A DNA stretch of 64,000 bases from a phage: sequence record OR896157.1. One strand, given 5' to 3'. Made by a program: the position numbers and the translations under genes. The notes below the pieces were generated by a model. That model ran no database searches and had not been told where the DNA came from. It saw only the letters and a list, made by a program, of their open reading frames with translations. Numbering within the stretch: the stretch's first letter is position 1; every line of letters begins with the position of its first letter. This document shows positions 1-64,000 of this stretch, one piece after another.

Positions 1-155
1 CTCTGATTCAGAGGACGACCTAAATCATTCTTAATTCCGATTTCATTCAAAAATGCAATAAAATGTTCACGTTTTTCAAGAATGTGTTCAGAACCAAATT
101 TAATCAATACAGAAGCCACAGTAACAATTTCGCGAACAATTTCAATTTTAGACAT
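1..155 (-). CDS. hypothetical protein, N-terminal part only (gene runs off window start)
   Basis: ATG at 155-153 preceded by AGGAAA RBS; frame open to window edge; translation MSKIEIVREIVTVASVLIKFGSEH... Confidence 0.45.
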   Translation of the reverse strand, partial: MSKIEIVREIVTVASVLIKFGSEHILEKREHFIAFLNEIGIKNDLGRPLNQ

Positions 156-190
156 ATCAAGTATTTCCTACGACTTAATGGATTGAGGAT

Positions 191-219
191 ATAGTAACAC
201 AGTCAACGGTGAATGTAAA
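191..219 (-). promoter_or_regulatory. early sigma70-type promoter (TTTACA-17-TACTAT, TGn extended -10)
   Basis: minus strand ccgTTTACA, 17-nt spacer, TACTAT; sits between ORF 223-480 and the gene starting at 155. Confidence 0.55.
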
Positions 220-222
220 CGG

Positions 223-480
223 TCAGTTCACCACTTCCCAGCGTTGAAGTACATGGCCAGGTAAAGTTACGTATTCGTCACCAGAGTCATAGCGAATGGC
301 GTAGCGACCATCAATCAACTCAGCTGATATATACCATTCGGCTCCTACTACACGAACCCTACGTTTCATCCAGTGACAAATCTCCATGGCCTCTTGATAG
401 CTGTAATCTACCATGTCACCAAGTGCAAGCTTGTTCATCATTCCTTCGAGATAGCGTTGAATCTCTACTGTCTGGTTCAT
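223..480 (-). CDS. hypothetical protein (85 aa)
   Basis: minus-strand ORF in operon context; no motif recognised. Confidence 0.45.
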   Translation of the reverse strand: MNQTVEIQRYLEGMMNKLALGDMVDYSYQEAMEICHWMKRRVRVVGAEWYISAELIDGRYAIRYDSGDEYVTLPGHVLQRWEVVN

Positions 481-830
481 TAAATTTTCTCGTAATTGAT
501 TTTCAATTCAAATTCGTCAGCAACACCTTTGAGAAATTGATAACCTTGCATGACATCAGCAATACTACGCTTAGAACTTACAGTGAAATAACAAAATGTT
601 TCTTCACTTGCTTTTATTTCGCAATGAGTGAGTAGAGATTCTGGATGATTAACAGCATTTACAAATTTTTGAAATGTTGTATCTTCAAAATATTTCCAGG
701 AGCAATCTTGCTCTTCTCGGCTCAAAGAGAACCATACCACAAGATTATACACAGGAGTTATTGCATCTACAACACTGGTGTGTTCATCCCATGCTTTACG
801 TTCTGCTTCGATATGAGAAATTTTATTCAT
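480..830 (-). CDS. hypothetical protein (116 aa)
   Basis: minus-strand ORF, start overlaps stop of upstream small ORF; no motif recognised. Confidence 0.5.
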   Translation of the reverse strand: MNKISHIEAERKAWDEHTSVVDAITPVYNLVVWFSLSREEQDCSWKYFEDTTFQKFVNAVNHPESLLTHCEIKASEETFCYFTVSSKRSIADVMQGYQFLKGVADEFELKINYEKI

Positions 831-913
831 AATCTTTTCCCTTATGTTTTTGCTTACGACGAGATTCTTTTTCCTGGCGCTTCATATCTTTATGAGCGCC
901 GCCTTTATTGAAA

Positions 914-1219
914 TCATGCTTTGCTACTGGATTGTTCATCTTGTTCCTCGAGTTTCTTAATTTGGCGTTCAAGTTCTTTAATCATTTCAAGGTTAAGCAT
1001 AACATAATATTGTGCAAACAATGGCTTAATGGTTCCATTCCACATCCATGGATCATTATTAATTGTCAGCTTCTTCACGACAGCTTCTGATAACCAAGAC
1101 CAACCTGATTCGTTTGTTAATGAAGTCCATTGTTCATGCATCATCTCATTTGCTTTTTTAAGAGCGTTGATTTGATTACGCATAGATTCAATTTGAAGCA
1201 ACTTAATATCCATTTTCAT
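914..1219 (-). CDS. hypothetical protein (101 aa), predicted coiled coil
   Basis: minus-strand ORF, 1-nt overlap with upstream gene. Confidence 0.5.
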   Translation of the reverse strand: MKMDIKLLQIESMRNQINALKKANEMMHEQWTSLTNESGWSWLSEAVVKKLTINNDPWMWNGTIKPLFAQYYVMLNLEMIKELERQIKKLEEQDEQSSSKA

Positions 1220-1647
1220 TAGTATAAATCCTCGGAGAATAATGTATCAGCAGGCCCACTTTTAACACGACGAGTATTAATTTGACCAGCATGAGTTGCA
1301 ATGATTAATGCTTCTTTTCGAGTAAAATAATTTCCCCATTGGTCCAAGAACCCTTGGTCATCACCATAAACCTGTTCAGAAACCACTTTATCACGCGTTT
1401 GGTCTAACACCAGAGCCATATCTTTTGAATAATGACGAGTCCCTGGAATAACTAACTCTCCGCCATCTTTCAATTTAAAACGATTAGCTGCACAGACGAT
1501 AACTCGTTGAAGTAAACGACCATCCCACCAATCGGCTTTAACGAAACAGATTTCAGGAATCCGTTCATTGACATTCTGAGTTTCGATTAAATCACCGTTT
1601 TGAGCTGCTTCTACAAATTTATTCATTTGTTCTGAAAATTTGCTCAT
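1219..1647 (-). CDS. hypothetical protein (142 aa)
   Basis: minus-strand ORF, coupled to neighbours. Confidence 0.5.
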   Translation of the reverse strand: MSKFSEQMNKFVEAAQNGDLIETQNVNERIPEICFVKADWWDGRLLQRVIVCAANRFKLKDGGELVIPGTRHYSKDMALVLDQTRDKVVSEQVYGDDQGFLDQWGNYFTRKEALIIATHAGQINTRRVKSGPADTLFSEDLY

Positions 1648-2048
1648 TTGAAGAATCCTTTAATTTTCTGCCAGATTGTTTTTGGTTCGCGGAGACCCCA
1701 AGTACGAAGTTCAGGTTCTTTAGTAACTTCTTTAATCCATTCTTCTGTTGCTTTAATTTCATCATAGGCGATAACCACCGCACATGAATCTATGAATTCT
1801 GCGAGTGCTTTCATGAAGTTAGAATGTTCACCGCAGTGACGACCATGAGAACTATAAACTGCGTAAACATTTTTAGCTTTAAGTTCAATACTGCCAAGAT
1901 GTGTTCCACGGAACCAGACTTCCCATGCATCGGTTGGCAAATAGTACTTATCAGTTACTCGTTCAATACAACGCTGCAGTTCATTCAAAGCTTCTGGACG
2001 ATTCATTAGCTTTTTAACACGAAGTACATGAGAGTTTAAGTTTTTCAT
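1644..2048 (-). CDS. hypothetical protein (134 aa)
   Basis: minus-strand ORF, 4-nt overlap with downstream gene. Confidence 0.5.
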   Translation of the reverse strand: MKNLNSHVLRVKKLMNRPEALNELQRCIERVTDKYYLPTDAWEVWFRGTHLGSIELKAKNVYAVYSSHGRHCGEHSNFMKALAEFIDSCAVVIAYDEIKATEEWIKEVTKEPELRTWGLREPKTIWQKIKGFFK

Positions 2049-2062
2049 CTTTAATTTCCTTA

Positions 2063-2707
2063 TTACAGAGTGTCAACAGCGTGGATGATGTTTTCAATGT
2101 TTTCCTGAGTACGTGGAATGTCCAGGTATACATTGCCATTTTTGGAATGTTTAGCAACCATTCCGAGGTCTTCGAAGTGTTTAACTTGTTCTTCAGTCAT
2201 TTTGTAACCGGAGATACGGAAGTTACCTTTGTTTGATACCTCGAAGCTGCGAATACCGAAAGTGCGTTTTTCGAGTACCGCGATGAAGTTGCTACGATAG
2301 ACGTCCAGTTTTTTGATTGTGAACAGATTATCTTTGGTTGCCAGCAGTTCCATCATCAGATTTTTGTCTGCTTCCATCTGGTCAGTAATCGGACGAGCTT
2401 TACGAGTGTTACGTTTTTCTAGAAGTTCTGGTGCATTTTCTTCTGCGTAGATAACTGCTGCCTGGTTGATGATTTCTTGACCTTCAGCAGATACAATCAG
2501 ACCATCACCTGATTTTTCAATCAGACCTTTCTTAATCAGAACACCGATGTTGCTGTTAACTGAAGCAGCTGAAAGTTTATCTGCGAGAATGTCACGAACT
2601 TCGGAAGAAGTGATGAAGTCTTTCTTAGCGACTACAATCAGAACGTTTGCAGCATTTTCAGAGATAGAGTTTTCAGAAGCTTTAACGATATAGATTACTT
2701 TAGACAT
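2063..2707 (-). CDS. motA: MotA, activator of middle transcription
   Basis: translation from ATG at 2707 (GGAGAAA RBS) begins MSKVIYIVKASE...VLIVVAKKDFITSSEV...NSNIGVLIKKGLIEKSGDGLI, matching remembered T4 MotA; lies beside gene 52 as in T4. Confidence 0.8.
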   Translation of the reverse strand: MSKVIYIVKASENSISENAANVLIVVAKKDFITSSEVRDILADKLSAASVNSNIGVLIKKGLIEKSGDGLIVSAEGQEIINQAAVIYAEENAPELLEKRNTRKARPITDQMEADKNLMMELLATKDNLFTIKKLDVYRSNFIAVLEKRTFGIRSFEVSNKGNFRISGYKMTEEQVKHFEDLGMVAKHSKNGNVYLDIPRTQENIENIIHAVDTL

Positions 2708-2745
2708 TTTGTTTCTCCAGGTTCCGTATTTGTTTTGATGAGATA

Positions 2746-2774
2746 ATAGTATCAAACTTTTAAGCCGATGTAAA
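2746..2774 (-). promoter_or_regulatory. early promoter (TTTACA-17-TACTAT)
   Basis: minus strand aaccgTTTACA, 17 nt, TACTAT; immediately upstream of motA. Confidence 0.55.
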
Positions 2775-2816
2775 CGGTTAGTTTAGCATCTTCCGAAAAA
2801 GATGCTATCAAACAGC

Positions 2817-3110
2817 TTAGCCTCGGAAGAAGTCCGCGAAGAGCTTCTTAGCTTCGTTTAGAGTTTCTGCCACATCTTCAACTTCTGCATCAAGCACTGC
2901 AGTCATGTCATAGTTGTTGACGTATACCCATACCAGCACGTAGTTTTCGCTTTCGCTGTTATACCAAATTGTCAGATAGCTATTGCTATCAGTGTTTGAT
3001 GAGTGCAGGCGTGCTGCATGCATTGCGTCGTCAAGGTCAACACCTGAGTTAGCCAGTAAAGCATTTAAGTTATTGATTAAAGTTTCCATAATTTCCTCAT
3101 TTTGCAACAT
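2817..3110 (-). CDS. hypothetical acidic protein (97 aa)
   Basis: minus-strand ORF. Confidence 0.45.
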   Translation of the reverse strand: MLQNEEIMETLINNLNALLANSGVDLDDAMHAARLHSSNTDSNSYLTIWYNSESENYVLVWVYVNNYDMTAVLDAEVEDVAETLNEAKKLFADFFRG

Positions 3111-3360
3111 AAGCTTCTAAGACTTCTTCAAATTCGCCTTCAAGTTCAGGGCATCCTGCGAAGTCCGCCTCTAAAGTTTCTAAATCAATCAGAACTTCAG
3201 TTAAAATGTATTGACTTTCATTATGGTCATAAACCATAGCCCAATAACGTGCTTGAGTATTCTTGTCAATTGACATTCTGTTAAATTTAACATAAGCGAA
3301 ATCAGAAGTTTCCGCGATAATACCAGCATTTGTTAAGGCAGCAACGATAATTGAAATCAT
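3097..3360 (-). CDS. hypothetical acidic protein (87 aa)
   Basis: minus-strand ORF downstream of an early promoter. Confidence 0.45.
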   Translation of the reverse strand: MISIIVAALTNAGIIAETSDFAYVKFNRMSIDKNTQARYWAMVYDHNESQYILTEVLIDLETLEADFAGCPELEGEFEEVLEAYVAK

Positions 3361-3391
3361 TTTGTTTACTCCGTTTGGTTTTGATAGAGCT

Positions 3392-3420
3392 ATAATACCA
3401 TAAGCAAACGATGATGTAAA
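3392..3420 (-). promoter_or_regulatory. early promoter (TTTACA-17-TATTAT)
   Basis: minus strand aaccgTTTACA, 17 nt ending TGG, TATTAT. Confidence 0.55.
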
Positions 3421-3490
3421 CGGTTGAGTTAAAGAATTTTTAAAGTTAACCAGAACGGTTGAGGGATTGTGCGTAGAAAGGATGATTAAT
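3421..3490 (-). repeat. promoter-upstream module, copy A (shared blocks gtaaacggttga / ccagaacggttgag / aaggatgatNaat)
   Basis: same three blocks in the same order recur at 54507-54575 upstream of another early promoter. Confidence 0.5.
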
Positions 3491-3496
3491 TATATG

Positions 3497-3522
3497 GACT
3501 CGGCTCTAGAATTAACTAGAGC
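3497..3522 (-). terminator. stem-loop downstream of gene 52 (GGCTCTAG-loop-CTAGAGCC)
   Basis: perfect 8-bp inverted repeat just after the gene 52 stop; no clear U-tract. Confidence 0.3.
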
Positions 3523-3545
3523 CGTTTAGAGTGATACAGAAGCTC

Positions 3546-4925
3546 TTAGAGAGCCTCTAGGTCCTTCATATACTCAATTTCTGGAGTAGTTTCTTGCCAG
3601 TACTTCAGCTCAGCTTTCAGGTCTTTAGCTTGTTGAGCAAGTTTCTTTGCTTCGTCACTTGTGATGTGATAGATGTTCATTGACACTAACTTGTCAACAA
3701 ATGGTGCATAAGTTGGACGAGATTCAAGTTCAGAAGTCAGTTGTTTACGAGTTTTGCCTTGAATGACAATACTACCTTCAATAACTTCTTTGATGAACAT
3801 CGCTTTAGCCAAAGCTAATTTGAATGCTTCATCGCATTCTTTGACTTTGTGTTCAATTCGTTTGACAATGTAAGTCTTACGAACTTCCACAAAGTGCTTG
3901 ATAAGTTCAGAAGAACTTTGGAACTTATCGTTTAACTTTCCGTTTTCATCAATGACCACGATGAATTGAGACATCTTCTCAACCAATTTGAAGTCACGCA
4001 TGATTTTCTCATGCCGCTGCTCATCGTCTTGGCCAAGCATATAATCTTTCTTGAACTTCACTTTAAAGCCAAAGCCGGTCTTTGAACAATCATCAACGTA
4101 AGAGATGAAGTTCTTATCTACCATTGGCTCAAGTACTTTTTCCACATAAGTTTCGCGGTCAAACTTAGCTGGAATTTCGCTGATGTACATTTGAGATGCT
4201 GAAGTGAACTTATAAAGACCACGGCATTCAATTGACCCATCTTCAAGACGAACTACTTCACCGCGGAATTGTGGAATTTGAACTTCTGGTTCTTTATCCA
4301 GTTTTCCTTGAAGAGCTAATTTAGTACATTCAACTACTGATTCAAAATTATGTGGAAGAATCTTAGTAGCATAACCAGTTGCAATTCCCTGTACACCGTT
4401 CAGAAGGACGGTTGGAATAATTGGAAGATAGAATGCAGGTGGAACGTGCTCTTTATCTTTATGCTCTGGAGCAATTTCAGTGTCTTTATAGACCTTACGG
4501 AAATTGTCAGAAATACGACAGAAGATATAACGAGATGCTGCCGCTTTTTGTACCAATCGTGAACCGAAGTTTCCTTGACCATCCAAAAGAGGATAGTTGT
4601 TGTTCCAAGTGTTAGCCATAAGCGCGCCAGCATCTTGTGCCGAGCCTTCGCCATGGTGATAACCGAGGTCAGCAACACCACCTGCCACAGAAGCCAATTT
4701 ATGGAATTTTTCTTTATTACCACGAGACAAATCTAGTGCACGAGCAATAACAAATCGTTGAACTGGCTTGAAGCCATCAATTAAGTTAGGAATTGCACGG
4801 TTTTCTACTGTGTAGATTGCAAATTCTTTGGCTTCATTGTCAATGATGCTTTGAAGGTTTCTTACATTAAGTTGACCAACAGAGTCATCGAGTTGTTTAG
4901 ACATCATGTCAAAAATAGTTGTCAT
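3546..4925 (-). CDS. 52: DNA topoisomerase II medium subunit gp52 (GyrA/ParC-like)
   Basis: 459 aa; contains IPNLIDGFKPVQRFVIARALDL and LDGQGNFGS topoisomerase motifs; matches remembered T4 gp52. Confidence 0.9.
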   Translation of the reverse strand: MTTIFDMMSKQLDDSVGQLNVRNLQSIIDNEAKEFAIYTVENRAIPNLIDGFKPVQRFVIARALDLSRGNKEKFHKLASVAGGVADLGYHHGEGSAQDAGALMANTWNNNYPLLDGQGNFGSRLVQKAAASRYIFCRISDNFRKVYKDTEIAPEHKDKEHVPPAFYLPIIPTVLLNGVQGIATGYATKILPHNFESVVECTKLALQGKLDKEPEVQIPQFRGEVVRLEDGSIECRGLYKFTSASQMYISEIPAKFDRETYVEKVLEPMVDKNFISYVDDCSKTGFGFKVKFKKDYMLGQDDEQRHEKIMRDFKLVEKMSQFIVVIDENGKLNDKFQSSSELIKHFVEVRKTYIVKRIEHKVKECDEAFKLALAKAMFIKEVIEGSIVIQGKTRKQLTSELESRPTYAPFVDKLVSMNIYHITSDEAKKLAQQAKDLKAELKYWQETTPEIEYMKDLEAL

Positions 4926-5246
4926 ATTACCCTACCAGATTAAATTACCGATGTTCATCATAACACGAGCAAGAAAAAGCACTATTTCGCCCATCACATA
5001 AACAGCTCCGGCTAAAGCGCCGGAGAGTAATATTGACACACCAATAACGCCTATTGAGAGTTTCATTTTATTAAGCCTGTGTAATAGAACAAACGTTCTA
5101 CAGCTAATGCAGCTACACCAAAGCACATGCTTCCAATGACTCTTGGCGGAGGGGTTAACCCCTCCCAAATAAACAGACCAGAAGCGATGAAAAGCGGAGC
5201 CATGAGCAAGAACACCAAAGCCCAAATCTGTTTGAACGGACTCATA

Positions 5247-5693
5247 TTAATATGCCTGAAGAATAAATTTGAAGTTATCATTCAACATGCGATTCATTTC
5301 TTCCAGGTTCTGATAAGAATCGTTATGTTTACGTGTGAATGCCAGCGCCAATTGACCTTTACCAAAACCAGTAGTCAAAGGCTTCATTTTATCAGCCGGA
5401 ACGAAGTACACATCGTAGATGACGTTATTTGAACGCATAGTACGACCAAGCTGAGAACGACCCTGACGAATCTGCGACAGAACATTCATAAAGCCAGATT
5501 TTGAACGTTGACGACCAACGTAGAATCGTGCTGCTACTGCACGCCAAGCTGAAGCGCCTTTAACCATGAAGTAGAAACCAGGTTCAGCCAGAATAGATGG
5601 GTCAACATACCCTACAGTTTCACCATTTTTAACAGTACACACAACAGTTGCACCAACAGCTTCAAGGTCACCACGAGTCATGTAATCACGCAT
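5247..5693 (-). CDS. ndd: Ndd nucleoid disruption protein
   Basis: from ATG at 5693 (GAGGAAAA RBS); C-terminal half ...[45 protein letters not shown] matches remembered T4 Ndd almost residue for residue. Confidence 0.8.
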
Positions 5694-5730
5694 ATCATTT
5701 TCCTCAATCAATTAAAAGTTTATCCTCAAT

Positions 5731-5744
5731 GGGCCCGAAGGCCC
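5731..5744 (-). terminator. GGGCC-CGAA-GGCCC hairpin between small ORF and ndd
   Basis: GC stem with CGAA loop; weak U-tract, so may act as RNA stability/processing element rather than terminator. Confidence 0.3.
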
Positions 5745-5748
5745 TGAA

Positions 5749-5958
5749 TTAAAGTTCTGAACTTTGCTGAGCCCCATTCCACAGAACTTCTACTACACTC
5801 TTGAGTCCATCAGCTTGTACTGCTTGGACAATTTCAATAGTAGCCCAGATGCTAAAACCAATTCCAGCAACAATTAGAACAACTACAACAGAAAAGAAAA
5901 TCCAGAAAATCTTTTCCATTTTATCCATACGAGAACCAAATGTAGTCTTGCGACGCAT
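5749..5958 (-). CDS. small membrane protein (69 aa)
   Basis: hydrophobic segment FWIFFSVVVVLIVAGIGFSIW; ATG with GGAAAA RBS. Confidence 0.45.
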   Translation of the reverse strand: MRRKTTFGSRMDKMEKIFWIFFSVVVVLIVAGIGFSIWATIEIVQAVQADGLKSVVEVLWNGAQQSSEL

Positions 5959-5968
5959 AATATTTTCC

Positions 5969-6088
5969 TCAAAAGTTAATCCATGCCATTACTACATCAT
6001 GTGCTAAGGCAAATGCGAAAGCTCCAAAGAGCATCATCAGAAGAGTTAAAGTCCAGATAGCTTTAAGAATCTTTTTGATGATGTTCAT
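5969..6088 (-). CDS. small hydrophobic peptide (39 aa), not in ORF track
   Basis: ATG at 6088 after GGAGAA RBS; MNIIKKILKAIWTLTLLMMLFGAFAFALAHDVVMAWINF; stop abuts start of next ORF. Confidence 0.35.
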   Translation of the reverse strand: MNIIKKILKAIWTLTLLMMLFGAFAFALAHDVVMAWINF

Positions 6089-6115
6089 TTTGTTCTCCGT
6101 TAGTTGATTTCTAGT

Positions 6116-6730
6116 CTATAGTATACCATTAAACGGAGAATGTAAACGGCAGAGATTAAAAAGATTTAGATACCAGCCCTGATAGTTGCTCTTACGAACC
6201 ACGGATTTGAGGTCTTCGTGGTCTCCAGCAAACTTTAGGGTAAACTGGTAAACACCAGACGAACTTTCTACTACATCTAATATGATAATACAGTCCGCTA
6301 CTCTGTGTGTCAAGAAGGGTCCTAGGTTTATCCCTGAGCCACCAGGATAGTCTCCTGAGTAACCAGTAGTGACTGAAATCCACTTTGAATCTGACTGATG
6401 AGTCTTGACCTCAATGCGAAGTCCGCAGAATCTTGGATGAGCAAGAACATCCCAGGCGTATGTGTAAGGGTCGTCATGATTTTCCTGACCACCTGCAACA
6501 TAACCATCCATCCAATCTGCTACAGTTCGTTCAGCAAGTTGAGCAATTTCACACCGCTTGTTTACAAAATCTTTATCTTGGTCTGGGTCTTGACGAAGAG
6601 AATAAGCGGCAGTACTTTTGATTTTGACTCTATCTTCTGGTGTTAAATCACTGAATGACCGGGTAAAAGTCTTCAGGGCTTTCAGTCTCATCAACCCTGG
6701 ATTCGATTTTTTCATATTCACCTTCTTCAT
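6116..6730 (-). CDS. hypothetical protein at the T4 denB (endonuclease IV) position; start uncertain
   Basis: ORF between ndd and rIIB as denB is in T4; several in-frame Met candidates (6745, 6730, 6715, 6691); T4 DenB sequence not recalled, so call is positional only. Confidence 0.4.
   Translation of the reverse strand: MKKVNMKKSNPGLMRLKALKTFTRSFSDLTPEDRVKIKSTAAYSLRQDPDQDKDFVNKRCEIAQLAERTVADWMDGYVAGGQENHDDPYTYAWDVLAHPRFCGLRIEVKTHQSDSKWISVTTGYSGDYPGGSGINLGPFLTHRVADCIIILDVVESSSGVYQFTLKFAGDHEDLKSVVRKSNYQGWYLNLFNLCRLHSPFNGIL
6118..6146 (-). promoter_or_regulatory. early promoter (TTTACA-17-TACTAT)
   Basis: minus strand tgccgTTTACA, 17 nt, TACTAT; overlaps 3-prime end of the denB-position ORF and drives the small membrane ORFs and ndd. 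Confidence 0.5.
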
Positions 6731-6977
6731 TTTTGAAAATAGCATCTGTCACGTGTAAAGTGCCATAATAGATTCTGTCATTATGATTGAGTTTGCTTAA
6801 ATCAAGCTCTTTCAACTCATCTTCTGGCATGATTACTACATCATCACAATACAGACAACCCGATGCTTTATTATCTCCTGCGAATAGGTCTTTACAATAA
6901 ACAACACCTACATAATGATTACCATGTAAGTAACTATTTTTAATGCTTTTATCGCCAATATTCATTGGATTAATCAT
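6648..6977 (-). CDS. hypothetical protein (109 aa), denB.1-position
   Basis: ATG at 6977 after GAGGAA RBS, directly downstream of the rIIB terminator hairpin. Confidence 0.5.
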   Translation of the reverse strand: MINPMNIGDKSIKNSYLHGNHYVGVVYCKDLFAGDNKASGCLYCDDVVIMPEDELKELDLSKLNHNDRIYYGTLHVTDAIFKNEEGEYEKIESRVDETESPEDFYPVIQ

Positions 6978-6984
6978 GGCAGAT

Positions 6985-7014
6985 TCCTCAAAAATAAAGG
7001 GCCCGAAGGCCCTT
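6985..7014 (-). terminator. intrinsic terminator-like hairpin after rIIB (AAGGGCC-TTCG-GGCCCTT then U-rich)
   Basis: minus strand reads hairpin followed by UAUUUUU. Confidence 0.5.
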
Positions 7015-7017
7015 ACA

Positions 7018-7998
7018 TTAGATGTATGAATCAGTTTCTTCGTTGTATTCCGCTTCACGGATTACTTTGTACTGACAAGTACGCATTTTAGCGTTGTTGT
7101 AATCTACCGGGATAGATACTACATCTCGTGGATGTACTTTAACAACTACCAGACGAGAATCACCATAACGGAAGTGCTTGATGTAACTACGAGCGCAAAC
7201 ATGCAGACCAGCTTCACAGGTGAGATTTTCATCTTCAACCACATGAGTACGAGGCATTTTAACTACTCGGCCAACAGAGTTATCAAACTTACCGGTATAG
7301 CAGTCAGTGTAATCGTTGCGAATAACTTTCCATGCCAGGAAATGACCATCTTCAGTGATTTCGATGTCGTTGGCTTGGAGGAAGTCAAACAGACGAGTCA
7401 CTGCAGTTTTGCTTGGGTTTTCCAGCAGATTTTCCAGGAACGGCAGATAGAATTCAAAATCTTCACCATTCTGCATATCATTGATGATGCGGTCAACCAG
7501 ACCAGATTTGATTTCAATGTCCTGGTAGAACAGCTGACCATTTTCAATGCGAATGTTACCGTCAACATAAGAAGTAATTGCCTTCTCAATGTTAATCAGA
7601 TTAATTGCTTCTTCAAATTCGCCATCAACACACAGCTGAAGAGCTTGTTTGAAGTTCGGATGGTCTTTATCTGCTGCATAGGTATCACGACCATAAGTGA
7701 TAGACAGGAACTTAGAAGAACCGGCCCATACAACATCTTCTGGTCTGAATGGATTAGTTGCAGCTTGACTGATTGCATTAGTTTCTGCAATTTTTGCAGC
7801 TTCAGTATGACCAACAACAGCTTCAATACCAACTGAACTAGCAGCTTTAATTTCTTTGATTACTCGACGCACTGTGTCAACAGAACAGCTGAAGAATTTT
7901 GCGACTTCTTCCTGAGTGTAACCACCCATATATGCATCATAGATTTCACGCTTTTGCGCTGCATCAAACATTTTAACAACAGAGACTTTCTTACTCAT
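7018..7998 (-). CDS. rIIB: RIIB protein
   Basis: ATG at 7998 (GGTGA RBS); central block SGLVDRIINDMQNGEDFEFYLPFLENLLENPS...EITEDG...KVVKMPRT...KVHPRDVVSIPVDYNNAKMRTCQY matches remembered T4 rIIB. Confidence 0.85.
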   Translation of the reverse strand: MSKKVSVVKMFDAAQKREIYDAYMGGYTQEEVAKFFSCSVDTVRRVIKEIKAASSVGIEAVVGHTEAAKIAETNAISQAATNPFRPEDVVWAGSSKFLSITYGRDTYAADKDHPNFKQALQLCVDGEFEEAINLINIEKAITSYVDGNIRIENGQLFYQDIEIKSGLVDRIINDMQNGEDFEFYLPFLENLLENPSKTAVTRLFDFLQANDIEITEDGHFLAWKVIRNDYTDCYTGKFDNSVGRVVKMPRTHVVEDENLTCEAGLHVCARSYIKHFRYGDSRLVVVKVHPRDVVSIPVDYNNAKMRTCQYKVIREAEYNEETDSYI

Positions 7999-10204
7999 CT
8001 TCACTTTCACCTTTTAAGGAAGGAGCGCTTTCCAGCGCTCTCATAATACGGGAAATATCTTCGGCATAATTAGCTACACGCCATTCGTTTAGCATATGCT
8101 CGATGACAGGATATTCTTTCTCAAACTTTTTGAATGCAGCATCTACTTCAGCTGAAGCAGCATCCGTGAGTTTATTATAAATCCGAACACATAAAGCTAA
8201 ATCTTCACGAATCTGTGAAGAACCATCAGGACTTGCCGTGATATAAGTGTTCTTCAGGTTGCGTCCGATTTCATTGATACGAGATACTCGCTCACCGTTA
8301 TCTTTGCCAGTAATGAACTTCAGCAGCCACTTTAACTCAGGAGTATTGATGATGTTACTTACAACACGACGGTTAAAGAATGTAGATGGCAGATATTCAT
8401 CAGCATCCAGGTCATCAATAATCTTGATGAATTCATCAACAATGAAACGGTCCAACGATTCAAGATTATCATTTAATTTAGCAACCTTGGCCGAGTTCGG
8501 ACGAATAACGTAAAACTCAGTTACGCCTAGTTCTTTCGCCATATTTCGAATAGTTTCAATATCTACGCCAGACCACCACAGTTCGTCAGGGAAAGTACGA
8601 ATCTCATCGCGTGAACGGAAAATTGCATAACCTTCAAGTTCCGCAATATCGTCCTTATTCATGAAGAGGTCTTCAGAAGTCCACCAACCACCTTTAGCAT
8701 CTAACTTATGCAATTGGCCGTTTGGAGATTTTGGACGCGGTCCACCATCACCTTTAGATGAGTTTGAGTAATGCTCTTTCTCAAACTTACGGTATTCTTC
8801 CATCTCAGAAGACTTCAGAATAATGATTTCGTCTTGGTCAAACAGTTTAACGATTTCATCTTTAATCTTCATATGCTTAGGTTCTTCTGGATTAAGCATA
8901 ATGAAGTTAGCATAACGATGAAAGTCTTTCAGATACATTCCGCGGAACATTGCTGCGCGACGTGAAGGCTTATCATCAATCATGATATGCACTTTATCAT
9001 TCTGAACATTCAGCAGACTTGTCACCGACATACGCTTTCTTGTGGACCACGAAGATGTTAAACGCCAGCGCTCAGAATCAATGTTTACACGGTAAGTATA
9101 AATCATTGCATCTTCGATTTTCTTTTGAATATTGTCAGTATTATAAACGTTACACCATTCAGCATAAGTCTTATCACCAAACATGATGTTCTGACGATTC
9201 AGAATAGCGCGCTGGTTTGAATCAAATTGAGACAGCTGACGAACTAACTCACGCTTATTCTCAATAGACTGAAGATGCGCAATATCAGCTTCAAGAGTAG
9301 CTTTTTCTAAGCTGTTAACACGTTTCTTGATGTTCTCAATTGTGACATCGTCCAGCGAAAGTTCTTCACGAGATGGAGTGATATCCAATTCGCCAAGAGG
9401 GAAATTGACGTAAACACATCCATAACGATTCAGAAGCCAAGAACATTCAAGACCTTGGAATTGGTCAATCGGATAAACAATCTTACCGTAAACCGCATAC
9501 AGACCACGACTATCTTTTCCAAATCCATTAGGAGAATGGAACCACTCTACATCTTGTGGGAAAGATTCAATGTTAATGCTTGCGCCAGTGATGATTGGCT
9601 TAACTGGCATAGGACGCATTACATAAGCAATTTCATACGCAAATTTTTCTACATCTTCAAGACGAACAGGAACCGTAATTTCAATACCAGTCTGCTCACC
9701 TTCTTTCATTGGTTCAACAAACAGAGGACGAATATCAGGTTCACCATTGTTCATCACAGCCATGTAACCGCGAGCTTCACCCTCGTGATAAGAAACGATA
9801 GTGAATGACTTTGTGTAGCTGAATGGAGATTTTGAACCAAGACCCAGAGCACCGATGAAATCGTTACTTTCAGCTTTTGTCGAAGCAAAGTAGCTATTGT
9901 ACAGACCAGGTTCTTCGTCATTACCACGAATCTGGAAATCACTCATACCTGGGCCAAAGTCACGAATAATGAATCGCGGGTCTAACTTATTCGGACACTT
10001 GATTTCACACGGAACATCTTGCTTTCCATTCAGAATGTGAGCATCAAGCCAGTTAGTTGTAAGCTCACGAACAACAGCACGGATTTTATTCTTATAGAGC
10101 TTATCAGACAAAATCATAAAGGCCTTTGGAGAGGCCTGAATGGTGAATTTAGTTTTCTTACCAGCAGAACCTAAAACTTCTTCATTATCAGCAATTAATT
10201 TCAT
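7991..10204 (-). CDS. rIIA: RIIA protein
   Basis: 737 aa; N-terminal block KIRAVVRELTTNWLDAH...DFGPGMSDF...LYNSYFASTKAESNDFIGALGLGSKSPFSYT matches remembered T4 rIIA. Confidence 0.9.
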   Translation of the reverse strand: MKLIADNEEVLGSAGKKTKFTIQASPKAFMILSDKLYKNKIRAVVRELTTNWLDAHILNGKQDVPCEIKCPNKLDPRFIIRDFGPGMSDFQIRGNDEEPGLYNSYFASTKAESNDFIGALGLGSKSPFSYTKSFTIVSYHEGEARGYMAVMNNGEPDIRPLFVEPMKEGEQTGIEITVPVRLEDVEKFAYEIAYVMRPMPVKPIITGASINIESFPQDVEWFHSPNGFGKDSRGLYAVYGKIVYPIDQFQGLECSWLLNRYGCVYVNFPLGELDITPSREELSLDDVTIENIKKRVNSLEKATLEADIAHLQSIENKRELVRQLSQFDSNQRAILNRQNIMFGDKTYAEWCNVYNTDNIQKKIEDAMIYTYRVNIDSERWRLTSSWSTRKRMSVTSLLNVQNDKVHIMIDDKPSRRAAMFRGMYLKDFHRYANFIMLNPEEPKHMKIKDEIVKLFDQDEIIILKSSEMEEYRKFEKEHYSNSSKGDGGPRPKSPNGQLHKLDAKGGWWTSEDLFMNKDDIAELEGYAIFRSRDEIRTFPDELWWSGVDIETIRNMAKELGVTEFYVIRPNSAKVAKLNDNLESLDRFIVDEFIKIIDDLDADEYLPSTFFNRRVVSNIINTPELKWLLKFITGKDNGERVSRINEIGRNLKNTYITASPDGSSQIREDLALCVRIYNKLTDAASAEVDAAFKKFEKEYPVIEHMLNEWRVANYAEDISRIMRALESAPSLKGESEDE

Positions 10205-10209
10205 ATTTC

Positions 10210-10416
10210 TCAGTCACAGTGTCGTTTTATTAGGTTAGCTACATCCAGAAGTTCTTCCGCAGTAGCCGTATCGGTGATAAAAATTTTATTACGAATTTCT
10301 TTAAAGCGCTCTTTGAATTCTTCAGCTTCTCCGATGTCAAAGAAGCGTTGAATGATACGATACTCTTTGTAGACAGCATCGTCGAACAGTTCAGCAGAAG
10401 GTTTTAAAGTTAACAT
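10210..10416 (-). CDS. hypothetical protein (68 aa)
   Basis: minus-strand ORF immediately downstream of rIIA-side neighbours. Confidence 0.45.
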   Translation of the reverse strand: MLTLKPSAELFDDAVYKEYRIIQRFFDIGEAEEFKERFKEIRNKIFITDTATAEELLDVANLIKRHCD

Positions 10417-10694
10417 TTGATAGTTCCTATTGAGTTAAGGATTTTCGCCATTTGTTTTATTGTATACTTTTCTCGGCGATTGTAAACCACCTTCAACGCG
10501 AACGTCCGAAGGTTCATAGGAATGGTCTGGCGAGTTTCAATACAGTTAACAATATAATCTATTGCCTGTTTGAATTTAATGTGATAGGGGTCATCTGGTG
10601 AACCTCCATGCTCAGTTAGATGTCGTTCTCCGTTCTGTTTGATACATTCTGCTACGTTTTCAAGATTTACCAAAGTTCCATCATCAAGAATCAT
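10410..10694 (-). CDS. hypothetical protein (94 aa)
   Basis: ATG at 10694 after GAGGTGA RBS. Confidence 0.5.
   Translation of the reverse strand: MILDDGTLVNLENVAECIKQNGERHLTEHGGSPDDPYHIKFKQAIDYIVNCIETRQTIPMNLRTFALKVVYNRREKYTIKQMAKILNSIGTIKC
10459..10486 (-). promoter_or_regulatory. possible early promoter (TTTACA-16-TACAAT)
   Basis: 16-nt rather than 17-nt spacer; lies inside 3-prime end of ORF 10410-10694. Confidence 0.3.
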
Positions 10695-10713
10695 CTGTTC
10701 ACCTCATAAAAAT

Positions 10714-10733
10714 GGGACTCCCGAAGGAGTCCC
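10714..10733 (-). terminator. intrinsic terminator (GGGACTCC-TTCG-GGAGTCCC then AUUUUUAU)
   Basis: 8-bp GC-rich stem, CGAA loop, U-tract on minus strand. Confidence 0.55.
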
Positions 10734-10739
10734 TAATCA

Positions 10740-10895
10740 TTACCACGAAGCACGAGAAACAATGCCTGTGACTTTAGTATAAGAGCCGTTGGTATGTCTT
10801 ACACGGATAGTGACAGTATCACCTGGGAGCGGCAGAGCATCTCCCCACATGTAGCCGTAACTTCCATCTACTAATGTTACCCAAATCTGTGACAT
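10740..10895 (-). CDS. small ORF (51 aa), not in ORF track
   Basis: ATG at 10895 after AAGGAG RBS; MSQIWVTLVDGSYGYMWGDALPLPGDTVTIRVRHTNGSYTKVTGIVSRASW. Confidence 0.35.
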   Translation of the reverse strand: MSQIWVTLVDGSYGYMWGDALPLPGDTVTIRVRHTNGSYTKVTGIVSRASW

Positions 10896-10934
10896 AATAG
10901 CTCCTTATTGTATCGGGCAAGACGCCCGATATAT

Positions 10935-12779
10935 TTATTCGCTCATCCAGACCTTGCGTGGAGCAGCATCAGAACCCATAACCATCTCGAAGAGTTCTTT
11001 CCAGTTTTCCGGAAGAGAAACTACATCATAATGAGGTTCTTGGATTACTCGTTCATATTCGTCTTCTTCCAAAGAACCGAGCCCTTTGATGTAACGAAGT
11101 TTCCAACCAGCAAGTTCATCTTTTTCAGCTTCATATTCAGCGGCAGTGTAATACCACTTCTGTTTGTCTCCTTTACTCATAATGATAACAGGAGTTTTGA
11201 CGAAGCGAATTCGACCTTCTTCAAACAGACGAGGCCAATTACTAAAGAATGCCAAAAGACTTGGATAGATTGAACCTGTTCCGTCAACATCCGCGTCAGT
11301 CATGATAGCGATGTTTTTGTAGTTCAGATTTTCATAATCTTCACCAATAGTCAGTCCAGTGATTGCACAGATATCGAAGACTTCTTTGTTCTTCATTGCT
11401 TCTGCTGCAGTCATTCCCCAAGTATTCAGGAACTTACCACGAAGTGGATAACCACCATGAAGTTTACGGTCACGAGTAGTCAGAAGATAACCAATCGCAG
11501 AATCACCTTCTGTTAAGAACAGAGTGGTTTCTTCTTTATCATTACCATAAAGTTCTGGCTTAATGTGTTTAGCAACCTTAGCTTTTGAAGCAGCTTTTGC
11601 AGCTTTAGTTTCAGCAGCTTTTTCTGCCGCCAATTTACGAGCCAACATAGCTTCAATAATTGGCATATGAATTGCTTCGGACTTCATAACTTGTTGAGCA
11701 AGTTTTTTGTAGTCCAAATTCAAATGAGCTTTAACTTCACCCCACGGAGATGTCAGACGTTCTTTAGTCTGAGAATCAAATCGCATGTTGCTCATATCAC
11801 GAACGAACATCACAAAAGTAAAACACTCTTTGATACGAGCTTTGTTTACTTCCAATTTGTACTTGCGTTTGAGCATTGGGATAAGTTCATTTGACAATTC
11901 GTCGACAACCAAATCAACGTGAGAACCACCCTTAGAAGTATGAATGTTATTCACGTAAGTCAGTTGGCGGAAACCATCATCAGAACGACCAATTGCAATT
12001 GAACAATTATCTTCATCAGCTACAATAGCTTCTTCATCAAATTGCTTAGCGAATTTCTTGAATCCGCCATTGACTTTTTTGCCTTGGAATTTGAATTCAA
12101 TATCCGGGAATACTACCGCCAGAGTTTGAAGACGGTCCAGAACAATTGATTCATCTACTTCTGTAAGTCCTGAACTTTCGAAGTGACTGAAGTCAGGAAT
12201 GAACGATACTCGAGTTCCGGTCTTGGTTTGAATGAACTCTTTTTCCTTTGCTGGCTTACTATCCCAAGAGATATTCTCAGCCCCATTAGAGCATCGAACG
12301 ATGATTTCGTTTTGTCCGTCACAAGTAGCTCCTGCAAAAGTTACAGAGAAAATATTAGTCAGTGCAGAACCGACACCATTCATACCACCAGTTTTGCGTT
12401 CAGCATCATCGCCAAAGTTACCACCGGCACGTGGACGAGTCCAAGCAGCTACTGGTCCAGGAATTTCATCACCTTCTGGAGTGACTACTGGAGCTTGTGG
12501 AAGACCACGACCATTATCTGTTACGATAACTTTATTGCCTTTGAGCTCAACTGAAATTTTATTTGCAAACTTGAAGTTGGTACGAATTGCTTCATCGACT
12601 GAGTTATCAATGATTTCGTCAATCAGCTTGATTACGCCCGGAACATAAGTTACACTTTGGAATTTACCAAACAGAAAACGTTCATGAGCTTCCATAGCTG
12701 AAGAGCCGATGTACATACCAGAGCGCTTAATGATATGCTCTCGGTCTGACAGAATTTTAATTTCGTTCTTAATCATCAT
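10935..12779 (-). CDS. 39: DNA topoisomerase II large subunit gp39 (GyrB-like ATPase), single ORF covering the T4 39 plus 60 regions
   Basis: ATGATG start at 12779 (GAGGA RBS); GHKL ATPase motifs ...DEIIDNSVDEA... and ...VIVTDNGRGLP...; no split or bypass segment. Confidence 0.9.
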   Translation of the reverse strand: MMIKNEIKILSDREHIIKRSGMYIGSSAMEAHERFLFGKFQSVTYVPGVIKLIDEIIDNSVDEAIRTNFKFANKISVELKGNKVIVTDNGRGLPQAPVVTPEGDEIPGPVAAWTRPRAGGNFGDDAERKTGGMNGVGSALTNIFSVTFAGATCDGQNEIIVRCSNGAENISWDSKPAKEKEFIQTKTGTRVSFIPDFSHFESSGLTEVDESIVLDRLQTLAVVFPDIEFKFQGKKVNGGFKKFAKQFDEEAIVADEDNCSIAIGRSDDGFRQLTYVNNIHTSKGGSHVDLVVDELSNELIPMLKRKYKLEVNKARIKECFTFVMFVRDMSNMRFDSQTKERLTSPWGEVKAHLNLDYKKLAQQVMKSEAIHMPIIEAMLARKLAAEKAAETKAAKAASKAKVAKHIKPELYGNDKEETTLFLTEGDSAIGYLLTTRDRKLHGGYPLRGKFLNTWGMTAAEAMKNKEVFDICAITGLTIGEDYENLNYKNIAIMTDADVDGTGSIYPSLLAFFSNWPRLFEEGRIRFVKTPVIIMSKGDKQKWYYTAAEYEAEKDELAGWKLRYIKGLGSLEEDEYERVIQEPHYDVVSLPENWKELFEMVMGSDAAPRKVWMSE

Positions 12780-12824
12780 TTGTCCTCGTTTAGGTGAACA
12801 TTCTAACATTCAAATCTTAAAGCG

Positions 12825-13211
12825 TTACATCCGAGAGATTTTTTCTTCAAGTTCTGCTTTGTATTGTAACAAATGAGTTTTAGCTTCTTCACCATAAATT
12901 GCATCATAGGTTGGGTTATACATGCTATACAGTCCCTTTTCACGACGCTTTTTATAGAACTTATGGCGCACTTCACGAAAATTCGTATATGCGTATATAT
13001 CAACACCATAATACGCTTCGCACTCATAGCTTCCGTCTTCGTTTTGATGAACATGCTCATGACGAATCTCATAATACTTTTCAAGCCAAATATAGCTTCC
13101 ATCGACTATACGGGTAGGCCATAAAGCAAACTTCCTGCGCCCAAGCGCATTGTTCACAATTTTGAGTTGCTTGAGCAAATTTTTATGCTCTACAGTTAAA
13201 CCGAATCTCAT
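12825..13211 (-). CDS. hypothetical protein (128 aa)
   Basis: minus-strand ORF downstream of promoter at 13235-13263. Confidence 0.5.
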   Translation of the reverse strand: MRFGLTVEHKNLLKQLKIVNNALGRRKFALWPTRIVDGSYIWLEKYYEIRHEHVHQNEDGSYECEAYYGVDIYAYTNFREVRHKFYKKRREKGLYSMYNPTYDAIYGEEAKTHLLQYKAELEEKISRM

Positions 13212-13234
13212 ACTGTTCTCCTCTTTGTAGAGCT

Positions 13235-13263
13235 ATTTTATCATACTTTGTAGAGAAAGTAAA
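13235..13263 (-). promoter_or_regulatory. early promoter (TTTACT-17-TAAAAT)
   Basis: weaker -10 than family consensus; immediately downstream of the terminator hairpin. Confidence 0.4.
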
Positions 13264-13267
13264 CAAC

Positions 13268-13287
13268 AAAGGGCCCGAAGGCCCTTT
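13268..13287 (-). terminator. intrinsic terminator after the SGNH hydrolase gene (AAAGGGCC-TTCG-GGCCCTTT then UUGUUGUUU)
   Basis: hairpin starts right at the stop codon. Confidence 0.5.
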
Positions 13288-13289
13288 CA

Positions 13290-14825
13290 TTATACTTTAC
13301 CTTGCAGAACGTTAGTGAACTGCGAACCACGCCAGAAGTAGCCTTGGTCATTCGGGTGAACGTTATCGCTTGAGGTATACAGATTTGCGTTCTCTGCAGT
13401 AACCCAACCTTTAACATCTACGAACTCTAAGTCTAACTCAGTAGTAAGTTCAATCAGTGCGTCACGAACCGCTGCGATTTGGTCAGTCATTCCAAGAGGA
13501 GTTGCTGGTCCAAATACGATAATTTTAGCTTGTGGCTGATATTGCTTAATCAGAGCAATAGACTCTCTGAAGTTAGTTTTAAGCAAATCAATTCTGCCAG
13601 CCGGAGCGTCATTATAGCCTAAAGCTAAAGTAATGATATCTGGAGTAAAACTCAGAGTTGCAAGCTTAGCCGTGATACGAGCTTGAGGCTGAGTTGAGTT
13701 TGTTGAAGTCCAACCAGAACCACCGATGCCATCAGCTAATCCAACTAAACCAAGCTTATCACAATAGAAACGGAAGTCGTTAAACGACGCCTGAGTTGCC
13801 ATTGTACCGAAGGTGTAAGAGTCACCAAGCTGCCAAATCATCTTAGCCGGACGAGTAATCGCAGTGATAGTTTTTCCAGTATCAACATAAATTCCACCAA
13901 AGGCAGTATTCACGCCAACCAGAGAATATTCACGCATTTGCTCAACACCGTTCCAATCGATGCTATAGATGTAAACTGCACCAGAAGAATCAGTAGTGAC
14001 TGAAGTTGCAGAAATACGTTGTCCATCCACATAAAGATCATACTTGGAGTTATTGCCAGCGAGTTTGAAATCAATTTTGCTTGAATCGGTTTTGAAATTA
14101 ACTCGGCATTGAGTTCCGTTGCCGGTACCATTTCCTCTGTATCCAGAAACAGCATCTTTGACATCAGAACCCCAATAAGTGATTTTAGCATCAGTACGAG
14201 CAATAGTTACACCAGCATAAATCGTTGAAGCTACGCCTGCATTAGTTGTTACAGTGAATTTAGCACCTGTGCCAGTTCCGCCTGTCGCTGAAATTTCACC
14301 GGTAGGAGCAGTTGCGTACACACCAGGTTTGCGAATTTGAGCTGTTGTAATTGCGCCATCAGCACCTACAGCAGTTACTCGAATCTGTCCAGGAACATCT
14401 CCTTCTGCTCCGGGGATATCAACAATATCTCCGAACACATATCCAGTACCACCAGAAATTATAGTAGCAGTTCCAGATAATCCAACGCCTTTAATCAATT
14501 TTTGAGTAGGCGGATTTGACATTACCGCAACCGGTTGAAGCATTGGTCCTAACGGCGGTTGAGGGTCTGGAACATCTACTGTATATTCGCTTAATGTGTA
14601 TTGATAACCATTTTTAGATTCAATGAAATTAACTTCACCATAATCTACATAAGCTTGTTTGAGAGTATCAATTTGAGGGGCATATTGAGGGTCAGCGTAT
14701 TCACGCCAATCTTTACCTTCTTCCTTGGCTTTAATAAGGATGTTATGAATCCACCAAGGAAGGTAAAGAAAACTTGTATTACGCCACGGAATAGGATGTA
14801 CCGTGGTCCAAATATCTATAGCCAT
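13290..14825 (-). CDS. SGNH/GDSL-family hydrolase with Gly/Thr-rich N-terminal domain (511 aa)
   Basis: C-terminal third has block I GDSYTFG, a GYND-type block (LALGYNDA) and a DNVHPND block (Asp...His catalytic pair); N-terminal region has repeated GGTG/ATGGTGTGAKFTVTT; ATG at 14825 after AAGGAGAA RBS. Confidence 0.6.
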   Translation of the reverse strand: MAIDIWTTVHPIPWRNTSFLYLPWWIHNILIKAKEEGKDWREYADPQYAPQIDTLKQAYVDYGEVNFIESKNGYQYTLSEYTVDVPDPQPPLGPMLQPVAVMSNPPTQKLIKGVGLSGTATIISGGTGYVFGDIVDIPGAEGDVPGQIRVTAVGADGAITTAQIRKPGVYATAPTGEISATGGTGTGAKFTVTTNAGVASTIYAGVTIARTDAKITYWGSDVKDAVSGYRGNGTGNGTQCRVNFKTDSSKIDFKLAGNNSKYDLYVDGQRISATSVTTDSSGAVYIYSIDWNGVEQMREYSLVGVNTAFGGIYVDTGKTITAITRPAKMIWQLGDSYTFGTMATQASFNDFRFYCDKLGLVGLADGIGGSGWTSTNSTQPQARITAKLATLSFTPDIITLALGYNDAPAGRIDLLKTNFRESIALIKQYQPQAKIIVFGPATPLGMTDQIAAVRDALIELTTELDLEFVDVKGWVTAENANLYTSSDNVHPNDQGYFWRGSQFTNVLQGKV

Positions 14826-14849
14826 AATGTTCTCCTTATAGTCTATAGA

Positions 14850-14857
14850 TATTTATT
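14850..14857 (-). promoter_or_regulatory. late-promoter-like motif AATAAATA, 27 nt upstream of the SGNH hydrolase ATG
   Basis: 7 of 8 match to T4 late consensus TATAAATA; same variant and spacing as upstream of soc. Confidence 0.3.
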
Positions 14858-15069
14858 TAAGCTTTACTAAAGAAAGGATGCTCATGGATAAAATTATGAG
14901 GCCAAGCGGCCAAAGAACGAGCATTGCGCTTTAATTGACGTAATTGTCGGCGAGTTAATGGAGTTGAAGTATAGCTTGAAATTGTACGCTTATTAATTTT
15001 GACTGAAGTCATAAAAGTCAAATCTTTGCGGTACGGATGTTTGCCAAAACTCTTTTTAATTTCCATCAT
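14857..15069 (-). CDS. hypothetical basic protein (70 aa)
   Basis: minus-strand ORF, 4-nt overlap with lipoprotein gene. Confidence 0.4.
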   Translation of the reverse strand: MMEIKKSFGKHPYRKDLTFMTSVKINKRTISSYTSTPLTRRQLRQLKRNARSLAAWPHNFIHEHPFFSKA

Positions 15070-15326
15070 TCAAACCTAATTGTAGAGTTCTTAAAGAACA
15101 TACCAGAGCAAACAGCACCCTTGACAGGAATACCCGTAGGACCTTTAGCAGTGAAACCTGTAGAGAAAGCATCTTTATCACAACTCAACCATGCGTAACC
15201 TGTGAATTCAATTTCGCTAAATCCATTAGCTTTAAGAATACGCTCTGCGCCTGTTTCATCTGTGCAACTAGACAGAATACCAATAGATAGAATAGCTGCA
15301 ATCAAACCCATTACAAACACTTTCAT
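15066..15326 (-). CDS. predicted lipoprotein (86 aa)
   Basis: signal peptide MKVFVMGLIAAILSIGILSSC with lipobox LSSC. Confidence 0.55.
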   Translation of the reverse strand: MKVFVMGLIAAILSIGILSSCTDETGAERILKANGFSEIEFTGYAWLSCDKDAFSTGFTAKGPTGIPVKGAVCSGMFFKNSTIRFE

Positions 15327-15418
15327 TTCTTGGTTACCTTAATAATTTTGCCGCTATGAAGTTTAATAACCCGGCTTTCGCCGGATTTCATGAATTTAAT
15401 ACGTGGACGCGTACCCAT
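15323..15418 (-). CDS. very small basic ORF (31 aa), coupled on both sides
   Basis: TAATG overlap with upstream stop and ATGA overlap with lipoprotein start; MGTRPRIKFMKSGESRVIKLHSGKIIKVTKK. Confidence 0.25.
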   Translation of the reverse strand: MGTRPRIKFMKSGESRVIKLHSGKIIKVTKK

Positions 15419-15594
15419 TAATAGTCACCACTTTTAAGTCCGTCATAATGAACTGCCGGAGCAGAAACTACTCGTTTCATTTCGCCTTCGCAATTCAAGA
15501 ATTTGCATGGCTGCGGATTATCGCGCTCAGAAATTTTAACATTCTTTTCTGATTTTTCACCACAAGCTTCGCATTGATAATCATACAATGGCAT
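15418..15594 (-). CDS. FmdB-type zinc-ribbon protein (58 aa), not in ORF track
   Basis: MPLYDYQCEACGEKSE...PCKFLNCEGEMKRVVSAP: two CxxC pairs in zinc-ribbon arrangement. Confidence 0.4.
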   Translation of the reverse strand: MPLYDYQCEACGEKSEKNVKISERDNPQPCKFLNCEGEMKRVVSAPAVHYDGLKSGDY

Positions 15595-15928
15595 TGACAG
15601 CCTCCGACCACTTTTTAGTTTTAAGATGAAGTTGACGATTCAACTCTTCGGTAACTGCAAGAGCAACTTCTTCATGAGAAGCTCCGTCCATTTTATCACG
15701 CATATGCAACCAAAGAGCATCAATTACACAATTAATTACATCTGCACATTCGCCAGCAAAGATTTCCTTCTGGCGATGAGGACGATTAATCCAATCACAC
15801 ATTTCACCAGTTTCAGAAGAAAGCTGTAACATTACGGATGTGATGTTACGCCATGGTTTACGTTCGGTATAATTAGCCGAAACACGAAGTACTGGAGTGA
15901 TATCTAATACTTGCATTATTTCTTCCAT
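15581..15928 (-). CDS. hypothetical protein (115 aa), possibly MazG-like all-alpha NTP pyrophosphatase
   Basis: acidic clusters ETGEM...AGECADVINCVIDALW resemble MazG metal-binding helices; weak. Confidence 0.4.
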   Translation of the reverse strand: MEEIMQVLDITPVLRVSANYTERKPWRNITSVMLQLSSETGEMCDWINRPHRQKEIFAGECADVINCVIDALWLHMRDKMDGASHEEVALAVTEELNRQLHLKTKKWSEAVNAIV

Positions 15929-16569
15929 TTCATAGTTTTGAGAATTTCAATAGCTTTCTTGCGTTCAGATTCGCTTTCGATTTTTAACACCATCACGCCT
16001 TCAACTTCTGCGTTCCACTCTTCAGCTTCAAGAGTCATTTCTTCATCTTCGAAAAAGTGTTCGTTAATAAACCCTGGATGAACCACGTCAAAATATTTAA
16101 GTTCAGATTTAACTAAAGCGAAATTAAGCACTTGAAGAGTTCCAGTTACGTCACGGAACGAAATTCTTTTAGTGCGAGAATAACCACAAGTATAGTCAAC
16201 AACTTCTACAGTAAATGGCTTTGTTCCTACACTTAAAGCCCAACGCTTATTGATTGGACTAAGAGCAACAAAAGAATGCAAATCTTTGCAACGATATACT
16301 GTTCCTGGAACCCATTCTGATGATTTTTCGACAACATCAAAATAATTAGATTCTTTATCATAAAGATAAAAGAACTCTGGCGAACGAGTTCCATCTGCCA
16401 TTACAGCCTCAGAAACGTCCTTTCCATCCATGGCCGCAACAGTAAATGAGCCTCCATGAATTTCAATAAAGCGGCTAATATCTTCGTTATACGGCTCTAA
16501 TTTAACAAATGAATCTTCTAATTCTGGGTCAAGACGGTAAGTTAATCCAAGCTTATATTCTGCGGCCAT
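15916..16569 (-). CDS. hypothetical protein (217 aa)
   Basis: minus-strand ORF, coupled. Confidence 0.5.
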   Translation of the reverse strand: MAAEYKLGLTYRLDPELEDSFVKLEPYNEDISRFIEIHGGSFTVAAMDGKDVSEAVMADGTRSPEFFYLYDKESNYFDVVEKSSEWVPGTVYRCKDLHSFVALSPINKRWALSVGTKPFTVEVVDYTCGYSRTKRISFRDVTGTLQVLNFALVKSELKYFDVVHPGFINEHFFEDEEMTLEAEEWNAEVEGVMVLKIESESERKKAIEILKTMKWKK

Positions 16570-16787
16570 TAGTAAGTTTCCTTCCAGTATTCTGTGCCAT
16601 CATTAGAGATTTGACGGAACATACCATAGATTGGTAGAGCGTCACCAGCGTTTTCATAAACATAAGCAATTTGGGTGTGCTCAAGGTGACCCGTAACATC
16701 TTTCTGAACTACCACTAAGTCTGGGTTGTACAGAGTATCTTCAAATTCGTCACGAGTGATGCCGGTAATGATAGGTTCGTTTTTCAT
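16569..16787 (-). CDS. hypothetical protein (72 aa)
   Basis: minus-strand ORF downstream of promoter 16818-16846. Confidence 0.45.
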   Translation of the reverse strand: MKNEPIITGITRDEFEDTLYNPDLVVVQKDVTGHLEHTQIAYVYENAGDALPIYGMFRQISNDGTEYWKETY

Positions 16788-16817
16788 AATTTTTTCCTCA
16801 TTGGTTTTGATAGGGCT

Positions 16818-16846
16818 ATAGTATCATAGCCCTCAAGGAAAGTAAA
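16818..16846 (-). promoter_or_regulatory. early promoter (TTTACT-17-TACTAT)
   Basis: TGn extended -10 present. Confidence 0.5.
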
Positions 16847-16850
16847 CGGT

Positions 16851-17287
16851 TTATGCACGTCCCGGACGGGCGGTGCCGAACATTACATATCTGATGTTAT
16901 CGGTAGGAACTACAGCATACTCACCCATGAACACAACGTTGGCTACGATTTGATCAGTATCTTCATCACGATAAACCAGAGATACCCAAGCACCCATGCC
17001 GTTGATAGTCTTTCCGCTTGTGTTTTCCAATGCACCATGCAAATCTACAGAAACTGGTTTGCCTTCGAACTTAGACTTTGCTTTAACAAGCGCAGTATCA
17101 ATTGGCTCATTGACTTCAACGAAGCGATACTTAGCAGAAATCTTAAAACCGCTTGAACCAAGAGTAGGACCTGCAACATTAATGATGTACTGACCGCGGG
17201 CTACGTTGTCAGAGACAATCCAACCGACCAGACCTTTGTTCTGACCACCAATAACTTTAACACTTTTACCAATCATTTTACTAGCCA
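16851..17287 (-). CDS. hypothetical protein with KOW-like N-terminal motif (145 aa)
   Basis: ATG at 17287 after AAAGGTGA RBS; MIGKSVKVIGGQNKGLVGWIV resembles a KOW motif. Confidence 0.45.
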
Positions 17288-17342
17288 TCTTATCACCTTT
17301 CATTTAAGAGAATTCAATTCTAACACATTAAGTTAAAGCAGA

Positions 17343-18032
17343 TTAACCGCGACCTTTTGGTAAAGACAGAGGGTCAATTTCATCACCTTCTGGAGCATCT
17401 TCTAAACCAAGAGCATAGCGTTGAGCGTATTTTAACATCAAAATATCTTTAGCGCAATCGTGAATAGAGTCATGCGCAATGAAACCGTCCAAGACACCTT
17501 TACGAAGAGGAGTTGTCGTCAAGTCACGGGTTAAAAGCAGAGATTCAATCGCTGTACGAATATCTCGCTGATTCCAGAACTTGCAAGGCTCTAAGCCGAA
17601 AGTATCGATATCTTTTTCAGCAATACCTTTACGAGCTTCGCCTTCACGGAGAATATCCACAAGAATTGGGAAGTCGAAAGATTGACCACGACACCAACCG
17701 AAAGATTTCCATGGGTCAACACCATTGTCTTTCAGGAATTGAAGCAGCTTGTACAGACCTTCAACATGGTCAATATCTTCATCAGATGGAAGCAGGTTTT
17801 TACGAGCTTCTTCAGATTGAGATTTCCACCACTTCATAGTAGAAGCACCGAACAGACGAACACCTTGTTGTGCTTTAAGGTTGAACTTCAGTTTCATACC
17901 GCGCTGAACGAGTTCATCAAACGTTTCAACTACTTCTGGGTTAGGGTCAAATACAACGGCGGCCACATCAATAACAGCAGAACGAGAGACGTTACCAAAC
18001 GTCTCCCAGTCAATAATAAAATCTTTAATCAT
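17343..18032 (-). CDS. dexA: exonuclease A (DexA, DnaQ-like 3-prime to 5-prime exonuclease)
   Basis: 229 aa; FIIDWETFG...LEPCKFWNQRDIRT...DGFIAHDSIHDCAKDI...DPLSLP matches remembered T4 DexA. Confidence 0.85.
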   Translation of the reverse strand: MIKDFIIDWETFGNVSRSAVIDVAAVVFDPNPEVVETFDELVQRGMKLKFNLKAQQGVRLFGASTMKWWKSQSEEARKNLLPSDEDIDHVEGLYKLLQFLKDNGVDPWKSFGWCRGQSFDFPILVDILREGEARKGIAEKDIDTFGLEPCKFWNQRDIRTAIESLLLTRDLTTTPLRKGVLDGFIAHDSIHDCAKDILMLKYAQRYALGLEDAPEGDEIDPLSLPKGRG

Positions 18033-18280
18033 GTCATTTCCTTAAATTCGCGGATATTACCTGCTACAAATTCAGACAGAGTAATTTTTGGATAATATCC
18101 AGTATACCACGAAATAGCTTTAGCATCTCGGATAATGTCGTTTAATTCCAACACAATCTGGCTACCTTTCATATTGATTCCGCGCTCAGTTGTAGTAGAT
18201 GGATTTGACACCATGTTATCTTTGACACCGGCTACAATAGCCTCTGCGTCTTCAACAGTAATTGTGTACATAAGCCTCAC
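18029..18280 (-). CDS. hypothetical protein (83 aa), dexA.1-position
   Basis: coupled ORF between dda and dexA. Confidence 0.45.
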   Translation of the reverse strand: MRLMYTITVEDAEAIVAGVKDNMVSNPSTTTERGINMKGSQIVLELNDIIRDAKAISWYTGYYPKITLSEFVAGNIREFKEMT

Positions 18281-19608
18281 ACATAATAAACATTTTTACG
18301 AGCACGAGTTGTGCCAACATAAAGCAGCTGTTGAGCTAATTCAGCATCAGCCATATGAATACATGGAGTGTAAACATAGCAGTTATCAACTGAAACGCCC
18401 TGTGCTTTGTGGAAGGTTGAGCATGGAAGTGCTTTCACCTTATGATAACGGCGCTTAGCAGCCCAGAAATCTTTCCAAGGTGCTTTACCACCTTTGTTCC
18501 AATTTTTGTAAGTATCAGCTGCTTTAGCCAAGAAGAACTGAAACTTGTTCTGTTCCTGTTCATCGGCAATTACTCGGATAGTTTCTCTGTAGTAATCGTC
18601 TTCTTCGCCGTAAGTTTCAAGTTCTAAATCCCAGTGACGAACCATGTACTCGCCTGGAACTCCTTTCGCCCCAATGAAATCTGAGGACTCTTTACATGAA
18701 AGAATACGAACATATTGACCATTGTTGAAGATGACCTCAGAGAACTTCTTACCGTCATATTCCAACTCTTTGATGAGTGGTTCCTGCATCACTACAACTT
18801 CACCAACGATAAATGGCTCTTCCGTCTGAAAAATTCGTCGACGAATAATAGAGTTCAATTTATCAACGGATTTGTTGGTGAATGCTAACATTCGGTTCTC
18901 AAACATGTCTTCCATGGTTTTGACATTTTCAAAGTATGTCATCATGAAATCGCGTAAAGCAGTTTGAGAAGTGAAACCATGGACACCTTCGCCATCTACG
19001 AGATGCTCATAAATCCACTCACCGTTACGAATGTCTGTCGCTACTTTTATGATTGGAGCATTACTTCGCATTACCTCAGTGAGATAGAGTTGCTCAAAAT
19101 CTTTATGAGTAAAGAACGGAGATAGAGCCGGAACAGTGCTTCCAGGTTCTACTGGACGAATCTGAGACTTGTCACCAATGGCAATAATCAGACACCAGCT
19201 TGGAATTGTTGCCATGATAATTTGGAAAAGCTTACGGTCATACATTGAAGCTTCGTCACAAATTAGAACTCGGCATTTAGCCATGTCCGGAACTTCTTTT
19301 TGCTCGAAGAGCATGTTCTCTTCATAAGTGGTCGGGTTAATCTTTAGAATGCTATGGATAGTGTTAGCAGCCATACCCGCAAGCTTACTAAGTACTCGTT
19401 TAGCTCCATGAGTAGGAGCAGCCAGCATTACACCCGATACTCCAGTTGAAATCAAATAATTGATGATGAACTTTGTCATCGTGGTCTTACCTGTGCCGGC
19501 AGGACCATTAATAGTGATGTGACCACCACGACCAGCTTTAATACGTTCAACTACACGATTGAACGTAGCCTTCTGGCCTTCGTTGAGCATATCAAATGTA
19601 ATATTCAA
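18277..19608 (-). CDS. dda: Dda DNA helicase (SF1)
   Basis: 443 aa; Walker A INGPAGTGKTT, Walker B RVLICDEASM, near-identical blocks to remembered T4 Dda; start codon is TTG after GGAGA RBS. Confidence 0.9.
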   Translation of the reverse strand: MNITFDMLNEGQKATFNRVVERIKAGRGGHITINGPAGTGKTTMTKFIINYLISTGVSGVMLAAPTHGAKRVLSKLAGMAANTIHSILKINPTTYEENMLFEQKEVPDMAKCRVLICDEASMYDRKLFQIIMATIPSWCLIIAIGDKSQIRPVEPGSTVPALSPFFTHKDFEQLYLTEVMRSNAPIIKVATDIRNGEWIYEHLVDGEGVHGFTSQTALRDFMMTYFENVKTMEDMFENRMLAFTNKSVDKLNSIIRRRIFQTEEPFIVGEVVVMQEPLIKELEYDGKKFSEVIFNNGQYVRILSCKESSDFIGAKGVPGEYMVRHWDLELETYGEEDDYYRETIRVIADEQEQNKFQFFLAKAADTYKNWNKGGKAPWKDFWAAKRRYHKVKALPCSTFHKAQGVSVDNCYVYTPCIHMADAELAQQLLYVGTTRARKNVYYV

Positions 19609-19616
19609 AACTTCTC

Positions 19617-19934
19617 CTACGCGACTTTAACCTTTTTAACTTGCAATGTGTTAATCATTTGTTGAACATTTCGGCGCTCTTGTTCAGTGAGCGGGATATG
19701 TTCAATAATATCACGTTTGAAGAAAAGCCATTTGGTTTCTTGGTATTCAACTTTACGACCATACTTCATCAGATATTGAAGTTTTCCAAGTTGAGTTCCA
19801 CAATAACGCTCAGCTGCATATTTACCTGTGAAGATAATACACATTCCAAGTGGGTCTTTATCCCAAGACTCATAGAACGGAATCTCAAATCCGTCTTTAT
19901 CTTTTGTAATCAATGCATAACCGTAGTGCATCAC
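19617..19934 (-). CDS. hypothetical protein (105 aa), dda.1-position
   Basis: minus-strand ORF. Confidence 0.45.
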   Translation of the reverse strand: MMHYGYALITKDKDGFEIPFYESWDKDPLGMCIIFTGKYAAERYCGTQLGKLQYLMKYGRKVEYQETKWLFFKRDIIEHIPLTEQERRNVQQMINTLQVKKVKVA

Positions 19935-20683
19935 ATTTTACCTCGAATAAGTTGAAACATTGAAGCAGACAATGGGAGACCTTTATTCAGCTTAGCTTTA
20001 TCAATAAAAGATAAGTTCTGGAAGCGAGTTAATCCCTTAATTACTATATCATAATTGTGGACAGAATTTTCTGCTTTTGTAGCCTTTTTAGTTGTAGTTG
20101 CAGCTTTTGAAGCCAACTTATCAGTGTTCCCAGAGACTTTACGAAGACGCTTAAGTTCAGCTTTGCCGCCAGTGATACGAGCCTGTAAAGACTTTTTCAC
20201 TTCCTCTGTGACACCCTTCTGCTTCATATGTTGTTCACGCTTAGCGATGTTGTTAAGAATAGCCAAGTACTGTTTGTGATACTTTTTGGCAATGCCGGCT
20301 AATGGGTCTTCTGATTCAGGTTCTTGTTGGTCTACGATGACGTGGCCGCCAGCATCTGCAGCGCGAACAATACGAGAAGCTAACTCATCTCGTTTCTCAA
20401 TCAGCTCCTCTAAGGAGAAGTTTCCACGGGCAGAATTGTACTTCTTCTTAACTGGGATGACATTACCCGGCACATAACCTTTGTCGTTGTCAAAACGCTC
20501 AAGTGTCATCATGTCATCGTTAACACCTTCACTAAATGGCTCACCTGAGTAAGCACATACTTTCTGTTGAGCGATGTTAGCAAGATACGCCATAGTTAAT
20601 CCAAAATCTTTTTGGCGTTTCGTAGCTGAAGCATAAGTGTTAACTAAACGAGTTGCAATGACAATTTCTAATGGCTTAGCCAT
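19931..20683 (-). CDS. hypothetical protein at the T4 srd position, with degenerate HNH-like motif
   Basis: CAYSGEPF...MTLERFDNDKGYVPGNV...N resembles an HNH motif with the Cys and His positions substituted; basic Lys/Ala-rich C-terminal half. Confidence 0.4.
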   Translation of the reverse strand: MAKPLEIVIATRLVNTYASATKRQKDFGLTMAYLANIAQQKVCAYSGEPFSEGVNDDMMTLERFDNDKGYVPGNVIPVKKKYNSARGNFSLEELIEKRDELASRIVRAADAGGHVIVDQQEPESEDPLAGIAKKYHKQYLAILNNIAKREQHMKQKGVTEEVKKSLQARITGGKAELKRLRKVSGNTDKLASKAATTTKKATKAENSVHNYDIVIKGLTRFQNLSFIDKAKLNKGLPLSASMFQLIRGKM

Positions 20684-20736
20684 ATGATATCCTTATATGC
20701 TTTTGCGAAAGTAGCGGTATAATGGTTTCAAGGAGT

Positions 20737-20765
20737 ATTCTATATCATCTGGTTCTGGTTGTAAA
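20737..20765 (-). promoter_or_regulatory. early promoter (TTTACA-17-TAGAAT)
   Basis: minus strand gaccgTTTACA, 17 nt, TAGAAT. Confidence 0.5.
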
Positions 20766-20768
20766 CGG

Positions 20769-21446
20769 TCAGAATGAAATAAGTTCTACATGATAAACTG
20801 TATGCATTCCACCTGGATTGAAATCAACGTCCTCAATGCTAGTTACTCGGAACTTCGTTCCGATTGGCATCATCCATTCTTGTTCATCCTGGACCATATT
20901 GACTTTATTTTTACGGTCAATTTTTGCTTGTGGGTCATAAGGTGCTGCACTGAACTCGCAGTTAGGAGCTGCTAAAAGCAGCTTAAGCATATCTTCCTGA
21001 TAGTTGTAAGCCATCGTAGGGTTAGACCAGCTAATGATAGTCTTAGTTCCATAACATCCGAAACTAGCAAAGCTTCTTGCTGTGTTAAAGTCAGTTGAAA
21101 AGCTTACAACTTTTTCAGCAGTAAAAATTTCTCCAACTTCGATGTTACAAAGAACATTAAGCATTCGTCTGTTGACACCACGATAAAGCACTTCAGGAGT
21201 AGCAGTTGTCATACGACGACGAATGATTTTATCCAACCCAGCATTTACCCAATCTTCAACCTTATCGTTTAAACACTTCCATAGAACAGCTTGCTCTTTA
21301 TCTGTGAAGAGTTTGTTAACTTCAGATTCAAGCTGTCTGCGTTTTAGCTCTTCTGGGTCTTCCCAGTACTCGTACGTTCCACCGGATGGAACTGGAATTG
21401 ATGGTGTGATTTCTACTTCAATGACAGGACTTTGATAGAATGCCAT
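20769..21446 (-). CDS. ADP-ribosyltransferase, ModA/ModB-like
   Basis: ATG at 21446 after GGAGG RBS; R-S-E triad candidates LYRG, FSTD and QDEQEW in the right order. Confidence 0.6.
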   Translation of the reverse strand: MAFYQSPVIEVEITPSIPVPSGGTYEYWEDPEELKRRQLESEVNKLFTDKEQAVLWKCLNDKVEDWVNAGLDKIIRRRMTTATPEVLYRGVNRRMLNVLCNIEVGEIFTAEKVVSFSTDFNTARSFASFGCYGTKTIISWSNPTMAYNYQEDMLKLLLAAPNCEFSAAPYDPQAKIDRKNKVNMVQDEQEWMMPIGTKFRVTSIEDVDFNPGGMHTVYHVELISF

Positions 21447-21473
21447 GATAACCTCCGTTTGTTTACGGAAGCT

Positions 21474-21502
21474 ATCATAACACAGAAGAGAAGGGATGTA
21501 AA
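21474..21502 (-). promoter_or_regulatory. early promoter (TTTACA-17-TATGAT)
   Basis: upstream of the mod-like gene. Confidence 0.5.
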
Positions 21503-21505
21503 CAG

Positions 21506-21715
21506 CTATTTTGCCCAGGGAGTCCAAGGCGGAGGGTCTGCCCATAACGAGGACAGTTCTTCACATAAAGCTTTTGTGTAATCTACACCATGCTTTTTGA
21601 AGATTAGTTCTAACTCAGTAGCGATACTCTGGTCCACCTTCGGACCAGATTTCATATCAGCCTCAACATATCCTTCAGGAATGTCTTCTTCAAACATATC
21701 GAAAATGTTACTCAA
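21506..21715 (-). CDS. hypothetical acidic protein (69 aa)
   Basis: minus-strand ORF. Confidence 0.45.
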   Translation of the reverse strand: MSNIFDMFEEDIPEGYVEADMKSGPKVDQSIATELELIFKKHGVDYTKALCEELSSLWADPPPWTPWAK

Positions 21716-22269
21716 CGCGGAAGTGCCTCCGTTTTAGGAACACCTAAAAGATGCCAAATACCTCTACGAAAAAGAATCATATCAAATTGGTCTGTGATTA
21801 ACCAATTATTCACATGTGTAATTCCGTATCCATCAGTATCCATCATGTTTGGAATTTTCACAGTATCGACGCTTTTATCACCAAACTTGGGCTCTGGAAT
21901 AATGTTAATCAGATTAGTTTGTGGAATTTTCCAGCCACCAAGCAAGAAACTTTCTTGAACATCAAATGGAGAATTTTTAGTTTTCACATAAGTGTTGTAT
22001 TCTTTGATGATAACATCAACACCTTCAGGCCAACCATTTTTCAATTCACTTGGGTCAACATTATCACGACAACCAGTTCCATATTCTAAAAATGGATTAT
22101 AGCAGATAGCTACCATGATTTCCCTTTTATGAAGAGGATGCCTTTTATCGGTGAACGATGGAAAATCGCGAGAAACAAATTCCAACCCGAATGTAGTAAT
22201 TTTGTATTGTTTATCAGTCACAGGTGAAGCCTCCGCCAGTGTCACAGGATGTATTTGAGGGACTATCAA
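21712..22269 (-). CDS. hypothetical protein (up to 185 aa; start uncertain)
   Basis: minus-strand ORF overlapping upstream ORF; probably starts at an internal Met. Confidence 0.45.
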   Translation of the reverse strand: MIVPQIHPVTLAEASPVTDKQYKITTFGLEFVSRDFPSFTDKRHPLHKREIMVAICYNPFLEYGTGCRDNVDPSELKNGWPEGVDVIIKEYNTYVKTKNSPFDVQESFLLGGWKIPQTNLINIIPEPKFGDKSVDTVKIPNMMDTDGYGITHVNNWLITDQFDMILFRRGIWHLLGVPKTEALPR

Positions 22270-22618
22270 TATATGATGTTGTATGTATCATTGGACTATC
22301 AGAATAAGATGCTCTGGATGAACTAGAGTGATTCTGGCGATTAACTGGAGTATGAGTTACGCGTCCAGTATAAGTCTGTCCATTTCGTTGAACTTTCTCT
22401 TTCTTCGTTATCACTTCTTCCATCATTCCGTCGCCCATGTAAATCCATTCACGTTGTTCATTTGCGCCTTCCTCATATGCAACGGCCATATCATTGGCTC
22501 CATACATATGTTGATTGATGCTTTCATCAAGTCGAGCTTCTTCAGCTTTGATTTGGGTATCTGACCGAGGATTACCGAATAACCCTCTTACAAAATTCAT
22601 AATCATCAATAACTCCAA
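22214..22618 (-). CDS. hypothetical protein (start uncertain), Ser-rich C-terminus
   Basis: minus-strand ORF. Confidence 0.4.
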   Translation of the reverse strand: MELLMIMNFVRGLFGNPRSDTQIKAEEARLDESINQHMYGANDMAVAYEEGANEQREWIYMGDGMMEEVITKKEKVQRNGQTYTGRVTHTPVNRQNHSSSSRASYSDSPMIHTTSYIDSPSNTSCDTGGGFTCD

Positions 22619-22857
22619 TTCAAAAATTGAATGTTGAATACATTTCTTTTGTAAACGCCATCAACTTTAACTAAATCATAATACAGAACTTCAATAGCAC
22701 ATTCAAGAGATGTTCCAACTTCTCTGTAAGCATGTAACTTGACATCAACAAAGAAATCGGTATTAGTTTCTCTTTCTATATACTTTAAGCGAACTAAATC
22801 GCTGATTCCACCACAATCACCTACAGGTTTACGCCATGGAGTTGTTTTAACATTCAT
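22606..22857 (-). CDS. hypothetical protein (83 aa)
   Basis: ATG at 22857 after GAGGAAAA RBS (second in-frame ATG); first ATG overlaps the -10 element. Confidence 0.45.
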   Translation of the reverse strand: MNVKTTPWRKPVGDCGGISDLVRLKYIERETNTDFFVDVKLHAYREVGTSLECAIEVLYYDLVKVDGVYKRNVFNIQFLNWSY

Positions 22858-22882
22858 AGTATTTTCCTCATTTAGTGAAGTC

Positions 22883-22908
22883 ATTATACACTACTCTATA
22901 AAAGCAAA
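22883..22908 (-). promoter_or_regulatory. candidate MotA-dependent middle promoter (TTTGCTTTTA ... TATAAT)
   Basis: MotA-box-like TGCTT about 13 nt upstream of TATAAT, directly after the soc terminator. Confidence 0.35.
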
Positions 22909-22911
22909 AAA

Positions 22912-22931
22912 GGGACTCCCGAAGGAGTCCC
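22912..22931 (-). terminator. intrinsic terminator after soc (GGGACTCC-TTCG-GGAGTCCC then UUUUUU)
   Basis: strongest hairpin plus U-tract in the window. Confidence 0.6.
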
Positions 22932-22939
22932 TAAACTTA

Positions 22940-23176
22940 TTATTCAGAAGGCGTAACGTCAAACAGAGTTTCGTTAGCAGCAATCCACTCGGCACGCTGA
23001 TTTCGTTCAAACACCGTAGAATACGCTGGTTTTTCAGATGGGAAAACCTGGTAGTGAGCATTAGCGATACGATGAACGTCAGAATACAGTTCAAATGCTA
23101 CAGAAATTTCTTTACCTTTTACTTCACCAGCAGAAGTCTGATGATCGAAAGTTTTTACGTTTACATAACCGGCCAT
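22940..23176 (-). CDS. soc: Soc small outer capsid protein
   Basis: 78 aa; GYVNVKTF...GKEISVAFELYSDVHRIANAHYQVFPSEKPAYSTVFERNQRAEWIAANE matches remembered T4 Soc. Confidence 0.85.
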   Translation of the reverse strand: MAGYVNVKTFDHQTSAGEVKGKEISVAFELYSDVHRIANAHYQVFPSEKPAYSTVFERNQRAEWIAANETLFDVTPSE

Positions 23177-23204
23177 TGTAATCTCCTTTAATTAGTTACA
23201 AGTC

Positions 23205-23212
23205 TATTTATT
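23205..23212 (-). promoter_or_regulatory. late-promoter-like motif AATAAATA, 28 nt upstream of soc ATG
   Basis: soc is a late gene in T4; 7 of 8 match to TATAAATA. Confidence 0.35.
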
Positions 23213-23573
23213 CAATAATACTGGCAACCTGTAACTCAAAGTTTTTAGTTCTGATAGTTTCAATAGCCGAATTCATTTCTTCTGTGTTTCCGCTAACAAC
23301 AATATCAGAAAAACTTTCATGAAGATTAACGAGTTCTTCGCTTCTTTCCATGAACTCTTGTTGAGTTATTTCAAGTTTAAAGAACTCTTTAGGAACTTCA
23401 AAGGTGTATTGACCCTTGGCTGCGATAACCCATTTTCCAAAACTGGATTTTATAGCTACATAGTCTTCAGGAGTGTTAAACTTCCAATGAGCTCTGTCAG
23501 CGTAAGCCGTGCTATGCTCAGCCGGAGAAGCTGGTCTCCCAGCTTTCTGCCACGCGTAATAATCAAATTTCAT
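23208..23573 (-). CDS. hypothetical protein (121 aa)
   Basis: minus-strand ORF, 1-nt overlap with gene 56. Confidence 0.5.
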   Translation of the reverse strand: MKFDYYAWQKAGRPASPAEHSTAYADRAHWKFNTPEDYVAIKSSFGKWVIAAKGQYTFEVPKEFFKLEITQQEFMERSEELVNLHESFSDIVVSGNTEEMNSAIETIRTKNFELQVASIIE

Positions 23574-24091
23574 TAATAACCTCGGTCTTGTCGAGCAAAG
23601 TTCTCTGCGTTTTTCAGATAATAGAGTTTGAACACTTCTTCAGCTGTCATACCAAGAGCCATAATTTTATTCAGGAAGAAGTGTAACTGGTCAATCAACT
23701 CAAATTTAATTTCAAGCTGGTCTTCTGGTGATAAGTCTTTAATTTTCTTAGACTGCATTTCTACATGTTGAGCTTTCCAAGGTTTCCACACAGCAGATGC
23801 TGCTTTTTCACCATTGCTCATACCGCCAAGTGCAGTATACAATTCGCGAGTTTCGTCTGCGATATAATCATCTTGAGCTCGCAACCAAGCTAGTACTTCA
23901 CCTGCGGTTTCCAGAGAATCTGGATGACGATTACTGAATGGTTTATCTTCAGCAAGACGAACTTGAAGAGATTTCTGCATATCGAGCATTACTTGCAGAG
24001 GATCTTGATGATTATCAATTACTGCATTATACGCACCGTTTGCTTGGTCCGCGCCTTCAATTAGATGTGAGCATTCATTAAAATGAGCCAT
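23573..24091 (-). CDS. 56: dCTP pyrophosphatase gp56
   Basis: 172 aa; MAHFNEC.HLIEG...DPLQVMLDMQ...EIKFEL.D..HF.LN...LGM.AEE.FKLYYLKN.ENFARQDRGY matches remembered T4 gp56. Confidence 0.9.
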   Translation of the reverse strand: MAHFNECSHLIEGADQANGAYNAVIDNHQDPLQVMLDMQKSLQVRLAEDKPFSNRHPDSLETAGEVLAWLRAQDDYIADETRELYTALGGMSNGEKAASAVWKPWKAQHVEMQSKKIKDLSPEDQLEIKFELIDQLHFFLNKIMALGMTAEEVFKLYYLKNAENFARQDRGY

Positions 24092-24136
24092 TGTGTTTTC
24101 CTTTTGTCAAATCAGAAATAAATTATATCATTAACT

Positions 24137-24421
24137 TTATTTAGCAACGAATCCAAGGTTTTCAGACATTTTGCGGAATTTTTCCATCTTTTCAAATTTC
24201 TTCCAAACTTCTTCTCTGTCTTCTACGAAATCGAAATCAGTATGCACTCGCAAATTCAGAAGACAGCCCATGATGTCGTTTAATTCAGCTATTAATCTTT
24301 CACGATTAGTTTTGCCTTCATATTCTGAGTCAATTCCGAATTGAATAATCTTAGAGCAAAGCATTGCGACTTCAGTACATTCTTCGCCTAACTTAAGAAA
24401 GGCATGTTGTTCTTTATTCAT
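24137..24421 (-). CDS. hypothetical protein (94 aa)
   Basis: coupled ORF downstream of primase. Confidence 0.45.
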   Translation of the reverse strand: MNKEQHAFLKLGEECTEVAMLCSKIIQFGIDSEYEGKTNRERLIAELNDIMGCLLNLRVHTDFDFVEDREEVWKKFEKMEKFRKMSENLGFVAK

Positions 24422-25443
24422 ATTTTAGCATACCGAGTAAATCTCATCTTAGCCATTAAGCCTGATTCGATATTGTTGTTGATGTAATCCATGATTTGTT
24501 CAGGTGTAGCACCTTCTTTCATAATCATGTCGTTCACGTCTTTTGAAGACCAAGGTGACTTGTCCCAAAAGACGACTTTTTCTCCAGCATCAATAAGCTT
24601 CTTCATACGCTTTATTGTATCTGGATGACGAGGTTCATGGTCCATAATCCAAGCACGATTACCTTCATACGGAACCATGCTCAACTCAATAGAACCACCA
24701 GTAATTGCGATAGCATTGTTGATGAACAAACTATCTAATGGTCCTTCCATAACAAACACGAGCTTATTAGGGTCAACGGTATCTTGACCATAAATTTTCG
24801 TAGCAAGCTCATGAGCTTTAATTGTCATGTATTTTTGGGGAGCGTCTTTTGAGAGGGCTCGCCCTTGGAAGGATTCAATTTTGCCTTTTTCATTAAAGAT
24901 TGGAATAACCAAGCGCGGTTCATTTTTCTCATGTGAGTATGTACCTTCGTTTACTGAGTTAACGAGAGCCGGCCATTGAGTAGTAAACCACAGTCGGTTC
25001 CATTTATCTTTAGGAATTTTACGTCCTGCAACGTATTTACATATCGGATGAGCTGGTGAAAGCCTATCTAATCGCTCACAATAATCAAGCTTTTGAATGA
25101 ATTTCTTTTCAACCGGAGGAAGTTTAACTTCTTTCTTAGGAGCTGAACGAGCTTGACCTTGTTCTTTACGAACTTCAAGAATGTACTCTCGATATAAGTC
25201 AGGTTCATTTTCTCGCAGATATTTAGCTAATCCTAAGTGTGCATCACAGTTATAGCAATGGACTACAATTCCGCCAGTTGGTTGTTCATATGCCCATCCA
25301 CGAGCTTTGAATTGGTCTTTTTGTGAGTCACCACAAATTGGACAGCGGAAATTCAGTTTAAAACGATGACCGTTTGTTACTTGTTTGAATCTTGGAAGGT
25401 GTGAAAATGCGCGGTATGCAAATTCATTGTCGACCCATGACAT
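24418..25443 (-). CDS. 61: DNA primase gp61 (zinc ribbon plus TOPRIM)
   Basis: ATG at 25443; WVDNEFAYRA...FRCP.CGDS...CYNC zinc ribbon and C-terminal ...DKSPW.SKDVNDMI.KEGATPEQIM.Y..NNI..GLMAKMR...YAKI match remembered T4 gp61. Confidence 0.9.
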   Translation of the reverse strand: MSWVDNEFAYRAFSHLPRFKQVTNGHRFKLNFRCPICGDSQKDQFKARGWAYEQPTGGIVVHCYNCDAHLGLAKYLRENEPDLYREYILEVRKEQGQARSAPKKEVKLPPVEKKFIQKLDYCERLDRLSPAHPICKYVAGRKIPKDKWNRLWFTTQWPALVNSVNEGTYSHEKNEPRLVIPIFNEKGKIESFQGRALSKDAPQKYMTIKAHELATKIYGQDTVDPNKLVFVMEGPLDSLFINNAIAITGGSIELSMVPYEGNRAWIMDHEPRHPDTIKRMKKLIDAGEKVVFWDKSPWSSKDVNDMIMKEGATPEQIMDYINNNIESGLMAKMRFTRYAKI

Positions 25444-25486
25444 ATTATTCTCCAAAAGAATTGGCCTTATTTCTAAGGCCATTATA

Positions 25487-25951
25487 TCACAGTTTATTGA
25501 GATTTACTTTGATGCGCTTACGTTTCTTTGGTAGGGTCTCAGGACCTTTATTGGTGATTGCTCCGGTTGTGGTACCAGAGGCGATATTCTGGACACTTCC
25601 ACCGGAATCTCCGGCTACCATGTCCTCGAACAAGGGAAGAGCCTCAAATATCTCTTTTTGTTCGGATTCAGTGATATTGTAACGTGAAGCTACTGCAGAC
25701 CATGCACTCATCATGGATGCTACTCCATTGAGTCCTGGAACAGTTGTTAACATTCTTTTGATTGAACGAACCGATGCGTGGAAAGCTGTATAAGCCGCTT
25801 TCTCTTCTGGAGTAGTAGGTCGCTTCAGAACCGTACCCTTTTCATCGATTATCTTGGCTTCATATGCTTTCCATTCAGTGAATGGTTTTTGCATTAGCCG
25901 GATAAACTTATACGCATAGACGGCGTCAATACCGCTTTTAATAGTTGACAT
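25487..25951 (-). CDS. hypothetical protein (154 aa)
   Basis: minus-strand ORF with GGAGA RBS; ATAAATA motif 13 nt upstream. Confidence 0.5.
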   Translation of the reverse strand: MSTIKSGIDAVYAYKFIRLMQKPFTEWKAYEAKIIDEKGTVLKRPTTPEEKAAYTAFHASVRSIKRMLTTVPGLNGVASMMSAWSAVASRYNITESEQKEIFEALPLFEDMVAGDSGGSVQNIASGTTTGAITNKGPETLPKKRKRIKVNLNKL

Positions 25952-25966
25952 AGTCTCCTCTTCTAT

Positions 25967-26155
25967 TTATCGTTTAACACAAACGAATTTAGCAGAGGTT
26001 GAAAAATCACGAGCAGAAGTGCGCCACTCTTCACCAGCTTGGTTACACAGTTCTTCGGCAGTTGGGCCGGTTTGTGTTGGCTTGAATTCAATTTGGTTCA
26101 TAGCGACTCCGCCGTGTTCACTAATGAGAGTCATGATTAAAATGAATGTGTGCAT
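25967..26155 (-). CDS. hypothetical protein (62 aa)
   Basis: minus-strand ORF. Confidence 0.4.
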   Translation of the reverse strand: MHTFILIMTLISEHGGVAMNQIEFKPTQTGPTAEELCNQAGEEWRTSARDFSTSAKFVCVKR

Positions 26156-26346
26156 CGTCTTTCCTGCTCTGTTTTAATTGCAACCAATATTAAACCTTTA
26201 CGATAAGATTCACGAGGGTCCGCCGGAAATCCCCAACGAGTAAGTCCAGTTTCAATTTCACGTTCAAACCGTAAACGAAGCTGAGCCAATTCAGCGTCAT
26301 GATAATCTACAAGGTCTCTACCTTCAAAAATCATAAGCCAATCCAC
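26137..26346 (-). CDS. hypothetical protein (69 aa)
   Basis: minus-strand ORF. Confidence 0.4.
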   Translation of the reverse strand: MDWLMIFEGRDLVDYHDAELAQLRLRFEREIETGLTRWGFPADPRESYRKGLILVAIKTEQERRCTHSF

Positions 26347-26612
26347 TCTAAAACTTCTGGAACAGAAGCATTTTCACAATACAGATTTGTGCCAGCTACT
26401 ACCAGGTCACTTTCGCCCAGGTCTTCGATTAGCATCTTTTGGTTCTTATCTGCACCAGCTTCAAGGTCATGAATCAGCTTAGGCTTAACTTTGTCCCAGT
26501 CACCTTCAACAAACTTGATACATGGAATTGAAGTGTAATCTGCTTTAGCCATAGCTGGAACAGCAGAGCAGGATGATACAGCAAAGATTAATGCAAGTAC
26601 AAGTTTTTTCAT
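26331..26612 (-). CDS. predicted lipoprotein (93 aa)
   Basis: ATG at 26612 after GAGGAAAA RBS; MKKLVLALIFAVSSC with lipobox VSSC. Confidence 0.5.
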   Translation of the reverse strand: MKKLVLALIFAVSSCSAVPAMAKADYTSIPCIKFVEGDWDKVKPKLIHDLEAGADKNQKMLIEDLGESDLVVAGTNLYCENASVPEVLEWIGL

Positions 26613-26641
26613 TTTATTTTCCTCAAATAGAGCCACATGCC

Positions 26642-26917
26642 TTATGCGCATACAAAATTGCTAGCGCGAACCAGACGAAAATCACCTGCTGCGTAGATAC
26701 CCATCGTTACATGGTCGCTAGTATCTAAGTAAGGGGGTACAATAACTTTAACCAATCCACCGTTGTCTAGAATTTCACGAATTACACCATCACAACGCAA
26801 ATTTGCGTCTTCAGCCTTGCGAACTATAGAACCAACTTTAAACGGTGTTGTCAGGATATTTGCTTTGTGAGTGCGAGCGGTTTCATCGATAAGTTTTTCA
26901 ATTGTCCAGATTGCCAT
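26642..26917 (-). CDS. hypothetical protein (91 aa)
   Basis: ATG at 26917 after AGAGGAAAA RBS. Confidence 0.45.
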   Translation of the reverse strand: MAIWTIEKLIDETARTHKANILTTPFKVGSIVRKAEDANLRCDGVIREILDNGGLVKVIVPPYLDTSDHVTMGIYAAGDFRLVRASNFVCA

Positions 26918-26946
26918 GATGTTTTCCTCTTGTTTGGTATGAGGTA

Positions 26947-26975
26947 ATAGTAACACACTTCCATGTGCGTGTAAA
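26947..26975 (-). promoter_or_regulatory. early promoter (TTTACA-17-TACTAT)
   Basis: just below gene 41 stop; its -10 side shares a 22-bp tract with the promoter at 58306-58334. Confidence 0.5.
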
Positions 26976-26978
26976 CGG

Positions 26979-28421
26979 TTAGAATTTGAGGTCTTCAGCC
27001 AATGCATCGAGTTTAGCTCTTGCACTAGCGTTTTGTTCAACACGAGTCATTCGGTTACCTTCTGCAACTCGTTGCTGAGCGCCAGAAGTCTCTTTGACTG
27101 AAGTTGGTTGTTCACCATGTTCTTGAGCTATTTCTACCCAACGCTGATTGCCTTTACTTACACCAATCAAGAACTTATTGTTGATGTTCTTATCACCATA
27201 ACGAGACTTAATCTGCTTGATGAGCTGTTGACCTTGTTGAGCAAGTTCTTCAGTTTCAATTACCGCTAGCATAAAGTCTGCTGTTGCTGGTAGACCCGCG
27301 GATTCTGCAACATCACTCATTGAAACGTCAGAAGCATCCCAACCTGAACGAGTCGTCTGAGCTGCTGTCCACAAAACAGTTTCAGATTCAACAGCCAATG
27401 CACGAAGTTCTTCTGCAATAGCTTTAACTAATGTGTAGCTGTTTTCGGTATAAACTTTAATACGACAAGAAGCACAGATACCCAGATAGTCAATAATGAT
27501 GACATCAGGAACGAAATTCTTCTTCAGTTTAAGTTCATTCAATAACGCACGGAACGTATTTGCATGAGCTCCACCTGTTGGATATTGCTTGATAATCAGA
27601 CGACCAAGAGTATTCTTTGAGCGCCATTTTTCCATCTTACCTTTGTATTCAGCATATGAAATATGACCATCATCAATATCGTCCAACGATACATCAAGTA
27701 AGTTAGCATCAATACGTTTTGCGCAAACTTCTTCTGCCATTTCCATGGAGATATACAGAACGTTCTTACCCATCTGAAGATAGTCAGCAGCAAGAGAACA
27801 CAGACCTAATGACTTACCAACGTTTACACCGGCGAGTAATACGTTCAAAGTACCAGTCTCTGCACCGCCTTTTGTGATTCGGTTCAGAATATTGAGTTTG
27901 AATGCAACCTTACGAGCTTTATTCTGATAAGCTAACCAACGAGCTTCATGGTCTTCCATCCAATCATGACCAATGTAACTATCAAATGAAATTGACAGAG
28001 CAGCTCGCATGATGTCTGGAATTGCACCTACATCAGGAAGTTTTTTGTTTCGTTTTTCTGGTGGAAGTTGGGCGTTAGTCTGAATTTCAATAATCTTTGA
28101 TGTTGCATTGTACATCGCAGATTCTTGAACAAAACGTTCAGTTTCGGCTACGAGCCAGTTTAAATCTTCTGGAGTATCTTGAAGCTTATTAATTAACTCA
28201 CTTGCGCCCTGTACTTCAGTTTCAACTAACTGACTATTATCCAAAGCTACCGCTAATGCAGTTTTACTTGGAACAGCTTGATATTTAAGAACGTGCTGAT
28301 GAATCAGTTTGAAAACATTTTTGGCTGGGCCATGTTCAAAATACTCATCTCCCATATAAGGCCAAACCTTCGCGAAGAAGGCCTGATTATACAGCAAATG
28401 AGATAAGATTGTTTCTACCAC
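26979..28421 (-). CDS. 41: replicative DNA helicase gp41 (DnaB-like)
   Basis: 480 aa; long near-identical blocks to remembered T4 gp41 (e.g. ILSHL...KVWPYM, GVNVGKSLGLCSLAADYLQ); start codon GTG after GAGGT RBS. Confidence 0.9.
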   Translation of the reverse strand: MVETILSHLLYNQAFFAKVWPYMGDEYFEHGPAKNVFKLIHQHVLKYQAVPSKTALAVALDNSQLVETEVQGASELINKLQDTPEDLNWLVAETERFVQESAMYNATSKIIEIQTNAQLPPEKRNKKLPDVGAIPDIMRAALSISFDSYIGHDWMEDHEARWLAYQNKARKVAFKLNILNRITKGGAETGTLNVLLAGVNVGKSLGLCSLAADYLQMGKNVLYISMEMAEEVCAKRIDANLLDVSLDDIDDGHISYAEYKGKMEKWRSKNTLGRLIIKQYPTGGAHANTFRALLNELKLKKNFVPDVIIIDYLGICASCRIKVYTENSYTLVKAIAEELRALAVESETVLWTAAQTTRSGWDASDVSMSDVAESAGLPATADFMLAVIETEELAQQGQQLIKQIKSRYGDKNINNKFLIGVSKGNQRWVEIAQEHGEQPTSVKETSGAQQRVAEGNRMTRVEQNASARAKLDALAEDLKF

Positions 28422-28431
28422 GATAACCTCA

Positions 28432-28818
28432 TTAAAATAGTTTGAAACGTTTTTTCTTTCTCATAATTTCGGCGTGAGCCTGTTGAATTTGTATTTTAAT
28501 ACATTTTTCAACATGTGGTGCAAGGTCGGCTTTTCGTGATTCGTCCAACGTAGAGAACTCTAGTGACACCTGGCCGCTTTCGTCCAAGTGTAATGAGGTA
28601 ACATATACGATATGTTCCTCGCCATCCTCTAGGGTTATCAGGATTTCCTGAACGACATTCTCCATAGCCTTTTGGACTATTTCTAGACTCTTTTTAAACA
28701 TCCGCTCAGTTCTTTCAAATTCCCCCTCCTGAGAGGGGGTTTCGTCCTGAACTTCAACTTCAGTCAAATCGAGGTCTAAGTCCTCGAAATTATTCTTCAT
28801 CGTAATTTTCCAGTTCAT
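28432..28818 (-). CDS. hypothetical acidic protein at the T4 gene 40 position
   Basis: sits between 41 and uvsX; sequence identity to T4 gp40 not recognised. Confidence 0.4.
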   Translation of the reverse strand: MNWKITMKNNFEDLDLDLTEVEVQDETPSQEGEFERTERMFKKSLEIVQKAMENVVQEILITLEDGEEHIVYVTSLHLDESGQVSLEFSTLDESRKADLAPHVEKCIKIQIQQAHAEIMRKKKRFKLF

Positions 28819-29953
28819 CTTCGATTGAAGCTGGAGTTGCTCTTACTTCGCCTTCCGGAGCATGGAACTCTTCGGTCTTCGAATTAATCAGAGCATCAAC
28901 TTCTTCATCTACTACTGCATTGGTTTCAATAGCACCCAGCTGATAGCGATTTTTAATAGCATCGCGGAATGGCTGATGTTTAAACAGAGGGCCCCAGAAT
29001 GCGGTGCTTGAAGTATCTTTTGCACGCCATGATTTCTCTTCGCGAACCATTTCACCGGTATCTACGTCCAGATATTCACGAGCATACCAACCGTTTTTAG
29101 GTTTAACTACAAAACCAAGTTCCAGCGCCATATCCAACAGACCAGAGTATGGGTCAATACCGCCATCGAATTTAACATCAATGAAGAACTTACTCTTCTC
29201 TTTAACGGTACGAGATTTCTCAGCATTCAGAACAAACTGATAACCTTGAAGGTCTGTACCATCTTTAATCTGACGCTTACCGATGATGAACACAGTATCT
29301 GCTGAGTACATTGGACCTGTACCACCAGTCATCACAGTCTTACTGAACATCTCAATTGTTTCGATCGTGTGGTTAACCGCAACGCATGGAATGTTTTTAA
29401 TAGAGAAGTAAGGTGTAACAATACGGAACAGAGACTTCAGTGATTTCGCACGAGTCATATCTGCAACTGATTTTTCGTTCAGAGCATCTTCTGTTTCTTT
29501 CTTAGAAGCAAGGTTACCGATGGAGTCGATGAATACGATAACTTTCTCACCGCGTTCAATTTCTTCCAGCTGGTTGACCATGTCAATCTTAAGCTGCTCA
29601 ACAGATTGCACAGGAGTGTGTACTACACGGTCCGGGTCAACACCCATTGCACGAAGATATGCTGGAGTGATACCGAATTCTGAGTCGTAGAACAGACAAA
29701 TAGCATCCGGATATTTTGTCATATAAGCGGAAACCATAGTCAGACTCATATTTGACTTGAAGTGCTTTGACGGGCCCGCAAAGATTGTTAAACCTGATTG
29801 CATGCCACCATCTAATGCACCTGAAATCGCGATATTAAGCATCGGAATCTTAGTACGAACTACATCCTTTTCATTGAAGAATTTGGATTTATCCAGAGAT
29901 GCGGTCATTTTAGAAGTGGATGCTTTAATCAGACGAGATTTTAAATCAGACAT
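28790..29953 (-). CDS. uvsX: UvsX recombinase (RecA-like)
   Basis: 387 aa; RecA-fold with Walker A-like GPSKHFKS, matches remembered T4 UvsX. Confidence 0.9.
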   Translation of the reverse strand: MSDLKSRLIKASTSKMTASLDKSKFFNEKDVVRTKIPMLNIAISGALDGGMQSGLTIFAGPSKHFKSNMSLTMVSAYMTKYPDAICLFYDSEFGITPAYLRAMGVDPDRVVHTPVQSVEQLKIDMVNQLEEIERGEKVIVFIDSIGNLASKKETEDALNEKSVADMTRAKSLKSLFRIVTPYFSIKNIPCVAVNHTIETIEMFSKTVMTGGTGPMYSADTVFIIGKRQIKDGTDLQGYQFVLNAEKSRTVKEKSKFFIDVKFDGGIDPYSGLLDMALELGFVVKPKNGWYAREYLDVDTGEMVREEKSWRAKDTSSTAFWGPLFKHQPFRDAIKNRYQLGAIETNAVVDEEVDALINSKTEEFHAPEGEVRATPASIEDELENYDEE

Positions 29954-30008
29954 TAATTATTTTCCATAAGTCTCCATAATATTTTTCTCACAGGTTTAAG
30001 ATAGAGTA

Positions 30009-30035
30009 ATTATATCAACTACGGTTTAAAGCGGA
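30009..30035 (-). promoter_or_regulatory. candidate MotA-dependent middle promoter upstream of uvsX (GCTTTA - 12 nt - TATAAT)
   Basis: MotA-box-like GCTTTA at about -30 and extended -10 TGaTATAAT on minus strand. Confidence 0.4.
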
Positions 30036-30090
30036 TTGCAATGCGGTGAATCATTTTGACAAGGTGTGTAACAACAAGCATTACAATGAC

Positions 30091-30107
30091 CACCGACAGA
30101 GTCGGTG
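30091..30107 (-). terminator. stem-loop after beta-glucosyltransferase (CACCGAC-AGA-GTCGGTG)
   Basis: 7-bp stem; weak U-tract. Confidence 0.3.
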
Positions 30108-30116
30108 GTGTATTCT

Positions 30117-31193
30117 TTAGATTTCAATTGCTTTCTTGAATTCAGCTTGCCAAATTGGTTTTTCATCAAGATATTTTTGAAGAATTTTATGCTGATATTC
30201 GAGAGTTTCAATTCTAAAGTCCTCGTCGTTTTTGATTTTATTAATTTTTTCAACAAGCTCTTGACGATTGCTCACATAGAAGAACTCATTACCTTCCATG
30301 ATATTCATGTCAGGGTCAAATGTGCTATCGAAGAATGCCACTGCAGTAGATGCCAGAGCTTCCCATACACGAGGAGTGATTTGGTTATTATCGTAAGTCT
30401 TATCACCGAGTACGATAGTAGCATACGCGGTTGAGTTACGTTGAACCATTTCACGAGAATCTACCTTCCCAGGAAATACTGGAGGAGTAGTCCAAGGGAA
30501 TTCTGGATTCTTGAATTGGTCTGCCTTTACTGAACCAAAGAACTCAACATCCAGGCCAGTGTCAAACAGATATTCAACCATCTTAGCTTCACGATTACCT
30601 GAACGGAATGTTCCACCATAAATCAGGTCACGCATTTTGATGCCATCAGCAGCAATCTTGAAGACGCTGTGATACATCTTATGACGGTCCAGTGCGAAGT
30701 GTACAAATTCCATTCGGTCTTTAGAGACACCGACTAAACGGTCAGAGTGAATTCGTTTAGCTTGTTCAAGGTCACGGCCCTGAGAAATTACGCGAATTGG
30801 AGAGCGAACAATGAACTGCTCTTCAGTGTATTTGCTGGACCATTTTTTCTTCGACATTCGGCGCCACGCTTGTTCCCACGGAAGACGAATATCAGTGAAC
30901 AGATAATAAATCTTTGACTTATATTTGTTCAAGAACATATAAGCCGCTTTATTCATCTTGTTCTCTTCACCACCGTAGAAGTTCAGAGAAGCATTAACTA
31001 CCAGAACTCGGTCATATACATTCGGGTCTGGGACATCATCAAATGCGATGCCATATTGAGTATTTTTCATTGAAATGAGGTCAACATCAAGCCCCATATC
31101 TTTTAAGCATTCGGACAGATAAATTGTCTCAGAAGCAGGGGTTGTTTTAAACCCCTGGATGTTGTTACCTAAGTTCAGGATAGCAATTTTCAT
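30117..31193 (-). CDS. bgt: DNA beta-glucosyltransferase
   Basis: 358 aa; MKIAI.N.GNN...KSKIYYLFTDIRLP...IYGG.FRSG.RE.KMVE.LFDTGL..EFFG...QFKNP..PWT..PVF.GK matches remembered T4 beta-gt; same locus. Confidence 0.8.
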   Translation of the reverse strand: MKIAILNLGNNIQGFKTTPASETIYLSECLKDMGLDVDLISMKNTQYGIAFDDVPDPNVYDRVLVVNASLNFYGGEENKMNKAAYMFLNKYKSKIYYLFTDIRLPWEQAWRRMSKKKWSSKYTEEQFIVRSPIRVISQGRDLEQAKRIHSDRLVGVSKDRMEFVHFALDRHKMYHSVFKIAADGIKMRDLIYGGTFRSGNREAKMVEYLFDTGLDVEFFGSVKADQFKNPEFPWTTPPVFPGKVDSREMVQRNSTAYATIVLGDKTYDNNQITPRVWEALASTAVAFFDSTFDPDMNIMEGNEFFYVSNRQELVEKINKIKNDEDFRIETLEYQHKILQKYLDEKPIWQAEFKKAIEI

Positions 31194-32026
31194 AAAGTAG
31201 GCTCAATCTCACTGAATTTTTTGAAAGCATCTGACTTTTGTTTCTTGGCTACGCACATACGAAGTACTTTCAGAGGCTCGTCAGTGCCAAACATAGTTTT
31301 GGTTGGGTCACCTTCTGATTTCCAACGAGCTTGAGTTGGGAAGTCAGCATGAATTTTTTCTAATGCGCGGTTTTGTTTAGCCGCATTACGCATAGATGAT
31401 ACGCCGCCTGGAGCTTGTCCTTTGCCAGATTTGACGAGATATTTGAAAATCGCCAGATGAGGATAACCCATATTAATGAGTTTAAGGAATGCGTATGTAT
31501 CTTCGGACAGGTCTACTATACCATATCCAATGTCATCAGCAGAAAGTTTGCTTAAATCGTAGAAAGTGTTAGTGAATCCATAAGAGTTCTCACGGAAATG
31601 ACCCCACTTAGAATCAATCTTGAAAATAGGCAAACGAGCATGGCCGTGATAGAATCCACAGTCCATAGCTGCTTCAACATACTGTGTGAGTTTATTGAAT
31701 TCGTCCCATGTCATTCCAACATCATGAAGAATACGACGGTCGTCTTTAGCACGAATCTCAGTGGTATGAATTGTAGTGTCATCGTCTAGCATCCAGATTC
31801 GTTGGCCTTGATACATTTCAGTAATCAAACGACGAGTACCAGCAATGCCATTTACATCATCTGGAATAGTTACGATTTTAGCTAACGCGCTGTAATGCAT
31901 CTCATATTCTTCTTTCTGAGACTCACGAACTACTAAATGAGGTACATAACCAGTAGGGAACATATCCAGGGCAGTAACTGCCCCGACACGATTGTAACTC
32001 GGAATTACAAATTGAATCATTTCCAT
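31190..32026 (-). CDS. second glycosyltransferase, GT-A-like (278 aa)
   Basis: N-terminal IPSYNR and a DDD (DxD) motif; translationally coupled to bgt. Confidence 0.5.
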   Translation of the reverse strand: MEMIQFVIPSYNRVGAVTALDMFPTGYVPHLVVRESQKEEYEMHYSALAKIVTIPDDVNGIAGTRRLITEMYQGQRIWMLDDDTTIHTTEIRAKDDRRILHDVGMTWDEFNKLTQYVEAAMDCGFYHGHARLPIFKIDSKWGHFRENSYGFTNTFYDLSKLSADDIGYGIVDLSEDTYAFLKLINMGYPHLAIFKYLVKSGKGQAPGGVSSMRNAAKQNRALEKIHADFPTQARWKSEGDPTKTMFGTDEPLKVLRMCVAKKQKSDAFKKFSEIEPTL

Positions 32027-32754
32027 TTGCCTTTGTAGTCAGATTTCTTAACATCAATCCGGCCGGTTTGACGATAATGGTCAACCAGATAGAAATGACG
32101 TTCATACACATGCAGAGACCCAGCGTTCCAAATAATGTCGCCTGGAACATATTTTTCACCAGAGCCTGCATTAACTGTTTCTACTAATGATTCTAACACA
32201 TATTTCTGCCAAGCATAATCATTGCGGAAACCAAATACAACATCATTGCTTCGCATATTAACGACAGCGTTTACACGACCATCACGAATAAGATATTGAA
32301 CTGTGTTAGTGCACATGAAATCACTCATACCATCACGTTCAAAATCAACTTGCATACTTGGACGAGTGTAAATCATAATTGCGCGGCGAGAGTCTGGTTT
32401 TTCAATCAGCTCAGTTGCACAGAATGAGAATTGATTATAGTTTTCAGCAGACCAGATTGCCCAGCCATAGTTTGAGTTAATTTCACCCTTTGAAGATGAA
32501 ACTTGTTCCCAAATTGCCGGAGTACCACCCGGAATATCTTTCACGAACAGAGACTTGGATTTGTACCACGCAAGTTCACGTTCAACATATTCTTGGTTAA
32601 CTGTTCCGAAAATTGAATCTTCGGTTACTACAAAAGATGGACCAATTAACTCAATGGTCTTTGCGCCAGTTTTGTCAATTACAAACATCTCGTTGAACAG
32701 AGCATGGCACAGTTCATCACGAATATCTTCGTTAGTCAGTGGAGTTACAATCAT
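32017..32754 (-). CDS. 42: dCMP hydroxymethylase gp42
   Basis: ATG at 32754 after GAAGAGG RBS; ELAWYKSKSLFVKDIPG...WEQV.SSKGEINSNYGWAIWS...MCTNTVQYLIRD...NAVVNMRSNDVVFGFRNDYAWQKYVL matches remembered T4 gp42. Confidence 0.9.
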   Translation of the reverse strand: MIVTPLTNEDIRDELCHALFNEMFVIDKTGAKTIELIGPSFVVTEDSIFGTVNQEYVERELAWYKSKSLFVKDIPGGTPAIWEQVSSSKGEINSNYGWAIWSAENYNQFSFCATELIEKPDSRRAIMIYTRPSMQVDFERDGMSDFMCTNTVQYLIRDGRVNAVVNMRSNDVVFGFRNDYAWQKYVLESLVETVNAGSGEKYVPGDIIWNAGSLHVYERHFYLVDHYRQTGRIDVKKSDYKGKWK

Positions 32755-33191
32755 TTTGCCTCTTCGTAGTTTTTCTTCATACAACGTTTAAATGCTTCAT
32801 ATTGGCCAGAAGACCTGAAGTTTTCAAATGCGTTGATATTTTTGCGGGTAGGATTATTATACATTGTTTGATATAAAGCAGCACCATGGAATTCAACGAT
32901 AGCTTGGCACTTACGAGCAGCTACTCGCTTTTCATAAGTAGCGTCAAGTTCTCGCTGCTTTTTCATAACGCGTGCTTGGTCACGAGCGATAGGGTCATTA
33001 GCCTGCTGCTGAGCAAGATATTCTTCGCCTTCACGAATAGAAGACTGCTTGACCTGCGGAGTTGAACGAGCATACACCAGACCAGTGCCGCCTACATACT
33101 TAACTTGCCCTACAGTACTAGCATGAACAGTGTCTCCTTGATAAGCACAACCTGCCAGTAACATAGCAGCAGCTACTGCTAAAAATTTCAT
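32751..33191 (-). CDS. predicted lipoprotein (146 aa) at the T4 imm locus
   Basis: MKFLAVAAAMLLAGC signal peptide with classic lipobox LAGC; ATGA-coupled to gene 42. Confidence 0.55.
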   Translation of the reverse strand: MKFLAVAAAMLLAGCAYQGDTVHASTVGQVKYVGGTGLVYARSTPQVKQSSIREGEEYLAQQQANDPIARDQARVMKKQRELDATYEKRVAARKCQAIVEFHGAALYQTMYNNPTRKNINAFENFRSSGQYEAFKRCMKKNYEEAK

Positions 33192-33201
33192 TTCAATATC
33201 C

Positions 33202-33426
33202 TCATCTGTGAGTTACAAGTTTATAAGTCCAATCACTTTCATCTTCACGATAGATGTTAACGATAGAAGTCTCTTTGAGTTTAGCTCGTAGATTCTTTTC
33301 AGTGATTTCAATACCATCATCAAAGAAAATCTTATCAGCACCGCCAGCACTCAGGAAGTAAAAAGTGCTTTTGAGATTGAACTTCAGTACTGGAATGTAG
33401 CTATCGTCGGTGATTGAGTAAATCAT
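33202..33426 (-). CDS. hypothetical protein (74 aa)
   Basis: minus-strand ORF. Confidence 0.45.
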   Translation of the reverse strand: MIYSITDDSYIPVLKFNLKSTFYFLSAGGADKIFFDDGIEITEKNLRAKLKETSIVNIYREDESDWTYKLVTHR

Positions 33427-33486
33427 TTTATTCTCCTTTTGTGTATAGAAGAATTATACCACATCCGTGTGGTAATGTACAATGCT

Positions 33487-36195
33487 TTAGAAATCAAACA
33501 TATTGTCTAAAGACGCTTTTTCTTCATAGTCTAATCCAGAAGCTTCTGACATACCAGCAAGTGGCTTAACGAAAGACTTTTGGAACAGAGTCGTATAGTC
33601 CAACCAAGCCAGAACATCTTGACGAATTTCCTGCGGAAGTTCAGTACCTGATGGCCAGGCGATACACTTGTCACCGAATGGGTTACCCTGACGAAGTGGA
33701 AGAACCATCACCTTGTTACCCTCGAGAATCGGAGTGACAGAGAATCCTGCCGTTGCACGATTATAAGTCAGTGCACCACGAACGTGATATGGACATTTCA
33801 GACCAGGGAAACCATTATCGTCATATTTACCAATGTCATTACAAGTTTTAACTTCTGCAATAACTTTGTAGTCCAGCTGACGATATTCCTTCTCAAACTG
33901 TTTGTAGTATTCTTGCAGTGATTCTTCGCCTTCTTGAACCATACGACGAATACTTTCTTCCAGTGCTTTCTGAACTGCTTTTGGCGTAGAAGACTGCTGA
34001 GTTTCCATGCCCATAATCTTCAAGTGTGGTTCAGCATAACGCTTATCTTCCATGTCGTAAACGTTCAGTGCATAACGTTTCTTAGCTTTCCAGAATCCAC
34101 CACAACCTTTTGAACCAAGCGGCGGACATGAAATAGCTTCTCGGTCCATGTGCATAAGATGTTCACGGTTATTGAAATATTCGCACAGTTCACGATAAGC
34201 AGTATCAATCATCGGTTCCATTTTCTTCTTACCGAATTGGTTCATAAATTCAACCACTTCGTCAGTCGTTTTGAAACGTTCAAGACCTACTTTTTCAATA
34301 ACTTTGTCAACAGAAACGTAGATTGAGTCAGTATCACCTGCTGCGATGAAATCAAATCCTTCAGTTCCACACACTTTATTCAGATACTCGTTAACTTTAC
34401 GAGCAATCCAACGAATACCTACTTGACCAAACAGTGTAATAGCAGATGCGTTACGAAGGTCATAATAACGGAAGTAGATGTTACCCAAAGCACCATAAAG
34501 ACTGTTGATAAGAATCTTACGGTTCAACTGGTTTGTGTTTGCTAGAATAGCAGCAGCTTCACATCGAGCCAGCATAGTTTCCAACACCAACTTCGTGTAC
34601 TTATTCAGTGATGCTTTCTGTTCGTCAGTGTACTGAGTGTAACGAGTTTCATCTGGAGTATCAATGTCACCGAATACGCCAGCTGCCAGAACTTTCTTAA
34701 TTTCTTCTGCGTTACGTTCTTCTGCGAACATCTTTTTCTTCCAATCTTTACGCTGGAAGAATACCTTAGCGATTTCTACTGGGATGACACCTTCAATATC
34801 TTTACGATACATCCAACCGTTCGGTGAGCAAGAATACTCGTCACTTGGACGTGGTGCAGTCTTATTGATATAAGCTTCAATATCATAAAGTTTGAATTGA
34901 CCAACAATAGTTTCCGGAGAAATATTCACCTGACGAATGATACTCGGATACAGAGATGTTAAGTCAAAACTCATGATGTACTTACGAGCGCATGCTAATG
35001 GTTCAAATACATATGCACCTGGATAACTTTGCTTGATATGACGCTTACCTTGAGGAACAACTTTGTTCTGTTCTTTCAGGGAGTTAAAGATAATTGCGTC
35101 CCAAGTTTTAATCGGAGACATTACACCACCAAACGGCATCTTGGCATAATAAGACATACTAAGTGCCAGGTCAATGAATCCACGAACTCGGTCAATACCA
35201 CCTACGGACTCAACGTCCATAATGTTATAGCTAATGTATCGTTGGTGATTTGTTTCACGAAGTTTGTTAATTGGACCATCGTATGGCAACTTACCACGTT
35301 TAGTCTCGTATAGAGCGATGTAGTCCAAGTTATAAGTTGGTTGGTTCGTGAATGAATACTTCTTGTACAAATCCATGTAATCCAGAATTGTTACACCATC
35401 AATACTGAATACTTCTTTTTCACCGTACATGTTCTGAATGAGTTTTGAATTCACTCGATTGATTGGAGAGAATCGTTTCATTGAACGTTCACCCAATACA
35501 TGCTTAACACGGTTCATGATGTATGGAATATCGAAGCCTTCAATGTTCCAACCCGTGAAGATTGCTGGACGCTTTTGTTCCCAGAGATTGATATATTCCA
35601 GAAGAAGTTCTTTCTCTGAATGGAAAGGCATGTACACTACACGGTCGAGAATATGTTGTGGAACTTCGTCTCCACCTTCTTTATCACTTCGTGCAGCTAA
35701 CTTCGCGTCCCATTCTGAAACTGAGCCATACAGAGAATCTAACAAATCGAAAACGTAGAACTTATCATCGATTGAATCATAATGAGTGATTGCATCGATT
35801 TCGTACATAGCTTTCATTGGGTCTGGGAATTTATCACCTGTAACTTCGATGTCACAGTTCGCAACACGAATGAATTTCTTGTCATAAACAATTTCAGAAC
35901 CATAAGTGTCGGAGATATAAGCGAGTTTGAAGTCATCCATACCCATGGCTTCAAGACCGATATCTTCCATACGACGAATCCAATCACGAGCATCTTTCAT
36001 GGTTGGGAATGTGTTTTTGATACATGGTTTCCCATAGATATCAAAGAACTTTGTCTTCACACCTTGTTGAGCATGAGAAAACATAGTTGGAGAATATTCA
36101 ACTCGTCGTTGACGTTCTACACCATTGGAGTCAATATAACGTTCAATGATGTCATTACCTGCGGTTTCAATAGAGATATAAAATTCTTGTGCCAT
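33487..36195 (-). CDS. 43: DNA polymerase gp43 (family B)
   Basis: 902 aa; exonuclease and polymerase motifs of family B (e.g. ...DIEV...DTDS...); matches remembered T4 gp43. Confidence 0.95.
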   Translation of the reverse strand: MAQEFYISIETAGNDIIERYIDSNGVERQRRVEYSPTMFSHAQQGVKTKFFDIYGKPCIKNTFPTMKDARDWIRRMEDIGLEAMGMDDFKLAYISDTYGSEIVYDKKFIRVANCDIEVTGDKFPDPMKAMYEIDAITHYDSIDDKFYVFDLLDSLYGSVSEWDAKLAARSDKEGGDEVPQHILDRVVYMPFHSEKELLLEYINLWEQKRPAIFTGWNIEGFDIPYIMNRVKHVLGERSMKRFSPINRVNSKLIQNMYGEKEVFSIDGVTILDYMDLYKKYSFTNQPTYNLDYIALYETKRGKLPYDGPINKLRETNHQRYISYNIMDVESVGGIDRVRGFIDLALSMSYYAKMPFGGVMSPIKTWDAIIFNSLKEQNKVVPQGKRHIKQSYPGAYVFEPLACARKYIMSFDLTSLYPSIIRQVNISPETIVGQFKLYDIEAYINKTAPRPSDEYSCSPNGWMYRKDIEGVIPVEIAKVFFQRKDWKKKMFAEERNAEEIKKVLAAGVFGDIDTPDETRYTQYTDEQKASLNKYTKLVLETMLARCEAAAILANTNQLNRKILINSLYGALGNIYFRYYDLRNASAITLFGQVGIRWIARKVNEYLNKVCGTEGFDFIAAGDTDSIYVSVDKVIEKVGLERFKTTDEVVEFMNQFGKKKMEPMIDTAYRELCEYFNNREHLMHMDREAISCPPLGSKGCGGFWKAKKRYALNVYDMEDKRYAEPHLKIMGMETQQSSTPKAVQKALEESIRRMVQEGEESLQEYYKQFEKEYRQLDYKVIAEVKTCNDIGKYDDNGFPGLKCPYHVRGALTYNRATAGFSVTPILEGNKVMVLPLRQGNPFGDKCIAWPSGTELPQEIRQDVLAWLDYTTLFQKSFVKPLAGMSEASGLDYEEKASLDNMFDF

Positions 36196-36235
36196 GAGTT
36201 TCCTTAGTTTTTCCTATAGACCGAGTGATTGGTCT
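36196..36235 (-). promoter_or_regulatory. gene 43 translational operator (5-bp stem, 8-nt loop AAUCACUC, then SD AAGGAAA)
   Basis: minus strand AGACC-aatcactc-GGTCT then ...ctaaggaaactcATG; loop is one substitution from the remembered T4 operator loop AAUAACUC. Confidence 0.55.
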
Positions 36236-36272
36236 TTGGTATGTCTATTATACTCCGCTCTGCTGATAGCAG

Positions 36273-36292
36273 AAAGGGCCCGAAGGCCCTTT
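36273..36292 (-). terminator. hairpin AAAGGGCC-TTCG-GGCCCTTT between regA side and gene 43
   Basis: GC stem, CGAA loop, followed by UUUCUGCU. Confidence 0.45.
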
Positions 36293-36294
36293 AA

Positions 36295-36492
36295 TTAAAG
36301 CGTAATTTCTTCATACTGAATTACATCATTTTCGTCTTTGTATGGCAGAGTAATCACTGTTCCTTCTGGATAAAGAGGAGTGCCATCTGACGAGAACTGA
36401 CTTTTAAGTGAAGCAATTTGACGAGCTAGTTGTTCTTGTGGAGTACCTTCAAACATTATGCACCTATCGTGTATTTTGATTTGAGAGTCCAT
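36295..36492 (-). CDS. hypothetical protein (65 aa)
   Basis: minus-strand ORF overlapping regA 3-prime end. Confidence 0.35.
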   Translation of the reverse strand: MDSQIKIHDRCIMFEGTPQEQLARQIASLKSQFSSDGTPLYPEGTVITLPYKDENDVIQYEEITL

Positions 36493-36821
36493 TCAGATTT
36501 CTGCTGGAATGTGATAACACGGAAGTTATTCTGCATTTCAGCAAGATGAACATCCGGAGTCACGATATCAAGTAAGCCCCATCCTTGTAACAGTTGGGCA
36601 ATTGAATCTCGACGGATGTAGTCTTCAGAATCAATAGTAACAGGACGACCATCAAGCTTCAACATTTCTTTGAAGTGAACGATGTAGTACTTGCCCTGTT
36701 TCTGAAGAATGTGGCAACTTTGATATAGTACCTTATCTTTGTTATTAGCAATACCCATACGAGTTAGGGTTTCTTTCACTTTCAGAAAATCTTCAGGTTG
36801 TTTCAGAGTAATTTCAATCAT
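36456..36821 (-). CDS. regA: RegA translational repressor
   Basis: 121 aa; MIEITLKQPEDFLKVKETLTRMGIANNKDKVLYQSCHILQK.G.YYIVHFKEML nearly identical to remembered T4 RegA. Confidence 0.9.
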   Translation of the reverse strand: MIEITLKQPEDFLKVKETLTRMGIANNKDKVLYQSCHILQKQGKYYIVHFKEMLKLDGRPVTIDSEDYIRRDSIAQLLQGWGLLDIVTPDVHLAEMQNNFRVITFQQKSEWTLKSKYTIGA

Positions 36822-36822
36822 T

Positions 36823-37386
36823 TTACCATTCCAATGCTAATTTTTTAAGTTGCTTTTGTTCTTTCACGTTTTTAGTAATGCTTTTGACCAGCTCATCAGT
36901 CACTGTACCTTTAAGACGTTTTAATGTCTCAGACAGTTTATTTTTGTTGGCTAGAGTCACTCTATAACGCTCAGCGTCATTGATATTGATTGTATAATGA
37001 TTCATCAATACTTTCAGAATGAGTGTCTCCTGGGCGCTCTCGTTTAACTTAGCCCACTTACCAAAACGGCGTCCTCGAGGAACAGCCGCTTTCAGATAAT
37101 TGAAATGAGCTTCATCTGACAATCCAGAACCAACTAAATTCATCACATAAACTGATGGCATGCATTCTGGAAATTGAGATAGAGCATTTTCTACCATGAA
37201 CTTCGAATAATCACGAGTTCCGATTGATATATCTTTCTTCTCGTTAATTGCACCGATTATTGCGAAGAATTCATTTTCTGCTGTTTCTTTGAAAGTATCA
37301 GAGAGACGTTTAATCTCCGCCTCATCTTTACTATACCAAGCAATCTGGTGTTCGTTCAGCTGAACGTCATCTTCGAATAAACTCAT
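36823..37386 (-). CDS. 62: clamp loader small subunit gp62
   Basis: 187 aa, same length and position as T4 gp62; coupled to gene 44. Confidence 0.85.
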
Positions 37387-38342
37387 TTGAATTGCATCTC
37401 TACAACAAGTTGCATGAACATATAAGTTATGTGCAGTTCTGTCGAAGCTGCTACACCATGATATTGATTGTTCTCACCGACAATCTCATACATCCTGATG
37501 ATACTTGCTTTATCAACTTTCGTGTAAAGCTCGTTAGCAAGTTTCTCGATAAACCAAGAATAATTAGTCGCATACTTAGGAGCTAATGCACGAAGTTGTT
37601 TAACATCTTTTGATTTCAGTGCATCAATAACATCACTGATATCACCAGAAGTTTTCGTCACCAAATCCAAAATTCCAGAGTCAATAACGCCTTTGGAAGA
37701 ATAATGGTCCAAATCACCAATCGTCTTACGAAAATCTGGGAAGTTCTTGTTAACCAAAGCCGCGATGACTTTAAGGTCTTCAATTTTGATATTCTCGTTT
37801 TTACAGATTTCTACGCAACGGCGAATCATTTCTTTCATCATGCTGCGTTTATCGTCATCAGTCGCTTGACCGAATTTGATAACACGACAACGAGATTGAA
37901 GTGGTTCAATGATACCGTCAATGTTGTTAGCAGTGATGATGATTGTACAGTTGCTTGAATAAGCTTCCATGAAAGAACGTAAGTGACGTTGAGATTCAGC
38001 AAGACCTGAACGGTCAAATTCGTCAATCACAATAACTTTCTGCTTACCGGATAATGAGGCAGCTGTTGCAAAGTTTGTCAGTGGCCCACGTACGAAATCA
38101 ATCTTACAATCTGAACCGTTAACGAACATCATTTCAACACCGACGTCGTTACAAAGTGCTTTTGCTAAAGTAGTTTTGCCTGTACCCGGAGATGCAGATA
38201 CCAGAATCATATGAGGGATGGTGCCTTTCTTGATGATAGCATCGAATACTTGGCGGTCAAATTCCGGAAGAATACATTCCGAAATTGATTGTGGACGATA
38301 TTTCTGTTCGAAGATGTGTTCTTTTTCGTTAATGCTTAACAT
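37383..38342 (-). CDS. 44: clamp loader large subunit gp44 (AAA+)
   Basis: 319 aa; Walker [11 protein letters not shown], Walker B VIVIDEFD, sensor SRC motif. Confidence 0.9.
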
Positions 38343-38374
38343 AATTTCCTCATATTGAATTAATCAAATCAGTG

Positions 38375-38394
38375 GATGGTCCGAAGACCATCCT
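38375..38394 (-). terminator. hairpin GGATGGTC-CGAA-GACCATCC between genes 45 and 44
   Basis: 8-bp stem with CGAA loop; no clear U-tract. Confidence 0.3.
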
Positions 38395-38401
38395 ATCACA
38401 A

Positions 38402-39088
38402 TTAGAAATCGTGAGTACTATCTGCTTCCATTGCTACTACATAACTTGCATGTTCACCTTCGAACTTAGCAGCAGTTTTCTTACCTTGTGCCCAGAGCAG
38501 CAGTTTATAATCGGCAGGCTGCATCTTCATGTTACCCATGTTGATAACGAAGTTGAAGTTATTCGTGCCATCATAATCACCGAGAGTCAGAGAATATTTG
38601 GTACGAACAAGTGCAGAATCTTCTACCTTATTGAAGCCGTTCAGAACAATCTTACCATCTTTATTAGTGATGGTGATTGTGTCAATCTGCAGACCGCGAG
38701 ATACTCGCATCAGCTGTTGCAAGTCTTCAGATTTGAAGTCAACGATAACAGAAGCAACCGGGAATGGAATTGGCTTGCTTGGGAATACGATAGTGCTTGG
38801 GTCAGCTGCTGGCCAGAAAATGGTTGAACGAGCATCAGCAATTTTGATGTTACCGTCATCAGCCAGAGAAATTTCTGCATCTTCATTGACCAGAGACAGA
38901 ATACCAAGGAAGCCGTTCAGTTCATAAATCGCAACTTCAAAATCAATTTCATCTGCAATTTTAGCTTCAGCATAAGTTGTACCATTAACTGCTCGAGTCA
39001 TGATGAACTTACCAGGTTTCAGCATAATACCAGAGTTGATGGTAGAGAAGTTTTTCAGAATATTCAGAGTTTCTTTAGACAGTTTCAT
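38402..39088 (-). CDS. 45: sliding clamp gp45
   Basis: 228 aa; MKLSK...NF.TINSGIMLK.G.FIMTRAVNGTTYAEA...C-terminal EADSTHDF matches remembered T4 gp45. Confidence 0.9.
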   Translation of the reverse strand: MKLSKETLNILKNFSTINSGIMLKPGKFIMTRAVNGTTYAEAKIADEIDFEVAIYELNGFLGILSLVNEDAEISLADDGNIKIADARSTIFWPAADPSTIVFPSKPIPFPVASVIVDFKSEDLQQLMRVSRGLQIDTITITNKDGKIVLNGFNKVEDSALVRTKYSLTLGDYDGTNNFNFVINMGNMKMQPADYKLLLWAQGKKTAAKFEGEHASYVVAMEADSTHDF

Positions 39089-39096
39089 GTTTTTCC

Positions 39097-39522
39097 TTAG
39101 TTCAATTCAATTTCAGTTTCAGATGATTCAGATTTTACAACAAATGGAGCGAAGCTATCATAAACTTCTTGAGCAACGATTTCAGCAGCTACCAACAGCT
39201 GTTCATCAGCGTTAGTACAGAATTCGTCTTCCAGACGTTCACCACCGACCTTATCGAGAATAACTTTAGCGCCGGCTTTAATTGAACGGTCATAGTGCTT
39301 ACGCATTACTTCAATCCACTTTTCAGAGACTGAATTATCAACAGAAGAGTAATAAGCGAAACGAACTTCTGCATCAGGCAGTTTACGTTTGATAGCTTCT
39401 TTAATTTCTTCAGGCAGCATCAGAACCCATGCTCGACGGATTTTATTCTGATTGTTAGGGTTGGAGTCAGTACGTACGTTTTTAGGTTGGATTTCTTTAA
39501 CATCAGTAACGATATTCAGCAT
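39097..39522 (-). CDS. hypothetical protein at the T4 rpbA position (RNA polymerase binding protein A candidate)
   Basis: positional call only. Confidence 0.4.
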   Translation of the reverse strand: MLNIVTDVKEIQPKNVRTDSNPNNQNKIRRAWVLMLPEEIKEAIKRKLPDAEVRFAYYSSVDNSVSEKWIEVMRKHYDRSIKAGAKVILDKVGGERLEDEFCTNADEQLLVAAEIVAQEVYDSFAPFVVKSESSETEIELN

Positions 39523-39531
39523 ATTATTTTC

Positions 39532-39723
39532 TCATTCAAAAAATTCAGAAACTGTCCAAGCAGGATGCCTGTTGGAAGATATTTTATCATAGTCTTTACC
39601 GAAAGCATCTTTTAAATGCTGGTCGGTAACTACGTGTTCTTCACCAGAAAAATTATTGATGAGAACGTACTTCTTTATTTCAGGGAACGTTAGTAACTCG
39701 TTCCCGGTTGCGTATTGTTTCAT
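39532..39723 (-). CDS. hypothetical protein (63 aa)
   Basis: coupled ORF. Confidence 0.4.
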   Translation of the reverse strand: MKQYATGNELLTFPEIKKYVLINNFSGEEHVVTDQHLKDAFGKDYDKISSNRHPAWTVSEFFE

Positions 39724-41408
39724 TCCAGTACCGTAAAGCGTCCAACTTTCTTCATTTGAAGATGTTGTCCGTATGCTTGAGGGTCATGGTCTCGGTGAGA
39801 AATTATAAAAATATTTGAATTTGGCATTTTACTAAGAATGTTATTAATTGCTTTAACACCCTCAGCATCGGTGGCGGAGTCAAAAATTTCATCTAAGAAC
39901 AGACAACTTATTTTAACACCAGATACCAATTCAGCAATATCACGCCAAGTAAATAACAGCGCAATATCAATACGAGCTTTCTCGCCTTGACTGAAAGAGT
40001 TATAACTAAACTCTTCGCGTCCTCGGGATTTAATCGTTTCGTTGAACTCTTCATTCAACGTAAAGACGTAATCCGCATCCATTATCTTCAAGTATGTATT
40101 AATCTGCTTATTGAACAGAGGAATGTACTTCTTAATGATTGCGCCTTTAATACCAGAATCCTTGAACATTTCTGTAAGAATACCACGTTGATATTTTTCC
40201 ATAACAATGTTGGATTTGGTATCAACTATTTTATTCAATTCTTCTGTAAGCGTTTTGATTTCATCTGAATAATCAATGAACTCTTCAGCTGCTTTATCAA
40301 TAGCTGCTTTAATCTTACGAATACGCTCTATAGCTGCTTTTAACTCTTCGGTTTTGGCTGCGACTTGTCCTCGGATGTCTCTGGCTCGGCGTTTAACCGC
40401 TTCATATTCAATTTGGGAAGCCTGAAGATTCTCTAGATGCGTTTTTAACTCAGCATGTTTGATATTACATTCATCAACTTTCGAGTTAATCTGGCCGATT
40501 AGAGCATCACTAGAGTGCAAATCCTGCAAACATGTTGGACAATGACCGCCTTTATCATACAACGACAGAACTTTTGTGTATGACTCGATGCGGTTCAGAA
40601 TAGTCATCCCAGCCATCTGAGTTTTCTGAATTCCTTCAGACACATCATCTTCTTCGCCAATTACGATGTTAGCCAAGTTCTTGTTCAGCTCGTCGATAGT
40701 TGAACGAATGTTACGAGCATCAGCCATAGACTCTTCGTACATACTCTGCCAACGAGCAACGTTTTCGCCAGAAAGTTTCTTTTGCTTCTCTATGTTTTCT
40801 TCATAGATTTTGATTTGTTGCTGAATTCCGTCTTTCTTTGCATCAAGAACTTGAACTTGAGAATTCAGTTCTCGAACCAAAGACTTATTCAGTTTATCCA
40901 TTTCAGCAATGATTGAAACTTCAAGCAGGTCTTCTACTAACTTTCTCCGAGCGGGTGTACTAAGACCCATAAACGGAGTGTAGCCTGCTGTTCCGAGTAC
41001 CACGACCTGCTTGAAACTCGTGTATGACATTCCAATGAGTTCTTCGAAATAACTTTGGAAGTCTTTAACTGAAGCTGCTTCATCAAGTTTAGCACCGTCG
41101 CGTTCAATTTCAAAGACATTTGGTTTCTGTCCACGTTTGATGTAATACGAATGACCGTCATATTCCATCCACAATTCGCAGAGCAATCCTTTCTTATTGG
41201 TGGAATTAATTAATTGGCCTTTCTTGAAATCACGGAATGGCTTACCAAACAATGCGAACGTAATCGCTTCAAGCATTGTACTTTTACCGGCACCATTCTT
41301 ACCAGTGATTAATGTTTTGTGAACCTTATCAAGTTGAATATCAATGGGCTGTCCGCCCACTGACATAATATTTTGATACTTGACTCGGTTCAATTTGAAA
41401 ATCTTCAT
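39720..41408 (-). CDS. 46: recombination endonuclease subunit gp46 (SbcC/Rad50-like ATPase)
   Basis: 562 aa; Walker A GKNGAGKST near N-terminus, long coiled-coil middle, C-terminal Walker B/D-loop region. Confidence 0.9.
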   Translation of the reverse strand: MKIFKLNRVKYQNIMSVGGQPIDIQLDKVHKTLITGKNGAGKSTMLEAITFALFGKPFRDFKKGQLINSTNKKGLLCELWMEYDGHSYYIKRGQKPNVFEIERDGAKLDEAASVKDFQSYFEELIGMSYTSFKQVVVLGTAGYTPFMGLSTPARRKLVEDLLEVSIIAEMDKLNKSLVRELNSQVQVLDAKKDGIQQQIKIYEENIEKQKKLSGENVARWQSMYEESMADARNIRSTIDELNKNLANIVIGEEDDVSEGIQKTQMAGMTILNRIESYTKVLSLYDKGGHCPTCLQDLHSSDALIGQINSKVDECNIKHAELKTHLENLQASQIEYEAVKRRARDIRGQVAAKTEELKAAIERIRKIKAAIDKAAEEFIDYSDEIKTLTEELNKIVDTKSNIVMEKYQRGILTEMFKDSGIKGAIIKKYIPLFNKQINTYLKIMDADYVFTLNEEFNETIKSRGREEFSYNSFSQGEKARIDIALLFTWRDIAELVSGVKISCLFLDEIFDSATDAEGVKAINNILSKMPNSNIFIISHRDHDPQAYGQHLQMKKVGRFTVLE

Positions 41409-42427
41409 TGATTCTGAGCCTCAACATAAAGAGCTTGTGCAAATTTTTTCAATGCAGCATTATCAGTTGGAGATAAGTCTTCCAATGCATCAATATATTC
41501 TGACATCAAATCTAATAAGCTTTTAACTTCGATATCTTCTTCGTCATCAGATTCAACTGAGTTGTCAATCTTAGAAACCATACGAAGCTCGTGAACTACT
41601 TTTTCGAGTTCAGTTTCAAACTTCGTGATGTCTTTATCAACATCAGTGACAATTACTCGGACTGAAAGATTTTTGTAGTCGTTGTAATCAATCTTACCTG
41701 TAAATGGATATTGAAGTCTTACATGCCAAGTGGTTTCGTTTGGCACAAAATCCATACTTTCCGTTGCGGTATCGAAAATCCAGAATCCGCGAGGGTCGTT
41801 CTCGTCACCTGCTGTAAGGGTCCAGGGAGTGCCGATATACTTAACATTGGCAGCAGAGGATATAGTATGGAAATGCCCTGACCACACTTGCTTATATGAC
41901 TTAAGGAAATCTGGCTCGAGACCATGAGATTTTAAACCCTTGTAGTAATAGAAGCCATTAAGCTCCCAGTGTCCAATACAATACTCTGCAGATGATTCTT
42001 TAACATGCTTCATAATAGAAGCTACGTTTTCATCACAAAGCCATGGAATTAGGTCGATTAAGCATCCATCAAAATCAACAGTAGTAGGCACATCATAAAT
42101 TTTGATGTGGTCATGTTTGCCCAATACTTCTGTGATAGCGTTAGGATGAATTTTATTCTTATAATGCATATCGTGGTTTCCGATGATTGTATGCATCGTA
42201 ATCCCAGCTTCTGCTAGCATATCAACTATTTCACGAGCGAATTCCATCGTCTTGTGAGTAATAGCTTTACGTACGTCAAAAATATCTCCATACTGAATCC
42301 ACACGGTAATTCCATGCTTCTTCGAGTACTCAATTTTTTGACGAATACCATCACGTTGAATTTCTTGAAGCCAAGGGTCATCACCCTTTACGCCCAGATG
42401 CCAGTCACCTGTGTGAAGAATTTTCAT
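41405..42427 (-). CDS. 47: recombination endonuclease subunit gp47 (SbcD/Mre11-like phosphoesterase)
   Basis: 340 aa; MKILHTGDWHLG and GNHD calcineurin-like phosphoesterase motifs. Confidence 0.9.
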   Translation of the reverse strand: MKILHTGDWHLGVKGDDPWLQEIQRDGIRQKIEYSKKHGITVWIQYGDIFDVRKAITHKTMEFAREIVDMLAEAGITMHTIIGNHDMHYKNKIHPNAITEVLGKHDHIKIYDVPTTVDFDGCLIDLIPWLCDENVASIMKHVKESSAEYCIGHWELNGFYYYKGLKSHGLEPDFLKSYKQVWSGHFHTISSAANVKYIGTPWTLTAGDENDPRGFWIFDTATESMDFVPNETTWHVRLQYPFTGKIDYNDYKNLSVRVIVTDVDKDITKFETELEKVVHELRMVSKIDNSVESDDEEDIEVKSLLDLMSEYIDALEDLSPTDNAALKKFAQALYVEAQNQ

Positions 42428-42567
42428 TTCTTTTTCCTCAATTTAAGACGGCGATGTGGAAGTTTTATTTTAATCGCAGATGTATGTTCTCTTTTACCTG
42501 ATATTTGAATCCAGTTAATTTTCATATTTCACCTCAAAGAGATTATATTCTATACTCCAGAAAGCAG

Positions 42568-42587
42568 AAAGGGCCCGAAGGCCCTTT
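42568..42587 (-). terminator. hairpin AAAGGGCC-TTCG-GGCCCTTT upstream of gene 47
   Basis: GC stem, CGAA loop, followed by UUUCUGCUUUCU. Confidence 0.45.
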
Positions 42588-42774
42588 AAATTTTACTGTA
42601 TGTGATAGTTACTTCGGCTTTTGCTTTATCATATGACATCTTGAACCGCCTCATCATTTCAGTCTTGCCGTTATGAATCTTTGCATAATCAATAGCTCTT
42701 TCTAAAGCTTCAGCCGAATAAACAGTTCCGTTGCGGGATACTACAGCAGCTTTTAATATTACAGCTTCCACCAT
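42586..42774 (-). CDS. hypothetical protein (62 aa)
   Basis: minus-strand ORF. Confidence 0.4.
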   Translation of the reverse strand: MVEAVILKAAVVSRNGTVYSAEALERAIDYAKIHNGKTEMMRRFKMSYDKAKAEVTITYSKI

Positions 42775-42968
42775 GGCTTCACCATAATTGTATCAGCCCA
42801 GACTAATTCCTTTTTAGTAGCTTTAACTACTGGATTGATAGGACCGGTTTCACCCAAGACTTTGTAATGGGTTTCAGATACTTTAATAGCCATTACACCA
42901 TCAGCAACAGACAAAGTGAAACCTGCGTTTACTTTCAGACGTTTGAATTTAACCTGCTTTATAGCCAT
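42759..42968 (-). CDS. hypothetical protein (69 aa)
   Basis: minus-strand ORF. Confidence 0.4.
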   Translation of the reverse strand: MAIKQVKFKRLKVNAGFTLSVADGVMAIKVSETHYKVLGETGPINPVVKATKKELVWADTIMVKPWWKL

Positions 42969-43317
42969 TTAAAATTTCCCAGATCTGACGACGAGTGGTT
43001 TCCCATTGGACTTTGATAAGCTCGTCATTGAATGGTTGACGTAAGATTTTACGAGATTTTTCAATCGCATACTTATACGCCGCGAAGTTGTTATCGAGAA
43101 CTGATTGCTGAGCATGTTTGTTCAAACGTTCAAGTTCGCGACTATTTTTCTTGATAATTTTATCAGCTTTAGATTTAGCATTTGCTGCAATTCGAGCTTG
43201 TGCTTCTTCAATAGCTGCAAGACGATCTTCTTCCATTAATTTCTGATGGTCTGGATCTTCAATCAACTGGTCTTGATATTCAAGTTCTGCTTTGAATGCT
43301 TCGCCTGGTTGTAGCAT
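42949..43317 (-). CDS. hypothetical protein (122 aa)
   Basis: minus-strand ORF. Confidence 0.45.
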   Translation of the reverse strand: MLQPGEAFKAELEYQDQLIEDPDHQKLMEEDRLAAIEEAQARIAANAKSKADKIIKKNSRELERLNKHAQQSVLDNNFAAYKYAIEKSRKILRQPFNDELIKVQWETTRRQIWEILNGYKAG

Positions 43318-43323
43318 AATTCC

Positions 43324-43551
43324 TCATTCTGGAAAGTATTCTAATGTGATATAAAAATCATCATCAGATATATGGTAATTGTAGTTCAAGTCTTTGCCAT
43401 CGCACTTGAACTCTGTATCATGTGGGTTCTTGGGGTCGATGTGAATGTCCAAATCCAATACCTCCCTCATATACATTTTAAGCAAATAAGGGATAGCATC
43501 GTAATCGGGCACTTCTTCTAAAAATCCTGCGAGGTTAATCGTCAGCCTCAT
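43324..43551 (-). CDS. hypothetical protein (start uncertain)
   Basis: minus-strand ORF overlapping 3-prime end of gene 55. Confidence 0.4.
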
Positions 43552-44068
43552 ATAAAAAATCCAAACTTGGACCTTCATCTACAACATCGCTCTTTTTGTC
43601 AGACCCTGGCTGTTTGTAGGTGGAGGTTTCGTAATGCGTCATTTTATCATAGATGTCTTGAATAAAAGTTTCATCTACTAACGCAACCATATCATCGTCA
43701 CGAGCATCATAGACGTTGTGAACGAAATAGCTATACTTCTTAGCAACTTCCTTACGCTCTTTCTTGATACGTTGGACGAATGCGTTAAAGCAAGCACGGG
43801 TTATATACGCATGCGGGTTGTCATACTTTGTTTCATCGAAGTTGTGTAGACCTTTAATCGAAGCTTCTACACCGTCTGAAATCATTTCATCTTTCCAAGA
43901 GCGGGTGTACCCTGAAAAGTTAAAACGCTTACTCAGACCCTCAGATATCAACATAATTGCTCTGCCGATAGTATCATTCTGACGAACGGGTTTACCAGCT
44001 TCGCGGCATTGCTGTTTCCACTCAGTGATGGCTTTCAGCAACTCCTTATTATTTACATAGTTAGCCAT
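43535..44068 (-). CDS. 55: late sigma factor gp55
   Basis: 177 aa; [111 protein letters not shown] nearly identical to remembered T4 gp55. Confidence 0.9.
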
Positions 44069-44134
44069 ATTACCTCTTCCGCTTCATTTAATAAGAATAT
44101 TATAACACGTTTGGAGGAAGAGTATTTTAAGCAT

Positions 44135-44431
44135 CTATTTAAGGAGTTCGTAAAGCGAAAAGCACTTAATCATGAGTTTGCGGAAAGTAACAAAATCGAG
44201 TTCAGGCTCAAAAGCATTTTCATTACAGAATCTGAGCCATGATTTCCATAATTCGATGTAGCCATTTTCATTCAGCTTAGATACATGGCCTCGCCAGACA
44301 TATTCAAGACTAGGACCAGGTTCATTTGAGTCTGAGAATGTAATTCCCATCCACTTATCAACGAAAAATTCACCCAGCCCAGTAACACGGAATGAGGCGA
44401 TTTCAATATTATCTAAAGTAATTCGGCTCAT
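44135..44431 (-). CDS. hypothetical protein (98 aa)
   Basis: minus-strand ORF. Confidence 0.45.
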   Translation of the reverse strand: MSRITLDNIEIASFRVTGLGEFFVDKWMGITFSDSNEPGPSLEYVWRGHVSKLNENGYIELWKSWLRFCNENAFEPELDFVTFRKLMIKCFSLYELLK

Positions 44432-44679
44432 AAGTCAAATACCTTAAAAGTATCTTCGATTAAAGTCTTAAACGTATTGTAGTGCATAGGTTCAAGGTCT
44501 TCGCAAGTTTCTTCACAGAATTCGCGATAAAGAATATCTGGAGTGTAATCGCGGAAAATAGCAATATCAGATTCCCAGTAAGCACCAGTCTCTTCATCAG
44601 AGAAATAAACGGTACCATCACGACGAATAACCCAATCGCCATAATTCAATACGGTGATAGTGAATTGATTGTATTTCAT
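44428..44679 (-). CDS. hypothetical protein (83 aa)
   Basis: coupled ORF. Confidence 0.45.
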   Translation of the reverse strand: MKYNQFTITVLNYGDWVIRRDGTVYFSDEETGAYWESDIAIFRDYTPDILYREFCEETCEDLEPMHYNTFKTLIEDTFKVFDL

Positions 44680-44903
44680 AGAATAAGCTCCTTAGCGCAT
44701 TCAATAGCTTCATCCATACTTCCGAATGCATCTACTGAGTGATAATCTTTCCCAGTGTATTCATAAACCCACCAGGCGTCAAAATCTTCTTCAATAACAA
44801 AATCAACATCGTTCTTTGAAGTACCTTCAATCATCAAGCGACCGTCTTCAGTTCGCTTTGTTTGAAATCCGGCTAGATGCAGATCATTTTCAATTTCATT
44901 CAT
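44676..44903 (-). CDS. hypothetical protein (75 aa)
   Basis: coupled ORF. Confidence 0.45.
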   Translation of the reverse strand: MNEIENDLHLAGFQTKRTEDGRLMIEGTSKNDVDFVIEEDFDAWWVYEYTGKDYHSVDAFGSMDEAIECAKELIL

Positions 44904-45238
44904 TTGGCAGCCTTAACAATTTTGAGGTCGACGAAGCCTTTCTTGCGCTGGTTCTTCATCTTACGGATAGTGCTGTCAGAGATTTCTTTGCGCTTGGTAG
45001 TTGGAATACCGAAAGCATCAAGGCTAAATTCGGACAGAATGTAAGCAACGACCAGTTCACGGATACGAGCTTTACCAATTTTCTGGTCGTTCTCTTTCAT
45101 CGTACCATGCAACTCAACTTCCCACTTATCCAGCAACTTAGGAGTCACGATAACGTCTTTGAACTCACCATCAACTTTCATTGCTTCTACCTTCGGGAAT
45201 ACGAAAGCGTTCAGTACGTTTTTGATAGCCTGTGACAT
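44900..45238 (-). CDS. hypothetical protein (112 aa)
   Basis: coupled ORF. Confidence 0.45.
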   Translation of the reverse strand: MSQAIKNVLNAFVFPKVEAMKVDGEFKDVIVTPKLLDKWEVELHGTMKENDQKIGKARIRELVVAYILSEFSLDAFGIPTTKRKEISDSTIRKMKNQRKKGFVDLKIVKAAK

Positions 45239-45303
45239 ATTGATTTCCTCATTTTAACTAAGTTTGACATAAGAGATTCTATTCTGAATCCCTTATAGCA
45301 AAA

Positions 45304-45570
45304 TTAGCAGTTTTTAATATGCTCGTAGATAGCACGAGTCAGTTCAGATGCTTCTTCTTTGTTGATGTCTGAAATCAAAGCGTAGATAGCATTAGTGATT
45401 GAACTTGGGCGATGGCGCGCAGTGCTGATTGCAACTTCTGTCATACAAGAACGTCCGCGGAAGATGATTTCAACATTGTTGATTTCAATATTCATGCGTT
45501 CTTGGTCACGGGATTCAGAACGTACCAGAACTTCCAGTTCAACAGAAACTTTCTTTTTCAGTAAAATCAT
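45304..45570 (-). CDS. hypothetical protein (88 aa)
   Basis: ATG at 45570 after AAGGAGAG RBS; longer track ORF would swallow the promoter. Confidence 0.45.
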   Translation of the reverse strand: MILLKKKVSVELEVLVRSESRDQERMNIEINNVEIIFRGRSCMTEVAISTARHRPSSITNAIYALISDINKEEASELTRAIYEHIKNC

Positions 45571-45597
45571 GTTACTCTCCTTGGTTGATATAAGAGT

Positions 45598-45626
45598 ATA
45601 GTAACACCTTCTGCAACAGATGTAAA
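45598..45626 (-). promoter_or_regulatory. early promoter (TTTACA-17-TACTAT)
   Basis: minus strand gaccgTTTACA, 17 nt, TACTAT. Confidence 0.5.
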
Positions 45627-45646
45627 CGGTCATAGAAATAAAAATG

Positions 45647-45665
45647 GGGACCACCAGGGTCCCCG
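45647..45665 (-). terminator. intrinsic terminator (GGGGACC-loop-GGTCCCC then AUUUUUAUUU)
   Basis: downstream of the nrdH region. Confidence 0.5.
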
Positions 45666-45715
45666 AAGATGTGAGCCATATGTTTATATGGACTTCAAAA
45701 GAAAGTGTCTTAGAG

Positions 45716-46025
45716 TTAATCCAGTGAATCGAGGTCGTAACCTAGTTCACCAAGTCTCTCTTTTATTGTTCTTAGATTTGGGTAATATACACCACCGAGG
45801 ATGACGACCGGGTAATTGACTCGCTTGCTTGGGAAAACTCCTGAGGCTTTAGCGGCTTCTTCAATCGCTTTGTAGTTGTATTGGACCGGCCATGTAGATA
45901 ACGTCGATGAACTCATACGGAATTTTGAATTCGTCAAAAATTTCTTTGACCGTTGCGCAACCAGCGCAGCGGTAGACGTCTTCCGGAATTCCATAAATTT
46001 TAGCTCTTAGTTGTGAGTTTTCCAT
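45716..46025 (-). pseudogene. nrdH: NrdH-like glutaredoxin interrupted by a +1 frame change
   Basis: N-terminal half (KIYG...CAGC...FKIPYEFIDV) is in one frame (ORF 45861-46049) and C-terminal half (YPVVILGG...LRTIKERLGELG) in the +1 frame (ORF 45716-45994); junction near 45880-45925. Confidence 0.5.
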
Positions 46026-46275
46026 TGACTGTAACCTCAAGCTTATCATCTAAACCAATATCCTTAAGCGCATCAGTCATTCGACGAATACGAGCAGTAA
46101 CTTCTTCGGGAGAAAGTTTAGGTTTATCATCGGTCTTAGGAGCGATAATCACTGCCAGTCCGAATACCAAAAGTGCAGGTACAGCAACAATGATTCCGTA
46201 AGCAATAACAAGATAAGCCAGAAGCTTAGATAAAGCAGTACGAGTCCCGTTGAAGAAAGATTTGATGTATTTCAT
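46000..46275 (-). CDS. small membrane protein (91 aa)
   Basis: hydrophobic segment LLAYLVIAYGIIVAVPALLVFGLAVIIA. Confidence 0.45.
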   Translation of the reverse strand: MKYIKSFFNGTRTALSKLLAYLVIAYGIIVAVPALLVFGLAVIIAPKTDDKPKLSPEEVTARIRRMTDALKDIGLDDKLEVTVNGKLTTKS

Positions 46276-46374
46276 GTTTTTCCTTAGGAGAAAGTTACGA
46301 TACCAGCGAAAACGTACAGAGCAGGGAATTCTTCGCCCCAGCTTTGAATGATGAAGTTTGCGTTTAGTGCGAGT

Positions 46375-46860
46375 TTATTCAGGATGTTCATTGTGTTCCT
46401 CATTCCAAGTTCCGCTGTTAATCCACAGCCTTTGATTGTCACTGCCTCTCCAAAGCTTTTTAGTTGGTAGAGACTGTTCATATTTACCATCGATAATAAC
46501 ATCAACATAATTTAGCAGTTCCAAGTCCTTGATATCTTCGAACTTGTAGCCCGTCCACATCCAAACATCTTTATGAGGATGACTAGTGTGTAAGCACTTA
46601 AGTAGTGCTTCTATAGTTTCTCTGTTGTCTGGATAAAGAGGGTCTCCACCTGTAAGAGTGATTCCTTGAATGTAATCTTTGCTTAAAAGCTCTCTGATTT
46701 CTCCAATGGTTTCACCGGTGAATTCTGTTCCATTACGCGGATTCCATGTAGATTTATTGTAACATCCTTCACATTTATGCAAACACCCGGTGACAAAAAG
46801 AACGACCCTGCAACCAGGGCCATTCACAAAATCACAAGGATAGATTCTGTCATACTTCAC
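46375..46860 (-). CDS. nrdG: anaerobic ribonucleotide reductase activating protein NrdG (radical SAM)
   Basis: 161 aa; YDRIYPCDFVNGPGCRVVLFVTGCLHKCEGCYN...SLPTKKLWRGSDNQRLW matches remembered T4 NrdG; GTG start. Confidence 0.9.
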   Translation of the reverse strand: MKYDRIYPCDFVNGPGCRVVLFVTGCLHKCEGCYNKSTWNPRNGTEFTGETIGEIRELLSKDYIQGITLTGGDPLYPDNRETIEALLKCLHTSHPHKDVWMWTGYKFEDIKDLELLNYVDVIIDGKYEQSLPTKKLWRGSDNQRLWINSGTWNEEHNEHPE

Positions 46861-48679
46861 AGTGCTTTGTCCTATGCATTATTTCTTTGTTTTTACCAAG
46901 ATTAAATCCACGTTCAGATGGATTGCCAAGATATCCACAAGTGCGTCGTATTGTGTTCATCTTTTTAGGGTCTGATTCACCACATTCATGACAGACAAAT
47001 CCATCTTCCGTTGGAGTCATTTCATGAGTTGAACCGCATGTAAAGCACTTATCAACTGGCATGTTTACACCGAAGTAATCAAGATGCTCAACAGCATAAT
47101 CCCACACTGCTTCAAGACCTTTAAGGTTGTTCTTCATATCAGGAAGTTCTACATAACTGATATGACCACCCTTAGCGATGAAGTGGAAAATAGCTTCACG
47201 GTCAATTTTACCAAATGGAGAAATCTTTTCTTCTACTGAAACATGGAAACTGTTGGTGTACCACCCTTTATCGGTGACGCCTTTGATATCACCATGGACT
47301 TCAGCGTCAATCTTACAGAAGCGATAGCACAAATTCTCTGCTGGAGTTGAATAAAGACTAAAAGCAAAGCCAGTCTCTTTAGTCCATTCAGCAAGATAAT
47401 CATTCAGGCATTTCAGAAGAAGCTTACCGATATCAGCACCCAATAGAGTTTGAACTTCATGGATTCCGATGTACCCTAACGAAATTGAAGAACGACCATT
47501 TCGGAAGATGTCGAGAATCTCATCGTTTGGCTTAAGACGAACACCAAAAGCACCTTCTTGATAAAGAATAGGAGCTACAGAAGCTGTTACACCACGAAGT
47601 GATTCAATACGAGCTAAAAGAGCTTCTTTACAAATCTTCAAACGGTCATCAAGAATGTGGAAGAACTTGGTCAAGTCTGGACGGCCATCAACCATACAAT
47701 CGAGTGCTACTCGTGGTAGGTTAATTGTCACTACACCAAGATTATTACGACCATCGAGAATTTCTTCGCCGTCTTTGTTCTTCCATACGCCCAGGAATGA
47801 GCGACATCCCATTGGAGAAACTGGAACAGAAGAGCCAGTGATTAGACGGTTATTCTTTGAACTAATGATGTCAGGATACATTCGCTTACTTGCACATTCC
47901 AATGCAAGTTGTTTGATGTCATAGTTCACATCAGTAGGATGAAGGTTAATTCCTTCTTCAACAAACATAACGAGCTTAGGAAAAATCGGAGTGATTCCGT
48001 CTCGTCCAAGACCTTTGATTCTATTTTTGAGAATAGCTTTTTGAATCATTCGTTCATAATCGCTTGTACCAGTACCAAAGGTAATTGTCACGAATGGAGT
48101 TTGTCCATTTGAACTGAACAAAGTATTGACTTCATATTCATAAGCTTGGAATGCGTCGTATACGTCTTTTTCTGTTTTCTCAATCGCGTATACATAGTCA
48201 TTGACATGCTCAATGCCGTATCTTTCTGCATCGTGTAAATGCTTAAAGAAAGTCTTCTCTACAAAAGGAGCAAGTACAACATCAACATTAGCAAATGTCG
48301 TTCCACCATATTGATGTGAAGCTACTTGAGCAGTGATTTGAGCCATAATAGCAGTTGCTACACCAATTGACTTTGGAGTCTCAATTTGAGCATTACCAAG
48401 TTTAAATCCATTGCTGAGCATACCCTTCAAATCGACTAAGCAACAGTTAGTGAATGGAAGAGCTGGAGAATAGTCTAAGTCATGAAAATGAATAAGACCT
48501 TTATCATGAGCATTTAGAACAGTAGGAGAGATAACCTGACGAGCAATGTGTTTTGAAACAATTCCTGCCATCAGGTCTCGTTGAGTTGGAAAAACACGAG
48601 AATCTTTATTAGCATTCTCGTTTAGTAAGTCTTTGTTGGTGCGGTTGATTAAACCCTGGATTTCTGATTCAATTGTCAT
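46850..48679 (-). CDS. nrdD: anaerobic ribonucleoside-triphosphate reductase NrdD, uninterrupted
   Basis: 609 aa continuous ORF; glycyl-radical C-terminus ...RRTCGYLGNP... and C-x2-C...C-x2-C zinc site; no intron. Confidence 0.9.
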   Translation of the reverse strand: MTIESEIQGLINRTNKDLLNENANKDSRVFPTQRDLMAGIVSKHIARQVISPTVLNAHDKGLIHFHDLDYSPALPFTNCCLVDLKGMLSNGFKLGNAQIETPKSIGVATAIMAQITAQVASHQYGGTTFANVDVVLAPFVEKTFFKHLHDAERYGIEHVNDYVYAIEKTEKDVYDAFQAYEYEVNTLFSSNGQTPFVTITFGTGTSDYERMIQKAILKNRIKGLGRDGITPIFPKLVMFVEEGINLHPTDVNYDIKQLALECASKRMYPDIISSKNNRLITGSSVPVSPMGCRSFLGVWKNKDGEEILDGRNNLGVVTINLPRVALDCMVDGRPDLTKFFHILDDRLKICKEALLARIESLRGVTASVAPILYQEGAFGVRLKPNDEILDIFRNGRSSISLGYIGIHEVQTLLGADIGKLLLKCLNDYLAEWTKETGFAFSLYSTPAENLCYRFCKIDAEVHGDIKGVTDKGWYTNSFHVSVEEKISPFGKIDREAIFHFIAKGGHISYVELPDMKNNLKGLEAVWDYAVEHLDYFGVNMPVDKCFTCGSTHEMTPTEDGFVCHECGESDPKKMNTIRRTCGYLGNPSERGFNLGKNKEIMHRTKHCEV

Positions 48680-49149
48680 TTTAAACTCTTACGAAGTTGC
48701 TTTTTGAATGAAGCAACAAGCTTTGGTTTGGAATCATCTTCAGAATAGGTAAACCCGTAAGCATTCATTTCAGCTATCATCTCGGGTTTACCAAGTCGAC
48801 TGAATTCTTTTGACTTATCGCCAATGAAATTAGGATGAATGTTGTTTTTAGTATAGTCATTCTTCAGATAGGTCAGCAAACTCTCAAGCCACTCGAGGTA
48901 GTCGACTTCACGACCTTTCAAACCAGAGCGGTTGAACTTATGCTTCATTTGACCTTCTGCTGCGTTACACAAATTACACAGTAAACCACGAACTTTACCG
49001 GCTTTTGGTCCGTTCAATTCATGGTCGTGGTCAAGGTGGTTACTTTGAACATCGCTGTCTAATTCACGTTTACAAATCGGACAGATACCATGCTGTGCAT
49101 CAAATAGTCTTTGTTTTTCTTCTTTGTAGAGTTTGCTGGTCAATAACAT
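48676..49149 (-). CDS. 49: endonuclease VII gp49 (Holliday junction resolvase)
   Basis: 157 aa; nearly identical to remembered T4 gp49 (MLLT.KLYKEEKQ...HLDHDHELNGPKAGKVRGLLCNLCNAAEGQMKHKFNRSGLKG). Confidence 0.9.
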   Translation of the reverse strand: MLLTSKLYKEEKQRLFDAQHGICPICKRELDSDVQSNHLDHDHELNGPKAGKVRGLLCNLCNAAEGQMKHKFNRSGLKGREVDYLEWLESLLTYLKNDYTKNNIHPNFIGDKSKEFSRLGKPEMIAEMNAYGFTYSEDDSKPKLVASFKKQLRKSLK

Positions 49150-49173
49150 AGTTCACCTCAATATTAGATGAAC

Positions 49174-49181
49174 TATTTATA
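49174..49181 (-). promoter_or_regulatory. late promoter TATAAATA upstream of gene 49
   Basis: perfect 8-mer on minus strand 24 nt upstream of the gene 49 ATG; T4 gene 49 is known to have a late promoter. Confidence 0.55.
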
Positions 49182-49183
49182 GT

Positions 49184-49648
49184 TTAGAACTTCCTGGAGT
49201 TAAACTCCAATTGAGATTCAAGCCAACGAATATAATCTGCAGCAGCTTGCATCAAATCGTATTCTTCGGAATCACAATTTTCTTGACCAGCCATTTTATA
49301 GAGCTGCGCAGTAATATCTTTTCCGTTAAAAAGATTACGAGGGATATCTTCAGAAGAGCCGTATTGGTCAGAAGAAAGTTCTTCAAGTTCTTCTAAATGA
49401 TCAATCTCATCAGAGTAGAAGCACCAGAACCATGAATCTTGACCACTAATTTCTGGATGAGTAGCAGTTTTAACATGAACATAAGGGCCGTTCTTAAATT
49501 GAACAGAAGTCATGCCAGTTGATTCGCCTACTTTACTGATGCTCAGAACTTTAAATTCTGCACCCTTTACAAATTCAGGGAATTGAGAAAGCAGCTCTTC
49601 ATCTTCTTCAATAACACGAAAAACTTTATTCAGGAAACTCATATCCAA
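49184..49648 (-). CDS. hypothetical acidic protein (154 aa) at the T4 pin position
   Basis: positional only. Confidence 0.4.
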   Translation of the reverse strand: MDMSFLNKVFRVIEEDEELLSQFPEFVKGAEFKVLSISKVGESTGMTSVQFKNGPYVHVKTATHPEISGQDSWFWCFYSDEIDHLEELEELSSDQYGSSEDIPRNLFNGKDITAQLYKMAGQENCDSEEYDLMQAAADYIRWLESQLEFNSRKF

Positions 49649-49756
49649 ACTCCATATCGATTAATTCATTGTTGGTAGGTTCATTATAATCATCTTCAGG
49701 AAAGCGTTCTTCTTCCTCTGGCTCGAGAGTTTCCCATCGAGCCGCATACCAAGGTT

Positions 49757-50068
49757 TTAGAGCGTAACCCATTCTGTGATAGTCTTAGTTACTTTACGCT
49801 CGCGTTTCTCAACTAACGAGACATCAGGCTCCATATAGTACCAATCAGTATGATACGAACCAGAACGAGTTTCATTTACAGCGACGTGAACGTCATGTTT
49901 CTTGCTGTAGTAAACTACTTGACGATATTGATACTTGTGGTTCTGAGTCCATTCATCATGGTCTACTTCTTCAAGATAATCAGAGTCTTCAAAGTCGTAA
50001 TACTCTGAATGTCCATCATGGTCTTCCATGATTTCTTTCAGAATTTTTTCTTTCATTTCAGAAATCAT
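49757..50068 (-). CDS. hypothetical protein (103 aa)
   Basis: minus-strand ORF. Confidence 0.45.
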   Translation of the reverse strand: MISEMKEKILKEIMEDHDGHSEYYDFEDSDYLEEVDHDEWTQNHKYQYRQVVYYSKKHDVHVAVNETRSGSYHTDWYYMEPDVSLVEKRERKVTKTITEWVTL

Positions 50069-50237
50069 TATTCACCTCGTAAAGTTTCAAGAACTTCATC
50101 ATCAACCCAAGATTCTAAACCACTTGGAAGAGAACGTTCGACTTCCCAAAGTAAAGCTTCGCATTCGCGAAGACGAGCAAGCTCAGCAGAGCAAATTACT
50201 TCTTCTGTCTTTGGGTCAATCAATACAGAGTTCAGAC

Positions 50238-50519
50238 TCATTTCAAATATTCCTTCAATTCAGTAAATCCACCGATAGGCGAACCTTTTTCATCAAAAAT
50301 CTGGGGCATTGTCAAACCAACACGAGATGGTCTATTCAGACGCGTCAGAAGCTCAGAGATAACTTCTTCATTAAAGATTGGTGTACCATCTTCATTATTA
50401 CCTGAAGTCACAGAGATGAACTCGTAATCTTTACGTTTAGCATCTAACAGACGCTTAGAGTTAATGCATGGAACACATTTAAAATGCTTGCTGTCGTAAC
50501 CGAAAACCTTGAATGTCAC
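50238..50519 (-). CDS. nrdC: thioredoxin/glutaredoxin NrdC
   Basis: FKVFGYDS..HFKCVPC...GLTMPQIFDEKGSPIGGF.EL.EYLK matches remembered T4 NrdC; likely GTG start at 50519 after GAGGA RBS (track ORF begins at a TTG). Confidence 0.8.
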   Translation of the reverse strand: MTFKVFGYDSKHFKCVPCINSKRLLDAKRKDYEFISVTSGNNEDGTPIFNEEVISELLTRLNRPSRVGLTMPQIFDEKGSPIGGFTELKEYLK

Positions 50520-50772
50520 TAGAGATGTCCTCAATAACTGATGAGACTACTTTATCGTAGTCGGGATGATTTTGCGTGCGATGGTCCCATTTAACACCAA
50601 GACGTTTTGCAACTTCACGGTTAATTGAGCCAAACGCAAATGAATGAGCACGGGTTAAAGCACTCTTCAAAACTGAATAAGAATCCGGCATTTTACCGTG
50701 GTCTTTATGATAAGCTACCATCATTCGGAGGAGGCTGTCTTCAGCCTCAATCATATATTCTTTACGGCTCAT
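50479..50772 (-). CDS. hypothetical protein (97 aa)
   Basis: minus-strand ORF. Confidence 0.4.
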   Translation of the reverse strand: MSRKEYMIEAEDSLLRMMVAYHKDHGKMPDSYSVLKSALTRAHSFAFGSINREVAKRLGVKWDHRTQNHPDYDKVVSSVIEDISSDIQGFRLRQQAF

Positions 50773-51062
50773 AATTCTGTAACTCGTTTATAAGCTTCAT
50801 GAGCTGCGATTGCAATCTTCTCATTAATATCAAGAGAAGTTTCAGGTTGATTATTTAACTGATGGCAAGCGTATGTTTTAAACATTATAACATCGAAATC
50901 AACCATTGCACTAATGCTTCGGTGAACGTGGTCCATATTCAGTTCTACACCTTTTTCTTCAGCGTACTGAAGACAGATTCTAGCGTTAATTTCACGAAGC
51001 TCCTTGAATAAGGATTTCAATTCAGGAGAATCAGCAATTGCTTCACCTTTAAATGGATTCAT
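50769..51062 (-). CDS. hypothetical protein (97 aa)
   Basis: coupled ORF. Confidence 0.45.
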   Translation of the reverse strand: MNPFKGEAIADSPELKSLFKELREINARICLQYAEEKGVELNMDHVHRSISAMVDFDVIMFKTYACHQLNNQPETSLDINEKIAIAAHEAYKRVTEL

Positions 51063-51394
51063 TTGACCGCCTTAACGCCAGAAATGTTACGGATAGCTTC
51101 GTGTACTTCATCGAAGTCTTCTTTATTGACTGTAACTACCAGAGTTCGAGTAGTTTGTTTCTTTTTCCAGCGTTTGAAGAAAGTTTCTAAACGAAGGTCA
51201 TGAGCAGCAAAACTATCTTCGTCATTTTTGTAAACATAACCAGATTCGATTTCAACTACTGTGTATGGAGATGGGTTTTCATATTCTTCTACTTCTACAC
51301 CATCAAATAAGATTAGTGTATCATCGTGGTAATAACCTTCCCAGAAGGCTTCATCGTTATAGAATTCTTTCCAAAGTGCACCAGTAGTTTTCAT
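51059..51394 (-). CDS. hypothetical protein (111 aa)
   Basis: coupled ORF. Confidence 0.45.
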   Translation of the reverse strand: MKTTGALWKEFYNDEAFWEGYYHDDTLILFDGVEVEEYENPSPYTVVEIESGYVYKNDEDSFAAHDLRLETFFKRWKKKQTTRTLVVTVNKEDFDEVHEAIRNISGVKAVK

Positions 51395-51906
51395 TTCTTC
51401 ACCTCAGGAAATGCAGCTTCAATACGTTTAGCAATTGCTTTATCAAGACATTCACCGAAATTAGCATTTAAACGAGCAACTACTAGTTCTTCCCAGCGGT
51501 GTTCAGTCATTCGCATAGTGTCTTCAATGCGGTTTTCTAACTTTTTGACTGCTTCATCAATAATTTTAACAATTCGGTCTTGAATTGCATTAGCAGCTAC
51601 TCGTTCAGCTTCTTTATGCATGCGAGAATCAAGTTCCATCGTTGATTCAACATCGTTCCAACCTTTCTTTGTAAAGAAATCCTGGAGTTGATTCTTAATA
51701 GCCGCGTTTACATTAGGAATTCGAGCTCCAAGTAATTCAATTTCCTGCGAAACTGCTTTACGAATTTTGTTATCAGAGTCTTTAAGCACCATCTCTTTGA
51801 CGATGTTCTGAATAACTGACTGTTGCAAGGCGGCACGAATTTCAGTGCCTTCTGGGAACAGTTGACGAATTGTGTTGGTATCTAATTTTAAATCAATGAG
51901 TGACAT
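51391..51906 (-). CDS. hypothetical protein (171 aa)
   Basis: coupled ORF. Confidence 0.5.
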   Translation of the reverse strand: MSLIDLKLDTNTIRQLFPEGTEIRAALQQSVIQNIVKEMVLKDSDNKIRKAVSQEIELLGARIPNVNAAIKNQLQDFFTKKGWNDVESTMELDSRMHKEAERVAANAIQDRIVKIIDEAVKKLENRIEDTMRMTEHRWEELVVARLNANFGECLDKAIAKRIEAAFPEVKK

Positions 51907-51918
51907 AACAATTTCCTC

Positions 51919-52344
51919 TTAAATATCTGAATTCATCCAATCAATTGCTGATTGAGGTAAACATACTATCACAGAAAAGAATAAAGCAAGTACATAAGTG
52001 ATAACATAAAGGAATGCTGAACCAAATGACCAAGCAGCATTCCAGCCTTGACGATACTCTGAATAGATTAACTCAGGTCGTATTTCCAAATCGTACATTG
52101 AACCAACTTGTGCCATGCTATAAAATGCAGGTGAAATTTCTCTGTCAAATCTTCGACCATTTTGGTCTTCATAAACAGCAATGAATTCCAGATGAGAATA
52201 TTTTCCAGTTGAAGTTCCGGAATAAAGTTGAACTAATTCTGCTTTAACGAGCTGTTCCTTTGAAAAGTCAGGACGCACATCAGTAAAAATAGAGAAACAC
52301 CAAAAGCAAATTGCCGCTACAAGAAATTTCATGCGAGTTGTCAT
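51919..52344 (-). CDS. membrane protein (141 aa), N- and C-terminal hydrophobic segments
   Basis: MKFLVAAICFWCFSIF... and ...FLYVITYVLALFFSVIVCL. Confidence 0.5.
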   Translation of the reverse strand: MTTRMKFLVAAICFWCFSIFTDVRPDFSKEQLVKAELVQLYSGTSTGKYSHLEFIAVYEDQNGRRFDREISPAFYSMAQVGSMYDLEIRPELIYSEYRQGWNAAWSFGSAFLYVITYVLALFFSVIVCLPQSAIDWMNSDI

Positions 52345-52598
52345 TTTAATTCCTTCACAAATTTATGGAAACAGATTCGGCATTTCATCTGAAGTTGAGG
52401 AGTTTGCCAGTTAACTAATTGTACTTGAATACTATCACATTTTGGGCAAGGCGTAACTTGTTTAGCTGCTGCTTCACGTCGTTCAACCATTTCAATCATA
52501 GCATTCCAACGGGTAGCGGCCATAAGCCGCTCCATTCCTTCAGGGTCGTCTAAAATTTCTTGACTTAAGTCAATATCTTCTGCTAATTGCTTTTTCAT
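52341..52598 (-). CDS. zinc-ribbon protein (85 aa)
   Basis: CPKC...CRIC cysteine pairs. Confidence 0.45.
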   Translation of the reverse strand: MKKQLAEDIDLSQEILDDPEGMERLMAATRWNAMIEMVERREAAAKQVTPCPKCDSIQVQLVNWQTPQLQMKCRICFHKFVKELK

Positions 52599-53593
52599 AC
52601 ACCAGCCTTAGGTTCAGAGATAACTTCTAACGAAATTCGCAATGTTTCCATCTGCCGTTTTAACTGAATGGTACGTGAACTGATTCGCGAAACTTCGTCG
52701 TTAAGATTACGCTTTTTCATTTCAAGTTCATTGAACTCTTCTTCAAGCTCGTTGATTTTTGCTTTAATAACTTTGCTTGCGTCTGCAGGAGTTTCAACAA
52801 TTTCTTTAACCGTGTTAGGAGTCATAATCGGCTCTTCTGGAGCAACGAAATCTTCCTTTTTCTTAATATTCAAGTTAACCATAATTTGATGCTGACGTGG
52901 CGTTTCAACAACAAGATTATAGAAACGGACAATATTCATTCGTTTAAGAGCTGAAATAATCTGCTTAGAGATTCGTTCCATATCACCATTTTCACGGCCA
53001 GCACGAATGGTGATAGTCATTACATCATCACTTTCTTCAATAAATGAAATTGTCGGAATGGTCCATTTACTAGTTGAAAGCATGAAGTTAGTTTTAGCTT
53101 TGTCGTTTTCAGTCAGAAAAGCTGCACCCAAACGTAACAGACGAGGAAACTCAAAAGAAAACTGATTAATGATGAAATTAACAGCGCTTTGATTATGCAT
53201 TTTATTTGTGTGCACATTAGTTTTATCACCATCAGCGTTATAATAAAGAGCATTGTATTCGTCAGGAGCTTGCATTAAGTAATGACGAAGACGGTTATTT
53301 GCTTTAACACGACGGAGAATTCCACTGGTGCGCAGTACATCAATCCAGGCGTCGGGTTTGTTCGCATCTCCAGCAGCTATTCGCGTAGAGTTGATGCGAG
53401 CGTCAATTCCCATTTTACCAAATTCAGTGTTTAAAATGGTTGAAATCCACTGACGAATACATCCAAGTTTTTCAATTCGGTCAGCTCGTAATCCTTCGCC
53501 TGGGACGAAGTTGAAAGATGCTTCAGCATTAGCAATAAGTTCTTTGATGTAAGTATTGAAATTGTTGTTGGTCAACACATTTACTAATTTCAT
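52595..53593 (-). CDS. hypothetical protein (332 aa) with C-terminal coiled coil
   Basis: long minus-strand ORF. Confidence 0.55.
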   Translation of the reverse strand: MKLVNVLTNNNFNTYIKELIANAEASFNFVPGEGLRADRIEKLGCIRQWISTILNTEFGKMGIDARINSTRIAAGDANKPDAWIDVLRTSGILRRVKANNRLRHYLMQAPDEYNALYYNADGDKTNVHTNKMHNQSAVNFIINQFSFEFPRLLRLGAAFLTENDKAKTNFMLSTSKWTIPTISFIEESDDVMTITIRAGRENGDMERISKQIISALKRMNIVRFYNLVVETPRQHQIMVNLNIKKKEDFVAPEEPIMTPNTVKEIVETPADASKVIKAKINELEEEFNELEMKKRNLNDEVSRISSRTIQLKRQMETLRISLEVISEPKAGV

Positions 53594-53672
53594 TTCTATT
53601 CCTTCATTGTCAGGCGTAAATTTGATTGAGAATCCGTGAAACCATTATACATCACGGATTCCTAAAGCATTT

Positions 53673-54446
53673 TTAAATTTTTACTTTTGTTGGACGCTTA
53701 AAGAACGAATGAGTGCTATCGTCTTTAGCATGCTCAAAAGTTGCAGAGAATTCAATAATTCCACGATAATCCATCGGAACTGCTTTTGGTAATGAGCCAT
53801 AAACAGTAGCACCGTTTTCAAGACGGACAGTCATTTTGACTTGCATTCCATAATAGTCTTCCCAGCACTTAACTGAAACGACTTTACCTTTCACTGTTTG
53901 CTTACCAGTGGGTGCTTCACCTTTATTCTTTTTGAATGATTCATATAGTTCATCAAAGAATTTCTTAGAAGCTTCTTGAATAGCCATAAGAATGTTCTTA
54001 TGAGCTCTGACTTCAACCATCATAACAGTGGTGAAATCTTCAAGTTCCCAGCGTTTGTAAGGCTCACGGACCTCGATAGGGCAACCGTAAAGCTTAAGTT
54101 CAACATACATTGCTGCAGTTAAACGAAGTTTCCACCATCCATGGTCTCTTGTGTACTCTGGTTTGTCAAAGTAATCAAGTTCCGTAACGTATGGAAGATA
54201 ACTACCAGCGTGATATGCTTCCACTTCGCCATGTTCATTTTCCCAGAGATAACCATCGAACGGAGCATGTGGACGATCATCAATTCCCCAGGTTGGAGCA
54301 ACCACCTTATCAAATCCTTCACGACCGTAGTGGGTCTTCGCCCATCCAGCATTCAATTCCAAAGCGCGTTCTTCAACTTTCGCCCGGCGTGCAGCATGTG
54401 CTTTACGATTTTCATCTAAGATTGAGTCGATGATTTCAGTTAGCAT
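53673..54446 (-). CDS. hypothetical protein (257 aa)
   Basis: ATG at 54446 after GGAGAAA RBS. Confidence 0.5.
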   Translation of the reverse strand: MLTEIIDSILDENRKAHAARRAKVEERALELNAGWAKTHYGREGFDKVVAPTWGIDDRPHAPFDGYLWENEHGEVEAYHAGSYLPYVTELDYFDKPEYTRDHGWWKLRLTAAMYVELKLYGCPIEVREPYKRWELEDFTTVMMVEVRAHKNILMAIQEASKKFFDELYESFKKNKGEAPTGKQTVKGKVVSVKCWEDYYGMQVKMTVRLENGATVYGSLPKAVPMDYRGIIEFSATFEHAKDDSTHSFFKRPTKVKI

Positions 54447-54476
54447 TTTGTTTCTCCGTTGGTTGATTACGAGACT

Positions 54477-54505
54477 ATCATATACTAACTTTTTGTTGTT
54501 GTAAA
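54477..54505 (-). promoter_or_regulatory. early promoter (TTTACA-17-TATGAT)
   Basis: minus strand aaccgTTTACA, 17 nt, TATGAT. Confidence 0.5.
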
Positions 54506-54506
54506 C

Positions 54507-54575
54507 GGTTGAATGCGGATTCACCAGAACGGTTGAGAGGAACTTTCTTAGGAAGGATGATAAATCATATTACGA
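54507..54575 (-). repeat. promoter-upstream module, copy B
   Basis: shares gtaaacggttga / ccagaacggttgag / aaggatgatNaat blocks with 3421-3490. Confidence 0.5.
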
Positions 54576-54587
54576 GGATACAAAAAT

Positions 54588-54606
54588 GCCCCAGCGAAGC
54601 CGGGGC
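54588..54606 (-). terminator. intrinsic terminator (GCCCCGGC-loop-GCTGGGGC then AUUUUUGU)
   Basis: downstream of ORF 54612-55040. Confidence 0.5.
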
Positions 54607-54611
54607 GAACT

Positions 54612-55040
54612 TTAGTGATAAGCTGGAGTATTAGGGTCGCCAGAGAACCACACAGACTTTTCTATAACAGCTGTTTGCATTTGATTGTTATAAAGAGTCT
54701 CATTGATAATTTTTTCCATCTCAAATAAATGCGCAGCTTGCAGTTGCTCACGGTCCATTGCGATTAAAGCTTTACATTTTTCTTTCATATAAGTTCGTTT
54801 GCCAATCTGTCTTCCTACCAATGGCACTTCACTTCCCAATTTAAGCCAGTTATTAAAAGCAGCATCCGTAGAGTTTTTGTATTCTGCTATAGAATCAGTC
54901 ATACGATTATAAAAGTCTAATTTTGCTTCTTTGTTGTTCTTTCGAAGCATTTCTAAGGCTGTAGATTTCAAACTCACCGCTTCCACTCCTCTGTTCGACC
55001 TATTCGGTCCGGGTGACAATTCCAGAAATAGTCCTTGCAC
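54612..55040 (-). CDS. hypothetical protein (142 aa)
   Basis: minus-strand ORF. Confidence 0.45.
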   Translation of the reverse strand: MQGLFLELSPGPNRSNRGVEAVSLKSTALEMLRKNNKEAKLDFYNRMTDSIAEYKNSTDAAFNNWLKLGSEVPLVGRQIGKRTYMKEKCKALIAMDREQLQAAHLFEMEKIINETLYNNQMQTAVIEKSVWFSGDPNTPAYH

Positions 55041-55408
55041 TTATTTCCATTAGTGCGACAAAACTTTTGCTGGTATGATTTCTTTTTAAATGGCTCACCG
55101 CAACTTGGACATACTAATGTAGTGCCAACTTTCATTAATGCATTATTTCGGTAGATGGGTTCCATGATATCATACCTGGTTGTTGTGGCCTTCTTTTGAG
55201 GACTTTGACTATTATGCTCTTTGACTTCTGTAAGCTTTCTTTCTCGAGTTGTGCTAGTCCTTTGACTACTGTTGAGAAGTCTGAGGACTTCAATTCGGTC
55301 ACCATGCAAGTTGATGGGCCGAGGCTCGTGACCATATTCTTCATTTTCATAGTCTTCGTCTTCATAATCATCATACCAATCGTTTAGTTCATCTAATCCG
55401 TAGCCCAT
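54974..55408 (-). CDS. hypothetical protein with Cys-rich C-terminus (start uncertain)
   Basis: CPSCGEPF...CRTNGNKCKDYFWNCH. Confidence 0.4.
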   Translation of the reverse strand: MGYGLDELNDWYDDYEDEDYENEEYGHEPRPINLHGDRIEVLRLLNSSQRTSTTRERKLTEVKEHNSQSPQKKATTTRYDIMEPIYRNNALMKVGTTLVCPSCGEPFKKKSYQQKFCRTNGNKCKDYFWNCHPDRIGRTEEWKR

Positions 55409-55624
55409 TCATTTACCTACAATTAAAACACCAACCATGAAAATAATCCAGAATGGATAGAATAAAATCATAGACCATTCTGCTAACCATTTAACTACTT
55501 TTTGTTTAGTAGTGTGACAGCTTGATGCCGGCATTCCAAGACACCAAGCGAAAGTTTTAAGAAAAGCAACTCCACCTAGTAAATAAACCACTATTGCTAA
55601 AGCAATAAGAACTGGAATTACCAC
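55409..55624 (-). CDS. small membrane protein (71 aa)
   Basis: two hydrophobic segments. Confidence 0.4.
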   Translation of the reverse strand: MVIPVLIALAIVVYLLGGVAFLKTFAWCLGMPASSCHTTKQKVVKWLAEWSMILFYPFWIIFMVGVLIVGK

Positions 55625-55800
55625 GGGCTTGAATCCTTAGGAATATCAGAAGCCCACACCGCTGCCGTGGCTATTTCTTCACCTTCTAATGTTAACGTTA
55701 CGCGCATAGTTGAGTCTTTGTAAGATGGAGCATAGACATCAAATTGCGCATTCTCTTTTAAATAAGTTTTGATGAACTCTTTGAGTTGTTCACTTGTCAT
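55618..55800 (-). CDS. hypothetical protein (60 aa)
   Basis: coupled ORF. Confidence 0.35.
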   Translation of the reverse strand: MTSEQLKEFIKTYLKENAQFDVYAPSYKDSTMRVTLTLEGEEIATAAVWASDIPKDSSPW

Positions 55801-56257
55801 GAGTTTTCACCATTTCGTCATACACTTCAATGCATTTAATCCACAATTGAGGAGTTACTGTATCATACATTGCTGAATTGATTTCTTTTGCTTTAAGCTT
55901 CCATTCGTTGTAATAAGCATTTACTGCTTGATGTCCTTTATAAACTTCATCCATTTTACGGACAGCTTCTTTGGCCCAGTACAAGAACTCGCCAATTACC
56001 TTAGCCCAATAAGAATCTAGAACAAAGATATTTTCTGAATCACTTTCGGCCATTTTCATTGTAACTTCGAGTTCTCGCCAGGATGCTCTAAGTTCACCTA
56101 AGACATTTGGCTGGTTACCATGATTAAACCTATATAACTCTTCACAAAGTTTAATAGCGAGCTTCTCTTGTTTACCTTGAACCATTCCTTGGTAAATATG
56201 CGCCGGAGGGTAAACAGAAGTTTGTGCAACCCAGTCTTTTACTTTTTGAATGCTCAC
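55790..56257 (-). CDS. hypothetical protein (155 aa)
   Basis: minus-strand ORF. Confidence 0.5.
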   Translation of the reverse strand: MSIQKVKDWVAQTSVYPPAHIYQGMVQGKQEKLAIKLCEELYRFNHGNQPNVLGELRASWRELEVTMKMAESDSENIFVLDSYWAKVIGEFLYWAKEAVRKMDEVYKGHQAVNAYYNEWKLKAKEINSAMYDTVTPQLWIKCIEVYDEMVKTHDK

Positions 56258-56757
56258 AGTTTCACCTCAACTCGTTCTTTACTTTTAACGCCCTTCCCAT
56301 TATCAGAATATTTGCGTTCCATAACAAAATCATATGGGTCATCAATATCCATACACATCCAGAAAACACCGAGCTGAATATTTTTAGGGTTACAATTTTC
56401 TGAACCTGTGCAACGCCCTTGGTCACGACGAGTATAACGATGACAACCATTTTCGTCCATAATAGTTTCGTAACCTGTACGACGGTCTGGGCCAAGGTCT
56501 TTGAATTTCGTCATCAAGACTTTATCACCAGATAGAGTTTCGTAAGTCCAACCTTCTTCGAAATAAGATGGATTTCCGTCTTTTGATTGAACCATAACAA
56601 TAACGTCTTCAATGTTCTGGTCATCATTATAAGTGCCAAGATGCCATACAGCTTGATATTGATTCTCGGCTTTTACAGTTGCTACACGGAACTTTTCGTC
56701 CCAAATACCGTTGACAAAACGCTTAAATTTAATTTCATAAGTGATTAATTTACTCAT
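56254..56757 (-). CDS. hypothetical protein (167 aa)
   Basis: coupled ORF. Confidence 0.5.
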   Translation of the reverse strand: MSKLITYEIKFKRFVNGIWDEKFRVATVKAENQYQAVWHLGTYNDDQNIEDVIVMVQSKDGNPSYFEEGWTYETLSGDKVLMTKFKDLGPDRRTGYETIMDENGCHRYTRRDQGRCTGSENCNPKNIQLGVFWMCMDIDDPYDFVMERKYSDNGKGVKSKERVEVKL

Positions 56758-56767
56758 TATAATTTCC

Positions 56768-57109
56768 TCAGATTAAGCCTAATGCACGTTTTTCTTCAGG
56801 GTTCAATTTAGATAAAGCATATTGTTTTACTTTTTCTAAACGAGCAACTCGTTCTGCTTCTGTTTCAGTGCGAATTTCAAAACCATCTTTCTTTAAGAAA
56901 GAAAGTTTGCTTCCGTCTTCAAAGGTAAGTGTCAAAGCTTTGACAGGATGCCGGTCAACTGTACCGTTTGAACCATACCAGGATTTACCAGCGACACTCT
57001 CTTCAGCTTTAAAATAAGAGTCATAGTAACCATAAACTTCTGAGCGGCGGTCGTCTGGTGAAACTCTGGCGACATAGACGTCTGATTCTTTTACACTGAT
57101 TACTTTCAT
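56768..57109 (-). CDS. hypothetical protein (113 aa)
   Basis: likely ATG at 57109 in ATGA overlap with an upstream 48-aa ORF (57106-57252). Confidence 0.45.
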   Translation of the reverse strand: MKVISVKESDVYVARVSPDDRRSEVYGYYDSYFKAEESVAGKSWYGSNGTVDRHPVKALTLTFEDGSKLSFLKKDGFEIRTETEAERVARLEKVKQYALSKLNPEEKRALGLI

Positions 57110-57267
57110 TGTACCCATTCTCCATTTTCGTCGATATAATTAATCCAGTTTGAAATAGTCCAAGAAGAAGTATTTCCTTTAGGAACATCAACAATATACA
57201 TTCCGCTTTTAAATAAAATTCGCTTTACATCATTGGAAATTAAAGAAGCCATAATATTTTCCTCAAT

Positions 57268-57282
57268 TGGGGCTTTCGCCCC
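57268..57282 (-). terminator. hairpin GGGGC-GAAA-GCCCC after the ATPase gene
   Basis: 5-bp GC stem; followed by RBS rather than U-tract. Confidence 0.3.
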
Positions 57283-57290
57283 GTGGTTGA

Positions 57291-58268
57291 TTATTTCAGC
57301 ATAGTTACTTCAGCAATTTCAGTCCAGTTTTTCTCGTCAGTAGCGACGAAATCTGCCAGGTAAAGAGCTGTGCGGAGAGATACATTACGAAGACGATTAA
57401 CGTTGTTTTGCATAAATGCCAGAACGTCAAGTACTTGGTAGTGTTTTAATCCGCGATTTTGCAACATGTCGGTTGTCATAATAACATCTTCAACGCGAGA
57501 CATGATTTCTTCGTTTGTGTGAACTCCGAGGTCCAAATAAACAGAACGAGATACTAAAGCAGAAAGATGTGGAGCTAATTTGCTGCCGCGTTCTAATTCT
57601 TTATCAATATCAACGTTAGTGATGAATACGACAGTACCTTCAAATTCAAATTCGTTTGGAATATCTTTTTCTTCCAGGAAAGCAGAAGCAGTTGACCAGC
57701 AAACTTTACGTTTTTCGCCAGAATCAAGAGCAGCTTTCAGAAGGTTCAGAATGTCCATATCAGAAAATACATCCACATCGTCAATAAGCAGAACAGAATT
57801 TGAATGACGAGATTCCCAGAGACGGCAGTAAAGACCGATACCAGAAATTTTACCGTTAACCATTTTGTATTCAATATCACCGCGAGCATCTGCTTTAGTT
57901 AATGCTTTATCTAAGGAGAAAGTTTTACCGATACCAGCAGCACCTGAGATAATCAGTGAACGAATGTTCCCGTTAACCAGACCAGCAGTCATTAACCCCA
58001 TAACGTTGAAGCGTTTAGCGATACGTGCTTTCATTTCTTCAACAGATTCGGTCAAAACTTCTTTGACTTCTTGACCTTCAATTTTGTAATCACCGTGGAA
58101 AACCCATACTCCGCGTTTCTTACCATCGATGTTTACGAATACTTTACCATCACCCTGAGCAGCATCAGATTCTGATAAATCTTTTGGGAACCACTCGCCC
58201 AGAAGTTCGAAGGTACCAGAGATTTCTTTACCGAAGTTAGTACCTTTAGCGATAGTGATGGTTTTCAT
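57291..58268 (-). CDS. P-loop NTPase (Walker A/B), AAA+ or DnaC/IstB-like (325 aa)
   Basis: Walker A GAAGIGKT, Walker B LLIDDVDVF; about 100-aa N-terminal domain of unknown type. Confidence 0.55.
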   Translation of the reverse strand: MKTITIAKGTNFGKEISGTFELLGEWFPKDLSESDAAQGDGKVFVNIDGKKRGVWVFHGDYKIEGQEVKEVLTESVEEMKARIAKRFNVMGLMTAGLVNGNIRSLIISGAAGIGKTFSLDKALTKADARGDIEYKMVNGKISGIGLYCRLWESRHSNSVLLIDDVDVFSDMDILNLLKAALDSGEKRKVCWSTASAFLEEKDIPNEFEFEGTVVFITNVDIDKELERGSKLAPHLSALVSRSVYLDLGVHTNEEIMSRVEDVIMTTDMLQNRGLKHYQVLDVLAFMQNNVNRLRNVSLRTALYLADFVATDEKNWTEIAEVTMLK

Positions 58269-58305
58269 TTTATTCTCCGAGTTTCTATTTGTTTGGTATG
58301 AGGTA

Positions 58306-58334
58306 ATAGTATCATCATCTCATACCGTTGTAAA
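58306..58334 (-). promoter_or_regulatory. early promoter (TTTACA-17-TACTAT)
   Basis: directly upstream of the ATPase gene; shares 22-bp tract with promoter at 26947-26975. Confidence 0.5.
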
Positions 58335-58342
58335 CAATATTT

Positions 58343-58561
58343 TTAAACTAATTCTAAAATTTCGTTGATGTAGTAAGGACGAACTTTAGAGTCCAAGAAG
58401 AACTCATCAACGAAGTCAATCAGTTCGTCAGTAGTACCAAAGATGTTTGCTAATTTAGAAAAAACTTCCCCGACCATCAAAGCTTCAAATTTAACATTGT
58501 ACTGACGAGCTACTTCTTCGGCTTTTGCAACGTTGTTTACTACGATTTGTAAAGTTTTCAT
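58343..58561 (-). CDS. hypothetical protein (72 aa)
   Basis: ATG at 58561 after AAAGGAGAA RBS; longer track ORF would include the promoter. Confidence 0.45.
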   Translation of the reverse strand: MKTLQIVVNNVAKAEEVARQYNVKFEALMVGEVFSKLANIFGTTDELIDFVDEFFLDSKVRPYYINEILELV

Positions 58562-58589
58562 TTTGTTCTCCTTTGGTTTTGATAGTGCT

Positions 58590-58618
58590 ATAATACCATA
58601 TGCTATAGCACTTGTAAA
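58590..58618 (-). promoter_or_regulatory. early promoter (TTTACA-17-TATTAT)
   Basis: TGG extended -10. Confidence 0.5.
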
Positions 58619-58626
58619 CAATATTT

Positions 58627-58911
58627 TTAAGCAATGTATGGAGTTGCTGAACCGTCTGAATAACGCGCCCATACTTCGTTGCCGACGTTGAAAAGTTTTG
58701 CTTTACGACCGTTAGGCATCTGAACCATTTTGCTTTTAACCGGAGTTACAGCTTCAATCAAAGTTCCAGCAGCTTTTGCATTTTCTTTAGTTTTAAGAAT
58801 TTTTTCCATGTATTCAACGTATTCGATGATAGCAGGTGCCATATGCTGTTTGTGGCCCATACCGCCAAAATCGAATTCAGTTACTGCGTAGAAAGTTTTT
58901 GAAGTAGCCAT
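58627..58911 (-). CDS. hypothetical protein (94 aa)
   Basis: minus-strand ORF. Confidence 0.45.
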   Translation of the reverse strand: MATSKTFYAVTEFDFGGMGHKQHMAPAIIEYVEYMEKILKTKENAKAAGTLIEAVTPVKSKMVQMPNGRKAKLFNVGNEVWARYSDGSATPYIA

Positions 58912-58953
58912 TTTATTATCCTTGATTTTTGTTACCGTTTAGTTGATAGAGAT

Positions 58954-58982
58954 ATAGTATCAAAACTTAAAGCATCTGTAAA
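58954..58982 (-). promoter_or_regulatory. early promoter (TTTACA-17-TACTAT)
   Basis: minus strand TTTACA, 17 nt, TACTAT. Confidence 0.5.
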
Positions 58983-59014
58983 CACTTTTTGAAAACTTTC
59001 TTCAAAAACAACAA

Positions 59015-59032
59015 AACCTCCCGAAGGAGGTT
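59015..59032 (-). terminator. intrinsic terminator (AACCTCC-TTCG-GGAGGTT then UUUGUUGUUUUU)
   Basis: hairpin begins at the stop codon of ORF 59031-59291. Confidence 0.55.
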
Positions 59033-59291
59033 ATTTTGAGTGTTTTTCTAGCTGACGTTCAGCAAACAGCTTTGGCTGCATTAACAACCAACTTAAGATA
59101 CGCCAGATGACTTGTATGACACCGACAGGTAGCCATAATATAATACTAAACAAGTAATTAAAAGGTGTCTCTATGAACCCTCGTTTAACGAGAGCGTTTG
59201 TGATGAGCCACCCGACGGCTAGATAAACCAATACAATAAAGACGGGCATAATCCACCATAGTTGAGCCAAAAGTAAAGTAACCATAATCAC
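59031..59291 (-). CDS. membrane protein (86 aa)
   Basis: hydrophobic throughout, coupled to the NTase gene. Confidence 0.45.
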   Translation of the reverse strand: MIMVTLLLAQLWWIMPVFIVLVYLAVGWLITNALVKRGFIETPFNYLFSIILWLPVGVIQVIWRILSWLLMQPKLFAERQLEKHSK

Positions 59292-60298
59292 CTGTAGTAA
59301 GAGTTGTGGTTCGCCAGATAAACTTCTTCAAGGAACTTGTCCCAGAATGTCATGTCAACTTTATCAGGCATACCGTTTTTAGAAGCGATGATGCTTTGAC
59401 GTTCAACTTCATCTACACAGTTTTCTAACCACTCTTGAACTTCTTTGAATGGAATAGTGCCGGCTTTAACTTTCTTGATGAACTCAGCATCTTTAAGCGG
59501 ATAAACCAAATCACCGGTTGTGTAGATTTCCTGGAGCTGAAGACCACCACGAAGAGCATGAGACAGAGCTTTCCAGTCTACACCTTCGTTAGCTTCTGCT
59601 TTACGAGCACGTTCACCGTATTCGTTCCAGAGCTTAGTAAGACTGTATTTCATTTCGGCAACAGTGATTGTTGTCTGGAATTTACGACCAAGCACGTTGT
59701 AGAACTTCTGAACGCCAGATTTGTGGTCAACAAAATCAGTCCACTCAAGGAACTCTGAAGTTGGAAGCAGATGAGCAATATCAGCAACTTTCCAACGAAC
59801 ATTGTGAGCTTTATCTTTTGGACGGTCTTCGTATTTCCATTCTGGATAAGGCTCTAATACTTCAAGAACTTTACGAAGTTCAGCTAAACGAGAACCTTTG
59901 ACACCATACTTAGCTGCTTGCTTACGAACATAACCAAGATAAGCTTTCATATCGGTGGTGTAGAAACGCCAGCGGTTGTCTTGGATAAATTTCCAGACAT
60001 CAGGCAGGTCAGATTTAACAATCAGATTAGCAGGAGTATGAAGCATATCAAGAGCAACAGTTTCTCCTGACTGAGCGAGTTCCAACCAATACTTGAGAGA
60101 ATAGAGTTCATGGTCAACGTCATCGTGAGAATTCTTTGTTGAAGTGTTGTTAGTATTCATATTAGTATGGTTCATTGCACGACCCATAAGAATATCTTTT
60201 GGGTGTGGAACGAAGATTTCTTTGAAGTCCGTGTCACTTTCTGGTGTTGACGTACCGTAAAGATGGCTACCGAAGTAGCCTTTCATAACTGTTTTCAT
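59288..60298 (-). CDS. Pol-beta-superfamily nucleotidyltransferase (336 aa)
   Basis: N-terminal GS-x10-DxD signature (GYFGSHLYGTSTPESDTDF) with a candidate third acidic residue in VALDMLH; long alpha-helical C-terminal region. Confidence 0.5.
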   Translation of the reverse strand: MKTVMKGYFGSHLYGTSTPESDTDFKEIFVPHPKDILMGRAMNHTNMNTNNTSTKNSHDDVDHELYSLKYWLELAQSGETVALDMLHTPANLIVKSDLPDVWKFIQDNRWRFYTTDMKAYLGYVRKQAAKYGVKGSRLAELRKVLEVLEPYPEWKYEDRPKDKAHNVRWKVADIAHLLPTSEFLEWTDFVDHKSGVQKFYNVLGRKFQTTITVAEMKYSLTKLWNEYGERARKAEANEGVDWKALSHALRGGLQLQEIYTTGDLVYPLKDAEFIKKVKAGTIPFKEVQEWLENCVDEVERQSIIASKNGMPDKVDMTFWDKFLEEVYLANHNSYYR

Positions 60299-60849
60299 TT
60301 AGTCGGTTGACCCCATGTGAATTGACCACCGAAAGCCGCAATCAATGAAGTGTCATTCAGATTAACTGGCAGACCGTCGCCGCTTTCGGATTCGAGGAAC
60401 ATTGTACCACCATTTTTAGTGATAGCAATTACAGTGAATTCTTTAGAACCCTTTTGGAAGACATCACCAACAACTACCGGAATATTTTTAAAACCAGAAG
60501 CTTCCGCTTCATATGTTTCTGTATATCGGCCGTCTTTTGGTCTGAAATTAGTGAAATCAACCAGGTACTTATTACGAATTGAAGTTACATACACATTAGT
60601 AACACCATATGATGTAATTTTATCTTCATCATAAATGAAGAGTTCAATCATTACACGAGTTGAATATACTTTTAAAACAGCTCGTTGATTTTTATTGATT
60701 TTAAGGAAAATATGAGTTGCTCCTTGGCAACGGCTAATAAAATCAATTTCACCATCAAATTCTGTTGTTCCGGATTGAACAGTAATTGAGCGTCCAACTT
60801 CAAGTTCTTTCTTTACAATGCCTTTAGCTTTCACTTGACGAATAAACAT
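60295..60849 (-). CDS. hypothetical protein (184 aa), coupled upstream partner of the NTase
   Basis: ATGA overlap with NTase start. Confidence 0.5.
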   Translation of the reverse strand: MFIRQVKAKGIVKKELEVGRSITVQSGTTEFDGEIDFISRCQGATHIFLKINKNQRAVLKVYSTRVMIELFIYDEDKITSYGVTNVYVTSIRNKYLVDFTNFRPKDGRYTETYEAEASGFKNIPVVVGDVFQKGSKEFTVIAITKNGGTMFLESESGDGLPVNLNDTSLIAAFGGQFTWGQPTK

Positions 60850-60858
60850 AATATTTTC

Positions 60859-61080
60859 CTATAAGAAGCGCCATGAGCCATTACGATATGCAACTGAACG
60901 GTCCATCATTTCGGAAGAGGTAGAACTTCCGCTGAGTTTGTCATGAACTACTGTAATTTTGCGTCCGTCAGCAAAAATAAATTCGGCTACTGGACGCAGG
61001 CCAGTAAAGCCTTTGTCCACAGTTGCATTAAATTTAGCAGATTCACCGTTGATAATATAGTTCTGGTCTTGTTTAAGCAT
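60859..61080 (-). CDS. hypothetical protein (73 aa)
   Basis: minus-strand ORF. Confidence 0.4.
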   Translation of the reverse strand: MLKQDQNYIINGESAKFNATVDKGFTGLRPVAEFIFADGRKITVVHDKLSGSSTSSEMMDRSVAYRNGSWRFL

Positions 61081-61532
61081 TATTTAAATTCCAAAGTTGG
61101 GCAGAACTTCTCTTTGCGAGCTTTAATGAAAGCAATAATGATATTAGGTTGTGGTTCAACGTAAGTACCATTTCTGATAGCTTCCCATTTTTTATCTTCT
61201 TTCTTTTCTTTTCGTCTTTGAACGACTCGATAAATTCCGTAACCAATACAGAAAATTGTACCAAAAATAGCCGCCAACAAAATCCAACCAATAATCATTC
61301 CAGGGACAAATGCTACAGCAGACGAAAGAATCACACCACATTGAGCGAATAACCAAGTAGCTAAATCTACACCACTAGCCCATCCAACAAAAACTACAGC
61401 ACAAACAGCGAATAGCAGGAGGAAAGCATGCCAAACACCTTTCCAAAAATATGGACACAGAGAACGTGGAGCGCTTTCAGCGCCATTCATAGTAACGAGT
61501 TTGTAGTGCCAAGAGTTAGTATTGATTTGCAT
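61080..61532 (-). CDS. multi-pass membrane protein (150 aa)
   Basis: at least three hydrophobic segments. Confidence 0.5.
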   Translation of the reverse strand: MQINTNSWHYKLVTMNGAESAPRSLCPYFWKGVWHAFLLLFAVCAVVFVGWASGVDLATWLFAQCGVILSSAVAFVPGMIIGWILLAAIFGTIFCIGYGIYRVVQRRKEKKEDKKWEAIRNGTYVEPQPNIIIAFIKARKEKFCPTLEFK

Positions 61533-61553
61533 TATAATTTCCTTTCAATTCAG

Positions 61554-61799
61554 TTATTTAAAGTTTTTAGAAGTGGTCATATGAGGTATTGTAACCTGCA
61601 ACCATGAAAGCAATTTCTCAGCTTCTTCTTTAAGAAGCTCAACTTCTTCGCCTTGGGAAATAATTGTGAGAATATCTTTATCGGCATTAACGAAGAGCAT
61701 TGTTTTAATATCAGCATGACCACCATAAACTGATTCAGCTTTATAGTTGATAGTAGCATCTAACCCTGGGACGTTCCAATCTAAAGTGCACTTAGTCAT
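61554..61799 (-). CDS. hypothetical protein (81 aa)
   Basis: minus-strand ORF. Confidence 0.45.
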   Translation of the reverse strand: MTKCTLDWNVPGLDATINYKAESVYGGHADIKTMLFVNADKDILTIISQGEEVELLKEEAEKLLSWLQVTIPHMTTSKNFK

Positions 61800-62085
61800 T
61801 TACTTGTTCCTTACGAGCTCGTTCTTTAAGTTGCTCTTGAATTTTGAGCATTGTTTCTGTATATTCTTCTGAATTAGCTCTTACTATACTAGAAGAATAT
61901 GGAAGCGATTCATGATATTTCAAAAATCTCTCAAGATGCGGTTTGTATTGAGTAGAGAAATTGTACATCAAAAATCCCGTAGCACTTACGTGAGTACAAA
62001 TTTCATACTGAAATGTTCCGTCATATTGACGAGTAACAATAATATCTTTTAACTCAAGACTTAGGCTCATTGACTTCTCCTGCAT
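61792..62085 (-). CDS. hypothetical protein (97 aa)
   Basis: minus-strand ORF. Confidence 0.45.
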   Translation of the reverse strand: MQEKSMSLSLELKDIIVTRQYDGTFQYEICTHVSATGFLMYNFSTQYKPHLERFLKYHESLPYSSSIVRANSEEYTETMLKIQEQLKERARKEQVND

Positions 62086-62260
62086 AAAGTTTAAGAATGA
62101 AAAACGCTACCTTTAAAGCCTCTTCTTTACTTAAATGAAGAGGAGAGCCGGCATAACATGCTCCTTCAGGGACAGCATGCTCCAAAACAATTTCATCTTC
62201 TTTAGTGCGAATGTCTAAACTTCCTAGATGAAATTGTTCATATCCCCAAGGGTCTTTCAT
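62054..62260 (-). CDS. hypothetical protein (68 aa)
   Basis: minus-strand ORF. Confidence 0.4.
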   Translation of the reverse strand: MKDPWGYEQFHLGSLDIRTKEDEIVLEHAVPEGACYAGSPLHLSKEEALKVAFFILKLYAGEVNEPKS

Positions 62261-62550
62261 TGCATCTCCTGAATAGCTTTTAAGAAGTTATCAAGATTCT
62301 CTTTACTGCAAAAAGATACGCATCCGTAGCTTCCATCTTTTGCTTCAAAAGTAAATGAATCATCACCATAATCAGTGTAATCAATATTAGGGCATTGATT
62401 GCATTCAATCAGATGTGCTTTGTCCAGACGAAAATGGATTTTGAACAAATCTTCATCGCCTTCATGACCAAGTTTGCAAAAGTTTCCACGTACTTCAAGA
62501 ACCAGAGGACCATGTACTGAACCGCTTTCAAATGTATATTTCATAATCAC
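62257..62550 (-). CDS. hypothetical protein (97 aa)
   Basis: coupled ORF. Confidence 0.45.
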   Translation of the reverse strand: MIMKYTFESGSVHGPLVLEVRGNFCKLGHEGDEDLFKIHFRLDKAHLIECNQCPNIDYTDYGDDSFTFEAKDGSYGCVSFCSKENLDNFLKAIQEMQ

Positions 62551-62816
62551 CTCAATTGCGAATCTTTTGAACCGCGTCTGTTATAAGACGCTTTAATGAT
62601 AGTATCATGTGAGCTTTGGCAAGCTACACAACGAGTGCATCCTTTTTGAGCTTTGCGTCTAGCTTCCGGAATTTCTCCGTCACAATCTTCACAGTATTTT
62701 TCACTCTCACGATTTTGAGATTTGATGAGCTCTAAACGAGCCCATTCAATTCCATCACTTACTGTAGCCTCAATAGCTGCAAATCCGTCGTCACTTGGAC
62801 CCCATCCACTTGCCAT
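62547..62816 (-). CDS. DksA/TraR-type C4 zinc-finger protein (89 aa)
   Basis: CEDCDGEIPEARRKA...CTRCVACQ: C-x2-C ... C-x2-C with typical spacing. Confidence 0.5.
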   Translation of the reverse strand: MASGWGPSDDGFAAIEATVSDGIEWARLELIKSQNRESEKYCEDCDGEIPEARRKAQKGCTRCVACQSSHDTIIKASYNRRGSKDSQLR

Positions 62817-62840
62817 TACAAACTCCTTTGAACGAGGTCT

Positions 62841-62869
62841 ATTATACCATTAACTAAGTTGTATGTAAA
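62841..62869 (-). promoter_or_regulatory. early promoter (TTTACA-17-TATAAT)
   Basis: consensus -10; upstream of the zinc-finger gene. Confidence 0.55.
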
Positions 62870-62922
62870 CAACGGATTGTGGTATTGAACAAACAGATAA
62901 AGCAGTACAAATACTGTTCTCA

Positions 62923-63381
62923 TTACCAGCCTGCCGTGTCAAATTCACCATCATCGTAGATGTCCCAAGCCATTCTTTCTTCAAGAACTCGGACTGGTGT
63001 CCAATAGTCCGCATATTCCTGGTCTTCTGGAGAAGAGAATTTATTTGCTTTAAGTTCAGCCATAAATTCCAAAGCGGATTCAACATCACCGAACAGACGG
63101 TTCAAGTTGTGAGGTTTACGTTCAGGGTCTTCAAATACTGCGTTATCACCAGGGCAAATTTGAGTACGATAAGAACGCTTTGTTTCGCCGTTGATGTCAG
63201 TATACTCGCAGATGATATCAACCATCAAGATATCTGATGTTGGGCTACGATATGGTTTACTGAGGATAATGTACTTGCTAACTTCATCCAGCGACACAGT
63301 AGTTTCAGTACGAGATACACCGTACACATGATACATGATGCGGCCTGGAACGAAATCAGATAATTTAGTAATGCGATTCAT
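62923..63381 (-). CDS. hypothetical protein (152 aa)
   Basis: ATG at 63381 after GAGGAGAA RBS. Confidence 0.5.
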   Translation of the reverse strand: MNRITKLSDFVPGRIMYHVYGVSRTETTVSLDEVSKYIILSKPYRSPTSDILMVDIICEYTDINGETKRSYRTQICPGDNAVFEDPERKPHNLNRLFGDVESALEFMAELKANKFSSPEDQEYADYWTPVRVLEERMAWDIYDDGEFDTAGW

Positions 63382-63409
63382 GATGTTCTCCTCTTGTTTG
63401 TGTAAGGTC

Positions 63410-63438
63410 ATAGTATCACCTTTTGAAGAGGATGTAAA
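63410..63438 (-). promoter_or_regulatory. early promoter (TTTACA-17-TACTAT)
   Basis: minus strand aaccgTTTACA, 17 nt, TACTAT. Confidence 0.5.
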
Positions 63439-63460
63439 CGGTTCCTTTAAAAACAACAAA

Positions 63461-63484
63461 AGCCCTGACCAAAAAAGTCAGGGC
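63461..63484 (-). terminator. intrinsic terminator (AGCCCTGAC-loop-GTCAGGGCT then UUUUGUUGUUUUU)
   Basis: 9-bp stem and U-tract downstream of ORF 63490-63882. Confidence 0.55.
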
Positions 63485-63489
63485 TCAAA

Positions 63490-63882
63490 TTATTCCAAAG
63501 ACAGCAAGTATTTGGTTTGAAACACTATACCATTGATTTCGTCAATTGTGTTTCTGATTGCTCCAGGCATCTTGTCGTAGATGCTTTCAGCTTTTGCTGT
63601 GATGCTATCGAGCATCTCAATCGTGTCAGTAGGCAAATCCTGTTGCGATGGTATAGATGGGGTGTACTTTTTACCGGACCATCCAAGCCATTGCTCTCCG
63701 AACTTGTCGGTTAACTCAGGGATTGCATCAAAGAAGAAATTGTATGCTTTGTGACGAGCATAGCTTTTAGTTTCAAAATGAGCTGAGTGGAAGTATGATG
63801 CAGAAGCCATCAAAAGACCAATGAACTCATCCTCTGGAAGTTTCTTTCCGGTTGTTATGAAATCTTCAAATTTCGTTTTCAA
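63490..63882 (-). CDS. hypothetical protein (130 aa)
   Basis: TTG start after GAAGGT RBS. Confidence 0.45.
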   Translation of the reverse strand: MKTKFEDFITTGKKLPEDEFIGLLMASASYFHSAHFETKSYARHKAYNFFFDAIPELTDKFGEQWLGWSGKKYTPSIPSQQDLPTDTIEMLDSITAKAESIYDKMPGAIRNTIDEINGIVFQTKYLLSLE

Positions 63883-64000
63883 GTTTAACCTTCGTTAGAG
63901 AAACATATTGCTTACCAGCATGAACTCCTTCTTCAGTGCACTGGGTAGTACAACTTGAAGCTGCCCATTTCTGCTTAATGAAAGAAAAGAAACGTTCAGA
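63865..64000 (-). CDS. hypothetical protein, C-terminal fragment (gene enters from beyond window end)
   Basis: open frame from window edge to a stop at 63865, overlapping the next start. Confidence 0.3.

Follow-up and report, generated by a model that had tools for sequence, protein, structure and literature searches.

T4-type phages carry nrdH, which Petrov et al. (2010, PMC2993671) placed among the auxiliary-metabolism 'quasicore' genes, a group of which a combination of some members is needed. No interrupted nrdH was found among the 128 phage genomes covered by Dwivedi et al. (2013, PMC3653736). The closest described copies to the gene treated here are those of phages PG7 (AHI60968.1) and CC31 (ADB81561.1), which lie in the same position, in the order 49 - nrdD - nrdG - two small ORFs - nrdH - ... 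- 55. At the DNA level, the T4-type nrdH of Karamvirus relatives is 95-99% identical to the window, by which the whole analysed stretch of 64,000 nucleotides is meant, and the T4-like 'NrdH glutaredoxin' genes of Tequatrovirus and other genera show 35-39% identity in tblastn. A tblastn search with the intact Karamvirus protein retrieved 1219 T4-like records at 35-41% identity, many of them annotated as NrdH glutaredoxin, and in 1199 of the 1219 at least 80% of the protein was covered in one place, so that the gene is intact in at least 1199. Compared with nrdH of PG7 and CC31, the window copy alone is 5 nt short and frame-broken, and carries an A25T exchange beside the CxxC motif.

The T4 glutaredoxin/thioredoxin NrdC (PDB 1aba and 1aaz) has the same small-redoxin architecture and a weak likeness to the N-terminal part of the protein (E = 0.015, residues 9-47 against residues 3-41), which comprises strand 1, the CxxC motif, helix 1 and strand 2. 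However, this likeness is marginal and limited to the N-terminal half, NrdC is encoded by a different gene, and its active site reads CVYC, whereas CAGC is found here. A separate glutaredoxin-like ORF of the window (50241-50519) is intact and has a weak Pfam match of 18.2 bits. The bacterial NrdH-redoxins, reductants of the class Ib ribonucleotide reductase (RNR) that are described by the model TIGR02194, resemble the phage protein in name, small size and CxxC redoxin fold, but the phage gene is devoid of the CVQC and WSGFRP motifs and is linked to the class III genes nrdDG and not to class Ib. The TIGR02194 model gave no match in an NCBIfam scan at E <= 0.1, which returned only Uxx_star (16.1 bits against a cut-off of 66) and YruB (15.8 against 88.6). 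As judged from its sequence, the phage protein does not belong to the bacterial NrdH-redoxins, and 'nrdH' is to be read as the T4 gene name only.

A second frame-split nrdH was encountered in Klebsiella phage CPRSA (OM971648.1, Slopekvirus), in which the CxxC half and the C-terminal half likewise do not share a frame and are separated in the loop that follows strand 2, as in the window. In this locus (L014, 601-880), the N-terminal half ends with ...HPALKS and a stop, the C-terminal part IEELAKRV...FTYPRIFVDGNFIGG is read in another frame, and the sibling phage CPRSB is intact. The CPRSA split differs from the one described here in being an independent event in a distant genus, with about 35% protein identity. 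As the CPRSA record is unusually long and contains many small CDS, an artefact is no less likely in that case than a real split.

The nrdH locus of a Karamvirus genome

A segment of 701 bases around nrdH matched 33 phage records at 90-99% identity, all of them CC31/PG7-like and T4-type; these phages belong to the genus Karamvirus and have Enterobacter, Klebsiella, Cronobacter and related hosts. A 24-kb stretch of the window was approximately 95-96% identical to Karamvirus records. Judging by these matches, the window is a Karamvirus, that is a CC31/PG7-like, T4-type Enterobacter phage.

On the minus strand, the gene order is 49 (endonuclease VII), nrdD, nrdG, a 39-aa ORF, a 91-aa ORF, nrdH, several small ORFs and 55 (late sigma factor). 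The position of nrdH after 49-nrdD-nrdG and before gene 55 agrees with the annotated loci of PG7, CC31, EnC15 and UFV01. An earlier note on this DNA had described the neighbouring nrdG and nrdD as intact, and both are indeed read in a single frame: nrdG (46375..46860, minus strand), the class III RNR activase of 161 aa, is 100% identical to UFV01, and nrdD (46850..48679, minus strand), the class III RNR catalytic subunit of 609 aa, is 99.7% identical. Pfam Radical_SAM and Fer4_12 are recorded on identical nrdG in related loci, and 21 public contigs, PG7 among them, encode the same NrdD protein, which carries Pfam NRDD and Gly_radical. The upstream membrane-like ORF of 91 aa (46000..46275, minus strand) is also intact, is 97.8% identical to a UFV01 CDS in one frame and overlaps the start of nrdH with its end by 26 nt.

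Elsewhere in the window, two further differences from relatives were observed. The uvsX-like recombinase (28790-29953, minus strand) is a continuous ORF of 387 aa, whereas the UFV01 copy is interrupted by a homing-endonuclease gene and is annotated as two 'recombination protein' CDS. A hypothetical protein of 169 aa (gene 15919-16401, minus strand) carries a private 24-nt in-frame deletion at about 16030 in comparison with EcL8g and UFV01.

The nrdH gene extends on the minus strand from ATG 46025 to TAA 45716 and is split over two overlapping ORFs. The first ORF (45861..46049, minus strand) encodes ...KIYGIPEDVYRCAGCATVKEIFDEFKIPYEFIDVIYMAG, followed by PIQLQSD and a stop, and the second (45716..45994, minus strand), offset by +1 nt, ends with ...VQYNYKAIEEAAKASGVFPSKRVNYPVVILGGVYYPNLRTIKERLGELGYDLDSLD and a stop (the same end is also given as ...VQYNYKAIEEAAKASGVFPSKRVNYPVVILGG...DSLD and stop). 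When intact UFV01 NrdH was aligned to the window by tblastn, residues 1-50 were found in frame -3 (46025..45876) and residues 49-104 in frame -1 (45886..45719), and the two halves jointly covered residues 1-104 of the UFV01 protein at 94% and 100% identity, respectively. The 5' fragment (45861..46025, minus strand) thus consists of ATG 46025, 47 native codons M1-G47, seven out-of-frame codons for PIQLQSD and a premature TGA at 45861-45863. The 3' fragment (45716..45886, minus strand) lies in the +1 frame and contains V49-D104 and the TAA at 45716-45718, with 100% identity over residues 49-104 in tblastn.

ATG 46049 is merely the first ATG of a program-made ORF. From the sequence, the true start of nrdH is most likely ATG 46025, since this is the annotated start in relatives and a Shine-Dalgarno-like GAGG (46035..46038, minus strand) lies 9 nt upstream of it; the same GAGG precedes the annotated start in SonariX, EnC15, PG7 and CC31. 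Neither a start codon nor a ribosome-binding site was read at the right place for the 3' fragment itself. The only in-frame ATGs upstream of it are at 45994 and about 45916; they would add 18-36 junk residues and have no Shine-Dalgarno-like sequence.

The deletion and its predicted product

The corresponding DNA of SonariX, EnC15, PG7 and CC31 is a single ORF of 315 nt, annotated as nrdH or glutaredoxin in EnC15, PG7 and CC31 and as a hypothetical protein in SonariX. In alignments to every relative, 5 nt are missing from the window, CCG(GTGAC)GTCC having become CCGGTCC. The junction lies in codons 47-49 (45884..45887, minus strand), and the missing bases may be placed as GTGAC, TGACG or GACGT, three equivalent placements with GT on both flanks. 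The alignment contains exactly one gap at the junction, where the window has ATGGCCGGTCCAATAC in place of the ATGGCCGGTGACGTCCAATAC of relatives, and this gap sits within an alignment that is otherwise 98-99% identical. The undeleted allele, within the continuous 315-nt ORF, reads GGTGACGTCC (also given as CCGGTGACGTCC) against CCGGTCC in the window, and blastn against two relatives placed the same private deletion at 45887. A single uninterrupted ORF of about 104 codons is absent from the window, in which the deletion gives the premature TGA.

The earlier note had interpreted the locus as one glutaredoxin gene, nrdH, split by a single frame change. One gene and one frame change were confirmed, but the lesion is 5 nt and not one base. 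The same note had located the switch within 45880-45925 around a tract, and this agrees with the tract ATGGCCGGTCC (45893..45883) and the junction at 45884-45887. It had proposed alignment to intact nrdH homologs as a way to place the indel; this alignment put the indel at 45884-45887, and the two halves form one ORF of 104 codons in all relatives. The reading as two unrelated ORFs was rejected, as they are halves of a single ORF in every relative.

Among all records and collections covered, the deletion is private to the window. A 91-nt PG7 probe over the deletion site detected no length change in any of the 33 phage records, and five IMG/VR contigs contain the full protein of 104 residues. 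Exact look-ups of the window NrdD and of the 88-aa downstream protein led to 20 further places in ENA, Logan and NCBI; in each of the approximately 13-14 ENA/Logan loci that were checked, nrdH is an intact 315-nt ORF. The 33-mer over the junction was absent from IMG/VR, JGI metagenome contigs and GTDB genomes, and neither the deletion allele nor the A25T allele was found in IMG/VR, JGI metagenomes, GTDB genomes or phage GenBank records. Four possible truncated products had no exact match in a collection of about 15 billion proteins.

One ENA scaffold (MUNK22-1_SAMEA7428267_METAG-scaffold_174277; L025, 1-696) matches over its first 221 nt, which comprise the upstream ORF and nrdH codons 1-31, and then switches to unrelated DNA, creating a chimeric ORF of 88 aa (P0004). 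This could be either a metagenome chimera or a relative in which the 3' part of nrdH was replaced.

Domain searches were carried out with the intact PG7 protein and with the fragment. Pfam Glutaredoxin (PF00462) matched residues 20-81 of the PG7 protein with 22.8 bits, just below the cut-off of 22.9, and residues 19-42 of the N-terminal fragment of the window with 19.6 bits. PHROG 22 ('thioredoxin domain') matched residues 6-101 of the PG7 protein (E = 1.1e-9) and the 5' fragment of nrdH (E = 1.6e-5). From the PF00462 match over 20-81 and the PHROG 22 match over 6-101 it follows that the domain spans the break at residues 47/48. An AlphaFold model of low confidence (three-sequence alignment, pLDDT 53.5) gave a helix at 21-33, a strand at 40-43, a helix at 53-63, strands at 75-78 and 81-83 and a helix at 86-95, and in this low-confidence model the order of secondary-structure elements fits a thioredoxin fold. 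With equally low confidence, the model would put the break in the loop after strand 2. This loop is the sole length-variable part of the family (MAGDV, MEKEV, MADDEQLGNSQV) and the most polymorphic loop of the gene.

The CxxC active site C20-A-G-C23 (45957..45968, minus strand) is invariant in relatives and in the homologs P0002 and P0003, which are 77-82% identical. Y73-P74-V75-V76 (the cis-Pro strand) and G79-G80 are conserved as well and are still encoded in the window, but in the +1 frame past the premature stop. The window product is predicted to consist of 47 native residues including CAGC and seven aberrant ones, without the C-terminal half of the thioredoxin fold. Such a truncated product would keep the CxxC half, be devoid of the YPVV(I/L)LGG segment and the C-terminal helix, and is predicted to be unable to form the fold.

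Apart from the deletion, little has changed in the gene. Upon re-insertion of GTGAC, the resulting protein of 104 residues equals the Karamvirus consensus except for A25T, and the repaired gene has 3-8 synonymous differences from individual relatives. The A25T exchange (45950-45952, GCR to ACG) is private and lies two residues past the CAGC active site; taken with the frameshift, it faintly suggests relaxed constraint. Across ten Karamvirus nrdH alleles, pN/pS is 0.064, which indicates at the sequence level that intact nrdH is under strong purifying selection in the genus. Because only A25T and the 3-8 synonymous differences remain after repair, the deletion would be recent; more generally, the lack of further decay implies an event that is either very recent or not real.

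Explanations of the split gene

The split is probably due to a recent and real inactivating 5-bp deletion in an accessory gene of one Karamvirus genome. The ancestral ...ATG GCC GGT GAC GTC CAA... would have lost GTGAC (or TGACG or GACGT), a segment between two GT dinucleotides, as expected of replication slippage or microhomology-mediated joining; as a pointer to a specific mutational mechanism, a microhomology of 2 nt is weak evidence. Translation from ATG 46025 would then yield the 47 native residues (strand 1, CAGC, helix 1 and strand 2) and seven wrong ones before the TGA. The C-terminal 56 residues with YPVV (cis-Pro position), the GG motif and the last helix would not be made, and nrdH would thereby be inactivated.

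Three features might make such a loss tolerable: the auxiliary, 'quasi-core' nature of nrdH, the terminator-like hairpin behind it and the intact state of other small redoxin genes of the phage. The class III reductase of T4 and E. coli takes formate as reductant, and NrdDG therefore need not depend on NrdH. The strong hairpin, found by a consensus scan about 50 nt past the nrdH stop (45636..45664, minus strand), reads GGGGACCCTGGTGGTCCCC and then ATTTTTATTT, with a stem GGGGACC...GGTCCCC (45664-45646) and a T-run. According to this sequence, nrdH would be the last gene of its transcription unit, and owing to the hairpin no polarity is expected on the downstream gene. Past the hairpin, a sigma-70-like promoter match (45598-45626, minus strand) was observed for the next small gene.

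The quality of the assembly was assessed by translating the 127 annotated CDS of UFV01 and comparing them with the window by tblastn, in which approximately 110 matched. Among these, nrdH was the sole CDS split over two frames. Indels in which the window differs from two agreeing relatives were listed as well. Among them, the sole isolated one in conserved coding sequence with a length not divisible by three is the nrdH deletion; the remaining private indels of the window keep the frame, form compensating pairs in divergent segments or are intergenic changes in A/T runs. A generally poor assembly was rejected on these grounds. The longest homopolymer near the junction is T5, and to our knowledge the loss of 5 nt in non-homopolymer sequence is atypical of consensus errors from Illumina, 454, Ion Torrent or nanopore data. 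A 5-nt loss in non-repetitive sequence, together with no other frame-broken gene among about 110, favours a real deletion. On the other side, purifying selection in relatives and the intact gene in at least 1199 of 1219 T4-like records make a real loss somewhat unexpected.

The alternative that deserves most attention is an error of assembly, in which the phage DNA still has the 5 nt and an intact gene, and the bases dropped out while the consensus was built or polished or contigs were joined. If the assembler had taken up a minority variant, or an error had slipped in at the consensus or polishing step, the result would look the same as a deletion. This explanation is in line with a deletion allele that occurs nowhere else in the collections scanned, with an nrdH that is otherwise pristine and free of decay while it is under purifying selection in all relatives, and with possibly artefactual frame-split small genes in related records. 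Besides CPRSA nrdH, these include a pair of overlapping CDS of 38 and 46 aa in UFV01, which corresponds to a single ORF of 73 aa in the window (60859-61080, minus strand); by this comparison, it is probably the UFV01 copy that is frame-split. Moreover, the related WGS contig JAMWYM010000041.1 stops right at ...GGTGAC, which suggests that the spot can break assemblies, but this contig comes from a different genome (98.7% identical) and has no related motif at its other end. Against an assembly error, no other gene is frame-broken among the approximately 110 in the 64-kb window, the private indels in genes do not show the pattern of homopolymer errors, and a 5-nt deletion in complex sequence with a nearby run of at most T5 is an unusual platform error. 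Taken together, an assembly or consensus error is possible but unlikely. We infer that the deletion is biological rather than a consensus error, that it arose by slippage and that the gene is dispensable.

A more specific origin was considered for the deletion, namely a repair scar of a site-specific double-strand break by a CRISPR, restriction or homing nuclease at the palindrome GAC/GTC, with rejoining by GT microhomology and selection for loss of the target. By sequence logic, a blunt break at GAC/GTC, resection of the left end by 5 nt and GT pairing would give the exact junction observed. The contig JAMWYM010000041.1 was noted in this context as well. It belongs to GCA_023892975.1, is 98.7% identical over 4.35 kb (L023 4330-4354 corresponds to window 45885-45910) and ends with ...ATGGCCGGTGAC in nrdH. 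This end, precisely at ...GGTGAC, coincides with the centre of the GAC/GTC palindrome and with the 3' edge of the missing GTGAC. In addition, CC is the PAM of type I-F CRISPR systems and occurs just upstream, so that seed bases of a putative protospacer (GGTGACGTCCAATACAACTAC..., after CC) would be lost with the deletion.

However, nrdH has kept a second GACGTC 85 nt upstream (45975), and the number of GACGTC sites (4 compared with 5-9 expected) shows no notable depletion. Loss of a GACGTC restriction site is hence unsupported. A search of E. coli genomes and plasmids yielded no matching CRISPR spacer. According to annotation and tblastn matches, the phage encodes a hydroxymethylase and glucosyltransferases, and DNA modification by these enzymes protects against most restriction enzymes. 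The match with the contig end was noticed post hoc, the site lies in the most polymorphic loop of nrdH, and mixed-strain assemblies tend to break in polymorphic stretches. The contig end at the deletion site is treated as a coincidence, or at best as a low-probability lead, and a nuclease scar is very improbable.

Equally little weight falls on programmed recoding, in which the ribosome would shift by +1 or hop near codons 47-55, by a frameshift or a bypass in the style of gene 60, and produce a near-full-length NrdH. Starting at nt 20 of the gene, the +1 frame is open throughout the overlap, so that any shift before TGA 45861-45863 would reach the C-terminal half, and T4-type phages use translational bypassing in gene 60. 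In contrast, the split is private to the window and every relative examined has a plain ORF, and the codon before the stop, GAU, is unable to re-pair in the +1 frame (AUU). The frame overlap contains no X_XXY_YYZ heptamer, no +1 site of the CUU_UGA or CCC_UGA type and no homopolymer of at least 6 nt for transcriptional slippage. A take-off and landing pair of the gene-60 type was not detected either; by eye, there is no GAU or GAC among the +1 codons up to about 75 nt past the TGA. For a 111-nt segment that surrounds the site and extends downstream, the folding energy is -20.2 kcal/mol compared with -22.9 +/- 3.3 for shuffled sequences (z = +0.82), and 161 of 200 shuffles folded at least as well as the real RNA. 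A +1 frameshift, transcriptional slippage and a gene-60-type hop were rejected for lack of motifs, structure and conservation. The programmed frameshift that the earlier note had listed as a possible cause, beside a sequencing or assembly indel and a genuine pseudogene, did not hold up, given a private split without slippery or +1 motif, a longest run of T5 and a fold at z = +0.82; recoding is thus very improbable. That either one applies, a 5-nt loss as the scar of a sequence-specific break at a recurrent break point GAC/GTC or a split gene expressed via unrecognised recoding, is very doubtful.

Meaning for annotation and for Karamvirus

The nrdH of the window is a frameshift allele, private to it, of an accessory gene that is well known and widely conserved in T4-type phages, and mechanistically it is nothing new. 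For annotation, a frameshifted nrdH pseudogene with a 5-nt deletion should be recorded at the locus, in place of a recoding site or a pair of hypothetical proteins. Provided that the deletion is real, the phage is a natural knock-out, which would mean that a Karamvirus propagates without an NrdH-type redoxin despite a pN/pS of about 0.06 in the genus. It would then also be a ready-made strain for analysing the role of T4-type NrdH beside the formate-dependent class III reductase NrdDG.

Follow-up and report, generated by a model that had tools for sequence, protein, structure and literature searches.

Predicted T4-type late promoters in the early region of a Karamvirus genome

Introduction

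Whether a short AT-rich sequence upstream of gene 49 could serve as a late promoter of the bacteriophage T4 type, within a region of early genes, is the question raised by one locus of the phage record OR896157.1. The stretch of 64,000 nucleotides analysed here, hereafter called the window, had received a first-pass annotation that read the octamer TATAAATA before gene 49 as a late promoter, pointed to variants of it before soc and before a gene for an SGNH hydrolase, and took these boxes to mark late-expressed genes embedded in the early region. We examine that proposal in light of where the boxes lie, how they are conserved among T4-type phages and which RNA structures are predicted next to them.

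Among 50 listed late sites of T4, 32 are perfect and nine carry A at position −13 (PMC2988020), and T4-like phages often have T or A at this position (PMC1524935). Furthermore, for the T4 genes e, soc, 49 and I-TevI, the RNA made early by read-through is described as translationally silent and the late RNA as being without the 5′ arm (PMC3014915, PMC2988022). Passages in PMC3014915, PMC2988021 and PMC2988022 that cite Barth et al. (1988) ascribe to T4 gene 49 a late promoter with an inhibitory leader hairpin, and a passage in PMC2988022 that cites Macdonald, Kutter and Mosig (1984) ascribes a late promoter to T4 soc. The GenBank and RefSeq records of T4, which we checked for promoter features, have none annotated, and a literature search for Karamvirus transcriptomics and for genome-wide start-site maps of T4 returned nothing usable and no transcript data for the genus.

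Results

Genomic context

A 2.5-kb probe around the gene 49 box is 99.4% identical to the Enterobacter phages SonariX and vB_Ecl_id4496 and 96% identical to CC31, and by these sequence identities the window is assigned to the early region of a Karamvirus, a CC31/PG7-like Enterobacter phage of the T4 type. Its G+C content is 39.5%. The minus strand carries every gene of the window and the plus strand none, and thus all of the boxes named in the first-pass annotation are read on the minus strand. An Rfam search of the window matched no family.

Inventory and placement of the boxes

The heptamer ATAAATA, which forms the core of the box, occurs at five places:

49174-49181, minus strand: TATAAATA, predicted gp55-type late promoter of gene 49; 24 nt to the ATG at 49149; predicted +1 near 49168
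23205-23212, minus strand: AATAAATA, predicted late promoter of soc; 28 nt to the ATG at 23176; predicted +1 near 23199
14850-14857, minus strand: AATAAATA, predicted late promoter of the Hoc-like/SGNH gene; 24 nt to the ATG at 14825; predicted +1 near 14844
10932-10939, minus strand: AATAAATA, candidate late promoter of a 51-aa ORF (10740-10895), 36 nt upstream; predicted start near 10926
25964-25971, minus strand: GATAAATA, weak candidate; 12 nt to the ATG at 25951 of ORF 25487-25951 (gene 61.1)

The perfect box that had been reported 24 nt from the endonuclease VII start is present, with a gap of exactly 24 nt to the ATG, and the heptamer that had been seen before ORF 25487-25951 is likewise there, 12 nt before its start codon. 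The boxes of soc and of the SGNH gene were correctly located, and both are AATAAATA; of the 27–28 nt that had been given as their distance from the ATG, 28 nt applies to soc, but the gap at the SGNH gene is 24 nt. The site at 10932-10939 is a fifth one, absent from the earlier list. The motif is perfect at gene 49, has the documented A(−13) variant at soc, the SGNH esterase gene and the 51-aa ORF, and has G(−13) at gene 61.1. All boxes lie in the sense orientation, and their spacings of 24, 28, 24 and 36 nt can be compared with the 14–36 nt of well-placed sites in CC31, against which the 12 nt at gene 61.1 are borderline.

The box is not enriched by count; the non-random signal is its placement. 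Specifically, TATAAATA is found once in the window compared with 3.2 copies expected, the sole copy being the gene 49 box, and AATAAATA three times compared with 5.3 expected. The heptamer itself is depleted, with five copies on both strands together where dinucleotide shuffles have 15.4 ± 3.8; five or fewer copies are seen in only 0.5% of the shuffles. Intergenic DNA makes up 5% of the window and contains all five copies, each of them on the sense strand, 12–36 nt 5′ of a start codon. The resulting distribution over intergenic, sense-coding and antisense DNA is 5/0/0, compared with a mean of 2.25/10/5.85 for the other 20 heptamers that likewise consist of five A and two T. When intergenic DNA only is considered, five copies against 1.6 expected amount to a modest enrichment (P = 0.03). 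Heptamer variants with one mismatch gave nine matches upstream of start codons in the window, none of them convincing, and the first six bases 3′ of the boxes (GTTCAT, GACTTG, TCTATA and TATCGG) contain 3–5 A/T out of six, which is not clearly above the background of 60% A+T.

The motif is short and AT-rich, and four of the five boxes share bases with the TAA that ends the preceding gene; one or two boxes could therefore be fortuitous. Some or all of them might be chance strings, made of a TAA stop and an A/T-rich spacer and devoid of promoter function, and the number of intergenic copies expected by chance as well as the gene 61.1 site, where the exact box is confined to close relatives and the spacing is atypical, would fit such an origin. 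It is nonetheless very improbable, since ATAAATA is wholly missing from coding and antisense DNA and since the heptamer is kept before gene 49, soc, the esterase gene and the 51-aa ORF despite differing flanks, upstream genes and hairpin sequences.

Gene 49

At gene 49, the following features accompany the box:

48676-49149, minus strand: gene 49, recombination endonuclease VII (Pfam Endonuclease_7 and Endonuc-dimeris, the dimerisation domain; CC31 annotation)
49148-49176, minus strand: 11-bp hairpin in the gene 49 leader, fold −12.2 kcal/mol

The box sits in the 34-nt spacer between pin and gene 49. Its perfect sequence had been considered consistent with the late promoter of T4 gene 49; position and the hairpin that follows do match, but the T4 box, 29 nt upstream of the gene, is AATAAATA and thus not perfect. 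For a wider comparison, 46 loci were recovered with the gp49 protein (52–100% identical to that of the window), giving 47 with the window itself. Upstream of the gene, 42 of the 47 carry NATAAATA, the first base being A in 19, T in 11, C in six and G in six, and the remaining loci have the Aeh1-type CTAAATA described by Nolan et al. (four loci) or ATTAAATA (one locus). At every one of the 47, a hairpin extends from the 3′ end of the box to the start codon and encloses the Shine-Dalgarno sequence.

In the window, the 5′ arm of this hairpin begins in the last 3 nt of the box, and the 3′ arm takes in GAGGTG, the Shine-Dalgarno sequence, and the first two bases of the AUG. Opening the ribosome site is predicted to cost 11.5 kcal/mol in read-through RNA versus 3.7 kcal/mol in the predicted late RNA, which would start 6 nt past the box. 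Over the 9-bp helix in an alignment of 21 distinct sequences, 96.8% of the cells are paired versus 36–49% when the partner is slid by 1–3 columns. Five of the nine pairs show compensatory change, 39 cells have changed on both sides, and the observed covariation score was reached in none of 500 shuffles. In addition, a U.G pair is kept in 18 of the 21 sequences, which argues for an RNA structure on the sense strand rather than a DNA structure. A DNA cruciform, a candidate in view of the fact that the gene product cleaves branched DNA, was rejected because the opposite strand would have an A.C mismatch in place of the U.G pair.

The soc gene

A second late gene of T4 within the early region is found here as a compact unit:

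22940-23176, minus strand: soc, small outer capsid protein (Pfam Soc, E 4.7e-34)
22911-22932, minus strand: terminator hairpin with a T-run, 7 nt past the soc stop, followed by a MotA-box-like TGCTTT and TATAAT

T4 soc has TATAAATA 29 nt upstream, and each of 33 further soc loci (50–99% protein identity) has (T/A)ATAAATA 26–36 nt upstream, though the upstream genes differ. The A at −13 is present in eight of these 33 and in the window. Because the strong terminator lies directly after the gene, soc forms a monocistronic unit, as in T4. Its leader hairpin is weak in this phage (6 bp), and the predicted cost of opening the ribosome site differs little between read-through RNA and late RNA (3.6 versus 1.7 kcal/mol). 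Only gene 49 and soc have a box that is orthologous to a mapped T4 late promoter, with the box at the same place in the T4 sequences.

The Hoc-like esterase gene

The third box precedes a gene that has no counterpart in T4:

13290-14825, minus strand: 511-aa Hoc-like capsid-decoration protein with C-terminal SGNH/GDSL esterase (Pfam Lipase_GDSL_2, residues 333-496; PHROG head decoration)
14809-14855, minus strand: long hairpin, 13 + 6 bp, from inside the esterase box to codons 2-6, enclosing the Shine-Dalgarno sequence and the AUG

All four catalytic blocks are intact in the GDSL/SGNH domain at residues 333-496, and residues 9-74 match the capsid-binding domain of T4 Hoc (residues 294-360) with 40% identity (E 6e-15). 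The product is Hoc-like with a reversed topology, the capsid-binding domain being N-terminal and the esterase C-terminal. Fokine et al. (2023) already described this 511-residue protein in PG7 as Hoc-like, with the capsid-binding domain first and the GDSL domain at the C-terminus (PMC10385173). The CC31 record carries its canonical hoc as two annotated pieces, hoc-A and hoc-B (107408-108219), which suggests a frameshift or split in that record; the Hoc-like esterase gene is intact. A literature search for virion proteomics of the esterase found nothing usable. Late synthesis is what one expects of a capsid-decoration protein, and for the 511-aa protein it would fit the proposed role as a capsid-displayed esterase.

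The esterase box is retained in relatives that have unrelated DNA or an unrelated gene immediately upstream, and it is present in four lineages. The homologue of the PEi20 type has CATAAATA, the Cronobacter phage S13 has AATAAATA 24 nt upstream, and in the Kanagawavirus CIP9 a 52%-identical homologue lies directly after soc and its terminator, with its own AATAAATA 25 nt upstream. One pair of the esterase stem appears as A-U, G-U, G-C or A.C across four relatives. The predicted cost of opening the ribosome site in the window is 7.7 kcal/mol in read-through RNA versus 4.5–5.8 kcal/mol in late RNA, a gap of only ~2–3 kcal/mol, and 6 bp of inner stem would still cover the AUG in the predicted late RNA. 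The direction of this difference is shared by all esterase lineages, read-through RNA always demanding more energy than the predicted late RNA to free the ribosome site. On these modelled folds, the esterase gene appears to be a new instance of the architecture that couples a late box to a hairpin over the ribosome-binding site.

Sites before the 51-aa ORF and gene 61.1

Two further boxes precede the 51-aa ORF and gene 61.1. The first of these lies in the following context:

10911-10931, minus strand: hairpin, 9 bp
10740-10895, minus strand: 51-aa ORF (CC31p004, phrog_4369), conserved, no assigned function
10714-10733, minus strand: terminator

The topoisomerase gene 60plus39 ends in a TAA that overlaps the box at 10932-10939. 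Among 27 T4-like loci examined, 18 have (T/A)ATAAATA together with a hairpin of variable sequence at this place, and conservation of the box beside so variable a hairpin argues for a function of the box. The hairpin stops 5 nt short of the Shine-Dalgarno sequence and leaves it uncovered, and on the opposite strand the hairpin plus box resembles a weak terminator.

The gene 61.1 site is the weakest of the five candidates, given its G at −13, its 12-nt spacing and an exact box that is conserved in close Karamvirus relatives only; other phages have TTAAATA, AATAAATA, CATAAATA or TATAAATA 10–28 nt upstream. With a spacing of 12 nt, a late RNA made from this site would be almost leaderless and without a Shine-Dalgarno sequence.

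Hairpins at the boxes

A hairpin predicted to sequester the ribosome-binding site is thus found at gene 49 (49148-49176) and at the esterase gene (14809-14855), is weak at soc and is not formed by 10911-10931. Compensatory change is seen as covariation at gene 49, and at the esterase gene as a single pair that passes through A-U, G-U and G-C. It could be argued that the hairpins alone are conserved, as translational or stability elements or as terminators for the opposite strand, and that the box is merely their part or tail. Indeed, the last 2–3 nt of the gene 49 box pair with the UAU of the start region, and the plus strand at 10911-10933 reads as a hairpin plus TTTATT. We give this explanation as little credence as that of chance strings: no stem takes up more than 2–5 nt of the box, yet each of its 7 positions is constant, whereas the stem sequences change freely; the soc boxes are kept although this phage has no strong hairpin in common with the others there; and the window has no plus-strand genes that would need terminators.

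Terminators and recurrent stem-loops

Two terminator-like structures can be added to those already listed:

13268-13287, minus strand: terminator-like stem-loop, 2 nt past the esterase stop, followed by an early-type promoter GTTTAC ... TAAAAT
25462-25481, minus strand: terminator-like hairpin that follows gene 61.1

Except for gene 49, every boxed gene (soc, the esterase gene, the 51-aa ORF and gene 61.1; four of five) has a terminator-like hairpin with a T-rich tail no more than 7 nt past its stop codon, compared with four of the 117 other genes (Fisher P = 4e-5). The stem-loops that close these four genes point to short promoter-gene-terminator cassettes inside the early region.

Several of these closing stem-loops belong to two families of identical GC-rich stem-loops with UUCG loops, which recur after genes:

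5731-5744, 6999-7012, 13271-13284, 36276-36289, 42571-42584; also 10716-10731 and 22914-22929, minus strand: recurrent UUCG stem-loops

Several of them directly precede a MotA box with TATAAT or an early promoter of the GTTTAC type, and these stem-loop/promoter repeats presumably resemble the mobile terminator/promoter modules (PeSL) of T4-type phages.

Late-transcription machinery and the consensus in CC31

Two components of the T4 late-transcription machinery are encoded in the window:

43535-44068, minus strand: gp55, late sigma factor (E 2.3e-95 to gp55 of PDB 7D7C chain F; CC31 annotation)
38402-39088, minus strand: gp45, sliding clamp and late-transcription activator (Pfam DNA_PPF and gp45-slide_C)

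The gene for gp33 lies outside the window and is annotated in CC31. The genome of CC31, assembled from five sequence pieces, was searched throughout for NATAAATA, a search akin to the one suggested in the first-pass annotation, and most of the 46 sites lie 14–36 nt 5′ of orthologues of T4 late genes, in the correct orientation. These boxed orthologues include genes 4, 53, 9, 18, 19, 20, 22, 24, 26, 34 and 36, and also inh, uvsW, e, t, alt and rI.1. At −13, the well-placed sites have T:A:G:C in a ratio of about 15:7:2:1. Both the placement of the sites and these base counts lead us to conclude that the late box of this genus is that of T4, with little constraint on the first base. The CC31 record also has a perfect TATAAATA at 57533-57540, 24 nt 5′ of rI.1/rI, the equivalent of which would here fall just past position 64000.

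Least probable of all is that the boxes are −10 elements of host sigma-70 promoters, early or MotA-dependent middle ones, as the likeness of TATAAA to TATAAT and the genuine early- or middle-type promoters nearby (e.g. past the stem-loops at 13268 and 22911) might suggest, since a consensus scan for sigma-70-type promoters had no match that overlaps one of the five boxes, it is ATAAATA and not TATAAT that stays invariant, and neither TTGACA, GTTTAC nor a MotA box is conserved 17 or 12 bp upstream, the DNA being unrelated between phages up to the box.

Discussion

The boxes at 49174-49181, 23205-23212 and 14850-14857 are very likely T4-type late promoters, and the one at 10932-10939 is probably another. 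This reading is supported by the gene 49 and soc boxes, which are orthologous to the late promoters that T4 has according to passages in reviews citing Barth (1988) and Macdonald (1984) (PMC3014915, PMC2988022). It is also supported by the conservation of the boxes across dozens of T4-like phages in which the flanking DNA is not conserved, by the presence of genes for gp55 and gp45, and by the status of A(−13) as a documented variant. The proposal that the boxes mark late genes within the early region thus holds by comparison for gene 49, soc and the SGNH gene, with their conserved boxes and with gp55 and gp45 at hand, but it is weak for ORF 25487-25951. Late timing, dependence on gp55 and start sites at the boxes are features that we infer from T4.

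If the T4 mechanism applies, the host RNA polymerase core with the phage sigma gp55 would recognise the boxes, aided by gp33 and the DNA-loaded clamp gp45; a −35 element would not be needed, and initiation would occur ~6 nt past the box once DNA replication is under way. Early and middle transcription runs on through the region in which the boxed genes sit, and an RNA made in this way across gene 49 or the esterase gene can fold the hairpin that starts inside the box and so bury the Shine-Dalgarno sequence and the AUG. The late RNA, to judge from the geometry, would begin inside or past the 5′ arm and leave the ribosome site free, and the protein may then be made mainly late, as has been described for e, soc, 49 and I-TevI of T4.

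A bolder proposal is that the esterase gene, the 51-aa ORF and gene 61.1 are unrecognised late genes, each of them a cassette of box, leader hairpin, gene and terminator, that ATAAATA has been purged elsewhere from both strands of the 64 kb, and that the esterase cassette moves as a unit. The occurrence of this cassette at different sites, next to 39.1 in Karamvirus and after soc in Kanagawavirus, suggests such movement; taken as a whole, we regard the proposal as evenly balanced between true and false. The boxes of the esterase gene and the 51-aa ORF would be new members of the textbook class of T4 late promoters, of which the A(−13) variant and the coupling to hairpins are already known. The present result is mainly one of annotation: it predicts late timing for soc, gene 49 and the Hoc-like esterase in a phage genus that is studied therapeutically, with start sites predicted near 49168, 23199, 14844 and 10926. 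The boxes represent an ordinary, well-known feature of T4-type phages, and the understanding of T4-type late transcription is unchanged. At gene 49, the covariation indicates that the combination known from T4, a late box and a hairpin over the ribosome-binding site, is conserved across 47 T4-type phages.

It is informative to set the boxes of the window beside the known systems. With T4 late promoters, which have TATAAATA at −13 to −6 and depend on gp55, gp33 and gp45, they share the same 8 bp, the tolerated A(−13), the lack of a −35 element and a similar spacing to the start codon, and homologous gp55 and gp45 are encoded in the window. A difference is that four of the five sites in this early region have a base other than T at −13. 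The T4 soc unit is likewise a late gene inside the early region, with its own box 28–29 nt upstream and a terminator right after the gene. In the window, however, the box has A rather than T at −13, the 9-bp leader hairpin that T4 has over the AUG is reduced to 6 bp, and a competing upstream pairing is predicted.

At gene 49, the two phages share the orthologous position in the pin-49 spacer and a hairpin that starts at the box and sequesters the Shine-Dalgarno sequence and the AUG, with stem pairs that covary across phages. The details differ: T4 has AATAAATA, a spacing of 29 nt and a stem of CCCTTATC/GGTAAGGG, whereas the window has TATAAATA, a spacing of 24 nt and a stem of GTTCATC/GGTGAAC. 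Furthermore, the internal GTG start of T4 gene 49, from which a nested short gp49 is made, is GTT here (codon 53, 48994-48996), and therefore the two-protein arrangement of the T4 gene is probably not conserved. Finally, the gating described for T4 e, I-TevI and segB and for Aeh1 mobE (PMC3014915, PMC2988022) resembles that predicted for gene 49 and the esterase gene in that a hairpin masks the ribosome-binding site and the box either abuts its 5′ arm or lies within that arm. The esterase stem differs from those of T4 e, I-TevI, segB and Aeh1 mobE in that it extends into codons 2-6 and would partly survive in the late RNA.

Follow-up and report, generated by a model that had tools for sequence, protein, structure and literature searches.

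The nrdC.11 locus

The window analysed here is the whole stretch of 64,000 nucleotides of phage DNA in record OR896157.1. Its source is a CC31/PG7-like T4-type phage (Karamvirus), PG7 being the nearest RefSeq relative. The locus comprises the following features:

59288..60298, minus strand: nrdC.11 orthologue encoding a long-form nucleotidyltransferase (NTase) of the RlaP family (PF10127), 336 aa (ORF, PF10127 and phrog_388)
60295..60849, minus strand: gene of a 184-aa all-beta protein (phrog_10164), upstream neighbour of nrdC.11 (ORF)
60295..60298, minus strand: ATGA in which the start of nrdC.11 overlaps the stop of the 184-aa gene (sequence)
59031..59285, minus strand: gene of a small membrane protein of 84-86 aa (phrog_6166), beginning 2 nt past the nrdC.11 stop
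59015..59032, minus strand: GC-rich terminator-like hairpin with a UUCG loop and a T-rich tail (pattern match only)

The frame of the 184-aa gene ends in ACT AAA TGA and the ATG of nrdC.11 occupies 60298-60296, four nucleotides being common to both genes. The preliminary description had reported these two overlapping ORFs; their coordinates and ATGA junction were confirmed, both ORFs being on the minus strand. It had also rightly placed them in the nrdC region, since the gene is named nrdC.11 in related records and nrdC.10 lies downstream. Many database entries wrongly label nrdC.11 as 'thioredoxin'.

T4 and the phage of the window share the map position of nrdC.11, between the rI/mobD side and nrdC.10. 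However, the upstream gene in T4 is that of the homing endonuclease mobD, which overlaps nrdC.11 by 17 nt, whereas the phage of the window carries the 184-aa phrog_10164 gene there. Furthermore, nrdC.10 follows straight after nrdC.11 in T4, whereas here three small genes lie between nrdC.11 and nrdC.10, which encodes a 325-aa P-loop protein.

The hairpin at 59015..59032 is possibly the end of a polycistronic unit holding nrdC.11 and the 184-aa gene; six terminator-like sites were observed for 3.7 +/- 2.5 expected, an enrichment that is not clear. The promoter scan was of no help in finding a private promoter, with 18 sigma-70-like sites for 17.2 expected.

A long-form nucleotidyltransferase of the RlaP family

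The 336-aa protein matches the Pfam family PF10127 (RlaP) with 50.4 bits (E 3.2e-13, cutoff 23) and phrog_388, annotated 'nucleotidyltransferase', with an E-value of 1e-127. No other Pfam family was matched, including that of CCA-adding enzymes. RlaP belongs to the Pfam NTase clan CL0260 (PMC10400998). The preliminary description had called a Pol-beta-type nucleotidyltransferase from a GS-x10-DxD motif; the call is correct, and these scores indicate that the motif is not there by chance. T4 NrdC.11 (NP_049709.1), also 336 aa long, is 68% identical to the protein over its full length, matches PF10127 with 46.6 bits and is listed as an RlaP of PF10127 cluster 5 (PMC12776372). Judged by sequence and map position, the 336-aa protein is therefore an orthologue of T4 NrdC.11 and a member of an already described family. 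NrdC.11 was found in 1,558 phage records. Since this nucleotidyltransferase was already known and T4 NrdC.11 already named in the family, the window provides another orthologue and not a discovery.

The following parts can be distinguished in the protein:

59891..60298, minus strand: N-terminal NTase core, residues 1-136, where the match to the Pfam RlaP profile lies
60224..60280, minus strand: GS-x10-DxD signature, residues 7-25 (G10, S11, D22, D24), from the alignment
60113-60115, minus strand: D62 in 'DVDHELY', candidate third carboxylate, from the general Pol-beta pattern
59615..59881, minus strand: residues ~140-228, an insertion of about 85 aa that separates the RlaP domains, from the alignment and Pfam coverage
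59291..59614, minus strand: C-terminal helical domain, residues 229-336, from the family motif and helix prediction

Three canonical RlaPs (from Bacillus, Curtobacterium and Deferribacter), which match PF10127 positions 2-248, served as the reference of the alignment. Residues 7-25 read GYFGSHLYGTSTPESDTDF, with G10-S11 followed by ten residues and then by D22-x-D24. G10, S11, G15, T16, S21, D22 and D24 are invariant across the nine sequences aligned, canonical RlaPs included. D62, in the 'V-D-x' strand, is D in eight of the nine and, following the general Pol-beta pattern, is likely to be the third catalytic carboxylate.

The PF10127 match joins residues 8-136 to profile positions 25-144 of 249. 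The match was likewise of half length for T4, MD18, MS32 and the four cellular relatives, which are MAG contigs. The match is broken because the insertion splits the two domains; this insertion is absent in the 250-aa RlaPs of Bacillus and Curtobacterium and present in the RtcB-linked RlaP of Deferribacter. The HMMER match stops before the C-terminal half, whose residues were placed by alignment. They form the motif R230, G239-x-D241-x-K243-x3-H247-x2-R250 (G239-R250 at 59549-59584), in which R230, G239, D241, K243, H247 and R250 do not vary, whether the PF10127 protein is of phage origin, from a MAG or canonical and full-length. According to these alignments, the 336-aa protein keeps the two-domain RlaP plan, with an NTase and a C-terminal helical domain, and the NrdC.11 clade can be viewed as a long-form RlaP with a defined insertion.

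The AF2 model of the NTase has a mean pLDDT of 66, with values below 50 at residues 1-31 and 42-67, and its low-confidence part is the catalytic region. By comparison, residues 184-208 of the insertion form a small three-stranded sheet (pLDDT ~85) and the C-terminal domain is helical (pLDDT 76-87). Foldseek searches covered PDB and BFVD; against PDB, the low-confidence model gave only noise (best E 0.36). The NTase profile retrieved no relative from the PDB sequences either, PfRlaP being apparently absent from the set searched or too distant. Since the alignment behind the model is shallow (20 sequences of 66-83% identity), its poor quality is no evidence against a Pol-beta fold, which for the N-terminal domain is predicted from sequence profiles only.

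The upstream 184-aa gene

The preliminary description had deduced a two-gene unit, with a translationally coupled partner, from the ATGA overlap. This deduction is not supported. An exact 4-nt overlap is found in 20 of the 106 adjacent same-strand gene pairs of the window (19%) and an overlap of any kind in 41% of them, as far as crude gene calling allows these to be counted. Moreover, nrdC.11 is preceded by an unrelated gene in CC31, KPV15, MP1, ValKK3 and a Reyranellaceae MAG and meets it in ATGA all the same, which makes at least five other genes with this junction. The phrog_6166 membrane-protein gene is packed against nrdC.11 as tightly as the 184-aa gene. The latter was detected in 169 phage records, versus 1,558 for NrdC.11. 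In a 23-locus sample of nrdC.11 neighbourhoods, it was not found near nrdC.11 in T4, AS-zj, ValKK3, MD18 and MS32, and in CC31, KPV15, MP1 and RB43 it is separated from nrdC.11 by one to three others. Since the 4-nt overlap is ordinary, the junction is shared with other genes, the 184-aa gene is mostly undetected and genes are inserted, the two-gene unit is unsupported, and no conserved pairing was observed. Hence, the 184-aa gene is most likely an accessory gene in its own right, belonging to the variable nrdC-rI region; it is tightly packed with nrdC.11 and would be co-transcribed with it, but is not its dedicated functional partner, and later work should not treat the apparent 'coupled partner' as a system. 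Where detectable, it nevertheless precedes nrdC.11 with zero to three genes in between, in each of the 17 phage genomes examined and in several T4-type genera, which may reflect a looser functional link.

The 184-aa protein diverges far faster than the NTase. Its model is confident and all-beta and matches no solved fold. The family, phrog_10164, is fast-diverging, structurally conserved and restricted to T4-type phages. T4 MobD.1 (181 aa, encoded just past the mobile mobD) was considered as its T4 counterpart and rejected, with an hhalign probability of 0.3% and membership of another PHROG. A duplication of two beta domains was also rejected, the two halves having no similarity in BLASTP. Eight repeats of a 1,517-aa protein (P0137) resemble residues 147-182 of the 184-aa protein; P0137 matches no Pfam family and gives no lead.

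NrdC.10 was likewise rejected as a conserved partner of NrdC.11. It is encoded next to or near nrdC.11 in T4, Karamvirus, Kanagawavirus and Jiaodavirus but is absent from the 3-4 kb flanks on each side in Marfa, RB43, AS-zj, MP1, ValKK3, MD18 and MS32.

Proposed role of NrdC.11 and comparison with known systems

Two RlaPs from Pseudomonas, PfRlaP and PaRlaP, have been characterised in both structure and activity; they were recently shown to add one or two NMPs to RNA 3'-OH ends in a Mn2+-dependent manner and to modify neither DNA nor the E. coli proteins tested (2025 preprint, PMC12776372). They have little NTP specificity, prefer the nicked anticodon-loop end of a cleaved-tRNA mimic over the acceptor end and partly restore aminoacylation of a tRNA lacking one nucleotide; the proposed role is the repair of tRNAs missing a nucleotide, although the untemplated addition gives mostly wrong products according to the authors (PMC12776372). 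The same role was predicted for phage RlaPs, which in jumbo phages are distributed much as RNA ligases are (PMC7824862). For the idea of gap filling by RlaP, PMC7824862 and PMC12776372 cite Burroughs and Aravind 2016. This tRNA-repair model is still a proposal. Among the functions listed in the preliminary description, the family biochemistry favors 'repair or tail RNA' (PMC12776372); the signaling function, on the contrary, found no counterpart among CD-NTases in PADLOC.

By analogy with these enzymes, we infer that NrdC.11 is probably an RNA-end nucleotidyltransferase involved, under certain conditions, in tRNA repair, the 184-aa gene being merely a neighbor. Its likeliest substrates would be tRNAs that a RloC-type anticodon nuclease of the host has cut in the anticodon loop and trimmed. 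The phage Pnkp would prepare the ends, taking off the 2',3'-cyclic phosphate and adding a phosphate to the 5' end, NrdC.11 would restore the lost nucleotides at the broken 3'-OH end and the full-length tRNA would finally be sealed by RNA ligase 1. Pnkp and Rnl1 heal and seal ends, and a missing nucleotide cannot be replaced by them. [quoted passage not shown] NrdC.11 may therefore be a conditional counter-defence or RNA-maintenance enzyme, and the viability of T4 mutants lacking nrdC.11-mobD.3 (PMC9825161) fits such a conditional role.

Several genomic contexts speak for this role. In a Deferribacter megaplasmid, a long-form relative belongs to a same-strand cluster headed by RtcB. The MD18 homologue lies within a tRNA gene cluster and that of Vibrio phage MS32 directly downstream of a CCA-adding enzyme gene. 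PG7 encodes pseT and rnlA. The one locus scanned among the four MAG contigs is uninformative, its neighbors being metabolic genes or genes that match no family. No operon of nrdC.11 with an RNA ligase was found in T4 or in the window, which excludes the ligase region. Several observations go against the proposed tRNA-repair role: the characterised enzymes belong to cluster 1a and NrdC.11 to cluster 5, the phage protein has the ~85-aa insertion and matches only half of the Pfam profile, and there is no RNA ligase operon, pseT and rnlA being ~85 kb away from nrdC.11 in PG7.

Other readings of the locus can be envisaged. The 184-aa protein and NrdC.11 could form a true two-component system, with the all-beta protein as a substrate-recognition or regulatory subunit, for instance an RNA-binding adaptor, and with a stoichiometry set by translational coupling. 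The ordinary nature of the overlap and the patchy presence of the 184-aa gene make this unlikely. NrdC.11 could also be an offensive enzyme of host shutoff, blocking aminoacylation or translation by extending the 3' ends of intact host tRNA or rRNA, as toxins of the MenT type do. The gene lies in the early-gene region of T4-type phages, and early-gene regions of T4 hold many host-takeover genes. Furthermore, when total E. coli RNA was offered to the Pseudomonas RlaPs, species of the size of full-length tRNA and of rRNA became labelled, and these enzymes have a low NTP specificity (PMC12776372). However, their preference for the nicked anticodon-loop end over the acceptor end and the location of bacterial RlaPs in RtcB and RNA-ligase repair operons (PMC12776372; Deferribacter locus) argue against it. 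In addition, since phage translation needs tRNAs, the homologues encoded next to a CCA-adding enzyme gene or within tRNA clusters suggest upkeep of tRNAs rather than their disabling, so that host shutoff appears improbable.

The Pol-beta NTase superfamily also includes cGAS, OAS and CD-NTases (PMC10400998), and the phage clade carries its own ~85-aa insertion. NrdC.11 might thus make or modify a signaling nucleotide, or nucleotidylate a protein, against host defence, in a cGAS/OAS-like or AMPylase-like manner. This is very improbable: PADLOC gave no match to CD-NTases or other defence NTases at E <= 0.01, the tested RlaPs act on RNA ends and not on E. coli proteins or DNA (PMC12776372), and the conserved C-terminal motif of NrdC.11 is that of RlaPs. 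More generally, PADLOC and NCBIfam scans of the NTase, the 184-aa protein and NrdC.10 gave nothing significant, the only match being one between the C-terminus of the NTase and the tRNA-binding tail of GatB (15 bits, far under the cutoff). Finally, with quite a low probability, phrog_10164 might assist the long-form phage RlaP as a lineage-specific factor, or the insertion might confer a tRNA- or wobble-specific choice of nucleotide. In the former case, phrog_10164 may aim RlaP at particular damaged tRNAs or at a host nuclease, and its rapid divergence would reflect an arms race with host anticodon nucleases; in the latter, the phage enzyme would have a specificity in nucleotide choice that canonical RlaPs are without.

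The tRNA-repair role that we favor can be compared with three known systems. PfRlaP, PaRlaP and the phage protein all belong to PF10127 and combine an N-terminal NTase with a C-terminal helical domain. In its GS, DxD and C-terminal G-x-D-x-K...H...R residues, the phage protein agrees with the canonical full-length RlaPs of Bacillus, Curtobacterium and Deferribacter, which stand in here for the Pseudomonas sequences. However, the Pseudomonas genes lie between rtcB and rtcA and their products belong to cluster 1a, whereas the phage gene adjoins no ligase, T4 NrdC.11 belongs to cluster 5 and the phage protein has the ~85-aa insertion. CCA-adding enzymes likewise belong to the Pol-beta superfamily and carry out untemplated addition at tRNA 3' ends. 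They are nevertheless of another family and rebuild the acceptor end with a defined specificity, whereas RlaPs prefer a broken anticodon-loop end and have little NTP specificity (PMC12776372).

The T4 Pnkp and Rnl1, a counter-defence to PrrC, act in the same biological conflict as that proposed for NrdC.11. They are genetically unlinked to nrdC.11 and its link to their pathway is proposed, but RlaP leaves a 3'-OH end, which suits the chemistry of 5'-phosphate ligases such as Rnl1 (PMC12776372). If this link is true, it would answer the question, raised in 2008, of whether phage tRNA repair can reverse a nucleotide loss of the RloC type, and gap filling would be a third step in the classic heal-and-seal pathway of T4 Pnkp and Rnl1.

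The nrdC.11 locus and its RlaP-family product

Two open reading frames on the reverse strand, the ATGA overlap between them and the GS-x10-DxD motif that a preliminary description had reported were all confirmed from the window sequence. At their junction, the upstream frame ends ...ACT AAA TGA and the downstream ATG occupies 60298-60296, ATGA being shared. Residues 7-25 of the 336-aa product, GYFGSHLYGTSTPESDTDF, contain G10-S11, ten further residues and D22-x-D24. The 5 kb around both genes share 96-97% identity with Klebsiella phage KaAlpha, Enterobacter phage PG7 and related phages and 91.5% with phage CC31, all of them T4-type members of the genus Karamvirus. In the CC31 record, the 336-aa gene is nrdC.11, annotated as a nucleotidyltransferase (NTase).

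Features of the nrdC.11 locus
57291-58268, minus strand: NrdC.10, 325-aa P-loop protein (GAAGIGKT), named by the CC31 record
59015-59032, both strands with a T-rich tail: hairpin with a perfect 7-bp GC-rich stem and a UUCG/CGAA tetraloop, from pattern matching
59288-60298, minus strand: NTase, 336 aa, from ORF finding in the window
60295-60849, minus strand: neighbour, 184 aa, from ORF finding in the window
60859-61080, minus strand: 73-aa gene (phrog_6285), which precedes the 184-aa gene here and in CC31 but follows it in KPV15
61080-61532, minus strand: 150-aa membrane protein (phrog_944), upstream of the small-gene block in each of the 17 phages where a 184-aa relative is detectable

The preliminary description had proposed a Pol-beta-type nucleotidyltransferase, and this call was correct, as indicated by the Pfam match and the conserved motifs. 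The protein matches PF10127 (RlaP, 'RNA repair pathway DNA polymerase beta family') with 50.4 bits (E = 3.2e-13; gathering cutoff 23) and PHROG 388 'nucleotidyltransferase' (E = 1e-127). It has 2,887 homologues in a large protein collection and occurs in 1,558 phage records, the T4 copy being 68% identical. The gene is the orthologue of T4 nrdC.11, whose RlaP assignment is already in the literature. Many GenBank and UniRef entries tag NrdC.11 orthologues as 'thioredoxin', and a few as 'HNH homing endonuclease' or 'ArsR family regulator'; the 'thioredoxin' label was apparently taken over from the gene name, the protein being an RlaP-family nucleotidyltransferase.

Only residues 8-136 align to PF10127, covering roughly half of the profile; T4 NrdC.11, remote phage homologues and four relatives encoded in cellular genomes show the same restriction. 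The C-terminal part was therefore assessed by aligning the phage proteins with three full-length PF10127 matches from bacteria (Deferribacter, 338 aa; Bacillus velezensis, 256 aa; Curtobacterium, 252 aa), nine sequences in total. Besides the start Met, thirteen positions are invariant in all nine, both in the NTase core (G10, S11, G15, T16, S21, D22 and D24) and in the C-terminal region (R230, G239, D241, K243, H247 and R250); D62, in a 'V-D-x' strand, is conserved in eight. The half-length match results from an insertion of about 85 residues (approximately residues 140-228 of the window protein; 59615-59881), which is common to the NrdC.11 clade, including the NTase, and the RtcB-linked Deferribacter RlaP and is not found in the 250-aa canonical RlaPs of B. 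velezensis and Curtobacterium. It lies between the NTase and helical domains and is predicted to include a small three-stranded sheet. The C-terminal invariants and this insertion indicate that the 336-aa protein is, judging from its sequence, a complete, long-form RlaP.

The AlphaFold model of the NTase has a mean pLDDT of 66, with values below 50 over residues 1-31 and 42-67, because the submitted alignment was shallow and uniform. A Foldseek search of the PDB with this low-confidence model returned noise only, and a PDB sequence search found no relative. Hence, the predicted Pol-beta fold rests on sequence profiles and conserved motifs. Residues 223-331 (59288-59632) also resemble, very weakly, GatB positions 331-438 in NCBIfam (15 bits, E = 0.006, far below cutoff), which belong to the tRNA-binding C-terminal region of GatB; this likeness is only a lead for putative tRNA binding by the predicted helical domain.

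The neighbouring genes and the 184-aa protein

NrdC.10 matches AAA_22, AAA_16 and novel STAND NTPase models, all below threshold, and belongs to phrog_1250, of unknown function. Its gene adjoins nrdC.11 in T4 and lies close by in Karam-, Kanagawa- and Jiaodavirus; it was not found within 3-4 kb on each side in Marfa, RB43, MP1, AS-zj or the Vibrio and Phaeobacter phages.

The 184-aa protein has no match in Pfam, NCBIfam or PADLOC and belongs to PHROG 10164 (unknown function). Only 13 relatives came out of an exhaustive HMMER scan covering 1.84 billion representative proteins, and 16 out of a profile search; where the latter lie on long contigs, these contigs are phage-sized (~170 kb). AlphaFold predicts a confident all-beta fold (pLDDT 93.4; 17 strands and one short helix), for which Foldseek found 26 relatives among predicted viral structures (E <= 1e-3). 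All except a 1,048-aa haloarchaeal virus protein are uncharacterised T4-type phage proteins (25 of 26; 112-204 aa, many genera, 11-42% identity). The protein therefore belongs to a phage-restricted family whose structure is conserved while its sequence diverges fast; pI values span 5.8 to 8.6, and no charge signature is conserved. The HMMER scan also retrieved a 1,517-aa protein, without any Pfam family, that carries eight repeats resembling residues 147-182 (E = 3e-6). Edwardsiella phage PEi26 has two annotated ORFs in place of the gene (60 and 112 aa; 4001-4539 of the fetched locus), which jointly align to the whole 184-aa protein, nrdC.11 being intact; this suggests a frameshift or decay.

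The overlap had initially been read as a translationally coupled 'two-gene unit', which our data do not support; a functional partnership between the two proteins is improbable. Exact 4-nt overlaps occur in 20 of the 106 adjacent same-strand pairs of the window (19%), overlaps of any length in 41%, and the gene downstream of nrdC.11 begins just 2 nt past its stop. Furthermore, ATGA is a property of the nrdC.11 start itself (ATGAAA...) and recurs with unrelated upstream genes: phrog_7981 (CC31, KPV15), gp070 (MP1), ORF111 (ValKK3) and an ORF of a Reyranellaceae MAG. The T4 gene upstream of nrdC.11 is mobD, which codes for a homing endonuclease and overlaps nrdC.11 by 17 nt. The family does lie, where detectable, 0-3 genes upstream of nrdC.11 in 17 of 17 phage genomes examined; gene order is largely shared among T4-type genomes, and the upstream position of the 150-aa membrane protein is conserved to a comparable degree. 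The candidate partner was detected in 169 phage records versus 1,558 for the NTase and was not found near nrdC.11 in T4, AS-zj, ValKK3, MD18 or MS32, even by HMM. Adjacency also varies: the two genes abut in PG7-like, Kanagawavirus and Marfa phages, whereas CC31 has one gene between them, KPV15 and RB43 have two each, and MP1 has three. In PEi26 the candidate partner itself lies in two ORFs, and the order of neighbouring small genes shifts too. Finally, its identity is 24-47% where that of the NTase is 76-81% and that of NrdC.10 68-80%.

The phrog_7981 gene, located between both genes in CC31 and KPV15, is missing at this locus. The positions of phrog_6285, phrog_7981 and phrog_944 show small-gene shuffling inside a fixed frame. 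Promoter and terminator consensus scans of the window gave no enrichment over chance. They suggest a long polycistronic unit, which would begin at a strong promoter-like site around 62869 and end with the hairpin at 59032-59015, and no private two-gene operon. This hairpin lies just past the gene for a small membrane protein on the downstream side of nrdC.11 and could serve both strands as a terminator-like element.

Putative role in RNA repair

In PG7, the closest RefSeq relative, the genes for polynucleotide kinase/phosphatase (pseT) and RNA ligase 1 (rnlA) lie some 85 kb away from nrdC.11; the enzymes acting before and after gap-filling therefore exist in the lineage, unlinked to nrdC.11. 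The Deferribacter long-form RlaP belongs to a same-strand cluster with RtcB at its head, the homologue of Phaeobacter phage MD18 lies among tRNA genes and that of jumbo Vibrio phage MS32 directly follows a CCA-adding enzyme gene. PADLOC found no resemblance of the NTase to defence-system NTases. Among the functions initially envisaged, RNA repair or tailing is thus the best supported, signalling-nucleotide synthesis and protein modification being less favoured; the context would favour RNA or tRNA end repair.

The RtcB-to-RlaP cluster of the Deferribacter megaplasmid pDF308 (1-8088 of the fetched locus) includes four to six hypothetical genes without Pfam match, is followed by a HipA-family toxin-antitoxin pair and may be an uncharacterised RNA-repair island. 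In MD18, ARAGORN predicts a tmRNA-like gene (marked '*'; tag ANTNAAPMEMAIAA) at 1938-2346 of the fetched locus, in the tRNA cluster and shortly ahead of the RlaP homologue, without annotation in the record.

The NTase domain of nrdC.11 was noted by 2006 (PMC1524935), and T4 remains viable without the nrdC.11-mobD.3 fragment (PMC9825161), which fits a gene of conditional use. [quoted passage not shown] According to a December 2025 preprint (PMC12776372), two Pseudomonas RlaPs add one or two NMPs to RNA 3'-OH ends, with a preference for Mn2+, and are inactive on DNA and E. coli proteins; on a mimic of cleaved tRNA, they favour the broken end at the anticodon loop. A tRNA lacking one nucleotide partly regained aminoacylation when RlaP was applied ahead of ligation, and RlaP was proposed to counteract 'smart' ribotoxins that, like RloC, cut and then remove a nucleotide (PMC12776372). 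A 2021 comparison of jumbo phages had made the same prediction for phage RlaPs (PMC7824862). The preprint explicitly names T4 NrdC.11 as an RlaP, placing it in cluster 5 of its similarity network, whereas the Pseudomonas enzymes belong to cluster 1a (PMC12776372).
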